Source of the DNA: Bispira polyomma | Taxonomy: Eukaryota | Assembly (NCBI GenBank): GCA_965649765.1 | Contig: OZ287761.1 | Location: 13,144,001-13,208,000, forward strand | Reading direction: 5' to 3' | Length of the DNA stretch: 64,000 nucleotides | Shown: piece after piece, positions 1 to 64,000 of the stretch | How positions within the stretch are numbered: position 1 is the first letter of the stretch | How the letters are laid out: each line of letters opens with the position of its first letter | Made by a program: the position numbers and the translations under genes | Notes under the pieces: generated by a model | What the model saw: only the letters and a program-made list of their open reading frames with translations | Told to the model about the DNA's origin: nothing | Database searches by the model: none

Positions 1-28
1 TCAAAAAAATGAAAAAAAAAAACCTTAC

Positions 29-3000
29 CAGCCGTTTTCGTCGCTTAAAAATTGGTCCGCCGTCGAGGCTTTTGGACATAAGCTTCTTGCCGAAGAAGAG
101 CCTCTTCTGCGACGCCCGCAGGTTGCTCATCACCTTGTTGACGGCCTTGCGGAACTTGGTGTCTTCCTTCTGCTTCCTATGCTTCTTCTGTTCCCCCAGA
201 TACCACTCCAAATCGTAGCGCATCTTGTTGTTCTCCTCCGCAGGAAATGGGAACTGGGTCATCATCCCGTGGACGCTTTGCGTCAGCTTCAGGTTGGTCA
301 CGTCCCCGCCGTGGAAGCTGTAGCCGTACTCCTCCATGTAGGTGTCTCGGGGCACCTCCAGACTCCTGGCTCTTCTGAAGTCTTGCTGCTTCTTACTACT
401 ACTAGATTTCCCGAGCTTTGTTGTATTGTTGCTGTTGTTCTTGTTCCTAGTGATGACAGTGGACTCTGTAGTATACGAATCGTGGCATGCCTCGCTGGTG
501 GATTCATCTATTATGCAATTTAGAGAAGAAGTATTTCCACGATTGTTCGAGGTGGATTCGATGAAGCTCAGACTCTTGCTGCGGTTCTGAAGAAACTTCC
601 GCTTTTTTTTGGTGCTACATGAAACTGTCAAACTTGTTGACGTGTCTTCACTCGGAAGAGTAGTAATGTTACTGGACCTACCAGTGTCCTTTTTGGCACA
701 ATCTTTTTCTTCGCTGTTTAATTCTGCAGTTATTTCTCTGCTTAAAGGCGAGTGTATGGTGCACTGAGTAGTCAGTTGCAGATACTGAGAGTTTGGACCC
801 CTACTAGTTTGGCCATATGACTGTCTTGAACCAGGGCCTGCTGGCTTTTTCTTGGTTTTCTTCTGTTCTATTTCTTTAATTTTGGCCCTCGTATAGTTCA
901 ACAATACGCCAAGATCCACACTCTGGGTCATTGGTGAAGAACTCGATAAGTTAGAACTATGGACCCGCTGCACTACTGAGTGTTCAGCAAAATTTGTGGT
1001 TTCTCTCTTCGATTTACCTTCACCCAACGATTTGAGCTCTGGAAGACATTGAAATTCATCACCTGCTGCACTGTCCTCATCATCATACTGGTCGAATACA
1101 TCAGCAGTAGTAGTTTTTACCCTGTTCATCATGCCACGCTTTTTTAATGGAAAGGCAGTTTCTGAATCGGAATATCTTCTGTTTCGCCTACTACTGTGCG
1201 ATGATTGTTGCACTTCTTTGGCAGATAGAGATCTTTCCCACATTCCTCTCTCTCCCGCATTGCTTTCGTATGATAATAGCTTTTTGAGTTTTGCCTCATC
1301 ATAAGATTGTGAAAGCATGTGGTCCTGAGCAGGTGTGTAGCCCTGCTTTAGGAACCTGCCATAGTTCAAATGTGAATTTGCAGAATATTGAAACCAATCC
1401 CTCTTTTGGTCGTTCTCAGTTGGTAACAAATATCTACTTCCCTGTGAGTACCCAGCGTACCTTGGGTGATTCTTTGCAGGGTTCGCTGACCTCAACTCTT
1501 TTAAGCAATGCTTACTCTTGCATTGTTCAGGCAGAGCAATCCTTAATAACCTGGCTGACTGTACTGTTCCTAAGTTTGAATAGTTTAATTTCCTGCTTCT
1601 ATTACTATTATTACCACCAGTATTGCAGCTTTCCAAACTGTCAGAACTCAGTGATCCATCGGAAGTCAGTGATGACAACGCATAAGAATCTTCACTTTCA
1701 AACGAACTAGCCACAAGATGGCCAGTGTCACCTGTGATTTTACTGATGTTTGGAGGGTGACATTTTGTATTGTCAAGGCTCCTTGAATACACAGTCTTTA
1801 TGAAATGTTTAATAAACACACGGTCTCTGGAATGGTTTCTCTTTAGATCAACATTCTTGATATTTTGCCCACCACTCCAGCTGGTGTCGATACCTGAGCT
1901 TTGAGAGTCCTGAGAAGTTCCTAAACTTTGCAACTTTGGTTTACATTGGGAGCCTTTCGAACTTTGACACAAACTTAGACTGCTCTGACACATGGCAGAG
2001 TTCTTATTCAGCAGTGGGGAATGCAACATCTTCACACTTATGATCACTTTCTGCCTACAATCTTCCTTCCACTGTGTCTTTTCTGCTGATATATATTTTG
2101 TCTTAACTTCCTTTACAGATGGCCGCAGATCAGAAACTGGGAAGCTACAATTCATTTCCGTATTCCGTTCAAACATTTGAAACGATGACATACTTTTAGA
2201 AGAGCTGTTTTGATGTATCTGTCTTTGCGACTTTTTCTTCTCTGTAACTATGTCTGCAGCAGTGGGTATACCTGAGTATTTGTTAAGCAGTAGTTCTTTC
2301 TTATTTTGTGGATCATCATTTTCGCTTCCGCTAAACACATTCGGTCGCCCTGATAGTGAAATATATCCTTCTAGCAAATCACTTGCATAAGAAGCCATTC
2401 GTTGTGGTGTTCTACTTTTATCAGTTTTTCTTTTATCGACTGACAGATTACTAGACTTAGCTGAAGTAGTTTTAAAATTATAACCTTTATATCCAGTACC
2501 TTTGTTTCCTTGATTATCTATCTGGGTCAAGTAGGATGGTCTTATGGCAGGTCTTCTGACATTTCTTTCACCTGGTTTTTTCTGAGAAGAGCTTCTACTA
2601 ATCTTTGGTGAGTTTTTCAGTATACCTGGCCTCGGCCATTTCATAGCAGCTGTCACATTAGATGTATCACAGTGGTTTTCAGGTGACTGAGAACCTTCAC
2701 GTCCTACATTAAGGTACAAATTGTTACCGGCTGTGCCAACCAATTCTGGTTCACTCTTTGATCTGCCAGTTCGTAAGTCTCCAGGACTGGGAGCCAGATT
2801 GTGATACCCAAAGGTTGAAACAAGACTTCCTCGCTGGTTCATGTATGAATCGTCATAGATGCCACATTCACACACCAGACGGTTATTGCCATTCACTTTG
2901 CTAATAAGAGATCTACACAATGGCAAAGAGGGATCTTCATCTACGAAACTTTTAAGCCTTTCTTCTAACGGAGTGAACACTACCCCTTCACTGCTACAAT

Positions 3001-4423
3001 TTTGGTTTTGCAATACCTTTAATACGGACGATTTCTGATCATCGGTAGAATTAGAATTGACGAGGCTTTCTGGACTATAGTCATGCTTCAGTATGTTACC
3101 TGAAATAGTAAATACCCCTGTGTCATTCCCTGTGATTATGCCAGCATTATGTAGATCCCCCGACATTTGTTGGAGCTGGGAGTAGTCATCCACTAAAATG
3201 TCTGCTTTGTCCAAGGGAATGTTGCGAAGGCCAAGATCACCTGAAAAGCTAAAAGGCTGCTGCGCTCTACCAAATTTTGTCTTTTGATTTGGAATTGGAA
3301 TGAAGTACTGATCCGATTCATCACATATTGCTGTTGGAGTCAACGTAAAACCTCTGGCATCAGGAATTAGTCTTCTATCATAAGTGAGACCATATCCAGG
3401 AAAGGTCAAGGAATCCATACTGGCTGTGAGCGTTGAGGATCCACTACTTTCGCAAACCGTCCGAAAATCCAAATTTCCAGGTGACCGATGACTTTCTTGT
3501 AGAAGATACGGAATTCCTGAGTGCAATAATGAGCTAGCATTATGTCCAAAGTTTGTAGGTACACTTGACGGAATACTGGTGTAATGTTCGGCTGGTACTG
3601 ACCTGAGCTGCAATTCAACGGGAAGAGAACATCTTGGCTTCTTGTACACTTTGGATGATTTCGGACTTAGACTTTTTAAACCTTTATTAGGAAAATCAGC
3701 ATATTCTGGAACAGTGGTGGTACGACCATCGTCCAAAATATATTCAGAATCATGCAACCGCCGAATATTAGCATTTACTGAATGCTCGCTATGCTTCAAG
3801 TTTAAACTGTTTTTTCGATTTGAAACAGCAGCTCCTGTCTTCTGCTGGACATGGGACTGAAGGGGTTCCATTTCCAGGGCGGGATGTCCTAAAGGTCTAA
3901 GCACTTTGGGCACAGCTTTTGTTGTTGCTGTTGAATCAGACCGCAGAGCCGAATCGCAATCTTGGTCCTGCACATACCCGCCATTCCAAAATGTCTGGAA
4001 TGGTTCCGGTTCCGCTTCCAAGTGTTGGCTACCCTTTGCAGTGTTTGGTTCCAATCCAGTTGTTCTACACAATTCACACGCACATTTACTTGACTTTTGT
4101 AAATTGCTTTTTGTAATCTCTGGCTTTGCCGCCACCGAGTCCTTCTGCGAGTTATAGTAGGGCCTACTATTGTAGAACAGAAAGTCATTCCCTTCACCAT
4201 CCCTAGAATCAAACATCCCAACATCAGTCGACCTGCTTGAATTCGGTCCAACTTGCACCACATTTCTATGCACACTTTTGACAGGGGGCTTTGCAACTTT
4301 GACATTTTCTGACTTTTTGCCATACTTAGTATACCAAGCAGTATACATCACTATGTAGAGAGACTTAGCAACAACAGGTAATTTCCACTCCACTTCCTCA
4401 TAATGAGGTGACGAGTAACACAT
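29..4423 (-). CDS. Giant coding exon (1465 codons, Ser/Lys/Asn-rich, likely disordered); probable alternative N-terminal exon of the Cav-beta (CACNB) gene; continues by splicing beyond the window start
   Basis: Read codon by codon: no stop in this minus frame from the TAG at 4438-4436 to the window edge. First ATG 4423 (MCYSSPHYEEVEWKLPVV...); second ATG 4348 has better context (MYTAWYTKYGKK...). Ends ...KLMSKSLDGGPIFKRRKRL with a phase-0 donor CTG|GTAAGG at 29/28 followed by T-rich intron. Coding status is strongly supported by length; assignment to CACNB is inferred from strand, position and phase. Confidence 0.88.
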
Positions 4424-4535
4424 ACAGATCAAAGACTAGTCACAGGACCAACAGACAAGACTTGTGTCAATTCTCTTTCTTCAGAAGAGCCGTGGGTTAG
4501 AACGTTTCACTCTTTTTAATTTGAGTACCAATTAT

Positions 4536-6549
4536 AACTAGAAAACGGTTTTTGATAACAAAAACGAAGCGTCCCTAAAGTTGAAATAATAATGAAATTG
4601 TTTAGTGTACAAGGTTTGATATTGTTTAAAAGTTGACATATAAGCAGAATCAGCACTTTTGGTCAATGTAAGCTCGAAAAGGATCACCATTTCCGAGATA
4701 ACAGACGTTTTCTAAAAAGACGCAGAAATTGAAGATGGTTGCCCAAATCAAAAATTACTATAAAAATTTACATAAAAGAAAATTCAGCCCCATGAGTCGA
4801 AAAGGAGCTTGAAATCGCTCTATCTAGCACCGTTTCTGAGATAAAGGACATTTTCGAAAAAGACGCAGAAATTCAAGATGGCCGCCAAAATGTAACATTT
4901 TTTTAAAAGTTTAAATATAAGCAAAATCAACCCTGTGGATTGAAAATGAGCTCGAAATCGATCTATCTAGTACCGTTTCCAAGATAAATGACATTTTCGA
5001 AAAAGACGCAGAAATTCAAGATGGCCGACAAAATTAAAATTTTTAAAAAAGTTTACATATAAGCAAAATCAACCCTGTGGGTCGAAAATTTGCTCGAAAT
5101 CGCTCTATCTAGCAGCCTTTCCGAGATAAAGGACATTTTCGTAAAAGTCCCAGAAATTCAAGATGGCCGCCAAAATGTAACATTTTTTTAAAAGTTTACA
5201 TATAAGCAAAATCAACCCTGTGGGTCGAAAATGAGCTCAAAATCGCTCTATCTAGCAGTCTTTCCGAGATAAAGGACATTTTCGTAAAAGTCCCAGAAAT
5301 TCAAGATGGCCGCCAAAATTAATAATTTTTTGAACGATTACATATAAGCAAAATCAACCCTGTGGGTTGAAAATTAGCTGGAAATCGCTCTATCTAGCAC
5401 CGTTTCCGAGATAACGGACGTTTTCGAAAAAGACACAGAAATTCAAGATGGCCGCCAAAATTGAAAATGTTTTAAAAGTTTACATATAAGCAAAATCAAC
5501 CCTGTGGGTCGAAAATTAGCTCGAAATCACTCTATCTAGCACCGTTTCCGAGATAACTAACATTTTCGAAAAAGACGTAGAAATTCAAAATGGCCGCCAA
5601 AATTAATAATTCATTAAAAGTTTATGTATAAGCAAAATCAACCCTGTGGGTTGAAAATGAGCTCAAAATCGCTCTGTCTAGCACCGTTTCAGAGAAATCG
5701 TTTTATATCAGTAACGATCGCATATTTTTGGATGGGGTAAAAAATAAATAAAAATTCAGGCTATTCTTTAAAAGTTACGCGCTGCATATACTGGTCTAAA
5801 ATTAAAAATAAAAAAAATCCTCACACGCTCAAAAAAGCACCCATCAACACATTTTGTTCAATTGATCGACCCTGTCAATCAGTCAATTATGACCAGATTG
5901 ATCTAAAAATTTACGGACATCTATGCTTTGGTATTTGCAATGTGCATGCCAAATTTCATTGAACTATGACAAGTACTTCAAAAGAAAAGTTGATAAAAGT
6001 GCAAGATAGAGCAAAATAGAGCAAAATACTCATTTGAAGTACTCAGTACTCATTGAGTACTGGACTTAGAACTGTGAAATTTTTACATCATACATAAAAT
6101 CAAAAAGTAGATGAATAACTTATACCAAGAAAAAGCCGAAATCCCAATAGTTTCCGAGACAGCAAAAAAGTACCGATTTTTCGCATTTCAATAAAAATCA
6201 ATCGGTTGGCAATCGGTCAATTATCATCCGATTAATCTCATCAGCGTCTCCCGTCCTGAAAATTGCCTTACCAAGGTACATACCAAATTTCATTAAGCTA
6301 TGATGAATACTTTTTGAGAAAACCTAGTGACAAGCACTTTTACACCCCCAGGGTCACCTGACATTTAAGTAGGCCAAAGTTCAAAGCCAAGAATATCAAA
6401 AAAATTTCCCACTCCTGGTTAAGAGAACTGCCAAAAATAATTTTGATGCAGATAATATTGAAGGAGATATTCAAGGAAGACCATGCGGCGGCGGCGGCGA
6501 GGAAACCAGGGGTGAAACCAAATAACCGCCCTTTTCAAGGGACGCTTAA
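4536..6549 (-). mobile_element. Non-autonomous Helentron/DINE-1-type element (HINE) with internal satellite
   Basis: Subterminal inverted repeats AAGCGTCCCT (4567-4576) and AGGGACGCTT (6538-6547). On the minus strand: 5' palindrome CCCTTGAAAAGGG, (GCC)n microsatellite near 6485-6499, tandem core repeats, 3' hairpin GTTTTTGTTATCAAAAAC and CTAGTT terminus. No TSD seen. Confidence 0.85.
4625..5695. repeat. Tandem array of 142-143-bp units (about 7.5 copies) inside the HINE
   Basis: Motif AAGATGGCCGCC (with minor variants) recurs at 4875, 5018, 5160, 5303, 5445 and 5587, plus a degenerate copy near 4733. Confidence 0.95.
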
Positions 6550-8227
6550 GTAGTAGAGAACGGATATTCTAACATGACACGGCAGTGTTGGCGATTCTGA
6601 TTGGCCTACAGCCTCGGTAAAATTAACTGTATACCCATAAACGGAAATAGACAAAGTTCACCTAAAGTGTACTGGATCCCCAGTACATATAGTTCCTCCA
6701 ATAACATAATTTTTCAGTGAAAGTAGCCTGAATCAGAAATAATAATTTGTCATGTTAAAATAGGAATAACCAAATAAATCCAAAGCTTGATATACAGTAA
6801 TTTTTACCTCTGTCATTGGTTATTCCTATAATATAACGGTATCCAAAATCAACACTTATAGAGACAGATGTAGTCTTCTCTTGTAATCTTTTTGTTATGT
6901 GTTCATCCTTGTGACACAATATCACTGTAGATCCATGTCTTTCACAATTCAGATTACAATACAACATATTATTACAGAGTAAATTATTCATTCAAAATAA
7001 CAGATACAGTGTCAGACTGTCTTCATAAATCCATTCTTTCCTACAAATGTACGTCTTTATTTCATATTTTTGTACTTGTTTAGTTTTAAGATTATCCTTT
7101 CTTCCACACTAGAGAACCAAAAAGTTCTACTAATATATAAAAGTTTCCATTGTTAATTTGGTCTTTTTACAGAATATCTTTTGTAAGAAAGATATTGACA
7201 CGGATGAGGTTCGCCATTGTTATCCTTCGTAATACACACGCCCTACATTTTATAACTTGCAAATGCATTGAAGAAGAAATAATACTGCATAGTTAACTCA
7301 CCAATCAATTAACATAATTCCTTCCCCTTTTCTTTTAGCCAGATCATACCCAAGTCTTATTATACTTCTTGCTCGTCCAAAATCAATTCCCTTACTCCAG
7401 TGTCAGATATTTAGTGTTTACATTACAACTAAAAGTAATCTATTTAACCAATGCTAAGTTATTATACTCCTGGTGGTAATATTTGCTCACACAAGTCTTT
7501 AATGAAATGAAGATGATATTAGTAGCTGTACTTAAAAGAAAGTAAGGTTCCCCACCACACGACTTGGGAGGTAAAATGTATTCTTTAATGGACTTGTCTG
7601 CAGTTATGAAACTAATCCTTCAGTTTCATCAATAGAGAAAAGTCCGAAAACAGATGTCAGTTTCCAAAGTCTCTTTCATAATTTCGCCCGCAGGCAACGG
7701 TTCCGAAATTATCACTCACGAACAATTCAAACTGTGTACACAGGCAATTTGTGTATTTTACAGAAGGGGGAACAGCAGAAAAATATTTTTCCTCAGTAAA
7801 TGTTATTGGAGGGGAGGGTTGTTGTTTTTTTTGTTTGGGAATGAATAACAGTGTTTCGCTTAAAGGTGACTTGGGCTATGAGACCTAAGAGCACAATTCA
7901 CACTTGATTTGCTATTGAATTGTAGCCAAAGCCTTTTAAATGCTACTTCTGTATTGAAGCAATATCTCACAATGGACCGAATGCCCACTGGCTAGGATCA
8001 ATCACTTCGACAAGTGTGATTATACATATGTACACAGAGTAAGAGAGATTATAACAGTGGATCGTGCTCCAAGTCGAAGTTGAAAAAAAAATGTTTCCAA
8101 TTTACTGCTTGTTCGGCGAAGGGCCAATTTTAGTTCTACCAACTTCAACAATGACAGCAATTACAAAAGTGGCCGTAAAGCCTGTATTTTGGATCATATT
8201 CAACTTTTTCTACTTTACTACCATATT

Positions 8228-8590
8228 TACAGTTGAACCCTCTTTTAAGTAGAACCTCAAGGGCACTAAGGTAATAAATAGGGTTTTCCACTTATAACAG
8301 GGTCCAGTTTAACAGGGCCCAGTTTAACAGGGCTACATGTCTATGGATGCTTTATTAGTAATAACTAATTAGTAATAACTAAACCAGGTCCTGGTTATTA
8401 CAAATCATTAGATGCCAAGGGCTTCTTAGAAATTTCCTAGTCTAAGAAAAATTCTAAGAATCAGTGTAATTCTAAGAATAAGAATCTTTGTGAATACTGG
8501 CCACAGCTGGACTCTAGCTTTTTCCCACACAAAAGAAAACTTGACAGGGAAAATTACTTAACAGAGTTCCACTTAACAGGGTTCGACTTT
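8228..8590. mobile_element. Degenerate Tc1/mariner-pogo-type MITE
   Basis: TACAGTTGAACCCTCTTTTAAGT start and CACTTAACAGGGTTCGACT inverted end. Confidence 0.5.
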
Positions 8591-10857
8591 GTTGGTTTCA
8601 GTAGGTTCCACTTGGTTCTAGGAATTTGACTTACACTGGTTTTATATTTAACGAATATACTATAAATGCTTTATATTTTAAAAAATAAATATGTAACAAT
8701 AAAAATGTTTTGTTTTTTTAATATTGTTTAAACAGATGCTCGAGTAAAGATCAGACATATCAATTGACGCCCTTTCTTTATTCAGAGATTTATGTAATGT
8801 GAATGTTTAATATTTTGGAAATGAACAGAATAGAATTGTGTCTTTAGTCTTTACACAGAGTAATTCTTAGGAGGGGAGTAATCACACATAAAGGTAACAG
8901 TAGGACTGCATTATATCATCAAAATGACCCTTCTTTAAACCTCAACAAGGAATTTGAATGAAAGGCTTTGCTGTTTTTGTGGTACAAACATTGGCCATTT
9001 TTTAGAGCTTAAGGGACAGTCAGGTTCTATATGCCTTACACCTGGGCTTGTATTCACAAATATGCCTTATTTGGCTCAATCAATTTGATTGGCTGAAGAT
9101 ATTGTTTCAAAGAAGCCGATTGGCTGAGATTAAGTAACTTTTAAGAATTGTATTCTAGGAATGTTTCTGAATATAATGGCCCATGGTTATTTCTCTCAAA
9201 AAGTGGGCCCTTGGTAAATCGCCTCCAGTCATAGCTACTTTGCACGAGTCAAACTTTCAAAGTTTTCCTGATATTTTACATTGTAAAATTGTCAGGACAT
9301 TCTGGCAGTTTCTCTGTCAAATTACTTTCAGTTATAGCCATATTCAACTTATGATATACTACAAGCTATGCAAGCAAATTCGTATTTATAGAGCAAGAGA
9401 AGATTTGTACAAGTTTTTACAAAAGAGGTAGTCTTCATACAGATACATAATGTGGCGTTCACACCTTCACGCTTTATAGAGCCATTTTAACTCCCGATTT
9501 CAAGAGCTTGTATGTGATCTTTGATTCTTTAAACTATCTCTCTGCATACATTCTGTATACCCCGATCCATCATCTAAGGTAATAGTCTGACGTAATAGTC
9601 TTTTGAGAAAAGCAGTTTTAACTTTGCATTTAAATTCTCGGTTTGTTCGACGACCATTAGTAATGCGCATTCAAAGCCCGTCATTGGTAATTTTTATTTT
9701 GAGGCAAGAAATAAACTCATTTGTTTTATAGTTCATGCTACAGATTTAAGTACTTAAACACAAAACAAACAAATTGAAGAGACTAACTTCCCAAAATTGT
9801 TTCCTAAATTACCAGGATTATTTACAGTTTTCTATAGCAATTTTGTCGTTTTTCGTGCTGACTAAGCTGTTAGTTACATTTTCTTCATACAATCGGCATA
9901 TAAAAGATACAGACTATATATAACTTCTTGGTTTTATATATTACTGTAAAATACTTAATGGGACAAAAATGAAGGTAAAAAAACATCATTCTAGCACAAG
10001 TAGACCTAAATGAGTGCTAATATGACTGATTTGCACTTGGTGAACACACCTTAAATATGCAACAATGTAATTACCAGTAGGGTCAATACTCAGAAGCCAC
10101 CTGCGGCTTGCTCTAAACCACCTGACTGCTGTCACTGCTAGTAGCCTTGATAAGACTCTAATTCTTAATAATTATAACCTTTCACTCAATGCAGTGGGTC
10201 AGGTCTTGTGATTTGTGGTCAAACAAGCGTTACCTTGACAGGTAATGATGTCATAATTAAATTGCAACAACCTGGTTTGGGTGATATTGTCATTTATAGA
10301 AGTGGTCTGTGGCTTGCTCTAAACCACCTGAATGTCACTAGCTAGCGCTAGCCTCGATAAGACTCCATATTACAGTGTGTGATTTGATGGCAGTCCCCTT
10401 TTGCAATTTGCCACTAACTTCTGGTATGGTAGAGTAACTTTTAAAAATTTAAAAGCCCACTTGCAAGTAACTTTTTCGGGCAAAACATTTTTTTAAATGT
10501 GAATTTGCGATTTTCACAAGTTTTGCTGTGTTACCTTTCTCCATCTAGCGAGGTAACAAGCAATTGATTGTGTGATAGGTGTCAAACACAAATTTAAGAA
10601 AGTCCAGTAAAAGAAAAACAACATCTTCTAACAGATATATAAATACATATTGGTAATATATAAATGTCTTTAGTCTCATTTGTTGCATATATTATAACTA
10701 CAGAAAGTGACGTTCAAATACAAAGTCCAGCTTTCAACCAACCCTATCTTCACAGTTTGGTCATATGACCCTACCCATTCTGTCTAAAAAGTCGGAATGG
10801 TTTAGAACAGTTCTAAATGGTATTGCTACTAATCTAACGACGGGAACACATATTTCC

Positions 10858-11000
10858 TTTTTTTTCGGAACAGTTCAGAATGTGCCAATCTAATGCCACT
10901 ATTGTGTTTTTTTGGAACACTTCAGAATGCGCCAATCTAACGCCACTATTGTGTTTTTTGGAACAGTTCAGAATGCGCCAATCTAACGCCACTATTGTGT
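10858..11000. repeat. Minisatellite, 3 copies of 46-47 bp
   Basis: GGAACAGTTCAGAATGCGCCAATCTAACGCCACTATTGTG-like units at about 10867, 10914 and 10960. Confidence 0.9.
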
Positions 11001-12375
11001 GCACAAACTCTAGCCAGTCATATACCTTATTGTACTCCTGGGAGCTGACAATCTTGAGAAGATATACACTTTGCATGGGGGGGGGGAGGGGGAATTTTAC
11101 GACATCAGTCATTTTCTGAGATCCTAAAAGAGGGGTCTACACTTTTAGATAATACATTTAGTTTTATCTTTTATGAGACCACTGAGATTTAACTGACGGC
11201 TGGACAGAAACGAGGCGGATCTCTGTTGACTTGTAATAGACAATTAATGACTTTTCTACATGTACGTATTGTATATACCACATACTATACATGTACCCTA
11301 TTTTCTGTAATGAAGGCCCCGCCTCTTCTCTCATATTTCATAATACTAATAGCTCCTCCCCCCACCCCCCTCTATGCAAATCCCCTAAGTCACCATGACA
11401 TTGTACTGTGGGCAGCATCCCCCACTATAGCATACATTTCAGAATTGTTTACAGGGCTGAGTGATGGGCATGACAAATATGGATAACCCAAAAAATTTCT
11501 ACCCTCCTCGGATCCGGGTTATCCTGCATTTTATGTGACCCAATCCCAGTTACCAATTTAGCAATATGGCAGCTGATGTCAACAATATATATCGATGAAA
11601 AAGTGACAAATAACTGGGTGAACTATTGGAAATTTTGAGGAAAATGAACACAAGGAGCTAAAATTAGACAAAAAAACTATTGATCAGACAAAGCGACTTA
11701 AAGTTGAAGCTCATTATTGAGTAAGCAGGCAACCTATCTCACCCCCTACTAAAACTTGGTGGCAAAATCAGTCAAAACCTTAATAATCTAATTATAGCCC
11801 AAAACATTACAATTTGTTTAATTACACATTACACATATTAAGTGTTGCATTCGAGCTTCAACTAGTGTACTACACTCGAACAGATAAGGGGGAACGAATT
11901 TAATTTCATTACTCAGTAAATGGGGAGAGGGGGGGGGGGGAGAGGTTGATGCTTTCTGTAAAACATGTTGCAAGGTCCCATCTCTAAAATTCTGAAGGGA
12001 GCCTGAACGGCCACCATAAGCAAAACGTTGTAAATTTAACCTGACGTAACATGGCCGACAGAATTCAGCAAATGTTGGAGGTTTAGGTTTTATTTTATAT
12101 TAAATGAGATGTACAATGTCAGCATAAAATAATAGAAAAATTGGCTGCTTTATCATACATAAGGAATGAGGGGATGTGTTTATTTTTGCCCGATTCTATC
12201 TGTGTATATGCCGATTTTGATTTACAACATTTTGTGTGTGGTAGCCCTTCTGTCTCTTTTCGTACATTCCGTCTTCAAAATAACAGCAAGGAATCTTGCT
12301 AAATGGGGTCAGAATATCTAGTCATAGAATCTATCTGAACTACCTTAATTACTACATGGGGCTTTCAGTAGCAGC

Positions 12376-13641
12376 TAGGGGTGGGGCGGGTGCAAAAAAA
12401 TTTTTTCAATGGCTCGTACTCGAGGAAACCCGACTCGAATTCGGGTATTTGCGAGGTTTAGTATTTACCATTTAGAAACACCAGAAATACATATGGCCGT
12501 TACCCGTACTGATGTTTTTGTGAAATAATCTGATATTTTAAAACATATTTAGAAATATGGAATGAAATCTAGGTTATTTGACCAAATCTAAAATATTTTT
12601 TGATGTAACCAGGCCGAAATGTGCAAATGTTAACATTTTATGCATTTCTACATTGTGTGAGCGATAATCTGTTACAATACCGAGTAGTCGAGTTTCGGGG
12701 CTACGCGAACGAGAAGATGAACCGGAACTTGGCCTGAGAAACTTCTAGTATGTCCCCTAGCCGGCTCCTTGGCAACGTTCGTAGACTTGACAACAGGTCA
12801 TCTATGGTCAGCAGTTATACTGTGAACCACCCCTGTGATAGTCTCAGTACTCAATACATCCTTCAGATTCTCCACAGAACAAGCCTGGTAGAAAAGTCTG
12901 ATATTTGCAAGAGTATATTAAATTCCCCGTAACAGAAGACGAGCCTGGGGAAATAAAAACGTACTCTGACTGGAGAATCTTACTCGTCCAGAAAAGAGAA
13001 CTCGTCTAGCAAATGGTCATCTTGCTAATTCAATGGGGCCAGCACCCAGAAGAAGGGATGTCGTTCTCTCGTATGAAGTACATTTAGTTAACTTCGAAAT
13101 CTCGCAAATCACCTTCCATCACATTTCGAAGACTCCCCAACTTGGGACAATACATAAAAGATCGCAATCTAGCATGATAAGTCCACAATATAACTTCTAC
13201 TGTGCCCCTTCTTACTTCCTTCTATCGAAGCCCTGAAGAGTTTCAAAAGAAACTTCAGAATTAAATAAAATTTTTCCGAGACGTCCACACACAGTGACGG
13301 CCAACAAAAAATGATGAGGTTTACCGCCTTGGGATTTCCCACGTGACCTATCAGGGGGGACTGACCATTGTCCACTACACAGACCTAAAATTCACTGGTA
13401 TGCTTAAGGTAGCATAAAACGTTTATCTTCGTTGGCCAGTGAATTGGACGGCTCCAACACGTAAGCTATTGTTAGGAAATGGTAAGGGCAATTTTCGCTA
13501 TAAAAGTTAACATTTTATGCATTTCTACATTGTGTGAGTGATAATCTGTTACAATACCGAGTAGTCGAGTGGGAAAATGGACTCGATTCCTTGCAAAAGT
13601 GGGCTCATACAGCGAGTGTGGAGCCCTCGGTTGCATCCTTA
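12376..13641. mobile_element. Non-autonomous hAT-like element with 8-bp TSD, carrying an internal insert
   Basis: Identical 8-bp flanks GTAGCAGC (12368-12375 and 13642-13649); degenerate termini TAGGGGTG.../...CATCCTTA; ACTCG/CGAG/ACCCG subterminal motifs. Confidence 0.7.
12694..13505 (+). pseudogene. Highly degenerate DIRS-like retrotransposon fragment (RNase H to tyrosine recombinase region)
   Basis: Motif relics in the expected order: LDNRSSMVSSYTVNH (like RNase H DNxxxVxYIN), VSKETSELNKIFPRRPHT (like the recombinase N-terminus) and LPPWDF (like PPWDL). Many stops and frameshifts. Bracketed by a 65-bp direct duplication. Confidence 0.45.
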
Positions 13642-13741
13642 GTAGCAGCAGATGAATGGATGATACAACAGACACTGAGTATTAGTGAGTAGCATTATAT
13701 GGCCAGACACACATACACAAACCACATGTAAATAGATAGAA

Positions 13742-13994
13742 TAAGAAATCCAAAATTCGCCACTGTATCAAAAATTCACAGGCTACCTAGAAAAATGGTT
13801 GCGTTTTTTGGTTAGTAGAATTGTAGGGTACTATGTGCCGAAATTGCAATTTTTTGTGACTACTTTAAGCTTATACTTTACCTACATTCCAGTTATTTTT
13901 CAACCATTTTTTTTTATTGATGATGTGGCTTATATTTTGCGGATTAGTAGTGGCGAAAATTGTAAGATACAGTGGCAAATTTTAGGTTCCTTAC
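13742..13994. mobile_element. MITE family A (TIR GTAAGGAATCTAAAATTCGCCACTGTA)
   Basis: Inverted termini; same family at about 17540, 20626, 21942 and 26270. Confidence 0.8.
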
Positions 13995-14648
13995 TGTACA
14001 TATACACAAGGATAGAGGAGGGGGAATGGAGGGGGGGGTTGTTTGGGGGGAGGGGGGGGGCAGTTATTAGTGTTTGTCAAGGGGCCCTACCTCACTGCAC
14101 ACACACACCATACTACACACACATTATACTGCCTACACAGCAGTTCTATTGATCCAGTGACGGTGGAGGGGGGGAGGGGGGGAGGGGAGGATGGAGGGAT
14201 CATTAGCTGGATATTGCAGCAAGTATTGATCTCTCTATGCAAGGTAGTTAGACTCAGCATCCCTATGTACTCATGGAAGAACTCCACAAAAACAAAAAAA
14301 AACAAGGACAAGTTATCTCTCAACACTGCCTGAGTATCCCCCCCACCCCCCCACCCCCCCCCTGTAACCAATTAATTTCATAGTTTTTTGTAACTCTGTC
14401 TGAAAAGCAACACCTCCTCTTCACCATGACCTCTGAACAATTACACAATTTATTAACCCATTTCTTTTTTTCTATTTATTTAAATTTTTTTTTCATTTTT
14501 TTTTTTTTTTTTTTTTTTTTGGGGGGGGGGGGGGGGGTGTTGTCAGACTGACAGACTAAAGGTATAAATAATTACTGCAAGAGCTTCTAAATTTTCTTTG
14601 GGTAATACTGAACAACTGCAATACTGGAAGTCCACATATTATTATAAC

Positions 14649-14862
14649 TACAGGAGAACCTCTATTATCCGAACTTTTATAGGGAAATCTGAATACATTC
14701 AATTTTATGAACAGATTTCCTACTCTCCCAAATTAATTGTCCTCCTATTTGTTTTTATACACAAAAAGATCTTCTATATTAGTATTTTATGAACCTCCTA
14801 TTATCCAAACAATCTATTGGTGTGTTCTCCCAACATGTTCGGATAATAGAGTTTCTACTGTA
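14649..14862. mobile_element. MITE family B (Tc1/mariner-pogo/Tigger-like, TA TSD)
   Basis: TA|CAGGAGAACCTCTATTATCCGAAC ... GTTCGGATAATAGAGTTTCTACTG|TA. Confidence 0.85.
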
Positions 14863-15576
14863 CTTTTAAGTTTTAATTGCTTAATAAGATTCTTGTTTAT
14901 ATTATTGTGAGACATCCATCTGAAATTACTTTTTTCGTCAAATAGCCAATAATAATGACTCAATTTTTGTTTTTGTTTTTTAAACAAACACTTCGGATAG
15001 TAACTTCAGAGTAGCATCTCTGTGTCTCGTAATAAGGAGATTGATAAAAAAAAACACCAGGCCGAGCACATTCAAGGTCAGCGACTGACAATCGTTGACT
15101 GGCTAACAATATGTACTGCATCTCAGTGAGTGTGAAGAGAGTGAAAATAATTACCATGTGATTGTATATTGAGTTCAAACTAACCTGTAAGGAACTTATA
15201 ACCTACATTCTAAGTCTTGAAGCTCAGTCACTTCATGTCACGGGTAGAACGTCAATATTTATTTTTACATTTGTCGATAAATTATAGAAGGAATAGTTTT
15301 CCTGTTTTCTCTTTTTTTTTTCAAATATCTGCACTTACAACGCTAAAACTAAGCCACAAATTCATAATGCACTTCCCACAGACAAACTTTGCACGGGGAC
15401 ATTATGACACCAACAATAAGGTACTCCTAAAAGTCATCCTCAACTTTGGTTTGTGTTTGGTTCCTTTGAATTAAGCAAGAGCAAGTTTGCAGAATGCAGA
15501 TAAAAACCACGCTAAATATAAACCCGAGTGATAATGGTACTGAACATTTCTTAATTGTCCTTGAATTAACGTAGCT

Positions 15577-15998
15577 AACTGCCAGCATGTGTGTTCTATA
15601 GTTTGTTAGTGTTCATTGTGTGTCAGTATCTTTGTTTAATTATGTACACCTTGTGTGTATTGACAGTAACTGTGTCTCACTCCTAAGTCTTGGAAAAAAA
15701 ACTGAACCTAATTCTACGATATCTTAAACCATCAAAGACCCCTTAAACGTTAGTTTTTCTTTTGTAGTTTTTATAAACACATTAGGGACAACCTTTTCAC
15801 TTCAAAAGCTACACTCCATCAATTCATTTATTAAATCTAATCTCTTTGCAGCTTGGAATGCCTTTAGTGACCTACTTATGTATAAGATTTAGGAGTGAGA
15901 CACAGTTACTGTCAATACACAAGAGGTTTACATAATTAAACAAAGGTACCGACACACAATGAACATTAACAAACTATATAACACACATGCTGGCAGTT
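15577..15998. mobile_element. Foldback element with inverted arms of about 115 bp
   Basis: 15577-15691 is the near-exact reverse complement of 15884-15998 (AACTGCCAGCATGTGTGTT...CTCACTCCTAAGTCTT). No TSD seen. Confidence 0.85.
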
Positions 15999-16257
15999 CA
16001 TCCCCATTACAGTTGTTCATCATATATTACATCTGTATACACACCCCACCTTTACAAAAATGGCTTAATATAATTGTATTCAAGGATTGTTACCTAATAG
16101 CTAATATAAAATATATTAAAACTAAAGCTTTTTTTTTTTCTTTTGTGTCAGTGTGTTAATCTGACACTGCAACTTCAAGCACTGTTGTATTCATGTAGGT
16201 CATAATGTACTCTTCTTAGTGGACCTTAATAAATGAGTACATTGTGTATAACACATC

Positions 16258-17135
16258 TTTTTTTGGTTTACTACCTCCAAAAGTAGTGGTGTCATCGCCA
16301 GTGTATATTGCGGCTCAAGGCCGTGGAGTGAACCGTGAGCGATATCGCTGTATTTACCGTCACTGAAGTAAAATATTTGGTTAAGTTTCTAAAAAACTAT
16401 ATCCCAGACTACAGTTTTAAGTTACGGTCACATATATTAAAATAACTTATACCTGTAACTCGTGTTTGCTGTGTATGTAGAAGATCACCTAAAATATATT
16501 GTATTTTGAGAAGTGTATCTGTGTATATAATCATAGCATTGAAAACAGATATAAGGTAATATATGTGAGCGATTACTGCCGAGTCCAAAGTTAAATATCC
16601 TTATATGGAAGTTGGTGCTTTGGGGTACTCCTAACAATGATACACATGATATATACATGCTAGAATAAATGAAAGCCATTTTCGGGACGTTTTGTTGATT
16701 TGTGATAGAAGATATATTGCAAAATATATTACTTTCTAATCCATGGGGTTTAAATGTATATATACATGCATTATTTTTATTGGTGTGAGATGCATCGCTG
16801 TTTTTAAGCCTAAGTTAAAAACTAAATCAGTGGAGAACAGCTTTATAAAACATATAATAAACTGATAAACACTATTTTTTGAGACAACAGAATTTGGGGA
16901 AAATAGAATTGCTACTATACTTGAACATTATATGTATTTATATGACATCGTATCTTCAAAACATATGTCTTAATAAGTAATTTAAACTCACAATACAATA
17001 AATTTCATATAACATTATTATGGCAGTCTTTAAAAAACTTCTAAAATTTGGTTTGGAGTGATTTTTAAAGCTATTAAGTATGAAAAGGCGGAGACAAGCC
17101 TTGACATTACTGAAACTGTGGATTTGCTTCTATTG
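16258..17135 (+). mobile_element. Degenerate HINE/DINE-like element
   Basis: T-run then TACTACCTCC at the 5' end; AAAAGGCGGAGAC...CTTCTATT at the 3' end; internal sequence of typical style. Strongly decayed. Confidence 0.35.
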
Positions 17136-17539
17136 AAAAGTGATACTAACACAGCTTATGAAAACATGCAATATGATGGGCCATTAGCAAAAAAAAGAAC
17201 CCAGGAGAGAAAACTGGTTTCAATAGCTTAAATTGTTTCTCTTGACTCCCATTTGTGAAATCCATTTCTGTGAACCACTAATGTTACATGGAATCCCCTT
17301 ACACACCACATCCTGGCTTCTAAATATCAAGGTTTGCCACTCAGGTTATCTCTTATTTCCCCCCCCCCCCCCAAAAAAAAAAAAAAAAAAAAAATGAAAA
17401 AAACAAAAAGAATGAAAAACTCAGCAAGACATTGGTAAAACGTTCCGCAATAATTACTGTGGATATTAATGCCAAAATTACAAGACTATTTCTTATATTA
17501 ATCCAGTAGTAAACTCTGTATAAATGAAATGATTATAGC

Positions 17540-17730
17540 GTAAGGAATCTCAAATTCACCACGGTATCTCAAATTTGCCACCTAAAAAATGTGTTTTGGC
17601 TGGAATTGTGGCTAATATTTGCTGAAATTGAGATTTTCGTGACTTTTTTGCCCTACTTACCTAAATTACAGTTATTTTTGCCAGTTTTTATTGACTTTAG
17701 CTTAAATTTTAGGGGTGGCGAATTTAGTCT
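17540..17730. mobile_element. MITE family A, right end degenerate
   Basis: GTAAGGAATCTCAAATTCACCACGGTATC start and shared internal sequence. Confidence 0.7.
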
Positions 17731-17744
17731 ATTGTATATTTAAT

Positions 17745-18092
17745 TGGTGGACGATTAGACAACAGGTCAAAACATTGTCGGCGACACTGCTTGATCGTGG
17801 ACGATCAGTTTTTAACTTATAAGATATTTTGATGTTTTAATGTTATTTTATATAGTTTTTATGTCAAATAAAGCAATTTTTCTCACTTTTACGTTTGTTT
17901 TCATTTACCACCATTGTTTACCAGAAGCCATAAATATCAAACGTTTGAATTTAACCAATTTGTTACCGGTTCAAAAATAATCGGCCTGGGATGTAAGGAT
18001 GGGTAACATAATACTTCAAACAATATAATCATGTGATTAATCGATTATAGATCGATCATCAGTCGGCAAATGATGCAATTAATCGACCTAGC
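17745..18092 (-). mobile_element. Non-autonomous DNA transposon family C
   Basis: Reverse-complement similarity to 28062-28483 (GGTCGATTAATTG ... CATCCCAGGCCGA ... GAATCGTCCAC). Confidence 0.65.
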
Positions 18093-18328
18093 ACAAACAG
18101 GCCAATTCCTAGCCTCAACTTGTATACCAGTCAATACAACTTTCGAAATAAAAATAAAGAGCAGCTGAAAATGGATGAGTTTCACTTCAAAGATTTAGAA
18201 TCGAAAATGTATTTTGTATTTACATATTTTTCTAGTTTCTGCAAGTCGTCCATCTGGGTGTAAGTTTTAGTAATTAAGTCTATTAATTATTGAATGAAAT
18301 TACATTTGAAATCCATTTACATGAAATA

Positions 18329-18996
18329 GTGGTTCCACATTGCCGGTTTTGAGGTCCAGAGCGAGTCCGGGGACGAAAACGGAGTGAACGTATAGGTCGG
18401 GAAGGATATCCAACATGTTTGATATTTTGTAAAAGTCTCCCGACTTACCTCCCCGGACCTCTAAAAACGGGAAGGTCGTCTTTGGCAAATAAGTTTAATG
18501 TTATTGCGAATACGTACTGCCTGACAGGTCTTACCTCACTCCAAGCCTGTCCTAACACTAGCTCGTCAAAACGTATAGGTAGTGGGGCGAAAACAGGGTG
18601 AACAGAGCGATCGGGAAGAATATCTGATCAAAAAACATATATAAGCCCATTTTGTCAGTTACTTTACCATAATTGGTCCCGACTTTGACTTTTGGGTGTT
18701 CGATCCTTATGGTCTGGGATATGAATCTGTCAGAGCGTATTGCCCATACGTTCGATCCTAGGGCGATACATCAGATCTTATCGGCAGTAAGTTCGATCCT
18801 CAAGTAAATTTGGAGAAAGGGGCTGTTTTGGTACAGACCTCAAGTTTCATCTTGCTCGGTGTCCCGTCAAAACGGGACGCAATGAGTTCGATCTGCAAGG
18901 TCGCCCCACATTTTCATTTTTCCGCCTTGTTTGCCCCGCCCACCTCAACCTCGAAATCGGGCCCATTTTGCCGATCGAACTTGAATGTGGAACCAC
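18329..18996. mobile_element. PIF/Harbinger-like non-autonomous element
   Basis: TIR GTGGTTCCACATT / AATGTGGAACCAC; GC-richer interior with recurrent TCGGGA/TTCGATC motifs. Confidence 0.65.
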
Positions 18997-19409
18997 CACT
19001 TTAATACACTATTTTTCTCAGAAACCACTGTGCAAAGTCTGCAGATGCAACTAAAACTCTTTTCTAGTTTATACAAACAGAGTATGGTAATGTTGTGAAA
19101 ATTTTGGTCCCTTATAACATTGTAATCACTTGCATTTGTACACAATACCGTGGATGAAACATTCTTAGAATGCAATTAGCCAATCAAATTCTTCGAAAAA
19201 AATATATTTTCAGCCAATCAAATTGCTTAATTAAAACAAAAACTTGACAACAAGACTAAGAATCATTGTGAATACCTGAATTGCACTTTAACAAGATTGT
19301 TCAGATATTCTGAAATTTCAAATATAGTGCAAATTTAACGGGGGGAAAATAAAACCTTTGGGAGAATTATTTCTAAAAGGAATTTCTGAAATTTGTTTTA
19401 AAAATCAAG

Positions 19410-19623
19410 TACAGTAAAACCTCTATTATGAAAACATGTATGGAGAGCAAGATCATGTTTGGATAATAGAAGGTTTGTACAATAGAAGGTTAGCATAATA
19501 GAAGAGGCATTTTTTATACAAAACAGTAGGAAAACTTTTCATTTGGGAGAGGTGGAAAAAATTAAATTCATGAAACTTAATATTCAGATTATAGAAGTTC
19601 GGATAAATAGAGGTTCCAGTGTA
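19410..19623. mobile_element. MITE family B
   Basis: TACAGTAAAACCTCTATTAT ... GGATAAATAGAGGTTCCAGTGTA. Confidence 0.8.
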
Positions 19624-19894
19624 TTCAGACACTACAGGGTTTGTATATTAGAGAAAGCAGCTGTGATTTCTTTGGACATGATGTGAAATGGGTCCCAGAA
19701 CTTCCTCATATTAAGATGGATCATTGACAGCTCCGATTTAGAGTATACAAGACCCCCAGTCCTCCCCCCTACCCCCAAACCCCCTATCATCTCTCTATAC
19801 CCAATTACCACAGACTGTTAAGCATAGGATATTACCCGCGGGTACAGCAGGTATTGTGTTAAATGTTATTTGAGATAATAAGTTCCAAAATAAA

Positions 19895-20092
19895 TACAGT
19901 GGCACCTCTTATTATCCAACCACCTTAGGGAGAATAAAGATTTTGTTCGGACAATAGAAAGTCCATCAAATAGAAGAGGTGTTTCAGGAAAAAAAAAACA
20001 ATGACAAAAATATAAATTTAGGAGAGTGAAACTGAGTTCATTAAATCAAATCTTCAGATAATAGAAGGCCGGATAATAGAGGTTTTACTGTA
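19895..20092. mobile_element. MITE family B
   Basis: TACAGTGGCACCTCTTATTATCC ... CGGATAATAGAGGTTTTACTGTA. Further partial copies near 20360-20499, 21128-21160, 21400-21480, 26597, 32560-32720 and 53865-53925. Confidence 0.8.
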
Positions 20093-20625
20093 CTCTTTTT
20101 GGAAAGAGAACTACCTCACATACAGTTACAGTTTAAATAATATTTATCACTGCATTACTCTTAGCAGATTTAAAATCCGCCTAGACCAAATTAAAATTTG
20201 TTTTCACCTAGGCGGAATTAAAATTTCCAAGTTCTTTTAGTATAATTTTAATCCGGGCAGTTTTTTTCTTGCTATGTCCTGATATTGCCCGATATTGAAG
20301 TAATTTTACGTCTCATATCAATGTACATCAACACAAACGATTTACCCACTATCGAATATTTATAGAAGGTTCGTAAAAGAGAAGAGGCATGATTATGTAC
20401 AAAACAACAGCAAAAACATCCATTGGGAGAGTTGGAAAATGGGTTCATAAAATTGAATATTCGGATAATTAAAGTTTGGATACTACAGATTCTACTGTAT
20501 TGATGGGAAAGCTTGACCTCTACAAAGGTCAGTTAATAAGACCTTATTTTATTAAGTGAGATTGTGTCATACTTACTATTATTTACAAATATTTAGAGGC
20601 ACTTTTCTGGTCAACAAAACTCATC

Positions 20626-20878
20626 AGGAATGTAAATTCGCCACTGTATCTGAAGTTCGCCAGCCACCTAGAAAATGTTTGTAAGTTTGGTAGTGTAGAA
20701 TTGTGGGGTAAAGATTTTGCTGAAATTGAAATTTTTTTGTGACTATTTCGCTCTTCTACTGACCTAAATTTCTAGTACTTTTTCAGTCGGTTTTTTTTTA
20801 TTTGGATTAAATTTTAGGGGGGGGGGGGGGGGGGGGGTTATTATATTCAGATACACAATGGCGAATTTTAGATTCCTT
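20626..20878. mobile_element. MITE family A
   Basis: AGGAATGTAAATTCGCCACTGTATC ... ATGGCGAATTTTAGATTCCTT. Confidence 0.8.
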
Positions 20879-21941
20879 CTTCTCTACATCACAGAAACAT
20901 CATAATTTACATATTAATGTAGTGGGTTTCTTCCCCTCAAAACCAAGCACGAGTATCAGCAAGCATAAGGTAAGGAAATGACACCTTGATATTAAATATA
21001 TTGGCCTGAATGACCCCACCTGCATTGACGGGTAACTACCTTGATACTCTGCCCATAACAATAATTTGCCCAAATGCAGTTTTAAGAGGCATATGCTGAC
21101 TTATGTTAGGAATCATGATGCAAATAGTACAGTAGAACATCCATATCTAAACATCTTTGGAGATACAGTAGTAGCCTCTGTATAACTAGAACCTCCAATA
21201 TCCACCGGATTTGGTTCTAGTTATAGCATACTTCCACTTATAGCTGCAAAAATATAGCATTTTCTGATGTTGAGACCTCAAAACTACATGTAGTTCCACT
21301 TATACCTAAATTCGACTTACACCAGTTTTATACAGAGTTTACTGTAGTATCATGTAAATACTGACATAGTCACCAATGCCAATAGGTAACAATAGATCCT
21401 CTATTATACAAACATCTTTGAGATACTGACTTTGTAACCATAATGCCAATGGTAGAGTGGAATCTCTATTATCCAAATGTACAAGGGTCTCTAGTGACAG
21501 TGACAGTTTGTCCAGATATAACAGGTGCATTCATTTAATTATAAAGCAAGAGGTTCTAAAGAAGACAAAATTCATCAAAATACACATATAGAAAAAATAC
21601 AGGATTTTGAAAGTTTAAAAGAATAGGTGTTACTGAAATTCTAAACAATGAAAGAAGAGCACCAAATTACAATACATGTGGAAATTTTACCAAATTTTCT
21701 CACTAACTAGTAACTACAATTTGCCATTTTTAGTTTGTTTTTTTTAGGTTTCCTTGTATACATTTCCATTTGTCAGTAATGGGGGGAGGGGGGGGGGAAC
21801 CATGTATTATTGCCTAAGGGGTGTATATATGTTACTCATTGACTCATCTGTAGCACAACAATAATAGCTTGCTTCTTTCTTCTCTACTTTGTTTATTATC
21901 AATGAATTTCCCCAAAGCTTTAGGGACACCAGGGACATTAC

Positions 21942-22195
21942 TAGAGTAAGGAATCTAAAATTCGCCACTGTACCTGAAATTTGCCACCTAGAAAATGTGG
22001 TGTTTTTTTGGTATAGAATTGTGGGTAAATATTTGCTGCTGAAATTGAGATTTTTGTGTAACTATTTTGCTTAAAACTTACCCTAAATTCTAGTTATTTT
22101 TCACTCAGTCCTTTAATTATATTGGCCTAAATTTTAGGTGTGTGGCAGTGGCGAATTTCAGACATACAGTGGCAAATTTTAGATTCCTTACTCTA
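21942..22195. mobile_element. MITE family A
   Basis: TAGAGTAAGGAATCTAAAATTCGCCACTGTA ... TACAGTGGCAAATTTTAGATTCCTTACTCTA, near-perfect TIR of about 31 bp. Confidence 0.85.
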
Positions 22196-22405
22196 ACTCA
22201 CTACACACACAGGATATCTCCATTCGGTGTTTTCTTCAATCCTCTTCAATATGATTAATACAAACGGCTACTCTTAAATGGTCTGGATTAAAGGAGTTTG
22301 CAAACAACATTTAGGGTACCGGGCACTCGATAGTTACAATAGTAGAAACACCACAGACTGCCAGATAAAATGTTCAAACAACCACGAACAACAACAAGTC
22401 CTGTT

Positions 22406-22848
22406 AGTGAACGTTTCCATGCAGGCAACTTTCTGAGCCGACCAGCCGACGTATAACAGGCAATTTTCAATTTTTATGTTTCTATACAATATTTGAGAAA
22501 ATCGATACCTGTATTTAAACCTGAATATCTCAGCCATTTCTAAACCGATTATGATGCAACAAAAAGCACAATATACCTGATGAAATAAGCTTTCTTACTA
22601 TATTTTCATTAAATTTATACCTTCAGTAATTTTTGAGTTATTTAAAAAAACGACAATGTGTACAAGGCGACGGGCAATGCCAGGCGATTTTTTTCGCTCC
22701 TAGTACCGAAAAAATCGCCTGGCATTGCCTGTCGCCTATCGGCGTTGCTCACATGGAAACACTTGGTTATAAATCAATGAAACTGATAGAATCGCCGTCG
22801 GCCGTCGCCTGATCGCCTCAGAAAGTTGCCTGCATGGAAACGCACACT
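22406..22848. mobile_element. PIF/Harbinger-like MITE
   Basis: TIR CGTTTCCATGCAGGCAACTTTCTGAG / CTCAGAAAGTTGCCTGCATGGAAACG with TTA-type flanks; internal palindrome at 22665-22737. Confidence 0.75.
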
Positions 22849-25800
22849 TATTACCATATTCACCCTTGCAGCGAAAGACTATCTGATTAAGATATATACT
22901 GTCCTCCGTATTATATAAGGTTTGTACGTCATTCTTTTCCTAACAAGGTTTTAGGCCTGCTACACACTTATCACTAAAGTATGTCCATATACTAGTAGAG
23001 ACTGCATTGACAAAAATCGGACACTTTCTTCATTGATGGATTCTGAATACACTCAAAATCACTATATCTGGTTCAGGTTTTGAGATAACGCACACCTTAT
23101 TTGATATAAAAGTCCAAATTTCAAGATGACCTTGAAAATTATCAATTTTCACTATTCAAACAATTCACAAGTATATTTTTATACCTTGGAAAGTCGGAAA
23201 TAAGTTCAAATAACTGGGAACTAGGTTTTTATAATTTAATTGGGGAAAATCCGCCACGACCACACACTTTACTTTTAACAGAAACCATGTTTTCTCAATG
23301 TGTGTGACTTAATATAGGGTTGTAAATGTATGGGAATATTATAATTCTCTGTAATTACAATGCTAGATAGTCACCGACTTTCGGATGCCTTAGAATCCAC
23401 TTTAATAGAGATTAATAAGCGCTATAAAAGTTTAGTTAGATCAGATTAATAAACAGTTGTGAAAAACTCAACACAAGGCTAGAGAATACTCACTGGTGTT
23501 TCTGGTCCAGGTTCAAATTCATCGCTAGAGAAACTCCACCCAAGTGGGAAATATTTTGTATAACTGAACTGACGATCTATCCAAATTTTGCCCTCCATTT
23601 TTGGGGGTCCCTCTTTGTTGTAAAGTTATAATGATAAAATTGTCTTATTCTAAGAACCGCTGTGTTAATTAAATACTAAAACATGGTGACTTATATTTTG
23701 ACAAAAGCTTAAACATGTTTTTGAACTTTTTATATATTAACCGATATAAATGTCTATTTCAACTTTATGACTTCTTGAAAGTACTGCTTAAATCTTTTAA
23801 TTTTTGTACTATTTTGATTCATCTTTCAAATTATTTGATACCAGTATGCTGGAACTGAAATGATTGATCATCAATGAAATATATAACAAATCTATGCAAA
23901 TACTATATACATGTTATTTTACACAACATATAAGAAATAATCATTTCTTCTCTCTATATCAGTGTTGCTAACTTGCTACAATTGGGTTATAGACAAGTTT
24001 TGTCCAGCATTCTATTGTAAGCCAAATATTAACCTAACTTCGTGTTACAACCACCTGTCTGACTTGTACATATCATATATAAACCACTAACCCTAACCTT
24101 CCCACGACCAAATTTTTACATCTGTAATCTCTAGTTTTTAAATAGGATTGAAATCTAGCGGTTGCAACAGAAATTTATTTATTCCATAAAGCAAAGGAAG
24201 AATTAGGTGGGGTGTGTGTATCTGTTAAATTTGACTTGAAAGGTGTTATCCTGGATAAAAAACTTGAACTAGTTTGAGGTTGCATATAGGATAAGTCAAG
24301 GTGAATTAGTCAAGCAAGTTTTCCCCTAACAAGCATATAGTAATTGTTGTTTAACTCACACCTTAACACTTATATTATGTCATTGGCAGAGTTGTATTAT
24401 TGTATTTGGTAACATTAACACTATAATGGGTTTTTTTATTTTCTTGGAATTTTTAAGAGAGAAAACTTTAATTTATCAAGTGGGGTTATCCATTTTGTAC
24501 AAAAATCTGTGTTAAATATGAATATATATATATTTTTATATAGGTGTACACCGAGGGGACAATACAGTGTTAGCCACAGTTGGTTAAGCTAGGGAAACTT
24601 TTGCCTGCACAATTTTCTTTGTTGTTGAGGATCTACACATAGGTGCAAGTTGTTTCATGATGTATCGGACGTTTACGTCCTTATGTAATTTAACTGGGTT
24701 TTTTCTGGCCATCATCAGTTTTGTGTCTTGCACCTGTCCCCATTTTCTTTGTGTCTTACCTGTATTTTCTAAAGGTGGTGAACACACACAGCCGTATTCG
24801 AATGTACTGGTGGAATCAGATTGGGCTTGAAATCCCATATAGGACGTGTATCTTCTTTTGCAGCTATATTGACAATGAACGATTCAAACAGAATCATGTG
24901 TAATGAAGATGTTTATTTGTAGGCCACGGGCGAGATAGGGTCCATGCGCACTCCACCCCAACCCCCAAATCTTAACAAAGTTACGTTTTTCTGAAGCCTA
25001 AGGATCTCTAGAATATGAAATGGAATTGTAAAATATTGGGATGCAATAACAGTTTGACACATAAATGTGATAGTACCCATATAAGGTAAATCTATCGCTT
25101 TCTTAGACAATGCAAAATTAGGGTATGCTCAATGTTTGTTGTTACTTACTCATTTAGTGAAACCAAAAGTGACTATGCTATATGATATGAAAGCACACTT
25201 GATAGGCTGTCTGAAGATGTATAGGTATTATGTATTATAAAATTAGTACGAGAGATTTTGTAACTCCTACTTGAATGAAGATGCCAAAAATTAACAATTT
25301 TGTGAAGTAGCAGTTATTTAAATAATGTTTTCAAAACATCACATTAAATTTTCTTCAGGCAATTAAACTGGGAGTTTTCTTGGTCTTACAGGGATGTCAG
25401 ACAATTCAATAATAATAATATCAATATTGCTGATAAACATGTTCAGATATAGTTATCTTGCTATAAATTTATCGTGAAAATCATGGTATATTATATATGT
25501 CATGGTAGACAGTCCAATTCTGTTTGCTATGAAAAAAAAATCAAATTGTATTTTATATTACTGACTCAATACTCTTTTTTTTTATGATAAATAAGATCAA
25601 TTTGTCAAAGTATCTAAAATTTTACTAACAAATATGTAACTAATCAGAATATAAATACTGAGAATCTTGTTGTTTTCCACATGATATGACAAGATAGTTG
25701 GTGTAATTGTTGCAAAAATATACTCTGTAAAACTATGTAATGCATTACAAATATGCAAACATCATTAATTAGTCAAAGTATCTTTTAGTATACCGTATAG

Positions 25801-26269
25801 CAATGCACTGCATTTTTTAAAACAATAAAACATAAATCAAAGGTTATGTTTACTTTTTATTTCTTCAAATTTTCCAATTGGACTTTCTACTGGTAGAATT
25901 TCAAATAAGCTCAACTTGTCAAATCTTCCAGATTGGACTTTCTACCAAGACATATACATCAATCATAACAATCCACTGAAAATATCGGCCGTGGATTTAG
26001 AAAAAACAAATTTGCAAAAAAAAAAAATCCTGATGCAATCCATGAGATCCGGCCGGATTCGGTGTCAATAAACTCCGGATAGGATCCACGACATCTGGAT
26101 TCGGCCCAGCGTGTCCCCCTACAGTCTCTATGATGAACAACGATATCGGCAAGTGCGACTCTAGGTATGGCTATGTGTGTTTATACCTAAAGTTGTCGTT
26201 AACTAGCCACAAGCCAGTTATCTAAGCTGATTACTGAGCAGTAGTGAGTACTGACATATAATTATATAC

Positions 26270-26504
26270 AGAGAGTAAAGAATCTAAAATTCGCCACCGT
26301 ATCAGAAATTTGCCACCCAGAAAATGTTGTATTTTCGACAAATTGTGGGTAACATTTTGCTGAAATTGAGATTTTGTGACTATTTTTCCTTTACTAACGC
26401 TAAATTAAAGTTATTTTTCACCAAGTTTTTTAATAGCTTTTGTTTAAATTTTTAGCGTTGACGAATTTCAGTTACAGTGGCGAATTTTAGATACCTTACT
26501 CTCT
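26270..26504. mobile_element. MITE family A
   Basis: AGAGAGTAAAGAATCTAAAATTCGCCACCGTA ... TACAGTGGCGAATTTTAGATACCTTACTCTCT. Confidence 0.85.
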
Positions 26505-28061
26505 ACCGGTGTATATTCATGCTAACTCAACCAGGGAAAAAGAGAGCCCTACAACCTGAAGCAAATTGAGTAACAGTAACAATACAGCTGATAAAGTAGA
26601 AACCTCTATTATCTGAACTTTTATTATCTGCATATTATCCGATTTGATGCACTCAAATTCACCCTGACAAATTAAGTCTTTTTCTGTTGTTATATCCTCG
26701 GTGTGCCCTATAACAAGGGGTGTAAGCAAGCACACACACAGGTAGACTCTGTATAGAACAAGAACCTCCAATATTCATAGCATTTGGTTCGAGTTATTGC
26801 TAACTTCCACTTATACCAGTTTATAAATTGCTTTTAATTACCACTAACAAACAAGAAATGAAGATCCTGGAATTCGAGACCCCCCTCGATATCACGAAAC
26901 ACAGACTTTAGACTAAAATGCCTCTTCCCATAAAATTATGAATACGAAGTTATGAACCTTCTGTTATCTAAATCTTGCTGGCCCAACACCTTCATATAAT
27001 AATACATATGTAGTGTAATTATATTTGTGTGTAATTATTTTATACAGTATTTAGGTCAAACAATTGGTATGAAATTATAAATCAAACTTTAATCTAAATT
27101 ACATGTAGTGCATATTTGGATAACTTGGTGACCCCCTGGTTAATGTATCCTTTATGCCATAGTTACAAGTTTAGAAAATTTTTACTTTTTTTTTAAGCCT
27201 TTAGAATACATTATCTAAAATAAAAAAATCTTATATTTTTGTGTCTCAAAATAAATAAATTTTGGTATTTCTATGAATAACACATATTTCATTCAAATTA
27301 ATCCACTGACAAGTCTGACACATACATTTTTTCTTCAGTATAGCTTAGGGCCTTATAGGGATACATATTAGTGTTCTTTATTTGAAAAATAGAGTACAGT
27401 TATTGAGGTCAGAAGAAGGTCAACATTTAAGAGGGGGAAAAACTGTTATACAATGGAATCCTGTTGATTCAAATCTGAAGAGACCATAATAATTTGTTCA
27501 AATGAAAGAGGACTTCTACTTAAAAGGGGTACATTTCAAATTAGAAATATATAGGATAGCAATAGGACCCTTACAATATCTTCTAATGTAACAGGTAATT
27601 TTCACGTATCAGAGTTCTACCTAAAGGAGTTTGACTGGATTATGTAACAACATACCTGTGTTACCTTAACTTGGTTCAACTATCTTAAACAATAACAGAT
27701 TTGAGAGTGAACAGAATGAGTCTCTGCACATTCACACCACAGGAGATAATATTGGATTATAACTTTTTTTTTTGTTACATCAGAAGAGACGCATTGGATC
27801 TCGGCAATTGAACAACAGCATGTCTGAGCTAAAGTAAATAGTGCCCGATATAATACACAACGGACATTTGACGCCAGTCATGGACAAAAACATTACTCAC
27901 TTCTTACACTTGCTTCACACTACAAATCACAGGCTTCAATGGGGTGGGGAAAGCAAAACGCAATTGAATATATATTTTTCAAACAACAGATTATATCAAA
28001 GTAAGAATCCAATTGACCAAATGTGTACTGTGTAATAGTGAGTGGAACTGGTCTGTATTTT

Positions 28062-28483
28062 GCAGGTCGATTAATTGTTTAATTGTCCGACCGATGATTG
28101 ACCTGTAATCGATTATTCACATAAGTATATTGTTTGAATTATTAAGTTATCCATCCTGCCATCCCAGGCCGAATATATTGTGATCCGGTAAGAATTTGGT
28201 CAAATTCAAACATTCAACATTTAGTATCAACCGCTAACCTATATGACTTCCGGTAAACATGGCGGTAAAAAAAAAACAAATACAAAAGTGACAAAAATTG
28301 CTTTATTTGACTTAAAAATCACATCTTAAATCACATGAAAATGTCAAAATATCTACTATTTGAAGTTAAGAACTTTGCTGTGTTTTTGGTGAGTAATGAT
28401 CGATTTTCTAATGATCTTTATCGATCGACGTCTATGGGGCAATAGACCGACGAACGCTAAGACTATCGTTGAATCGTCCACTG
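28062..28483 (+). mobile_element. Non-autonomous DNA transposon family C
   Basis: Inverted copy of 17745-18092; related pieces near 11455, 51318 and 62340. Confidence 0.65.
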
Positions 28484-30318
28484 ACAACACTGTGTAAGTA
28501 GGCTTTATATTTACAAGCTGAATGTCCAAATATCCACAGGATTTGGTTCTGCCTTGTGGCAATCTTAATCCACTCATAATCTTACTTTAAATCAGTAGAA
28601 GTTGTGAATCTTGGGACAACAAAAGCTGGTTTTAATTAGGGCCTTATGGCCCACTATTCAAAACCAGTGAATGCCACACGACCCAGGTGATCTAACACTA
28701 ATAGTTTGACCTACAATGCGCACTGGTTGTGTACACGGTCAGACTCGAACTCATTCTTTGTGCACCAAGTGCGTTCTTTGCATAATCTGTAAATAGGCGA
28801 TGGTCAGGAAAGTCGTTTGTGGCTGACAAGCTGAGAACGCATTGCTTTATGTATGAAACCAATGGAGGGGATCTAATTAGGTGATCACGATGTAACCGAT
28901 ACACACAGTCAATGCGACAGGTCCGATCTTTACTCAACTACTGTGCAATACTTTGAGATAGCAATGCATGGTCAACTCGACCTTGGCGATTCTAACACGA
29001 TCTCCCATGTTGTGGGCGACCTATTTGCAATAACTTAGTTAGCCCCCAGCATGATCACTGGCGATCTGCATCAACGCAAAATCGCCAAAGTGCACCAGTT
29101 CATAAGTATATTAAATGAGCATTTAGTCAAATTGTCAGGTACTAGAGAATATTTATAAAATTTAATTTTACCATATTGAAATGGACCTACTGATTTAACC
29201 CAGACTAACTATTACTTTATGCTAGTTCCCGAGACACATGATCCCTTATTGACATTATTCCATACAAGCTATATTTAAGAAGTAAAACATGCAATTAACA
29301 CTTCAATACACATTTGTGTAATGATCAGTAAAATCATTTCTTTCGCCCAAAAAGATTTCCTGGAAAGTTATAAATAGAAAACCTGTTGAAAAAATTGTTG
29401 GTTTGTTTAACTAAATATCAACCAGTTAGCCTACACTTCCTTTCAGCACATTCCGACGTCGGCCGATTTGAAGGTGTCCGATCCAATCAGACGTCGGCCC
29501 ATGTTGGGTTTCCTTTCATCAGATATCTACTAATTATTTCAATACAAATTTTATTTTTCTTATATAGATACCAGTCGTAGCATGTTTGCATTAAAATACT
29601 CGACACTTTCAAGATTTAACTGAAATGTTTATACTTTTAGGACATTAAATTTTATGTAAAAACATGTGCTTTATTTTCCAGACATTTGTATTGCTTAAAC
29701 TTAACAAATTATCAAAACAATCTTTCAAACCTTGATTTGATTCTTGCTTAAGGTTTTTGTTGGCTGGTTTTTTTGTTTTTTTTTAAATCCATTCAATAAT
29801 CGAATACCAGTTGTGTTTTAACCAACAGGTTTTTTTTATCAACGGATTGAGGAAATACCAGACCAAAGTCACAGCTACTATCGCTTTACTACATATAAAC
29901 TCAACATGTTTCTTCTCCTCGTAGCATTTTAATATTAAAGTAGATCGGCAGACAACAAGACATGAGTTTGTAGAAAACACAAGTGAGGAGCTAGCTATAT
30001 AAGAGAGAGTTGATAACAAGCTAAGAGATGGCCGGTAGCCATGCATATTCCCATAGCAGCTCAGTACATTATTATTTGCCTTCCAATTATTTGTAGTAGT
30101 CTCCTGAACATATGGCAGCTATTTGCCTCTTCTGTGTTTGCTCTACAGATATATATATATATATATATAAGTGATCCTAATAAAAAAAGACTAACTGTGC
30201 AGTGTGTTACCCACAAAACTCCCCAAAGTAGTAGTAACTGTGCAAAATGTGGAAAATCGGGAGAGTGAAATATAATATCCTACTAGCTTATTATCAGTAC
30301 TTGTGCCATATTACAGTA

Positions 30319-30520
30319 CACGTTCAGGTCAGGTACGGGTCACAATACCTTTCGACTCACATTTGAATGCTTAAAACGTAGATTTATTTATAATAAAACC
30401 ATGTATTCTGTAATTTATAGACATGAAGTAGTATGTGTTTTCAGTATTAATTTCCGTTGGTAAAGTCTTTAAAACTGCAACGAACGGTATTGTGACCCGA
30501 CCGGTATTGTGACCACCCGT
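30319..30520. mobile_element. MITE family D (GGTCACAATACC subterminal repeats)
   Basis: Inverted GGGTCACAATACC / GGTATTGTGACC ends; related copy at 38801-39008. Confidence 0.6.
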
Positions 30521-30703
30521 GTAGAACCTCTATTATCCGACCTTTTATTATCCAATTATTCGATTTTATGAACTCAATTTCAATCTCCCAAAGTCATTTT
30601 TTTGCTACTGTTTTATTCCAAAATGCCACTTCTATATGATAGACCTTCTATTATCTAAACAATTTCTCACCCTCCCAAGATGTCCTAAAGTAGAGGTTCT
30701 ATA
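30521..30703. mobile_element. MITE family B
   Basis: GTAGAACCTCTATTATCCGACC ... AGTAGAGGTTCTA. Confidence 0.7.
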
Positions 30704-33195
30704 TAGCTGTATATAGCACCAGATTTGGGGGGTCAATAGTAATCAGTACATATATAGGTTAAGATTATTGTGAACAAATTAAAGTTTTGTGGGGGTTAAA
30801 ATCAAATCCAGTGAATTGAATGTTTCCTTCACTCCCAATTAGTCCTAAAAAAAACGCATCTGATACAGAAGTTTGAGAAAAAATAATCACATATGAGCTT
30901 TTCCCACATAAATCTGTGCAATTGGGTGCTGCAATCTCAGGAGTCAAAATGCTTAGAATAATGGTAAAAAATAAAACTCTTGAGTTTCTGTTATAAAATA
31001 AGAACACATTGTTAAAATATGTTGTGATAAGTTAGTTGGAAATAAAGTTTTATCGAGGTCAATTCACAAATAATTTTAATGGCTGATAAATGGTGTTTTG
31101 CTAGTGATTGATGAACAGATTAAGAACGGAATGAGCTGCAATGATCTTTGTTACAATTAAGTCTGGGTATTGGCGCAACATTTGGATGGAATAACGGCAG
31201 CCTACAAGGTTGTACTCACCCAGGCCTGAATAACAGATTAAATAAGGGTACCAGAATTTTTAAAATGCCTGGGCATTTTAGTGCAAACGATGACCAATAT
31301 TTACGAATCATAAAAAAACAGATTTAATGATAAAAAAATAGATTTAATGTTAGCAGTTCATTGAAATTTTAGGGCACTTTTTAGTTGTTTCTAGGCATAA
31401 TGCACATGTTGTTTTGATTTCTCTTTCGCTTCCTGTTCTTGAGGGTGTGTTCAATTTGCAGTAGTAATCAGGTTTATTTTTGGGGGGGGCGGTATACCGG
31501 AATCAGAACGGTTTTTTGACGAGTATATCTGGGACACAAATTTTCGGTACCGCCCCACGCCTACTAGTAATAATAACCTACATTTGAATGATTTGATGGT
31601 CACTTTACTTGGTGATCTACAATAATTTCACTTACTCCCAGTACTCCTACTATCTATGACGAGGAAGTCGTGTAACAGAAACTAATGGTTTTGCCTCCGA
31701 GAGTGCAAACAAAACAAAAACTCATTTCTGTACCCAATCCACCTGATGAAGACAAGAGTTTAATGCTACATAATGTAAATATCAACTAAATAAATACTGG
31801 GGCTGTAATAGGCCTGCAAAAAAACAAATGTGATTATGTGAACCAAGTAGTTGCAAACTTACTTAACTAACAAACTCGAAAAAATCCAGGTAACTACGCA
31901 TTTAGTATGAACCATTTTTAGAAAAACCAGTTTAGCATCACATGGTGTTCAAAAGGTAACAAAAATAGATTACAAAAGGATAGATTACAGTTATCTGGAG
32001 AAATATTAGCAATTAAACCCTTTTTTAGAACACTGAAACTGCACATTTAAGTTTTTCCCAACTAAGTTGGGCCTGATATCGAGTCACACAGTCTCACACA
32101 CTCCCTAAAATATACTAACAAACATAAGTTGGGTTTATTTTTATTTATTTTTTTTGGGGGGGAGGGGGGGGGAGGGCCGGGGGCAAAATAGTTTAATTGT
32201 TTTTGAAGTTATCAGAGTAATAAAACACTTGGCTCTGACTACTATGTCTAAAAGTTCTCGCCACATATTGCAGGTCATGTTTTTTTGAAGCAGTTATTCT
32301 GCACACACTCTCGCTTCCACATTACTTGATTAGAATGGCCACACAGTAAGCAATACAATAACAGCCACATCATCTAGGAGTAACCTATATATATTACATT
32401 GTACAGGTACTCTACCAATGGAATTCAATAAACATCAATGCAATTTTATTAAATTCATATTTTTCTTCAAAATTAAATAATTATTACTTGCAAACACACG
32501 CTACATTGTTTTTGCCCCTTTATCAAATCAATATTATAAAGAAACTGCTTGTTATCTTAACTATTATTATCCAAATATTCAATTTACGAACTCGGTCTTA
32601 ATCTTTCCAAATTTATTTTTTTCTATCGTTTCATAGTAAATCCCTCTACTATTTTATGTACCTCCTATTATCCAAACAAAATCTTGCTCTCCCAACTTGT
32701 CCGGATAATAGAGGTCCTATTGACAGTCACCAGAAACAGATACATGGGTAATTGAGTTGCCAAGTCAGTTAACACTTTTGCAAAACTTCCCCATTACAGT
32801 AGAACCCCCCCAGCAGAACACCCTAGAAGTAGAACTCTTTGAATCAATCACTCTTTAATGTGGAGAACTATCCCTGTAGTCCCCACATTAAAATCTACTA
32901 CAGTCAAGTACAGTTCTTTTTACTCAACAAATTACCGTACTTTATAAGTTATATATATAACTTTATAATTAACAGTTTAGTCATGCTTTATTTTTTGTTG
33001 TTTTTTTTGTAAATTTTCTAACTAAAATGATTACACTGACATTCACTGACATTTCATGATCTCACATTTTACAAATATTGTAAAATTTTCACAAATAATA
33101 TCTACAGTGGACTCAAGTATAAGCCAACATTCAAAACCCGATTATTATTTTGTTAAGGCAGATATATAAAACTTGTGCATATTTATACGTATATT

Positions 33196-33380
33196 CAGTA
33201 GAATCTCTATTGTCCGAATATGTTGGGAGAAAAAAAAAAGAGTTTGTTTGGTTTATCAAAGAGAAGAGGCCTTTTAGTGTAAAAACAATAGGTAAAATAA
33301 AAATTTGGAAAATTCGAAATATAATGATAAAATCAAATACTCAGATGATAGAAGTTTGGATAATAGAGATTCTATTGTAT
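33196..33380. mobile_element. MITE family B
   Basis: CAGTAGAATCTCTATTGTCCGAA ... TTGGATAATAGAGATTCTATTGTA. Confidence 0.75.
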
Positions 33381-34030
33381 TAGGACATGTAATATCAGAG
33401 AAAATAAGCATGCTCATGTGCCCGCATAAATAGTAAGGCACAGACCCATGACATGAAGCAAAGTGACTTTGTCAGCTGAAATAAAATTGGCCAAAAATAA
33501 ACAATGTTTTGCTTATGGAAGCCGTTCTGTCCCTTTTTGTGGATTCTGTCGGCAAAATAACAGCAAGGAATCTCGCTAAATAGGGAGAGATTATTCGGTC
33601 TAACTAAACTCGTAACAACAACTGAATAAACAATTTGCTAACCTAAATATTTCTGTTAAGGTATATCATGGATGAAGATGCTTGGAATGTATAGCAAAAA
33701 CTGAATGGCATTTTACTCCACTAAAAAATATAAGAGAAACCATAACCATTATTACCCGGTATTGCCCAGTATAACCCACTTAGGAGTACCCACTTAGGAA
33801 AACCTGGTAATATCCGGGCTAATTTTTGCTTTCAACCCTATAGGAAATTAATATTTTTTGATGGTCTCAAAATTTGTATATTTCACCACATTTTATTGCA
33901 AGAGGTTATTGTGAAAACATTGTTTTCTAAACCGATATAAACTAAGAAATGTGACAAGGTCAAAAAGCCGAAACATCCTTCAAAGGGTACCAACATACAC
34001 AACATACACAGATTCTGATTGCACAAGTAC

Positions 34031-34108
34031 CTGTCTGATAAAACTGTTTGAACTATCAGAGAAGCTTCCATCTGACCGCTTGGCTTTGCCATGCCTCTTT
34101 CCTTTCGT
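34031..34108 (-). CDS. CACNB: Voltage-gated calcium channel beta subunit, internal N-terminal exon (equivalent of vertebrate CACNB exon 2)
   Basis: Acceptor ttttattttcAG| at 34109/34108, donor CAG|GTACTT at 34031/34030, 78 nt, phase 0/0. Translation TKGKRHGKAKRSDGSFSDSSNSFIRQ matches CACNB1 ([25 protein letters not shown]), which ends at the same residue before the GSA(D/E)S exon. Confidence 0.9.
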
Positions 34109-34760
34109 CTGAAAATAAAACGACAATAAATATCGATAATTCTTCACAGACCAGGAAGTTACTCTGTTACTGGCACAATTTCGTTACCTGTCTTAAACAA
34201 AACTAGTTTACCTGAATTCACTCAACAATATTAGACCGTGACACATAATCCTTATGTTATATTGGCTACTGAGAAGAATCCTTAATTGCATCCCTACAGC
34301 CAGCACTTTTATTTGATTTATATACGGTAAGTAACCATACATGTCTATAATTCAACCAAACAGTTATAATTTTTGAATATTGCAATGTATTATGCAAGCT
34401 GAAATATTTGTGCCTTGTGGCAAGATTCCTCAATTGTTCTTTCGATGGTGGACTTACTCAAGGACAGTAATATAAAAATGTTGTAAAGCACTGTTGACAC
34501 CTTCACATATCATCGCTAGTTTGAGGATTTGATGGGAATTTTTAGAAAAAAAATAAAGTATTTTAATTTTTATATAACACAAGATACGACTCCATTCATA
34601 TTTGGAATCATTACAGTCAGCCAACTTTCGGAAAAATAAATCAAAGAGATTTATGTTGATAAAAGGATTAATGCATCAAGTGTCTTTGACATTAGGTAAT
34701 GGGTCGTATGTAGAGTTGTAGACATATACAAAGTTTTCTGTTATCCTGCTCATGGTGGGC

Positions 34761-35153
34761 TAGACAGAGTTCTCTGTCGCTAAAACAGCCATGTTTTCTT
34801 AATATTATTATGTGACTGTTACCGACAGAGCGGTTACCATGAGCAAAAACTCTGACACAGCAGTTTATTGTGTTCTCTTCAACAGGAAATATACGGCAAT
34901 ATTTTCAAATAACAATATTGAATTAATTAAATACTTTTAGGTTCACCATAAGCTATAATACTGTGTACGGCTATTGTATAAATCAATATACAACCACTGA
35001 CTAAATGTTAAGATAATAGTTTATATGTCTGTTATAAGTGTAGTGTCAGATTTGTGGACTTTTGCAGCTTTACTTGTGGTAGCCGCTCTGTCCCTCGCCA
35101 TGCGTACTATCAGTAAAAATCAAAGCATTGTCGAGGACAGAAAACTTGGCCTA
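34761..35153. mobile_element. TAGAC-ended non-autonomous DNA transposon with TSD of about 9 bp (Academ- or Mutator-like)
   Basis: TIR TAGACAGAGTTCTCTGTC / GACAGAAAACTTGGCCTA; ATGGTGGGC at 34752-34760 and 35156-35164. Confidence 0.75.
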
Positions 35154-35674
35154 ATATGGTGGGCATACAAGTGCAATAAAGGCAGTTCAAAATTAATGTC
35201 TGATTTGGATAATTATTCCTGGTAAACTGTTAGATGTTAAATTTTTAGCTGGGATAAAATTTTCACTATTGGCCAATTTTTAGGTAAAAATACTGTATAT
35301 ACAAAGTTGAATTTTCACTGGCATTTAATATTAAGTATCTAAGCTCATTAGCTAATGTAGATAAACTTTATTTCTGCTGAAAATTTCCACTTATAAACAA
35401 TTATATATAAAGTAATAATATATGCCATTCATTAGTCGTCATTATCGATCAAAATCGCCAAAAATGTGGGCATGCCCATAATGTGCTCCTATGCCATAAC
35501 GCACAAGATACTAGACTAGTATATATAAATCGGCCATATTGTCTATATATCAATCTGTAATCCTACATAGCTAAAATAGTCCATATCTACTTGTACACCT
35601 GTCTAATTGTCTACCAGTTCTGAAGCTTAAACGGTCCAGGAGACCAATCGGCCATTTGCTCTCTCCCCAGAGGG

Positions 35675-36465
35675 TAGACCGAGTTTTCTGTCGCTGAAAC
35701 GGCCGGGTTTTTTTTCTGATTTGCGGCTGTTGGCGACAGAGTTGTTTACTATAGTAAATCATTGTAAATGTGTAACGGCATATATACACACATACTTCAT
35801 TTGTTTTAAATATCCAGAATTATTACTTTGATAAGAGGTTATTAGCTGTTAACCATTTTTACTTAGAAAACATCACGAGGTATATATATATTAGTCAATT
35901 TGTCTATTTCCGGTATTTTGTCCGCCATTTTAATTTTGTGTAATCCATCACGTCACCATCATATAATGTCAAGGACATGTGTAGTGGTACTTCCTTTACT
36001 TGCGTGGATTTAATTATTGCGAATTCTAATCAAAGTTTGCTACAATAATTGAAAATATATCATTGGGGATCCTTTGTATAAAATAAAAATTAACGGATCT
36101 TATTCTGTCAAATTCTTCTAATCGGAAAACCCCCAGGGAATCCCACAGGAAGAGATGGTGTGCGTATGTGCCAGCAGGTTCTCGCTAGCAAACATGGAGG
36201 ATAAATTTACAGAAACCTTTTATATATCTCGTATATATTAATATATTTATGATTGGCATTCAATAAAGGTTTTTATACAAAATATAACTATTCATCTTCA
36301 ATTGCACATATTTTTTACTAGCCGATTCCTTATTTTAGGTTGTTATTTCTGACGTTTTTGTTGCCACTACACATTTACAACAATTTGCTATAGTAAGGAA
36401 CTCTGTCCCTAGACGAGCGCACATCAGTAAATCAAAGCATTGTCGAGGACAGAAAACGCAGTCTA
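35675..36465. mobile_element. TAGAC-ended non-autonomous DNA transposon with perfect 9-bp TSD
   Basis: TIR TAGACCGAGTTTTCTGTC / GACAGAAAACGCAGTCTA; TSD CCCAGAGGG at 35666-35674 and 36466-36474. Confidence 0.85.
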
Positions 36466-38800
36466 CCCAGAGGGCAGACGACCAGATAGAAAAAGCCCTC
36501 AGGGGTCTAAATTTTAGAACTGATTGTCTACATGCTAATTTGGATTAGCATTGTTTTCATAAACTTCTGTCATTTGTAAGCCCTACTGTCACCAATCAGC
36601 GATGTAGCAGTAAAAAGGCAACAACCATGTGTCTTGGCGACATAATAATCGGTCTATGGTCTCACAGTTGACTAAATATTATCATACATATGGTCTAATA
36701 TGTCTACTCATCAATGTGCTTGGATAGTGTAAAATAAACTCCACCAACAAGAGCAGCTGCGAATATAATGAGCAGAACAGAAAAATGCATAAAAATATGA
36801 AAGGTTACTTTCGGCAGTGTATCTGAAAGTGCAGGAAACATTGTGTAAAGAAAATTAGAAGAGAAAAAAGAACAAAAAAAATAGAAGAGAGATCTAGAAA
36901 CAAGGTATATATAATAAAAATATGCCACAATATTAAGTGATTAATAAAGGTCGCACAGTTTGAGGTCACCATGCATAATAAACATTCGTAGTATATCGGT
37001 GTACACATACTAAGGATGTCCCCCCTCCCTCCCCCCTAAGATCTACTGCTGGGTTTACACATAGGGACTTAAGTGATGGACTTAAAAACATGAATTTTTG
37101 GGCTGGTTGTACACGGGGGTCTGAATAATTGGACGGCAATAAACTAACTACCTGATGTGGTATCACAGGGGGTACATCGTCAGAAAAACCTGGAAAATCT
37201 TGAGCCCTCGGGTGAGCCATTTTCATAGGATCTTCTTACGCCCCCATCTCGCAACCATGTCCTGTACTTAAGCCGAAAAAGTGTCGGCAATATATCCAAC
37301 CATAGAACAAAGCTCTTAGCTATCCAGATTTAGAACAGGCTGCTAATATCCAGAACACACAAATTCTCTTAATTCCTATCTGTCAAAACACACCAGAGGT
37401 GACGACTAGTGTGCAACTCCATCAGTCACTGGTCGAACGTAAATCTGTGTCCTTAGAATGACTCCGAATTTCCATAAAGTTTTGCATATTTGGTTATCCT
37501 TTGTCTAAAATAAATGGCAAATTTAATGCATTACACAATTCATAGGATAAGTATAATATACATGACAAGTTTGTATTATTTAAACGTGGTTAAATATGTT
37601 CGGAAATTATTCTTATTGGCATTGTAATTCCGATATGCCCACGTTCCAATAATATTATTTCTAGGAAGAATCCCTGATGTAACATGAGTTTTCATTGGCT
37701 TGTCGCCGAATGACGATTTGGTAATAATAAATAAGGTTCACTTCCTGCATGCGCTGTCCTTAACACTGTGCACTTAAAATAGAAGATGTCACAGTTTTGA
37801 CTTAAAACATAGTTTAGAAGAAACTGTGTAGAATATATGACATCGATAGACGCTTAATAAACTTAAGTTTGTTATTTAGTTATTGTGACTCTATTAATTA
37901 AGCTTCGTGAATTGAGTATAGTCAAAAGTTAACATTGGAACTTGTAAATTTTAAGTAGACTTAACTTTTACAGAACCGGTTTTCCAAACGTTGTCTTTGC
38001 AAATTATCTTGTATATAGGACATATATCTGCTTAATTGAATGAAATAATATTTTAAAGTTAAATAAACAATCTGAGACAGAAATTGTATTTCACTAAGGT
38101 ATTCACAATATTAAAGACCATTAAAAAGTTGTAGTAGTTCAGACAGCTGATTACCAGTGTGCTTGCAATGTATTGAGATGGTATAAAAAGTCTGAGGTGA
38201 CACAGTCAGATTAAAGATTATTATTTTTTACTGGGAAGGAATAAGATATACTGCCATATTCACTGCATATTGTGCAGTATATGCAACTTCAAGCTGAATC
38301 AAGAATTTAGTTACTGTATTCTTTCACTTGCCTCTGCCACAATTAAAGCACATTGAACGCTCTATTGGTGCTATATGTATGTGATATGTATATAGGCCTG
38401 TGCTATATAATAAACCTTATAACATCTGAAATTATTATTTTATATTTTTTACTTTTAAAAAATAATACAATAAAAACTACTTTTAATTTACGACAGCATA
38501 TGGTGAACAGCATAAAAACATCTACTTTCATAGAGTTGCAAATAAGTTACAGAAATGCATGAGTAAACAGGCACTACACTCATAAAGATTTTGGATAATG
38601 TAATCAGTTATTTCTGGCAACCTTAGTTCAGTGTACTTCACACTAAAATGCCAACAGGTCCATCTCGTGCTAATAATTTAAGTTATCTTTGGGACATACA
38701 TGTGTATGTTTGACCTTAATGGTCAGTAAGTTTATATTTTCTCAATTGTAATTTGTTTATTTTATCAGCGAGATAAAAGTACAGATGAGGTAAATGCTTT

Positions 38801-39008
38801 CACGAGCAGTTATAATACCGGTCGGGTCGCATTACCTATCCCTGCACATTTCAATAAAACGTAATTTTTTTTAAAAAAAAAAATAACGTATTCTGTACTT
38901 TAATTCATCGGAATGAAGTACCATGTCTTTTCAATATTATTTTCTCTCGCTAATTTTTTTAATGCAACGGACAGAATAGTGACCTGACTAGTATTATGAC
39001 TGCCCATG
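38801..39008. mobile_element. MITE family D
   Basis: CACGAGCAGTTATAATACCGGTCGGGTCGC ... GTGACCTGACTAGTATTATGACTGCCCATG. Confidence 0.55.
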
Positions 39009-40409
39009 TAGTAATGTTGAATTATACTTGTTAGTGGAACATTTTTAAGGATTAATCCAATTAATAAATATATTTATCTGTTGACTAGTGCATATAAAAT
39101 CATGAAATCTAATGATGAAAGAAATCCTATTGTCTGGATAAAGTACTCTTCCTTTTATAGAAGTGAAAACAGCCTCTAGAAGTAAAACATACAAGCCATG
39201 TTGTTCATCCAAATGTGTGCAAAACAATCCAACATGATAAACATACCCCAAGATTTAACATTGGGTGTATGCAAATTTTTTTTTGCAAAAATAATAATAA
39301 GCAATAATGATACATCTTGCAGTCCCAAAATCAGCAAACAGTTACTGTTTCTCTTATAGTTTACTGTATGTAATATATGCCAAAAATCAAAAGTTAAAGT
39401 TTTTTTTTTTTTTTTGTAATGGCATTGTTTGGAATACCAATGCAAATTAGTTTAACAATTGTTTATCTCCATTTGCTCCTTAGATATAAATGTAGTTTTA
39501 TCAAACGTTAAGTATTTCCAATTTTTGCCAATGTAATAGATCTTTAAGATTCAAAGTTTTTATGATAAGATCAGTTGACTTAATAGTCCTACAACAAGAA
39601 TTATCTCTAGACTATATATTTTTTGTTTTATAACATAATTAGGTTATACAGAATAAAAGAAATACTAGAAGGAAATTTTTCTGTGATTTAAGGAATTTTT
39701 CAGAGTAAAATGATTTTTCTCTGTTGTCCTCCAATGCTGCAAGACCGTTTCCATGTATTCAACGATAAATGTTATTATTTTCCCGAGTTTTGGGTTACCA
39801 GACTACTACATACTGATCAAAAATTTTGGAGTGCATTGTGATTTTCTGGCGCGTTGTGTATCAGATAACGTTAATGATCATTATATGCTCATATATAGTT
39901 GGACAGATGTATTTAATTAAAGTTTGTCCAATTCGAAAAAATAATGATCATTTGTCCACATTTTAGTTGTTTTTTATTGTTATTCATTGTGTCAGTTTTA
40001 GGTTGGTGTTAAATCCTTAAAGTTCCTTGTGGGGCGGGAGATTTACGAAGATTATAGGTAAATACTCAATAACGTAACCTTGATCATGTCCTATAGAATA
40101 TTTTCACAAGAGTCTTATGTTTCCTTTAGTGTCACTGAATCCTCAATTTATATCCAAGTTATGAAAGATTTTCACTGGGGATAAAATTTATTCAGTGTCA
40201 CTATATCCAACTTTTAGTATTATTAGACATAATTAATTAGATTGCAAGTTTATAAAATAATCCTCTATTTTCTGTTGCCATAAACCCTGTCCCCCATAAA
40301 GTTATCTGCATGACGGCATATAATAATATTGTAAGTTAAATTTATATAATGACTTATTATGGTCACTTTAAGACATTAACAAAGACACCCATAACAGATA
40401 AAAATTATA

Positions 40410-41967
40410 GTACATAAATTTATTGAAGAAGATATATATATAAGGAAGAGATTGTATGAAAAAAAGTGTAAATTAAAAAGTAGTTATACATACATAGAGA
40501 TAAAAGTAATAAAATAAACTAAAGGAAACACAAGATATTGAATAGAATAGTTTACAAGTTGTAAACAGTTTAAAAAGATATGTCTTAAACAATTTTTTGT
40601 AAATTATGGCAAGAGATGGCAGATCTAATATGGGCAGGTAATTTGTTCCACTTTCTTGGCATGACTAATTAAAATAATTGCGTAGATGTGCTGGACCTTA
40701 ATAGATGTTCCTGAATTTCGATCCAATAGAGGTGCAACAGTTCTGATAAATCAGATGGAGCTTTATTGTTCAAAGATTGTTAAACATATGTTACAAAAAA
40801 GAACGCGTTCATTTACAGGTAGCCAGTGTATCTTGATTAAATACTCTTTGGCAGTGTCCATTGAACTAGCTTCATATATTGGTCTTGTGGCAATCTGGAA
40901 TCTTTTGTAAATGGTGAATATTCCTCTGTTTTTTTTTTGTACCAACCAGTAGAATACAGCAATAGTCTAAGTGCTATATTACAATAGCTTGAACTAGTGA
41001 TTTACATGCACCAACTTTCTGATTCTCTTCAACTTTCTTAATTGTCCTTGGTTGGTAGCAGCTTTTTTCTTTACAGAGACATCTGTGTTCATGTTTTCAT
41101 CAAAATATGCACCAAGATTCCTGACTGAGGACACATATTTATTGTGCAGTCACCAACTGTAATTTCTATGCTGGCATATTTTAAAGATGGTATATAAACT
41201 TAGATCCAAATAGTGGCACTTCTCTTTTGCTGTCATTTAGCTTAAGCATATTAGTTTTCATCCAGTTCTGGATATCCGCAGCACACTTTTCTAGCTGAGC
41301 CAGATTTATTAGGATTAGTAGAAACACATAGAGTTGACTATCGTCTGCATAAAACATAATTTCCAGATTGTAAAAATGAGCAATATCCGATAAAGGTGCA
41401 ACATATAATGTGAAGAGCAAAGGTCCCATGGCAGACTGATCCCTGTGGTACTCCAAAAAAGAAGTTATTTTATCCAATGTTCTGCCATTGATTAGAACTC
41501 TCTGAATTATGTGGTGTAGATAAGACTTAAACCATTCTAAACAAGTGTAAGTGATCCAAAATCTTAATGACAGTTTTTTAAGTAGAATCTCATGATCAAT
41601 TGTGTCAAAAGAAGCGCATAAATCCAGAAGGATAAGTGCTACCTGTTTCTTGCTTGAAATTGATTAAGTAATGTCACTGTGCAGCATAGTAGGCAAGTTT
41701 CTGTTGAGTAACATTCATGGTAGGCCAATTGAGTTTTTTCCCCTAAAATGTTGGAGATGATATGTTAGTCGAAGAGCTACAGCTTTCTCATTTATATTTT
41801 AAATGAATGGCAGGTTGCTAACTGGTTAATATTTCCTTAAATAAATTTTTAAATTAAAAGTTATCTTTTTTAATTAATGGAGTAATGTGTGCACGTTTCT
41901 GTGATGATGCAAATATACCAGTTTTAAGATATTTATTAACCATTTATGTAATAATCGGCACTAAGGA
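40410..41967 (-). mobile_element. L2/CR1-clade LINE relic, RT to 3' end
   Basis: [30 protein letters not shown] and HWLPV motifs with stops and frameshifts; AATAAA near 40420. Confidence 0.85.
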
Positions 41968-43577
41968 GACTACATGTTCACTGACAAGTCCAGTCCTGAT
42001 TCTGCCCAGGCAGCTTTTACCTCCTTACAGAACTCCTTTGTAAATGTACAACACTGGATGGCTGCAAATAAACTCAAGCTGAACCCCGACAAGACTGAGT
42101 TTATTTTTTTTGGCTCCGAGTCGCAACAGGAAAAACTGTCCACCTGTTTCCCAGTTGATATTCTTGGAAGCAAGCTTTTTCTAACTGACAAAGTACACAA
42201 CCTGGGCATGTTGTTCGACTCTGAATTCTCCTTCTCCAACCATGGTGCATCCATGTGTAGGTCATGTTTTGTTGGCCTCCGTGATTTCAGGCAAATTCAA
42301 CGTTATCTTACCAAATTCATTGCAATCACTGTTGCCAATGCCTTGATTACTGCAACTCTCTGTTCCATTCCCTATCTAGTAATGATCTCAGACCCCTTTA
42401 GAATGTTCAACACTCACTGGCTCCCATTGTGGCCAAATCTTCTAAATTTTCTCATTAATACTCCTGTACTCAAGTCACTCCACTGGCTCCTAATAAAATA
42501 TTGTGTTGCTTTCCAAAGTGCAACAATTTTATGTAAATTTCTAAATTCCAGATTACCCACTTATTTCAGCCCCCATCTATCCAAATATACATGCTCAGTC
42601 AAGACTAGGCGCAGTAACACTGATAAGTTATATCCTAATATTTTCACTGTCGACCCTTGCATCCACAAATCCAAAGTACATTTTAAAAATTGCCTAGCTC
42701 ATGATAACCCCTTCATATGGAACGGCCTGCCTGATCATTTTCGCATGGCTCAAACTTTCTCCTCTTTCAGGAGTAAGCTGAAGGCCGACCTTTTTGAACA
42801 GGCCTTTCTACTCTAGCAGTCGCAACTATTCCAGCAGTCTTCCTGGTTATGACCACCATCCGTTCACAGATTTTTGGGCAGGCTGCGTGTAACCAACACA
42901 CATATTAGATGGATATGTCCTGTGTCTGTCCGTCAACATTTTGATTGCCTGACATTTAAAGGAAAACTATTTGAGGTATCATCACAAAATTTGTTGTGGA
43001 CGTGTATCATGTCAATAGCTTAGTTGGAATTGTATTTGGGCCCATTCCAAAAAACAAGATGGCCGTGGCGGCTATTATTACCAAATTTGTTGTCGAGGTG
43101 TATCATGGTAATAGCTTGGTTTGGATTCTATTTGGGCCCATTCTGAAAAACAAGATGGCCGCCACGGCTATCTTGAAAACGGTTTTCTCTTATTTAAAGG
43201 AAAAGTATTGCAGCTATCATCGCCAAATTTGTTGTGGAGGTGTATTATGTCAATAGCTTGGTTGGGATTAGATTTGGGCCCATTTTGAAAAACAATATGG
43301 ACGCCCTGATCTGAAAAGCGTTTTTTTTTTTAAAAAATGGCTGCTGTATGTCCGTGTGTCTGTCCGTCAACATTTTATTTTCCGGACTCTAACTCCAAGA
43401 CACTTCTGCCGATCAATTTGAAAATTTGACAGAGCTGTAGGACTAACCCTGATACCAATTGCGCAACCCGCCTTTTTGCGGTCTATAACCCCACTTGTTG
43501 ATTAATACTTAGGTTTTCGCACCTTAGAATTCGTTGTACGTAGATTAAGTGCTTTAAAAGTACAACTAGATTAGATA
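41968..43577 (+). mobile_element. 5'-truncated L2-like LINE inserted into the minus-strand LINE
   Basis: ORF 41974-42816 (WMAANKLKLNPDKTEFI, LKSLHWL, WNGLP, FRSKLKADLF); 3' UTR split by a HINE; (TAGAT)n tail at about 43567-43576. Confidence 0.85.
42871..43499 (+). mobile_element. HINE/DINE-1-type element in the LINE 3' UTR
   Basis: T-run, subterminal repeats GGGCAGGCTGCG / GCGCAACCCGCC, GTCTGTCCGTC microsatellite relic, internal AAAACAAGATGGCCG repeats, 3' hairpin and CTTGTT end. Confidence 0.8.
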
Positions 43578-44900
43578 AGTTGGCAGTGGATCTTCCTTAC
43601 AGCTGGCAAATGATGCTGTTGTAATTAGTTTCGAATTTCCTCTTTAGATGCTGCTGAATGTGAAAGCTGTTCTTGTAAATTATACTTGGCAATAGCTTCT
43701 CTCGAACAACTGCAGTAATTGCTTCTGCAGATGCTGACTTGGTGATGTCATCCCTGATCTTGATAATTTTATCAATGAAATAATTATTAAACGAAGATGC
43801 TAAAAAGCAATCATCATCACATATATCTGATTACCCATGGAGTAATGTAGCAACAGACAACAGTTTCTGCTTGTCCTTGTCACACTCAATAATTTTATCA
43901 GGAAAAAATCCTATTTTCAGATATTTGGGGACAAATTTACAATGATCACGGTATCTGGTGCAATTATGTTCTGATCTTGTTTTCTTCCATTTCCTTTTAT
44001 ACCGTCTTTTTTGCACTTTTTTTTTGGAGCATTATACCAAGATGTATAAGTATTATGTCACACAAAAATCTGTTTTTCAGTAATACATCCATGTTTATTC
44101 AATATTGATCTAAGGTTTTCATTGTAACATGCAACTACATCATCTTGAGAGCAGGAAGAGGGCACAATGTTGACGGTATCTTTAGCCAATTGAGCAGCAT
44201 AAATATATTTTATTTTTTGAGACAGTACTTTTAGTAGTTTCAGCATGATGATCAAATATATAAGGGAAAGCTGCAACGGTAACATCAAAGTTGATACAAT
44301 CTAATCTGGTTATTAGTCAATCCAAACAGTTACCACTTTGTAAGTTGTAAGTTCGGAAATTCACACTTTGAACCAATCCATGATTCTCCAAAAGTTCATA
44401 TAAATTGTTTCTTTCTGTGTTGTTGTAACTACAGTGATTATTAAAACCACCTATAGAATAATCAATGATTGTAGTAGAGCAGCCACATTTACAATGTGCT
44501 CACAAAATTCATAATAAAATTCTTTGAAGGTGAAACCATTTTTCTGATTTATTGCTAGTTTATATACAATATTCAACCTTTATGTGGTATTGTTACATGA
44601 GATTATAAGCTCTTGTAATTTAAATGTTCTGTATCTTATTGATTTAACTTTTATGTTGGATTTATTAATCAGACCTGTTGCACCTCCACCGCCAAATATT
44701 TCAGATTTTTAAAATTAATGCATTGTAATATTATAAGTTCATTAATGTACAATTAAATTGTATGTTTTTTTTTCATCTTGTAACATCGAAATTTTTAAAG
44801 TTTTATAATAAAATAATGTCTAATAACTGATTATCAAAAGCTTCTTTGAATGACTCTATAATAGTCCAGTCAAAATATTGATTGACCAAGGAATAATTGC
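43578..44900 (-). mobile_element. 5' continuation (endonuclease/linker region) of the 40410-41967 LINE
   Basis: DPLPT motif at about 43575-43592 joins the LVPIIT motif at about 41950-41965 across the insertion; YNENLRSILNKH linker; heavily decayed. Confidence 0.7.
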
Positions 44901-44936
44901 AAAATTATTTTGCAGCATGCATTTAATTAAGTCAAA

Positions 44937-45056
44937 GTTGATGGTTTTACGTCACGTTTAACAGCCAGGGTCATATTGGGACAGACCCACAGCATTTGTC
45001 ACTTGTATGAGGCGAACCCACACAGAGGTGACAGCATGTGATTAGATGCCAAACAT
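44937..45056 (-). mobile_element. tRNA-derived SINE fragment (V-SINE-like 3' part)
   Basis: Minus-strand B-box-like GGGTTCGCCTC, then AATATGACCCTGGCTGTTAAACGTGACGTAAAACC. Confidence 0.6.
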
Positions 45057-45297
45057 GCATTTACTTAAGGGATAATAACATATTAAAAATATAGAAAAAT
45101 ATAATGGAGGGAAATCTATATATTTTTATATGTTTTAAAAAGGGTCATATTTTTACACAATGTACAAGTCTTAATTGTCTGACTAAGCGCAGCTGTGACA
45201 TCACAGACTAAAAATTATGTCAGAACTTTACAGTGGTGTCATTATGATGTACTGATTACATTCAAATGACTTAATAACATAGCTTTGTTGCAGAGGA

Positions 45298-45440
45298 GTA
45301 AAAGAAGGGGAGGAGTGAGAGAGGGGTGAGACTAAGAGAGAGAGAAAGGATAAAGGGGGGCCAGGGGGTAAGAGGGAGTGGACGAAGGGGGATAGAGGTA
45401 AGTGACACCGAGAGAGATAAAGGGTGAGGGGAGGAGAGTA
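45298..45440 (+). repeat. Polypurine (GA-rich) low-complexity tract
   Basis: Almost exclusively G and A on the plus strand. Confidence 0.8.
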
Positions 45441-45879
45441 CAATGTAGGATATTAATAGGGGTAGGCAGTATATTTCCGCAACTCCCTTCGTTTTCACCT
45501 TTCCCCTTCTTTATGAAAGCAGCGCATACACAGGAAGTTAAGAAACTGTTTCAGTAATATGCCACAGTACTTAACTTATGCTTGTTAATGTCTGGATAAT
45601 TTAGTTCTCTTGTGTTTCCTATATTATTAGTATGTGATCAATGACCTATTTCGCTACCTTATGCAACAAAAACAATTTCTGTTGCAATTATTCTCAGGTT
45701 GACTTATTTTGTTTGCTAAATTTACGATTAGGGATAATTACAAGGGACAACCATGTGCTTACTAAGCGGTGTCAAACTTTAAATAAACCATTGTGACAAG
45801 TTGTTTTTAATTTCAATTCAGGGTAATTAATCTCTAACTAAGGAATCAAGTGCAATATTTCAAGTATTCACCAATATGT

Positions 45880-46692
45880 CTCATCTCAAAATAATGTTAC
45901 AAAGGTATTTTCTTCTTTAGGATTGACATGGAAAAATATATTCTATATATGTTTTTGTTTATTAACACAAAATCATTTCATTTGGTTTCAGTATAGAATA
46001 TTGCATTGTATACTTGACACAAGGAGTTTACTTTTTAAAATGTTCATTAGTGAATCAGACATTTGTAGATTGTGCAATACTGACTGTAAAACAATACAAC
46101 ACTTATCTATGTTCTGTCAACCAGTGCAACAACTATGTAGTGATTCGAAGCAGTGGTTATAATACTATTCCACTATACTGAGGTTTATTTTGATCCAAAG
46201 CATATTGTATTAGGTACTATTGACAATGATAGAAAGAAATTCCTTCTAATCAACCTTATTATAATAGCAACAAAACATTATATTCTCTCATGTCCTATAA
46301 AGAACAAAACATTAAACTTCCATACCCTAAGAAAAACTTAAACATATTTACCAAAACGAATATTATGTTTCTAAAGAAAAAGGAAGGCAAGACACATTTA
46401 AAGAAACTTGGTCAAACAATGCAGACACTCTTTAACACAAATATATTGAAGATGTATAATTGTGGTAGTATTGTTCTGTATTTAAGTATATTTCTTCATT
46501 TATTCTTGTTTTTATAGTACTGTAGTTCAACTATGTATTTATTTGTTTGTTTTTTTTTCTATTTTTCTTAATGTACTAAAGCATCCATGTGCGAAAATTT
46601 ATTTATATATTTCAATTTTTGTACTATTTATTGTATAATACATTATATACTGTGAAATTAGGGAATAATAAAAATCAAAATTAAAAAAAAAA
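45880..46692 (+). mobile_element. L1/Tx1-clade LINE 3' fragment (zf-RVT region)
   Basis: WFQYRILHCIL...ICRLC...TIQHLSMFC zinc knuckle; LINLIIIATKHYI; AATAAA and A-tail at about 46667-46692. Confidence 0.8.
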
Positions 46693-46696
46693 CAGT

Positions 46697-46998
46697 CAGG
46701 GGAGTAGCCAGGATTTTTCATCTGGTACTACCAAATTAAACCAAAATATTAGGTTCATTTTTTTGTCCTATAAAAAATTTAATTCATGGGGGGAGGGGGG
46801 GGGGGGGGGGGTAAACACATAATATTGTGGTTTAATTGGGGAGTACTAAATAAAATTTTATTTAACAACAAGAATCTATGTTACTAATAAAACAAACAGA
46901 ATAAATTTTTTTTTTTTTTTTTTTCAAATATAATAAAAAAATTAGTTTTTTTTTTCTTTCTTGTCATTAAATTTTCGTTAATGCTAGCTACGCCCCTG
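46697..46998. mobile_element. MITE with CAGGGG(C/A)GTAGC TIRs (hAT-like)
   Basis: CAGGGGAGTAGC ... GCTACGCCCCTG; partial copies at about 51063-51180 and 53640-53848. Confidence 0.7.
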
Positions 46999-47594
46999 GA
47001 CCTTCAAAAGAATTTAACTAAAACTTGAAATTTAAAAGTTTCATAGGATTAATTATGGCATTCATGTTTGCAACACTATTGATTTTTTTTCCTGGCATGA
47101 CTTTACTACCAAAACTTAAAACAGGGAACACACATGCCTACACAGATTACATTTACAACCCATCTCTTGTGTTTACTTTCCCTATCAACTGCATATGTTT
47201 CAACAAAAGCACATAAGGTTAATGTTGAAGTCAATCACTTAGGCCCTTTTAGTTCTTTGAAAACAAGCATGTGGATTTTACTGTTGTCATATAAACAGTA
47301 TGGGATTTGTGAGTTATACTAAATAGACTGGCAGTCAAAAAAGTTGCCAGTACATAATTATTTTTTTCACCGATAGGTGGCCCAATCTACTTCCAGGTGA
47401 GTGAGCAAGGCCCTTCAATCCACACAGGGATTTAGAGTAAAGTCATAATGCCCTCATTGAAGGACCTTGCACAAGGTCTAACTCATGACCAAAATACCTT
47501 TTTGGGAAAACCAGTAATGAGTTGACAAAATTGAATATAAAAGGACTGAAGATAATGGAGGTTATACTATGTGTAAGCAAATCTTACCTTACTC

Positions 47595-48698
47595 TTAAGG
47601 TACAAATAATTAACTTAGATGATCACCTATCATCTTCCATAAAGCTCTCATATGGAGTACCCTAGGGATCCTTCCTTGGCCCTCTACTTTTTACCCTTTA
47701 TACACATCCTCTCAGCACTGTCATCAATAAACACAATATTAAACACCACATGTATGCAGATGACACTCAACTCTATCTCTCTCTCTCAATCTGCAAAATG
47801 CAAATACAAACATAGACCGACTTGCAGACTGTCTGTCTGATGTCCAGGCGTGGATGAACTACTCCAAACTAAAACTCAATCCTGACAAAACAGAATTCAT
47901 CCTCATTGGAAATAAGGAAAACTGTGAGCTCCTAACATTTTTGTTTCCCATCTTCCTGCTGGGAAAAGACATACTACCTTCTGAAAATGCCAAAAACCTG
48001 GGTGTGACTTTTGATTCAACTTTTTCATTTGACACTCAGATTGCCAACATCTGTTCCTCCTGCTATTAGCATATATGCGACATCAAAAGAATCAGAAACC
48101 ACCTGTCCATGGACACAGCGATAACTGTGGCAAATGCCCTTGTGAGTAGCCGCCTCGACTACTGCAACTCTCTCTTGTACAGAACAAACAAGTCACACAT
48201 TAAAAAGCTTCAGTCCATCCAAAACTACCTATGTAGGGTAATTTTTCGCCTGGGTTGTCCCACAGCATCACTCCTTACCTCAAAAAATTACACTGGCTAC
48301 GTTACTACTTCTGAGGCTGTAGTCACTCAACAGCCCCCTACCTTGCCTCCCTTCTCTCCTTCAGTAAAACCAAGAGAGGCAACAGACTCTCCGTCATTCC
48401 TGTCAGACCAATCAGGAAGGCGGGATTCAGAGCGTTCTCCACTGCAGCTCCATGGTTATGGAACAATCTCCCAGTCGACCTCAGATCAGTTGACACACTT
48501 ATCGGTTTTAGGAAAAAGCTTAAAACCTATCTTTTTAACCTTGCCTACCCACCTTAGCTTCCCTCGTGCATGCTCCCACTTCCTTCCTTACAACTTTGCA
48601 ATTTCCATGGACTTAATGATTAGACCAATGATTCTGCTATTGCGCTTTAGAAGATGCCTGGCAGTAAAGTACGTTAAAAATTATTAATAATAATAATA
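47595..48698 (+). mobile_element. 5'-truncated L2-like LINE
   Basis: [36 protein letters not shown] and SRLDYCNSLL motifs; (TAA)n tail at 48683-48698. Confidence 0.9.
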
Positions 48699-48867
48699 AG
48701 CAGGAAAATGAATCATTTAATGGCATAATTTGTTTTGTTAACCTGTTACTTTTAAGCTTGTGCCAATAGTCTGTGTTTTTTACACTAAAATGTGATTTTT
48801 TTTTACTTTTAATTTGTTTCGATTAAACAATAACCACTAAAACAACAATTGCCTTCCAGAAAACTCT

Positions 48868-49410
48868 GCCTATTTGAATTCACCTAGATTATCGCTCCCC
48901 TCCCTATTTGAATTCAGCTAGATTAGCTTTCCCGCCCTATTTGAAGTGGCCTAGATTAGTCCTCCCCACCCTATTTGAAGGAGCGTAGATTAGCCCTCCG
49001 TCCTCATTGGTTGTAAGGGATTGAATTTTCTGGCCTCATTGGTGAACCCTCTTCATTGGTTGTCAGGATTGAACTCTCAGGTCTCACTGGTTGTCCTCTT
49101 CTAGGCATCCATGGGAATTGAACCCTTTATCCTCGTTGGTTGTCAGGATTGAACTCTCAGGCCTCACTGGTTGTCCCCTTCTAGACCTCCACGGAGATTG
49201 AACCCCTCTGGCCTGTATGGTGATCAGTTCAAGGGCTCTATGGGGTTGAACCCTCCGGCCTCCTTGGTTGTCAGGGATTGAACCCTCCAGTCTGATTGGT
49301 TGTCCCTTCTAGGTCTGAACAGTATTTAACCTGCAGCCTGATTGGTTGTCCCTCCTAGGTGCACAAGGGGATTGAACCCCTGGCCTGATTGGTTGTCCCT
49401 CAATGGTTGT
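48868..49410. repeat. Compound minisatellite: CCCTATTTGAA..TAGATTAG units of about 34 bp, then ATTGGTTGTC..GGATTGAACCC units
   Basis: Four units at 48868-49000; about 8 G(A/G)TTGAA(C) units at 49002-49410. Confidence 0.85.
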
Positions 49411-49545
49411 CTATGTGTCCTACCTCTACCCCACGAGAGGAGACAATGTTTGATGCCTTTTTTTGTATATTTAAGTGTTGAAATAGAGATTCTTGAATGA
49501 AGTAAAGAAATCAAAACAGTTTCCATTTTCAATAATTTTTATCAT

Positions 49546-49612
49546 GTGGGATTTGAACCCACGTCCATACACTTTGCAGTACTGTATTTTACCACTGCAC
49601 CACTGAGCTACA
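49546..49612 (-). other. tRNA-like Pol III head (A and B box), probably a SINE or element relic rather than a functional tRNA
   Basis: GTAGCTCAGTGGTGCAGTGG...ACTGCAAA...GTGGGTTCAAATCCCAC; acceptor and anticodon stems do not pair properly. Confidence 0.55.
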
Positions 49613-50529
49613 TGGAAAACTTTGGAACAGTTTTGTACAAGCTCTGTCGAAATACTTAAATGCACATAGCTTTACACTGAAGTAAAACAAAAAATTCTTT
49701 TCACTGACTTCTATTCATTGACTAATATATCATTGCATCTATAAACTACATATTGGGCAAGCCCCCGAAAATAATAGGAGATTAATGGTATTCTAAGATC
49801 TTACTCAATTTAATTATTTTCGTGAAGTAATTGTTAATAAAGTAAAATGAATACTATAATGTTTAAATATACTTTAAACAAAAAACAATCTCTTACAGGA
49901 TATAAACCCATTTCATAAGACCATTAGCAAAAACATAATGTACACATATATCAAGTATTAGTATATGTGCACATTTTATTGATCTATAGATTGATAATCA
50001 ATTGACTATTGATTTTTCAATTGACTATTGATAATTTAAAAAATCACTAATCTCAACCCTACCTGAAAACACACCATTGAAAGCCTCAGACTTCCTGGTC
50101 TAGTGGTAACAGTTTGAAACCAATGTCAGCATATTTTTTTCTAATGTGTTTTATCTTAGTTTTTTTCCTCCATTACAACAATACCTTTTCGTAATACATC
50201 TTCACAGGCGATCACATTACATTCTCACGAAGAGATAACATTTAGTAAAACAGAAACAAGATTTGTCTTTTGAAAAAAAGACACAACCGTACAAATGTGA
50301 GAAATATTCATCTGACACCATTCAGTTTGGCCAGGGTCCATTGATTGCAAGCAATCTGTCAAAACTTCTAAGGTTGAAGCAGTCTTTTTTCAAAGATGGC
50401 GGCATCCTTTTCTAGAATAAAATCAGTATCCGACTGTGCTTGATAAAAAAAATACCCCCCCACCCCCACCCCCAGGCTTATATTATCCACTGTATGTGAC
50501 TTGAACATACTCAAGTGGATCAAACAGAT

Positions 50530-51055
50530 TGTAATTGTAATTAGACTTTTATCGTGCTTAATCTCCCCTTTAAGAAAGAGACTCTAAGGTGCAACGGCAC
50601 AAAAAAGACAGTAATCCAATTTCCAATATCAAGGGACAGAAAAAGGGTCAAGCACCACAGAGAAAAACAGGGGATAATTAGGACTAAGGTGGGTATGCTT
50701 TGGTGTACAGATGGGTTTTAATCTGTTTTCTGAAAGAGGCTAATGAGGTGGGTGCACGAATCAAATCAGGATGAGCATTCCAAATAATGGAAGCATCAAC
50801 AGCAAAGCTATAACCAAACTGTTTAACTGACTTTTAAGTAGACTGGTGGAACTTTGGAACTACAAGGAAATTACTACCATTCTGACTGTGCCTGGTATTG
50901 TAAGAACTACTGTAAGAAGAAATATATGGGGTAAAATACTTTTAAATAAACTTATAAACAAGTGTGGCTGTTTTAAACACTGGGCGCTGTTCAACAGGAA
51001 GCCAATGCAATTTCTTAAGAATAGGAGTTATATTGCTGTATCGACTGCTATTTGA
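50530..51055 (-). mobile_element. L2-like LINE 3' fragment
   Basis: LKKLHWLPV ... FGYSFAVDASIIWNAHPD...SFRKQIKTHLYTKAYPP*. Confidence 0.8.
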
Positions 51056-52099
51056 CACAATTCTAGCTACCTCCCCCCCCCAAAAAAAAAAAAAATAAAT
51101 AAATACATAAAATTTAGTACAAAAAATATTTTGCTAAATTGGGGAGTACCAAATGAAAAAAATCCTAGCTACTCTCCTGAGCCCCAAATAATCAAATAAG
51201 ATTTCCCATGGTGTGAGTGACCTTCTAAAAATTGTTTATAAGATCTTGGTTACAAAAGATTGATCTCTTGAAACCCCTCTTTGTACACAAAATTGAAACA
51301 TGATTACAACATCAGTATAGATGGCCAATCGCAATTGTCTAAACGAATCTATGTACCAGTGCATTTAGTATGAATCAATCTGAGAAACCAGTATAGAAAT
51401 ATGGCGGCTGATGTAAACAAATCTAGATAAAAAATGGCACATATGTGAGGGAATATTGGACAGTCAATTGGAGCGATCTTTGAAACACTAAATGGACGAT
51501 AAGTGTGAGGGACATTCTATAATTTCATAAAGGTATTGGAGGAAAACTTAAGGTCACAAAGGTTAAATAGATATTGATATTTCCACAATGAGAACACATA
51601 ATAAACTTTTATTATTTATTAAAAACGCTTTTGGGAGTAACTCAACTATCACTTACATAACAATCGGTGTTATTTAATACCTTAAAATTCACAACATATG
51701 GAGGAGACGCCCTATTTACAAATTTGTTTACTCCTGCAACTTATCTCAGGGGATTAAAATTGTGCCCTCTCTGGGATTAACTACAATGCTCATACAGATA
51801 ACTGTGTCTTGGGGGGTTGTCAGCTTTTACAAATTGATTGGGAGACCTATAGCATCAATAAGATTGACTAGTGATTTAAACAGTATCGAATATGTTAGGG
51901 GACTCCAGGTGGAGTAATTTCCCTAATAAAAATGTCAGTGTCAGAGGATCTGAGTCATGTTTCAGTGACATCGACAACATCAAGCTTGTTAGTTTAGACA
52001 AAGTCATAAAAAGGAGCACCCTTGTTTCTGATTGAACTGATATTTTCATGACATACATTCAAATTTGATGTAAAACCTCCTAATGAAGTAACTCTTCCA

Positions 52100-52520
52100 G
52101 GAAGGGAGTGTGTGGTGGTAATTTATTGGTGGATATTGATTTTTAGTTATGCCTTGAACTGATCAAAAGAGGCACTATTGACTATTTCCCTGTTGAGGTT
52201 ATTCCACACTGGTATTGTTCATAGGCAGAATGAAAATTTGTGGGCGTCACAGTTTGATTCAATAGTTCTATACTGCAGATTGTGTTTCTTTCTGGTGGAG
52301 GTGTATGGCCACTCCAGCTGCTCTTTTATGCCCACTGCCACTGTTCCAGCCAAGTTGTTGTAACATCTGTATTACACTGTGGCTCCAATCATAGTACTTG
52401 CAGACAAAACGTGCACTCATGCATTGTACCGATTCAACTGCCTTCATGTCTTTTTTTAAAGTAGGAAATTCCACACACATAATGTATATTCCAGCTTTGA
52501 GCGAACCAAAGTGACAAGTA
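52100..52520 (-). mobile_element. CR1/L2-group LINE 3' fragment
   Basis: VESVQCMSARFVCKYY..SVIQMLQQLGW and IPVWNNL motifs. Confidence 0.7.
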
Positions 52521-52559
52521 TGTTTAGTTACAATTGCATACTCAAAAATAAAAGTGACA

Positions 52560-53630
52560 GGTACGTTCAGTTACAATTGTATACTCAAAATCAAAAACAA
52601 TGAAAAGTAAGGAACCAGAGAGGTATGTTATAGAAAACACAGAAAGTAAAACAAAGGAAGACAGTGATAAATTTAAAGAATACATATAAGTATGATCAGA
52701 ATGGGAATGCTTAAAAAATGTAAAAGCAGAAGGTATCATTCTAAGAACAAATACGCATTGGATGAAAGAAAGGAGAAAAATACTGCATACTATATAAATT
52801 TCATTAAAAACTTGATCCTAAAAGACAAATCAGAAGTAACTAATACAGAAATGATACTTGTAGAAGAGAAATATTAAAAAAAGCATCTGATCACAATTGT
52901 ATTTAAAAAGATTTTTGAACACTGAAAATATTCCTTAGTTAACTTTTCCAATCACACTACTGAGCTATGAGATTACACCTTCAGAACAGGTCAAAAACCT
53001 AGGTGTCACTATTGACTGCTTCTTCATTTCTTCCTCACATTAACAATATCCGCTGCTCCTGCTTCTATCACATTCCGTACCTCAAAAGAAGTAATTTTGA
53101 TAAAGAGTTATGTGACAGGTCCTTAGCGTTAGGGATGAATGAAATAGAAAATGCTTAAGAGAAGTTAAAAAATGATAAGTCACCATGATTTGATGGATTT
53201 ACTACAAATTCTACAAATTATTATGGTCAGATCTGAGGGATTTATTACTATCTGAGGATCAGCCGAGGGGAGCTTTAAACCTAATGCCGTATTAAAATAA
53301 GGATCAAAGATATCTACAAAACTCATGACCTGTTACAATCTTGAATAGAGACTGTAAAATACTTACAAAGGTACAAGCAATAGATTGCAAATAGTCTTAC
53401 CAAAACTAATTGTAAGTTACCAAGTAGGATATGTCAAAGACAGATATATAGAAGAAAATGTCAGAATTATAGAAGACATTATGACATACACAGATTTGGA
53501 GCAAATACTTACTTGGAGCATTCTTATTGATTTCGAAAAAGCATTTGATAGTGTAGATTGGTCCTTTATCTTAAAATCATTGGCAGCTTTTAAACAACTT
53601 TTTTGCAATGGATAAAGACACTGTATACAG
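52560..53630 (+). mobile_element. L1/Tx1-clade LINE RT fragment interrupted by a short L2 piece (about 52930-53090)
   Basis: LPKLI..YQVGYVKDRYIEENVRII...LIDFEKAFDSVDW; insert reads PSEQVKNLGVTID. Confidence 0.75.
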
Positions 53631-55787
53631 ATAGGCATTAATACATAATATTGTGGTTTAATTATTGGGGAGTACCAAATAAAATTTTATTTAACAACAA
53701 GAATCTATGGTACTAATAAAACAAACAGAATAAACGGAAAATTAAATAAATTTTTTTTTTTTTCAAATTTTTTTTAGTTTTTTTTTTCTTTCTTGTCATT
53801 AAATTGGTACGCCTGGGCGTACTGGCGTTAATGGTAGCTACGCCCCTGTAAACAATAACCTTTTGATCGGATAATAGAAGGTTTATAAAATAGAACAGAA
53901 ATTTGGATAATTGAGGTTCTAATGTACAGTTTATTTATGCAAATTCAGCATTTTTACTTAGATTGTGCCTTGAAAAGGTTTTACTGGTTTTGCAGGACAG
54001 TATTCACATCCAAGCAATTGTTCGAGACATAGTACTAACCAAAGTTAAGTTAGGTTGTTACTATTGCAGGATTCGAGTGGCAATTTCCGTTAAGCCCATT
54101 TTAAATCTTTGTTGAGCACAATTGACTGAATGTTGTAGCTCTACTCAAATCTTATTTTGTTAAGTTAGCGATAATATGTAAAGTTAGACAAATAGATAAT
54201 CAGATTCCAGCATCTCTGTTGAATACAAAATGTTCAAGATTTTTTGGTAGAAACTTTGTGCTCAACGAAAAGTTTTAAATGGGCCTCTTAAAAATAAATA
54301 TGCTTAACAGCTAGAATAATTGCTTAATGCTTTGCCACTCGAATAAGCCTTATACCTTGAACAATTGCAGTTGGAGCAGGGTGGTACAGAGGTAATTTGA
54401 TGTTTGTTTAATACACACTTTACTGGACCAGTGACCAAATGGCTGTATCTATAGTAATACTTCACCTAAAATATTGGTTTTTGTAATGTCTTATTATGTA
54501 CCTTTTTATTACCAATTTCAACTAAAATGAAATGGTTATGAAGATGAATTACCATGAAGATAATTTTACTTAAAGTTGCACTGTTTTCACAATATTATAT
54601 AAATATTAATAAAATACCTGTTTTAAGAGTGGGGTTATTGATCAAATGCTCAAATTACAGTAAGTATAGTTAGGTGATACATATTATGAGATTACATATT
54701 CGTGACGCCAGATGAAAAGGTTTCTGATACTTTTTACAGAATAAAAATTAATTATATACCAGCTGAGAAAGTTTAAGTAGAAAGGAATTAAAAATATGTA
54801 CTATTTGGGAAATTGATGTAATATTTTTATCTTAGAAACTATATAGTCCACATGTATAACACATAAATGATATAAAAGACAATATATTCCAGTTTAAAAC
54901 ATATCTTACTGTAACTTGTTATGTATTGTAGTCATAATACAGAATATATTCAGATAATGCCACTAATATAACCTCCTCTCTCAAAATCATTTTTTGTTAA
55001 AAACAATTTATAGATATATAGACCGCTTTACTATATTTCGAGGGTTCCTGCTATACCTTCTTCTCGGATCTCGGACTCTCATCAGACTTTTGTGCTGCAT
55101 TTCTTATTGGTAGTACTTTGCAAATGTATCAAATGACGAAAAAATTACCAATTTTTCCCAAAATTTACATAATTCAAAAAGTTTTAGAAGGTAAAACTGA
55201 GGTGAGGCTAATACTTCCCTTGGGATGTAAAATCGCCCAAATCTTGGGAGGTAGCTCTAAAATCGCCTAAATCTTGGGAAGTATCTCTAAAATTACCTAA
55301 ATTTTGGAGGTGGCTATGAGATTGCCTATAGTTCCATAAGGTTGTCAGGTGAACATAAACGGATAAATTATGGTTTTCTAACTAAGTGTATATTAAAACT
55401 ATGATATTCATCATAAATTATCTTAAAACTATATGTTGTACCGTATTATAAGGGTATACCCTGCATTAGCACTTATAATCCCCTAATTGGGTTTCTTTTT
55501 ATGCTAAAGTAATTAATGTTGACACAGAATGAAGATAACAAGTTAGGCTCAAACATAAAAGGGATAATATATATGTACATGTATTAACATATGTGTATGT
55601 GGAGAATAATTTTAAAAAAAATAATTCCCAGGCTGTATATTGTACATTGGGCGATTTCTCCCAGAGTGTATAGCCTGCATTAGGCGATTTCTCCTAGCCT
55701 TCAAAAGTGTTTATTCTACATTTGGCGATTAGGTAAACCTTCTAGGCTGTATTTTGCCGATTATGCAATTTTAGGCAATTTCTCTCT

Positions 55788-56351
55788 ACACCCGTGGACA
55801 TTGATTGGAATGATAATACAGTAAATTTTAAAGTTACAACTTAAATAAAACAAAATTAAAATACAATTTCACTGGCATATATTTTGAAAGGAGCCCTGAT
55901 AATTTTATCCAATAACTTGGCCCATGTTAAACAATAACAAATATTTTAAAGCAATTTTATCCATTGGTAACCCAAAATATGATAATATGGATGCCAATTT
56001 GTTTTGGGGGCTTATTTTTTTAGATTTACTGTCACAATTCTTAGCAAATTGGGTTACATTGCCAATTATATAATTTAGAATAATTTTATAGGTATATATT
56101 TGTCATTATCATGAAGCATAGTAAAAAATAGCAAACTTTTCCAATCAATGTCCACTTTGATTTTAAAAATTTGAAGAAACTATTTTATTTCTAGAACAAT
56201 CATCAAATTGTTTTACCCTTTTTTATTATTTATTAAATTTGCTGTCATATAACCTATTTTATGAAGTACAAATACAAAGTAAATGATAGTTCTAAATAAT
56301 AAAATATCAAGAAAAACTAAAAAATCGTTCCAATTAATATCCACGGGTGTA
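55788..56351. mobile_element. TA-flanked MITE (TIR CACCCGTGGA)
   Basis: TACACCCGTGGACATTGATTGGAATGAT vs ATCGTTCCCAATTAATATCCACGGGTGTA. Confidence 0.6.
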
Positions 56352-57442
56352 TTTGTCGGCGATTTGTCCCGAGGTAGGCGATCGCTTCCGAGACTTAGAA
56401 GTAACCTCTATTTAGAGTTTTAGTGCGAACCAATAACAAAATGTATTTATTTGTTCATGTTTTTATCAAGTAAGCACTATAATATGTATGGTTGTGTGTT
56501 TAAATGTAATGCCATGGATAAAGAAAAGATTCTACATGTAAGTCTCAATTTGTGTGTCTGTACTTTGTGTTATATCATAAATTCACATATTATCGCCCCC
56601 CCCCCCCCCCCACAATATCCTTGCGGTGTACGGGGTGGGGTGGGGGAAGACAGCAATTCGTGGTGGACAGCATTTCGCCATTAATATGGTTATTACACCT
56701 AATCACTGTATAATATTCATTTTGAAGGAAATATTTTCGCATTATAATATTCATATAACATACACATTCCTACACCACAAATACGGTATATGGAATACTG
56801 TCTGCCTAAATAAATTTTAAATGAATTTAAAATACTGATACAGCTAAATAAACAGTGGTACTGCACAAAATTTGAGGTTGATGATTAGACAGTACCAATG
56901 ATTGGCTATTGGGCTGTATTGGGGTTTCTTTTCTGTTTCTCATACTATGTATCGTGCACATAAACTATTTCATAATATAATTATTATTGTTAATAAAAGG
57001 TATAGATAATATTTTAATGTCAATATTTACTATTGTTTGAAAATGGTGAAATGCTGTCCACTTCTAATCTATATTAACCCAGTGACTTTAGTTTCTAACT
57101 TGTGGTTAAAGTTCGTCAGAAGTACCTTAATATATCTGGATATGAGTCAGATTTATATGCAATGGAATGACCTCCACAAATACCAGTGAATTTGCCTCAA
57201 CATTATTTCCTTTTGCTCATATTTGTTAAATTTCCGTGAATTTCGGGCGAATCACTGTCCCCCCCCCCCCCCCCCCGTATAGCAATTTCCCGCTTCTTAC
57301 AAGTATTGCTCCACTATCAGTATGTAAATAAAGTACTAGGTTAAAGTAACTATTCTTTTCTTTATTTTATGGTCAATCCTTGTATTTTCGGCCTGCATCA
57401 TATTTTTGGCCCATATCAATTTTTTGGTTGTAAATAAATGTA

Positions 57443-58012
57443 GGGGACCATTTCAACACACTCACCGCTTCGAATCGGCTAGAGGGCCATTTTACACCCT
57501 CATATATTTGTATTGTCGTCTAGTTGGCATGGTCATTTTGACACCAACAACAATAATTATTTAAGATTTATTTAATAAAATCATTATTTAATGCTTGATT
57601 TTGACAAATAAGATACCATTTTAAAGTTTACAGCAAAAAGATTTCAATAGTACAAAAATTATAGCTAGTTTATAAGGTAAGTCGCTGTTAAAATTATCTT
57701 AATAACCATCTAAAAAATTTAAATCTAAATTTCATTAAATTCATTTGTAATTGCGATTTTTTGTGTATTTGTTCAATCCATCAGTTGTAACTATGGCAGA
57801 TGTCAGTTACTTGTGTTGTACACTTTAAAATGATACCTTATTGGTTAAAATCAAGCAGGAAATAGTGATTTTATTAGAATAAATCTTAAACATTTATTCT
57901 TTTGGGTGTTAAAATGGCCACGCCAAGTAAGCACTGGGCTTGGGTGTCGAAACGGCACCCTCTTAAGGTGTGCGAATTCGAATCGGCACCTAGTGTCGAA
58001 ACGGCGCGTAAC
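57443..58012. mobile_element. Non-autonomous DNA transposon with GTGTCGAAACGGC subterminal repeats
   Basis: Repeated CCATTT(C/T)..CAC motifs on the left and GTGTCGAAACGGC motifs on the right; long internal inverted similarity. Confidence 0.55.
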
Positions 58013-58772
58013 ATAGACACTAAATTATGGTCTGAAAATAAACAGACACTTTAAAAGTGTCACTTTTTCAATATTGGATATATTTCAAGTGAACCAGTAT
58101 CAGGTCATTTCGAAAATTTTGCTGTATGATGTTTTCGCTGCTGTTTTGATTGGTTCGCTGTAAATAATCTTTGACTGTTTTCAACTTAAACTTTCTCAGC
58201 AAATATATGATATATTTTTATTTCGTAAACTGTACCAGAATACATATTTATTTGGTTTGATGAATATGTAATCTGAAAATCTGTATCGCCTATATTTATT
58301 GAGATACATGCATTTATTTATTTGATATTCACTCTAAAAACTTGTATTTTTTAACAAGATACAGTCATTTATTCAATGAAAATTTTTGGGAAAAAATCAT
58401 AATATAAATAACGCGGAACTTGTAATTAAAATATCTAGCAAAACTCCTGACTTTAACAGCGAAATAACCATACAGCGAATCGGAAATACAGCAAAACCTC
58501 TGGACACCTTTTAAAGTTACTTTATTACATATCGAATCTCCTTTCAAAAAATTACGACAGTTACTGGTTATTGGTTATAATTAAATTAAGCAAATCCATG
58601 TGTATTACCTAAATTGCAAAAAAATGTATTGTAAAATGACATTTTATTGACATAATATTAGGGCAGCCATTTTATTAATTATTTAACCTGACTCTATGCC
58701 TATTTTTTCAAAACTGCATTAAAATAACAACAAAATAGAGATAAACAATTAAAAATTTGGTTAAATTCATCC

Positions 58773-59325
58773 TAGACCGAGTTTTCTGTCCTGGAATGCT
58801 TTGAAAACCTGGTTGTACGCATGGCGAGTCCTTTACTATACCAAATTGTTGTAAATATGTAATGGCACCTGATTCTTGCCTATAACAGACATAACAAATC
58901 ATTTGCCACGTAGTTTGAACTAGTTTGTGGTTATATTGATTGATCCAATAGACGTACACAATATTATAACTTATTGTAAACCTAGACCGAGTTTATCTGC
59001 TGTCGCCAATGCTTTGATATTCCTGATGGTTCGCATGGTGAGGGACATTTATGATGATTTGCTATTGTAAACAACTCTGTCTCCAACAGCCGCTCATCAG
59101 TAAAAAAAGCCATTTTGGCGACAGAGAATTCAGGCCAGGCCAACGTAACAGTACTTGTTTGATTAAATGTTGTTTTTTTGAAAATATTTCTGTATATTTC
59201 CCCTTGAAGAGAACATAATAAATGCTGTCAGATTTACAACAATTTCCTATAGTAAAGGACTCTGTCCCTCATCATGCGTACAGTCAGTTAATCAAAGCAT
59301 TTTCAAGGACAGAAAACATGCTCTA
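58773..59325. mobile_element. TAGAC-ended element with 9-bp TSD and a nested same-family copy (about 58983-59135)
   Basis: TAGACCGAGTTTTCTGTCC ... GGACAGAAAACATGCTCTA; flanks AATTCATCC / AATTCATCA. Confidence 0.75.
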
Positions 59326-59439
59326 AATTCATCATTAATATTACAGAGTTATAATTAAGAAAATATTTTGATACATTTTTGATTTAATAAAAATATTGTT
59401 ATATTATCACGTTGAAATTATGGGATGCCTGACCTAAAG

Positions 59440-59720
59440 CCCCGGTTCGATCCTCGCCTGCGGCCTGGAGATTGTACCCTTGGACAAGGTGCCTTACACA
59501 AAGTTGTCCCTCTCTACCCAGGTGTATAATTGGGTACCTGCCACCTGGCCACTAATGGGTGTTAGTCTTTGTGCACCGCATGTGGCAGCACGGCTAGTAT
59601 TAAGCTTCCTCAGGGACTAACCAATTTGTTGACAAGTGGAAGGATCCATGTTGGGGGTGTAAACTGTAAAGTCGGCTGAGACCTCAACAGAGGTGATATC
59701 AGACTATAAACCTACTCAAA
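59440..59720 (+). mobile_element. tRNA-derived CORE/Deu-type SINE
   Basis: B box GGTTCGATCC at about 59443; CORE-like TGTACCCTTGGACAAGG; CTCTACCCAGGTGTATAATTGGGTACC central domain. Confidence 0.75.
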
Positions 59721-60879
59721 TTTACATTCTGTTTTTAACCAAGATATATAGGTAATGCAAAATCTGGCACTTACCAGCTTGATTTTTGTCTAAATCTTGA
59801 AATATCTTTTTTAAACGAATCTCAATCTGCATTATAACCTCAACCAACAGGGTTATATTTTGTCCTTGTCTATTGGTTTGATTGGTAGTTTGGTTTCTTT
59901 GTTGGCAAAAACTACTGAATCGATTTTAATCGAAATTTGTGGAGGCCTGGCATAAAAGCGGTTTACATTTTGTCACAGATAAGTTACAGTTCATTGTTCC
60001 AACATATGTGACTTTTTTTTCTTTATTAATCTTGATGTATACAGTGTGTACTATACATACGTTGACATAAACTGGTTCGGCATCATAAAGCGTGTCGATT
60101 CTTCTCTGAAAACCATAATAAAAAGTTATGTAGAGTACTGGTAGAGTGCATTTTCTCAATTTAGTGGGAGTTAAAAAGTGACCCACTTTACAACTACCGA
60201 CCCACTTTATTTTAACCCATCAAGTTCTTTTTTTTTAACTTCCAGAATACCAAGTACTTTATGTGATGGTTTTGTTTTAACCGCTAAGACCAAACAAAGT
60301 CAGGACGCTTTGTTAGTTTTACCACAAGACTGGCGATGATCTTATAAAGGTATGATCCAATTCTATATGTTTTATGTATTTGTTTTGGTTTTAAATTATT
60401 TTTCCAATGTCTTTGGTCATAGTGTGAGGGCCAGATTTATTGGTGAACGAACCAGTACTACAATTTGTATACTGTAAACCACCTGTCTGAGTAGAGCAAG
60501 GTAGAGTGCTGCGTGTTCACTGTTCAGTGTGAAAAGCAAATTCAGAGTTTAGTTTGTGATCAAACATTTTATGTCAAATCTGTGGTGAACTGAAATATGC
60601 TCAAATATGTCTACAAACTCAGTTCACCACAACATGCCCTGTTACCGATTACTATAGAAGATGCCTAATATATCAACTGGGCATGTTGAAAATCTATCGT
60701 ATTATATATCATATGTATGGAGAGTTTTACAGTTGTGTATATTCACATTTGTCTGGGCTATCTGCCATATTGTAATTGTAATCAGATTTATACTCAGCGC
60801 ATATATCTACCTTCATCTGGTATTAAGAGTGCTAATTAACCCTTTCCTGACTGCAACTGCTTCAGTTACTGTCATTCCC

Positions 60880-61132
60880 CTAACTGAAGAGAGGGGCTTG
60901 AGGACGACCATTTATCAACATCCACAAGGATCTTTAGCCTGCTACTGGGGATAGGACCCAGTGACGGAGGACTGCCATTTTAAATGGTCATCCGAGCCAC
61001 AAGGCAAACGTATATAAACATATTGCCCAAGGATGTTATCCCACCATTGAAACTAGCGGTCGGTACCAGGAATAGAGCCAGGGACCTTCTGATTATCAGA
61101 CCAAATCCTCAACCACTAAGCCTTGGTGGACC
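60880..61132 (-). mobile_element. tRNA-derived CORE-type SINE, degenerate
   Basis: Minus strand: GGCTTAGTGG (A box), GGCTCTATTCC (B box), CCTTGGGCAA (CORE). Confidence 0.6.
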
Positions 61133-61272
61133 ACGATGTTCACATAAATGCACCTCTGCAAATAGTGTGACTAATTTAGGTTGTTAATTTTATTGTATTA
61201 CAGATTGTGTAACGCAAACTGCGAAGAATTTGACAAGGATCTTCTTGGAAAATCATCATTCAAACTATGAAG

Positions 61273-62320
61273 GAGAAATGTTTGACACAGTTTAAGAAGC
61301 TGTACAAGTCTTGTGTACACAAAAGCCCCCATCTGACATTTACAAACTCTAGGATGGTCACACCGTGGTGATGGATTGACGATGCTGTGTACTGGAAGTT
61401 TCAAGGAGACTTTTAACGTCTTGGTGGGTAAAACTTGCTTAATTAAAGGGGTAGTTCCGGTATTTTGGTATCGGCAATTTGAGCCCTCCTTAATCTATTT
61501 ATATCAAAAGCACTCCTAGACAATGTCTCTGACACATCCCTAATCTATTTATAGCAAAATGACACTTGTAGACCATGGCTCTAACACCACCTTAATCTAT
61601 TTATATCAAAGCACTCCTACACAATGTTTCTGACACATCCCTAATCTATTTATAGCAAAATTGACATTTGTAGACCATGGCTCTAACACCGCCTTAATCT
61701 ATTTATAGCAAAATGACACTTGTAGACCATGGCTCTAACACCACCTTAATCTATTTATAGCAAAATGACACTTGTAGACCATGGCTCTAATACCACCTTA
61801 ATCTATTTATATCAAAGCACTCCTAGACAATGTCTCTGACACATTCCTAATCTATTTATAGCAAAATGACACTTGTAGACCATGGCTCTAACACAACCTT
61901 AATCTATTTATATCAAAAGTTACAGTACCTTCTGGTACAGCCTACTATACCTCTAATGTGTGAATGAGCTATTTAGAGATTTTAGATATAATGTTTTATA
62001 ATTAACAACTATAAACTATTACTAGTTTAATTGTTATCAAACATTTAATGCTAAGTTCAGCTGTCTTTAGCTTTTCATGGGTACTAAAATGTTTGTTGTT
62101 TTTGTTTTTTTCGTAGCTGGTCATATTCATCTGAATATGACGGTGACTGGTTGTTGAGAAATGTTTGACACAGTTTCATAGCTGTACAAGTCTTGTGTAC
62201 ACAAAAACACCTATCTGACATTTGCAAACTCCAGGATGGTCCCATCATAGGTGATGGATTAATGATGCTGCTCACTGGAAGTTTCAAGGAGACTTTTAAC
62301 GTCTTGAGTGGGTAAAACTT
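61273..62320 (+). repeat. Direct duplication of about 165 bp (61273-61436 and 62156-62320)
   Basis: GAGAAATGTTTGACACAG...GGAGACTTTTAACGTCTTG..GGGTAAAACTT in both copies with scattered substitutions. Confidence 0.9.
61488..61919. repeat. Two-monomer minisatellite (about 51 bp), order A-B-A-B-B-B-A-B-A(partial)
   Basis: Shared CC(T)TAATCTATTTATA head; A = ..CACTCCTAGACAATGTCTCTGACAC, B = ..GACACTTGTAGACCATGGCTCTAACAC. Confidence 0.95.
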
Positions 62321-63109
62321 TATCAATTATAGGGGTGAGAGACTAGCTATGGTATTAAATGGTATTTTTCGCATCAATATCGCTGTGAATTTTTTTGGCC
62401 AGTTCCATTGAGCGATTGTCGAAATATCATAATTTGGTTAGCCTCAAACGTTTACCATTTAGTGATGTGCCCATATACATGCATACCACTTCCTGTAAAT
62501 ATGGCGGTAAACGTAAACAAATTTAGAAGTGCAACCAATTGCTTTATTTAGCAATTGAGCTATATGTAGATATAACATGACATAAAAATATTGTATTCTT
62601 TGTAGTTAGGAAAGGTATTTGTTCGATATTGATATCATAGATCATCCAACAATTTTAATGATATATGTGCACTTTGGTTCAGGTTTGAAAGAAATATTTC
62701 GATATTGATGTACAATACCGTACGTACGTTAGGCAGTAGTTCTGGTATCGGGCAACAGTTTGGGTGAATAACATGATGAAATAAAAAAGGCGGAATACAT
62801 GCTTTTTTGCATTATAATGTCAATGCTTATTGGCATAATCTTGCTTTCCTGGAGATAGAAAAGTGTACAGTGGAAGACCCTTGGTTACACATGTTTACGT
62901 CCTGTCAACAGGGTAATCTCTGAATCTGTAGGGAGTTGTGCTTTTATATTTGGTATATATACACTGTCTGGTCTGTAGTTGGTCCAAAATTAATTTTGCT
63001 TGATTATATGGGGTATAGTATAAGTTACTCAAGTTTTATATATTGAGATTGTCAGATTTGATTGAAGGGTCCTGTACCACACTAAACTGCATGACTCACA
63101 TAGTATTCT

Positions 63110-63209
63110 ATGTGTGTGTGTGTGTGTCTGTGTCTGTATACACTGTTTGGTAGAACAAGTGAATGACATCACAGCCTAGAGATCAAAGAGTTGTGTGTGT
63201 GTGTGTGTG
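63110..63209. repeat. (TG)n microsatellites
   Basis: TG runs at about 63110-63135 and 63192-63209. Confidence 0.85.
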
Positions 63210-64000
63210 ACTGGGGTTTTCACTTGTCAGTTCTCATACATACACTGCTGATTATAATTGCTTTAATTTTTTTTTTACTGTTTTAATAATTTTTTCTTAA
63301 TTTCATACAATCTAATCACATATATATTTATATATTGAAATTGCTTTGAGTTTAAAGCAAGCATTTTATTGGTGTACGTTTAAAACAACAACACACACAT
63401 TTACTTTTACCCCAACTACAAAAACTGGCCTTAAAAATTGAAGCAGTTATAACAAAACATAATTTTGACAACCGGTGTACTGCTGTAAAAGTAAGGCAAA
63501 GTTAAACACCTCCCTTCTCATATACATACACTGATGGTCACAATGTGTGTCCAGGTCATGATTGGTTTATTTTTTTTCTTCGTTGGTTCTTTTCATTAAT
63601 TTGAACACAACATAAATATCTGTTACACTTGACTTTAACTAAGTGGTCTATTTACCTTAAATGACTATTAAATACACTTTTATTTTTTTTACAGTTTAAA
63701 ACATCAATACAAACCTTTACTCACCCTATAAAAATATGGCTTTAAAAATGATGCAACAATGGCCTGAATACTATTTTTACAAGCAGTATACAGTGATACA
63801 ACCCTTCACAGAAAAACCTTGGAAAGGAAATAGAAAAGGGCAATCAGTACCAGTACAAAAGCCAGAAAACTGGGAGGTGGAAGGGGGACTAGTACAAAAG
63901 CAAGAAAACTGGGAGAGGGAGCGGGAGGGGGGAATTTCTAATCAAACTTTATACATAGTACGTACATGGAAGACAACTTTTATTCTGTGTGTGTGAAAAA

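What the first reader, a model, noticed from the sequence alone, without database searches (positions are those of the whole stretch)
29..4435. Hidden 4.4-kb exon in the Cav-beta intron: candidate giant calcium-channel beta-subunit isoform
Seen: 1469 sense codons with no stop (4435 to 29, minus strand) in AT-rich DNA, closed by a phase-0 CTG|GTAAG donor. It lies on the same strand as, and about 30 kb downstream of, a recognisable CACNB exon 2. The ORF track missed it because no stop falls inside the window. Established: in vertebrate CACNB2/CACNB4 the intron after exon 2 holds short alternative first exons (beta2a, 2b, 2e, beta4a; roughly 15-25 aa) that splice in phase 0 onto the GSADS exon and tune localisation and inactivation. 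Inference: this exon fills the same slot but adds about 1440-1465 mostly disordered residues, roughly tripling a normal beta subunit, analogous to giant ankyrin or big-tau exons. Two models: an alternative first coding exon (ATG 4423 or 4348), or a phase-0/0 cassette using the TAG at 4438-4436 (TCTTGTCTGTTGGTCCTGTGACTAG|) as acceptor. I am not aware of such an isoform being described but cannot check this.
Basis: partly seen in the sequence, partly recalled or inferred. Interest (0 to 1): 0.92.

Follow-up and report, generated by a model that had tools for sequence, protein, structure and literature searches.

The report
Giant calcium-channel beta-subunit first exon
A marine worm's only calcium-channel beta-subunit gene hides a 4.3-kb protein-coding exon, kept intact by selection in a related species, that would give the normally small helper subunit a 1,440-residue floppy front end and a mass near 250 kDa; RNA or protein proof is still missing.

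Summary
In detail: 1,469 open codons (4435-29, minus strand) end in a phase-0 GTAAG donor, between CACNB exon 1b (34108-34031) and the constitutive GSADS exon 29 kb left of the window. CACNB is single-copy, and its exons best match an annelid. A relative's 1.2-Mb contig has a 1,427-codon orthologue in the same intron slot: 47% identical, dN/dS about 0.25 at dS about 1.9, same donor. Homology starts exactly at ATG 4348, so this is an alternative first coding exon (1,440 aa), not a phase-0 cassette. Its last ~110 residues, followed by a phase-0 GTAAG, recur in more distant animals, one with about 4 kb of open frame. The same intron holds four more conserved ATG-led phase-0 exons (473, 62, 34 and 12 aa); the 62-aa one is already in a Paralvinella CACNB gene model. 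The predicted product is about 2,350 aa: a mostly disordered arm with ~23 conserved islands and a basic amphipathic helix beside the core. Likely role: membrane tether plus scaffold (inferred). No RNA was available, so the splice is unproven. I found no description of such an isoform, and the scan's notes hold none on other DNA.

The parts
29..4348 (-). Giant alternative first coding exon of CACNB: ATG 4348 to the last base before the donor; 4,320 nt, 1,440 codons, about 161 kDa, pI about 9.4
   Evidence: syntenic 1,427-codon orthologue, 47% identity, dN/dS 0.25 (bootstrap 0.18-0.32)
23..31 (-). Phase-0 splice donor CTG|GTAAGG; GT at 28-27
   Evidence: TTG|GTAGGT in the relative; phase-0 GTAAG at the equivalent place in L026/L030 and L027; conservation stops at the GT
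29..388 (-). Deeply conserved ~115-residue module next to the Cav-beta core: basophilic Ser site, invariant aromatic/hydrophobic motifs, long basic amphipathic helix, polybasic end (net charge +10 to +14 in the last 45 residues)
   Evidence: 80% identical in the relative (dN about 0.12, dS saturated), 37-46% in three distant animals; single copy in the genome; no Pfam, PDB or fold match
389..4348 (-). Mostly disordered, Ser-rich arm with short conserved islands (about 23 in the whole exon), including a 14-3-3 mode-1-type site at residue 529 and five other conserved RxxS/T sites
   Evidence: FoldIndex below 0 for 75% (own) and 90% (relative) of residues; no transmembrane-like stretch; 53 gap events with both frames open
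4346..4353 (-). Conserved start context: YAG then two bases then ATG in both species (purine at -3; possibly an acceptor for a non-coding leader exon)
4349..4435 (-). 29 open codons upstream of the ATG; not conserved, so 5' UTR or intron rather than protein
   Evidence: alignment score with the relative's upstream 200 nt is 50, against a shuffle mean of 52.5
4536..6620 (.). About 2.1 kb of lineage-specific sequence between the conserved upstream blocks and the ATG; at least 4536-5200 is very-high-copy repeat
   Evidence: summed depth 1e5-1e7 from L002:6036 = window 4536; absent in the relative
6934..7960 (-). Collinear conserved non-coding blocks (7913-7788, 7488-7301, 7016-6934): candidate promoter, leader exon or enhancer; 0.2-1.4 kb from the ATG in the relative
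   Evidence: 70-78% identity, E 1e-5 to 1e-19
10032..10125 (-). Further conserved non-coding block (two CAGGTG boxes), collinear in the relative
   Evidence: 80% over 96 nt, E 3e-12
34031..34108 (-). CACNB exon 1b (A-type N-terminus, 26 codons, phase 0/0)
   Evidence: 88% identical to a mollusc-like Cav-beta; motif described in PMC3972191

Best explanation
The single CACNB gene of this annelid has a set of mutually exclusive first coding exons in the intron between exon 1b and the GSADS exon. One of them is giant. A transcript starting upstream of window 4348 (directly, or through a non-coding leader exon) is translated from ATG 4348 and spliced from the donor at 29 to the phase-0 acceptor of the GSADS exon 29 kb away. 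The product is a Cav-beta of about 2,350 aa (about 255 kDa): 1,440 new residues plus about 909 constitutive ones. SHOWN: open frame, synteny, selection, start, donor phase and sister exons. INFERRED: the splice (about 85%). INFERRED, about 45%: how it works. The SH3-GK core binds the alpha1 subunit as in every Cav-beta. The basic amphipathic helix and polybasic end next to the core tether the subunit to anionic membrane lipids, as beta2e does, possibly released by Ca/calmodulin or phosphorylation. The long disordered arm shows short conserved motifs that recruit kinases, 14-3-3 and cytoskeletal or synaptic partners, so it places and clusters Cav1/Cav2 channels in one cell type rather than mainly changing gating.
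For: Walking a relative's contig from the last CACNB exon found the exons in the same order and a 1,430-codon frame in the same slot. 47% identity, dN 0.47, dS 1.9, ratio 0.25; codon positions 1/2/3 are 62/67/43% identical. Homology begins at the ATG and ends at the GT. All five ATG-led exons in this intron have phase-0 GT donors in both species, matching the phase-0 GSADS acceptor; the chance for five is (1/3)^5. The 62-aa sister exon is at the N-terminus of a Paralvinella CACNB model. Two distant animals keep the module plus a phase-0 GTAAG, and a third has Val at the equivalent codon. Molluscs and vertebrates use this slot for B-type first exons; the snail's is brain-enriched and barely changes inactivation (PMC3972191). 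Beta2e anchors by electrostatics and is released by Ca2+ (PMC9662827). The hydrophobic moment of the helix is among the highest in both proteins (0.54-0.59 against a median of 0.2), and 0.58-0.69 in the distant homologues.
Against: No RNA run exists for this species; the three runs laid are DNA-type contigs that run through the donor. No annotated 806-2564-aa protein with this module was found. The distant homologues lie on contigs of 1.6-4.5 kb, so their link to CACNB is not shown. A 2.1-kb insertion sits about 190 nt upstream of the ATG in this genome, so the promoter or leader structure is unclear. The structure model is weak (mean pLDDT 59.5; only the helix is confident). No binding partner is identified.
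Confidence: 0.82

Rival explanations
1. Nested or truncated product: the giant exon (and perhaps the 473-aa exon) is transcribed on the CACNB strand but splices to its own small terminal exon, or reads through the donor to a nearby stop, giving a disordered protein with no Cav-beta core.
For: A conserved block 700 nt below the 473-aa exon (C14 about 13137990-13137930) has an acceptor-like AG followed by a short frame and stop in both species. Read-through stops lie 3-20 codons past the donor.
Against: Residues after the GT are not conserved in any species. The short frames in that block differ in length (7 and 11 codons) and their stops do not align. The other sister exons are too short to be genes, and one is modelled as a CACNB N-terminus in Paralvinella. 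Both outcomes could coexist as minor isoforms.
Confidence: 0.1
2. Phase-0/0 cassette: exon 1b splices to the TAG at 4438-4436 and the whole 1,469 codons are inserted into the A form.
For: The TAG at 4438 follows a fairly pyrimidine-rich stretch and is in phase 0. The relative also has a phase-0 TAG 27 nt before its ATG.
Against: The two TAGs are at non-equivalent places. The relative's lies in purine-rich sequence with no pyrimidine tract. The codons between TAG and ATG share nothing. Any open frame begins after a stop, and TAG is one of three. Splicing exon 1b to the conserved AG just before the ATG would shift the frame and hit a stop.
Confidence: 0.04
3. The giant exon is an internal exon entered in phase 1 from an unknown upstream coding exon, using the conserved AG three bases before the ATG.
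For: YAG|TN-ATG occurs in both species, and the codon before Met is Val in both (GTG, GTT).
Against: No conserved coding-like block was found in 10 kb upstream in the relative; the conserved blocks there have indels that are not multiples of three. Exons 1a and 1b join in phase 0. A non-coding leader or plain start-context constraint explains the pattern. The product would still be a giant Cav-beta.
Confidence: 0.04
4. Not a functional exon: a chance frame, a transposon ORF or a decayed insertion.
For: A high-copy repeat begins 100 nt upstream of the frame. There is no Pfam match.
Against: The exon is single-copy, with flat single-copy depth, dN/dS 0.25, and both frames open across dS about 1.9 and 53 gap events.
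Confidence: 0.005

Closest known systems
B-type (exon 2) N-terminal isoforms of Cav-beta: Lymnaea LCav-beta-B; vertebrate beta2a, beta2b, beta2e, beta3, beta4a (PMC3972191)
   Same: Same intron slot after exon 1b, own start codon, phase-0 donor to the GSADS exon, several alternatives in one very large intron.
   Different: Known B exons give short N-termini; this one encodes 1,440 residues and a sister exon 315-473. No palmitoylation-type Cys pair at the N-terminus (first Cys at about residue 89).
Cav-beta2e polybasic membrane anchor (PMC9662827)
   Same: Basic, amphipathic segment immediately N-terminal to the GSADS junction.
   Different: No sequence homology shown. Here the basic segment is internal, at the end of a 1,440-residue arm, and longer (about 45-residue helix). 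Membrane binding was not tested.
Giant coding exons: giant ankyrin-G/B, Big tau, MAP2/MAP4, CLIP1, NIN (PMC10901741, PMC7401806)
   Same: A single multi-kilobase, A-rich (33% A) coding exon adds a long, mostly disordered segment with short conserved motifs to a known scaffold-type protein.
   Different: Those are internal cassette exons in vertebrate cytoskeletal adaptors. This is a first coding exon on an ion-channel auxiliary subunit in an invertebrate. No sequence relationship; tissue restriction not tested.

Membership tests
Cav-beta (CACNB) host gene | A-domain (PF12052), SH3, HOOK and GK exons in order on one strand | tested here: met
   ten constitutive exons at C14:13114922-13089368; single copy
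Cav-beta B-type N-terminal exon | Lies between exon 1b and the GSADS exon on the gene's strand | tested here: met
   In the relative it lies 32 kb upstream of the GSADS exon; exon 1b was out of reach there
Cav-beta B-type N-terminal exon | Carries its own start codon | tested here: met
   homology starts at ATG 4348 with a purine at -3 in both species; inferred from conservation, not from translation data
Cav-beta B-type N-terminal exon | Phase-0 donor compatible with the GSADS acceptor | tested here: met
   conserved in the relative and in two distant animals
Cav-beta B-type N-terminal exon | Spliced to the GSADS exon in mRNA, mutually exclusive with exons 1a/1b | not testable with these tools
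   no RNA runs on record; runs X1-X3 are DNA-type
Giant coding exon class (ankyrin/tau type) | Single multi-kilobase coding exon under selection | tested here: met
   4,320 nt; dN/dS 0.25
Giant coding exon class (ankyrin/tau type) | Encodes mostly disordered sequence | tested here: met
   FoldIndex below 0 for 75-90% of residues, against 46% for a Cav-beta core; a crude predictor
Giant coding exon class (ankyrin/tau type) | Internal cassette exon | tested here: not met
   no conserved in-frame acceptor; first-coding-exon anatomy
Giant coding exon class (ankyrin/tau type) | Tissue-restricted (neural, muscle or testis) inclusion | not testable with these tools
   no RNA data
beta2e-type electrostatic membrane anchor | Polybasic amphipathic segment next to the core | tested here: met
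   net +10 to +14 in the last 45 residues and hydrophobic moment 0.54-0.69 in five sequences; helix predicted at pLDDT 70-90
beta2e-type electrostatic membrane anchor | Binds anionic lipids, slows inactivation, released by Ca2+ | not testable with these tools
   needs bench assay
beta2a-type palmitoylated anchor | Cys doublet at the extreme N-terminus | tested here: not met
   no Cys in the first 88 residues from ATG 4348

The most novel reading that the evidence does not exclude
Annelids (perhaps other marine invertebrates too) make a ~250-kDa Cav-beta whose giant first exon turns the channel's auxiliary subunit into its own membrane-cytoskeleton or active-zone scaffold, an independent solution to the job that giant ankyrins or RIM/Bassoon-type proteins do. 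A panel of at least six promoter-chosen N-termini of 12 to 1,440 residues would let one gene stand in for the four vertebrate genes. The ~115-residue module would be an undescribed conserved interaction domain.
Probability: 0.3. Interest if true: 0.86.

Novelty: new variant of a known kind. Interest (0 to 1): 0.72.

Why it matters
Cav-beta subunits are regarded as roughly 500-700-residue proteins whose alternative N-termini are short tags. A selected 1,440-residue N-terminus would be far longer than any I could find in the papers or protein searches available here, and would extend the 'giant exon' strategy from cytoskeletal adaptors to a calcium-channel subunit. It gives a concrete, testable candidate for how invertebrates with one Cav-beta gene place channels in special membrane domains. 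It also shows that gene models miss such exons: the module was found only in unannotated metagenome contigs.

Tried and rejected
RNA evidence: no run is on record as RNA; the three unlabelled runs gave single contigs running through the donor into the intron, so they are DNA. Word-index homologue searches with the last 126-136 residues found nothing at 806-2564 aa and only P0122 at 253-805 aa. These blanks are weak: the relative's own 1,430-aa protein sits in a cluster whose representative is an unrelated 51-aa peptide, so it was invisible to them. ESM Atlas gave no usable hit for the module or for the second long exon. Pfam, PDB sequence and Foldseek searches gave nothing significant. ATG 4423 and the TAG 4438 acceptor were rejected for lack of conservation. 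Chaining the giant exon to the 473-aa exon was rejected: there is a phase-0 AG before it in this genome but not in the relative. A transposon origin was rejected (single copy, purifying selection). No canonical 1-8-14 calmodulin spacing is conserved across all five helices (read), so calmodulin binding stays a guess. SxIP and RVxF motifs are not conserved. The spliced model was searched exon by exon and never joined; the isoform length is a sum of exon lengths. The 100-N gaps in L026 and L030 were left unfilled. Literature searches found no report of a giant Cav-beta; the library lacks most subscription journals, and I did not check Drosophila or schistosome isoform lengths.
Full report
OBSERVATION. 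The minus-strand frame from 4435 to 29 has 1,469 sense codons and ends CTG|GTAAGG. Its read-through stop is 20 codons further, outside the window, so the ORF track missed it. At the exon's base composition the chance of such a frame is about 1e-41. The exon is single-copy and richer in GC (40-46%) than its surroundings.

HOST GENE. The window is C14:13144001-13208000 of a 1.04-Gb animal genome. CACNB exon 1b lies at 34108-34031 with a phase-0 donor. The only PF12052 match in the genome, the GSADS exon, starts at C14:13114922, 29.1 kb past the giant exon's donor, with a phase-0 acceptor. All later exons follow in order down to a 540-codon last exon, and none lies between 4.4 and 34 kb. Exon by exon, the best summed match among ten reference proteins is the annelid Paralvinella, in line with earlier scan notes that call this genome a worm.

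SYNTENIC ORTHOLOGUE. The last exon found an 86%-identical relative on a 1.2-Mb contig of a public metagenome assembly. Walking upstream on that contig passed the CACNB exons in order and reached a 1,430-codon frame 32 kb above the GSADS exon, on the same strand. It is 47% identical over 1,344 columns. From ATG to donor it has 1,427 codons against 1,440 here. dN is 0.47, dS 1.9, ratio 0.25 (bootstrap 0.18-0.32); codon positions 1, 2 and 3 are 62, 67 and 43% identical; the last 112 codons have dN 0.12 with dS saturated. dS is near saturation, so the ratio is approximate, but the direction is clear. Both frames stay open across 53 gap events, while most intron sequence does not align. The exon is therefore protein-coding and under purifying selection.

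ENDS OF THE EXON. Identity runs to the last codon before GT in both species and then stops: the read-through tails are 20 and 3 unrelated codons. At the other end it starts at the codon before ATG 4348. The 29 codons upstream are not conserved (score 50 against a shuffle mean of 52.5), and the relative's frame is closed 9 codons before its ATG. This favours a first coding exon from ATG 4348 and disfavours the cassette model. Both species have YAG two bases before the ATG, which may be an acceptor for a non-coding leader. That would explain why about 2.1 kb of lineage-specific sequence, at least partly high-copy repeat (4536 to about 6620), could enter between the ATG and the conserved non-coding blocks at 6.9-7.9 kb. 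Exon 1b spliced to this AG would be out of frame.

SISTER EXONS. The same intron holds four more conserved ATG-led exons, each with a phase-0 GT donor in both species: 473 aa (315 in the relative; acidic, 55% identical, with an internal duplication here), 34 aa, 62 aa and 12 aa. A sixth, of 16 aa, lies after the GSADS exon. The 62-aa exon matches the N-terminus of the Paralvinella CACNB gene model at 20 of 25 residues. This is the known layout of B-type first exons in molluscs and vertebrates (PMC3972191), and it is the best indirect evidence that the giant exon splices to the GSADS exon.

DEEPER CONSERVATION. The last 140 residues found three proteins in other metagenome contigs (E 4e-20, 5e-14, 5e-8). 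Two have DNA. In both, the module is followed by a phase-0 GTAAG at the equivalent place. In L030 the frame is open from the contig start for 689 codons up to a 100-N gap, and another frame is open from the gap to the donor, about 4.2 kb in all; L026 from the same kind of sample is similar with the gap elsewhere. I left the gaps unfilled. L027 is open from its start for 429 codons. So the exon seems to be giant in at least one distant lineage too. These contigs are too short to show CACNB, and the animals are unidentified; one sample accession appears in marine biofilm papers.

PROTEIN. The exon encodes about 161 kDa, 14% Ser, pI 9.4, no transmembrane-like stretch, and 75-90% predicted disorder. 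About 23 short islands are nearly invariant between the two species, the pattern expected of linear motifs. They include six RxxS/T sites, one of them a 14-3-3 mode-1-type site at residue 529. The final module has invariant aromatic motifs and a predicted 45-residue helix (pLDDT 70-90 at its centre; the model overall is weak). Its last 45 residues carry +10 to +14 net charge and a strong hydrophobic moment in all five sequences. No Pfam, PDB, Foldseek or Atlas match was found. With about 909 constitutive residues the isoform would be about 2,350 aa.

MECHANISM. Shown: a selected coding exon with first-exon anatomy in the B slot. Inferred with about 85% confidence: splicing to the GSADS exon. 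Inferred with about 45%: function as tether plus scaffold. The core binds alpha1 as in all Cav-beta subunits (established). A polybasic segment at this position anchors beta2e to anionic lipids and is released by Ca2+ (PMC9662827). Snail N-termini affect gating little but are tissue-specific (PMC3972191), which points to localisation. Giant exons in ankyrins and MAPs give tissue-restricted scaffolds (PMC10901741). No partner is identified here.

LIMITS. There is no RNA evidence either way. Only one syntenic relative was examined, and exon 1b was out of reach on its contig. The blank protein searches are weakened by a clustering artefact that hid even the relative's protein. Five literature searches found no giant Cav-beta, within an open-access library.

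VERDICT. Real, selected, and very probably a giant alternative N-terminus of the worm's only Cav-beta. It is a new variant of two known kinds, the B-type first exon and the giant disordered exon. Interest 0.72.

Noticed in passing
L003:4693-6111 minus (C14:13140111-13138693); relative L035:10001-10945: Second large alternative first exon: 473 aa here, 315 aa in the relative, acidic, 55% identical, dN 0.35 with dS saturated, phase-0 donor AAG|GTATT in both; an internal segment of about 75 residues is duplicated in this genome. No Pfam or Atlas match.
   Followed up: partly
C14:13130464-13130363, 13123065-13122880, 13115331-13115296 (left of window): Three short conserved ATG-led phase-0 exons (34, 62, 12 aa). 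The 62-aa exon has partial or decayed tandem copies just downstream in both species and is present in the Paralvinella model.
   Followed up: partly
C14:13112687-13112640: Conserved 16-codon ATG-led phase-0 exon after the GSADS exon; it would give a Cav-beta that lacks the A domain and starts at the SH3 exon.
   Followed up: partly
L008:5368-6987 minus (C14:13090987-13089368): The last CACNB exon is itself unusually long (540 codons; 465 in the relative), His/Gly/Ser-rich, dN/dS about 0.10, ending in a PDZ-ligand-like tail shared with molluscs.
   Followed up: partly
window about 4084-4067 and about 2870-2860, minus: Small Cys clusters kept in both species (CxCxxC at residues ~89-94; CxC near residue 496): possible metal-binding or acylation sites.
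   Followed up: no
C14:13110607-13110194 and 13092870-13092739: Broken partial tandem copies of the SH3 exon (three, each with a stop) and of a GK exon lie next to the real exons.
   Followed up: no
C14 about 13137992-13137928; relative L035:11474-11537: Conserved 65-nt block with an acceptor-like AG, ATG and early stop; could be a minor terminal exon or a non-coding element.
   Followed up: partly
window 41184-42816 and 47764-48687: Decayed reverse-transcriptase fragments of non-LTR retrotransposons in the CACNB intron upstream of exon 1b (judged from the translations only).
   Followed up: no
C14:13085265-13082950 minus (L008/L009): Frames resembling a DIRS-type retroelement (tyrosine recombinase and RNase H-like text) just downstream of CACNB; judged from the translations only.
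   Followed up: no
P0128 cluster: Database artefact: the relative's 1,430-aa protein is clustered under an unrelated 51-aa peptide, which hides it from homologue searches.
   Followed up: yes
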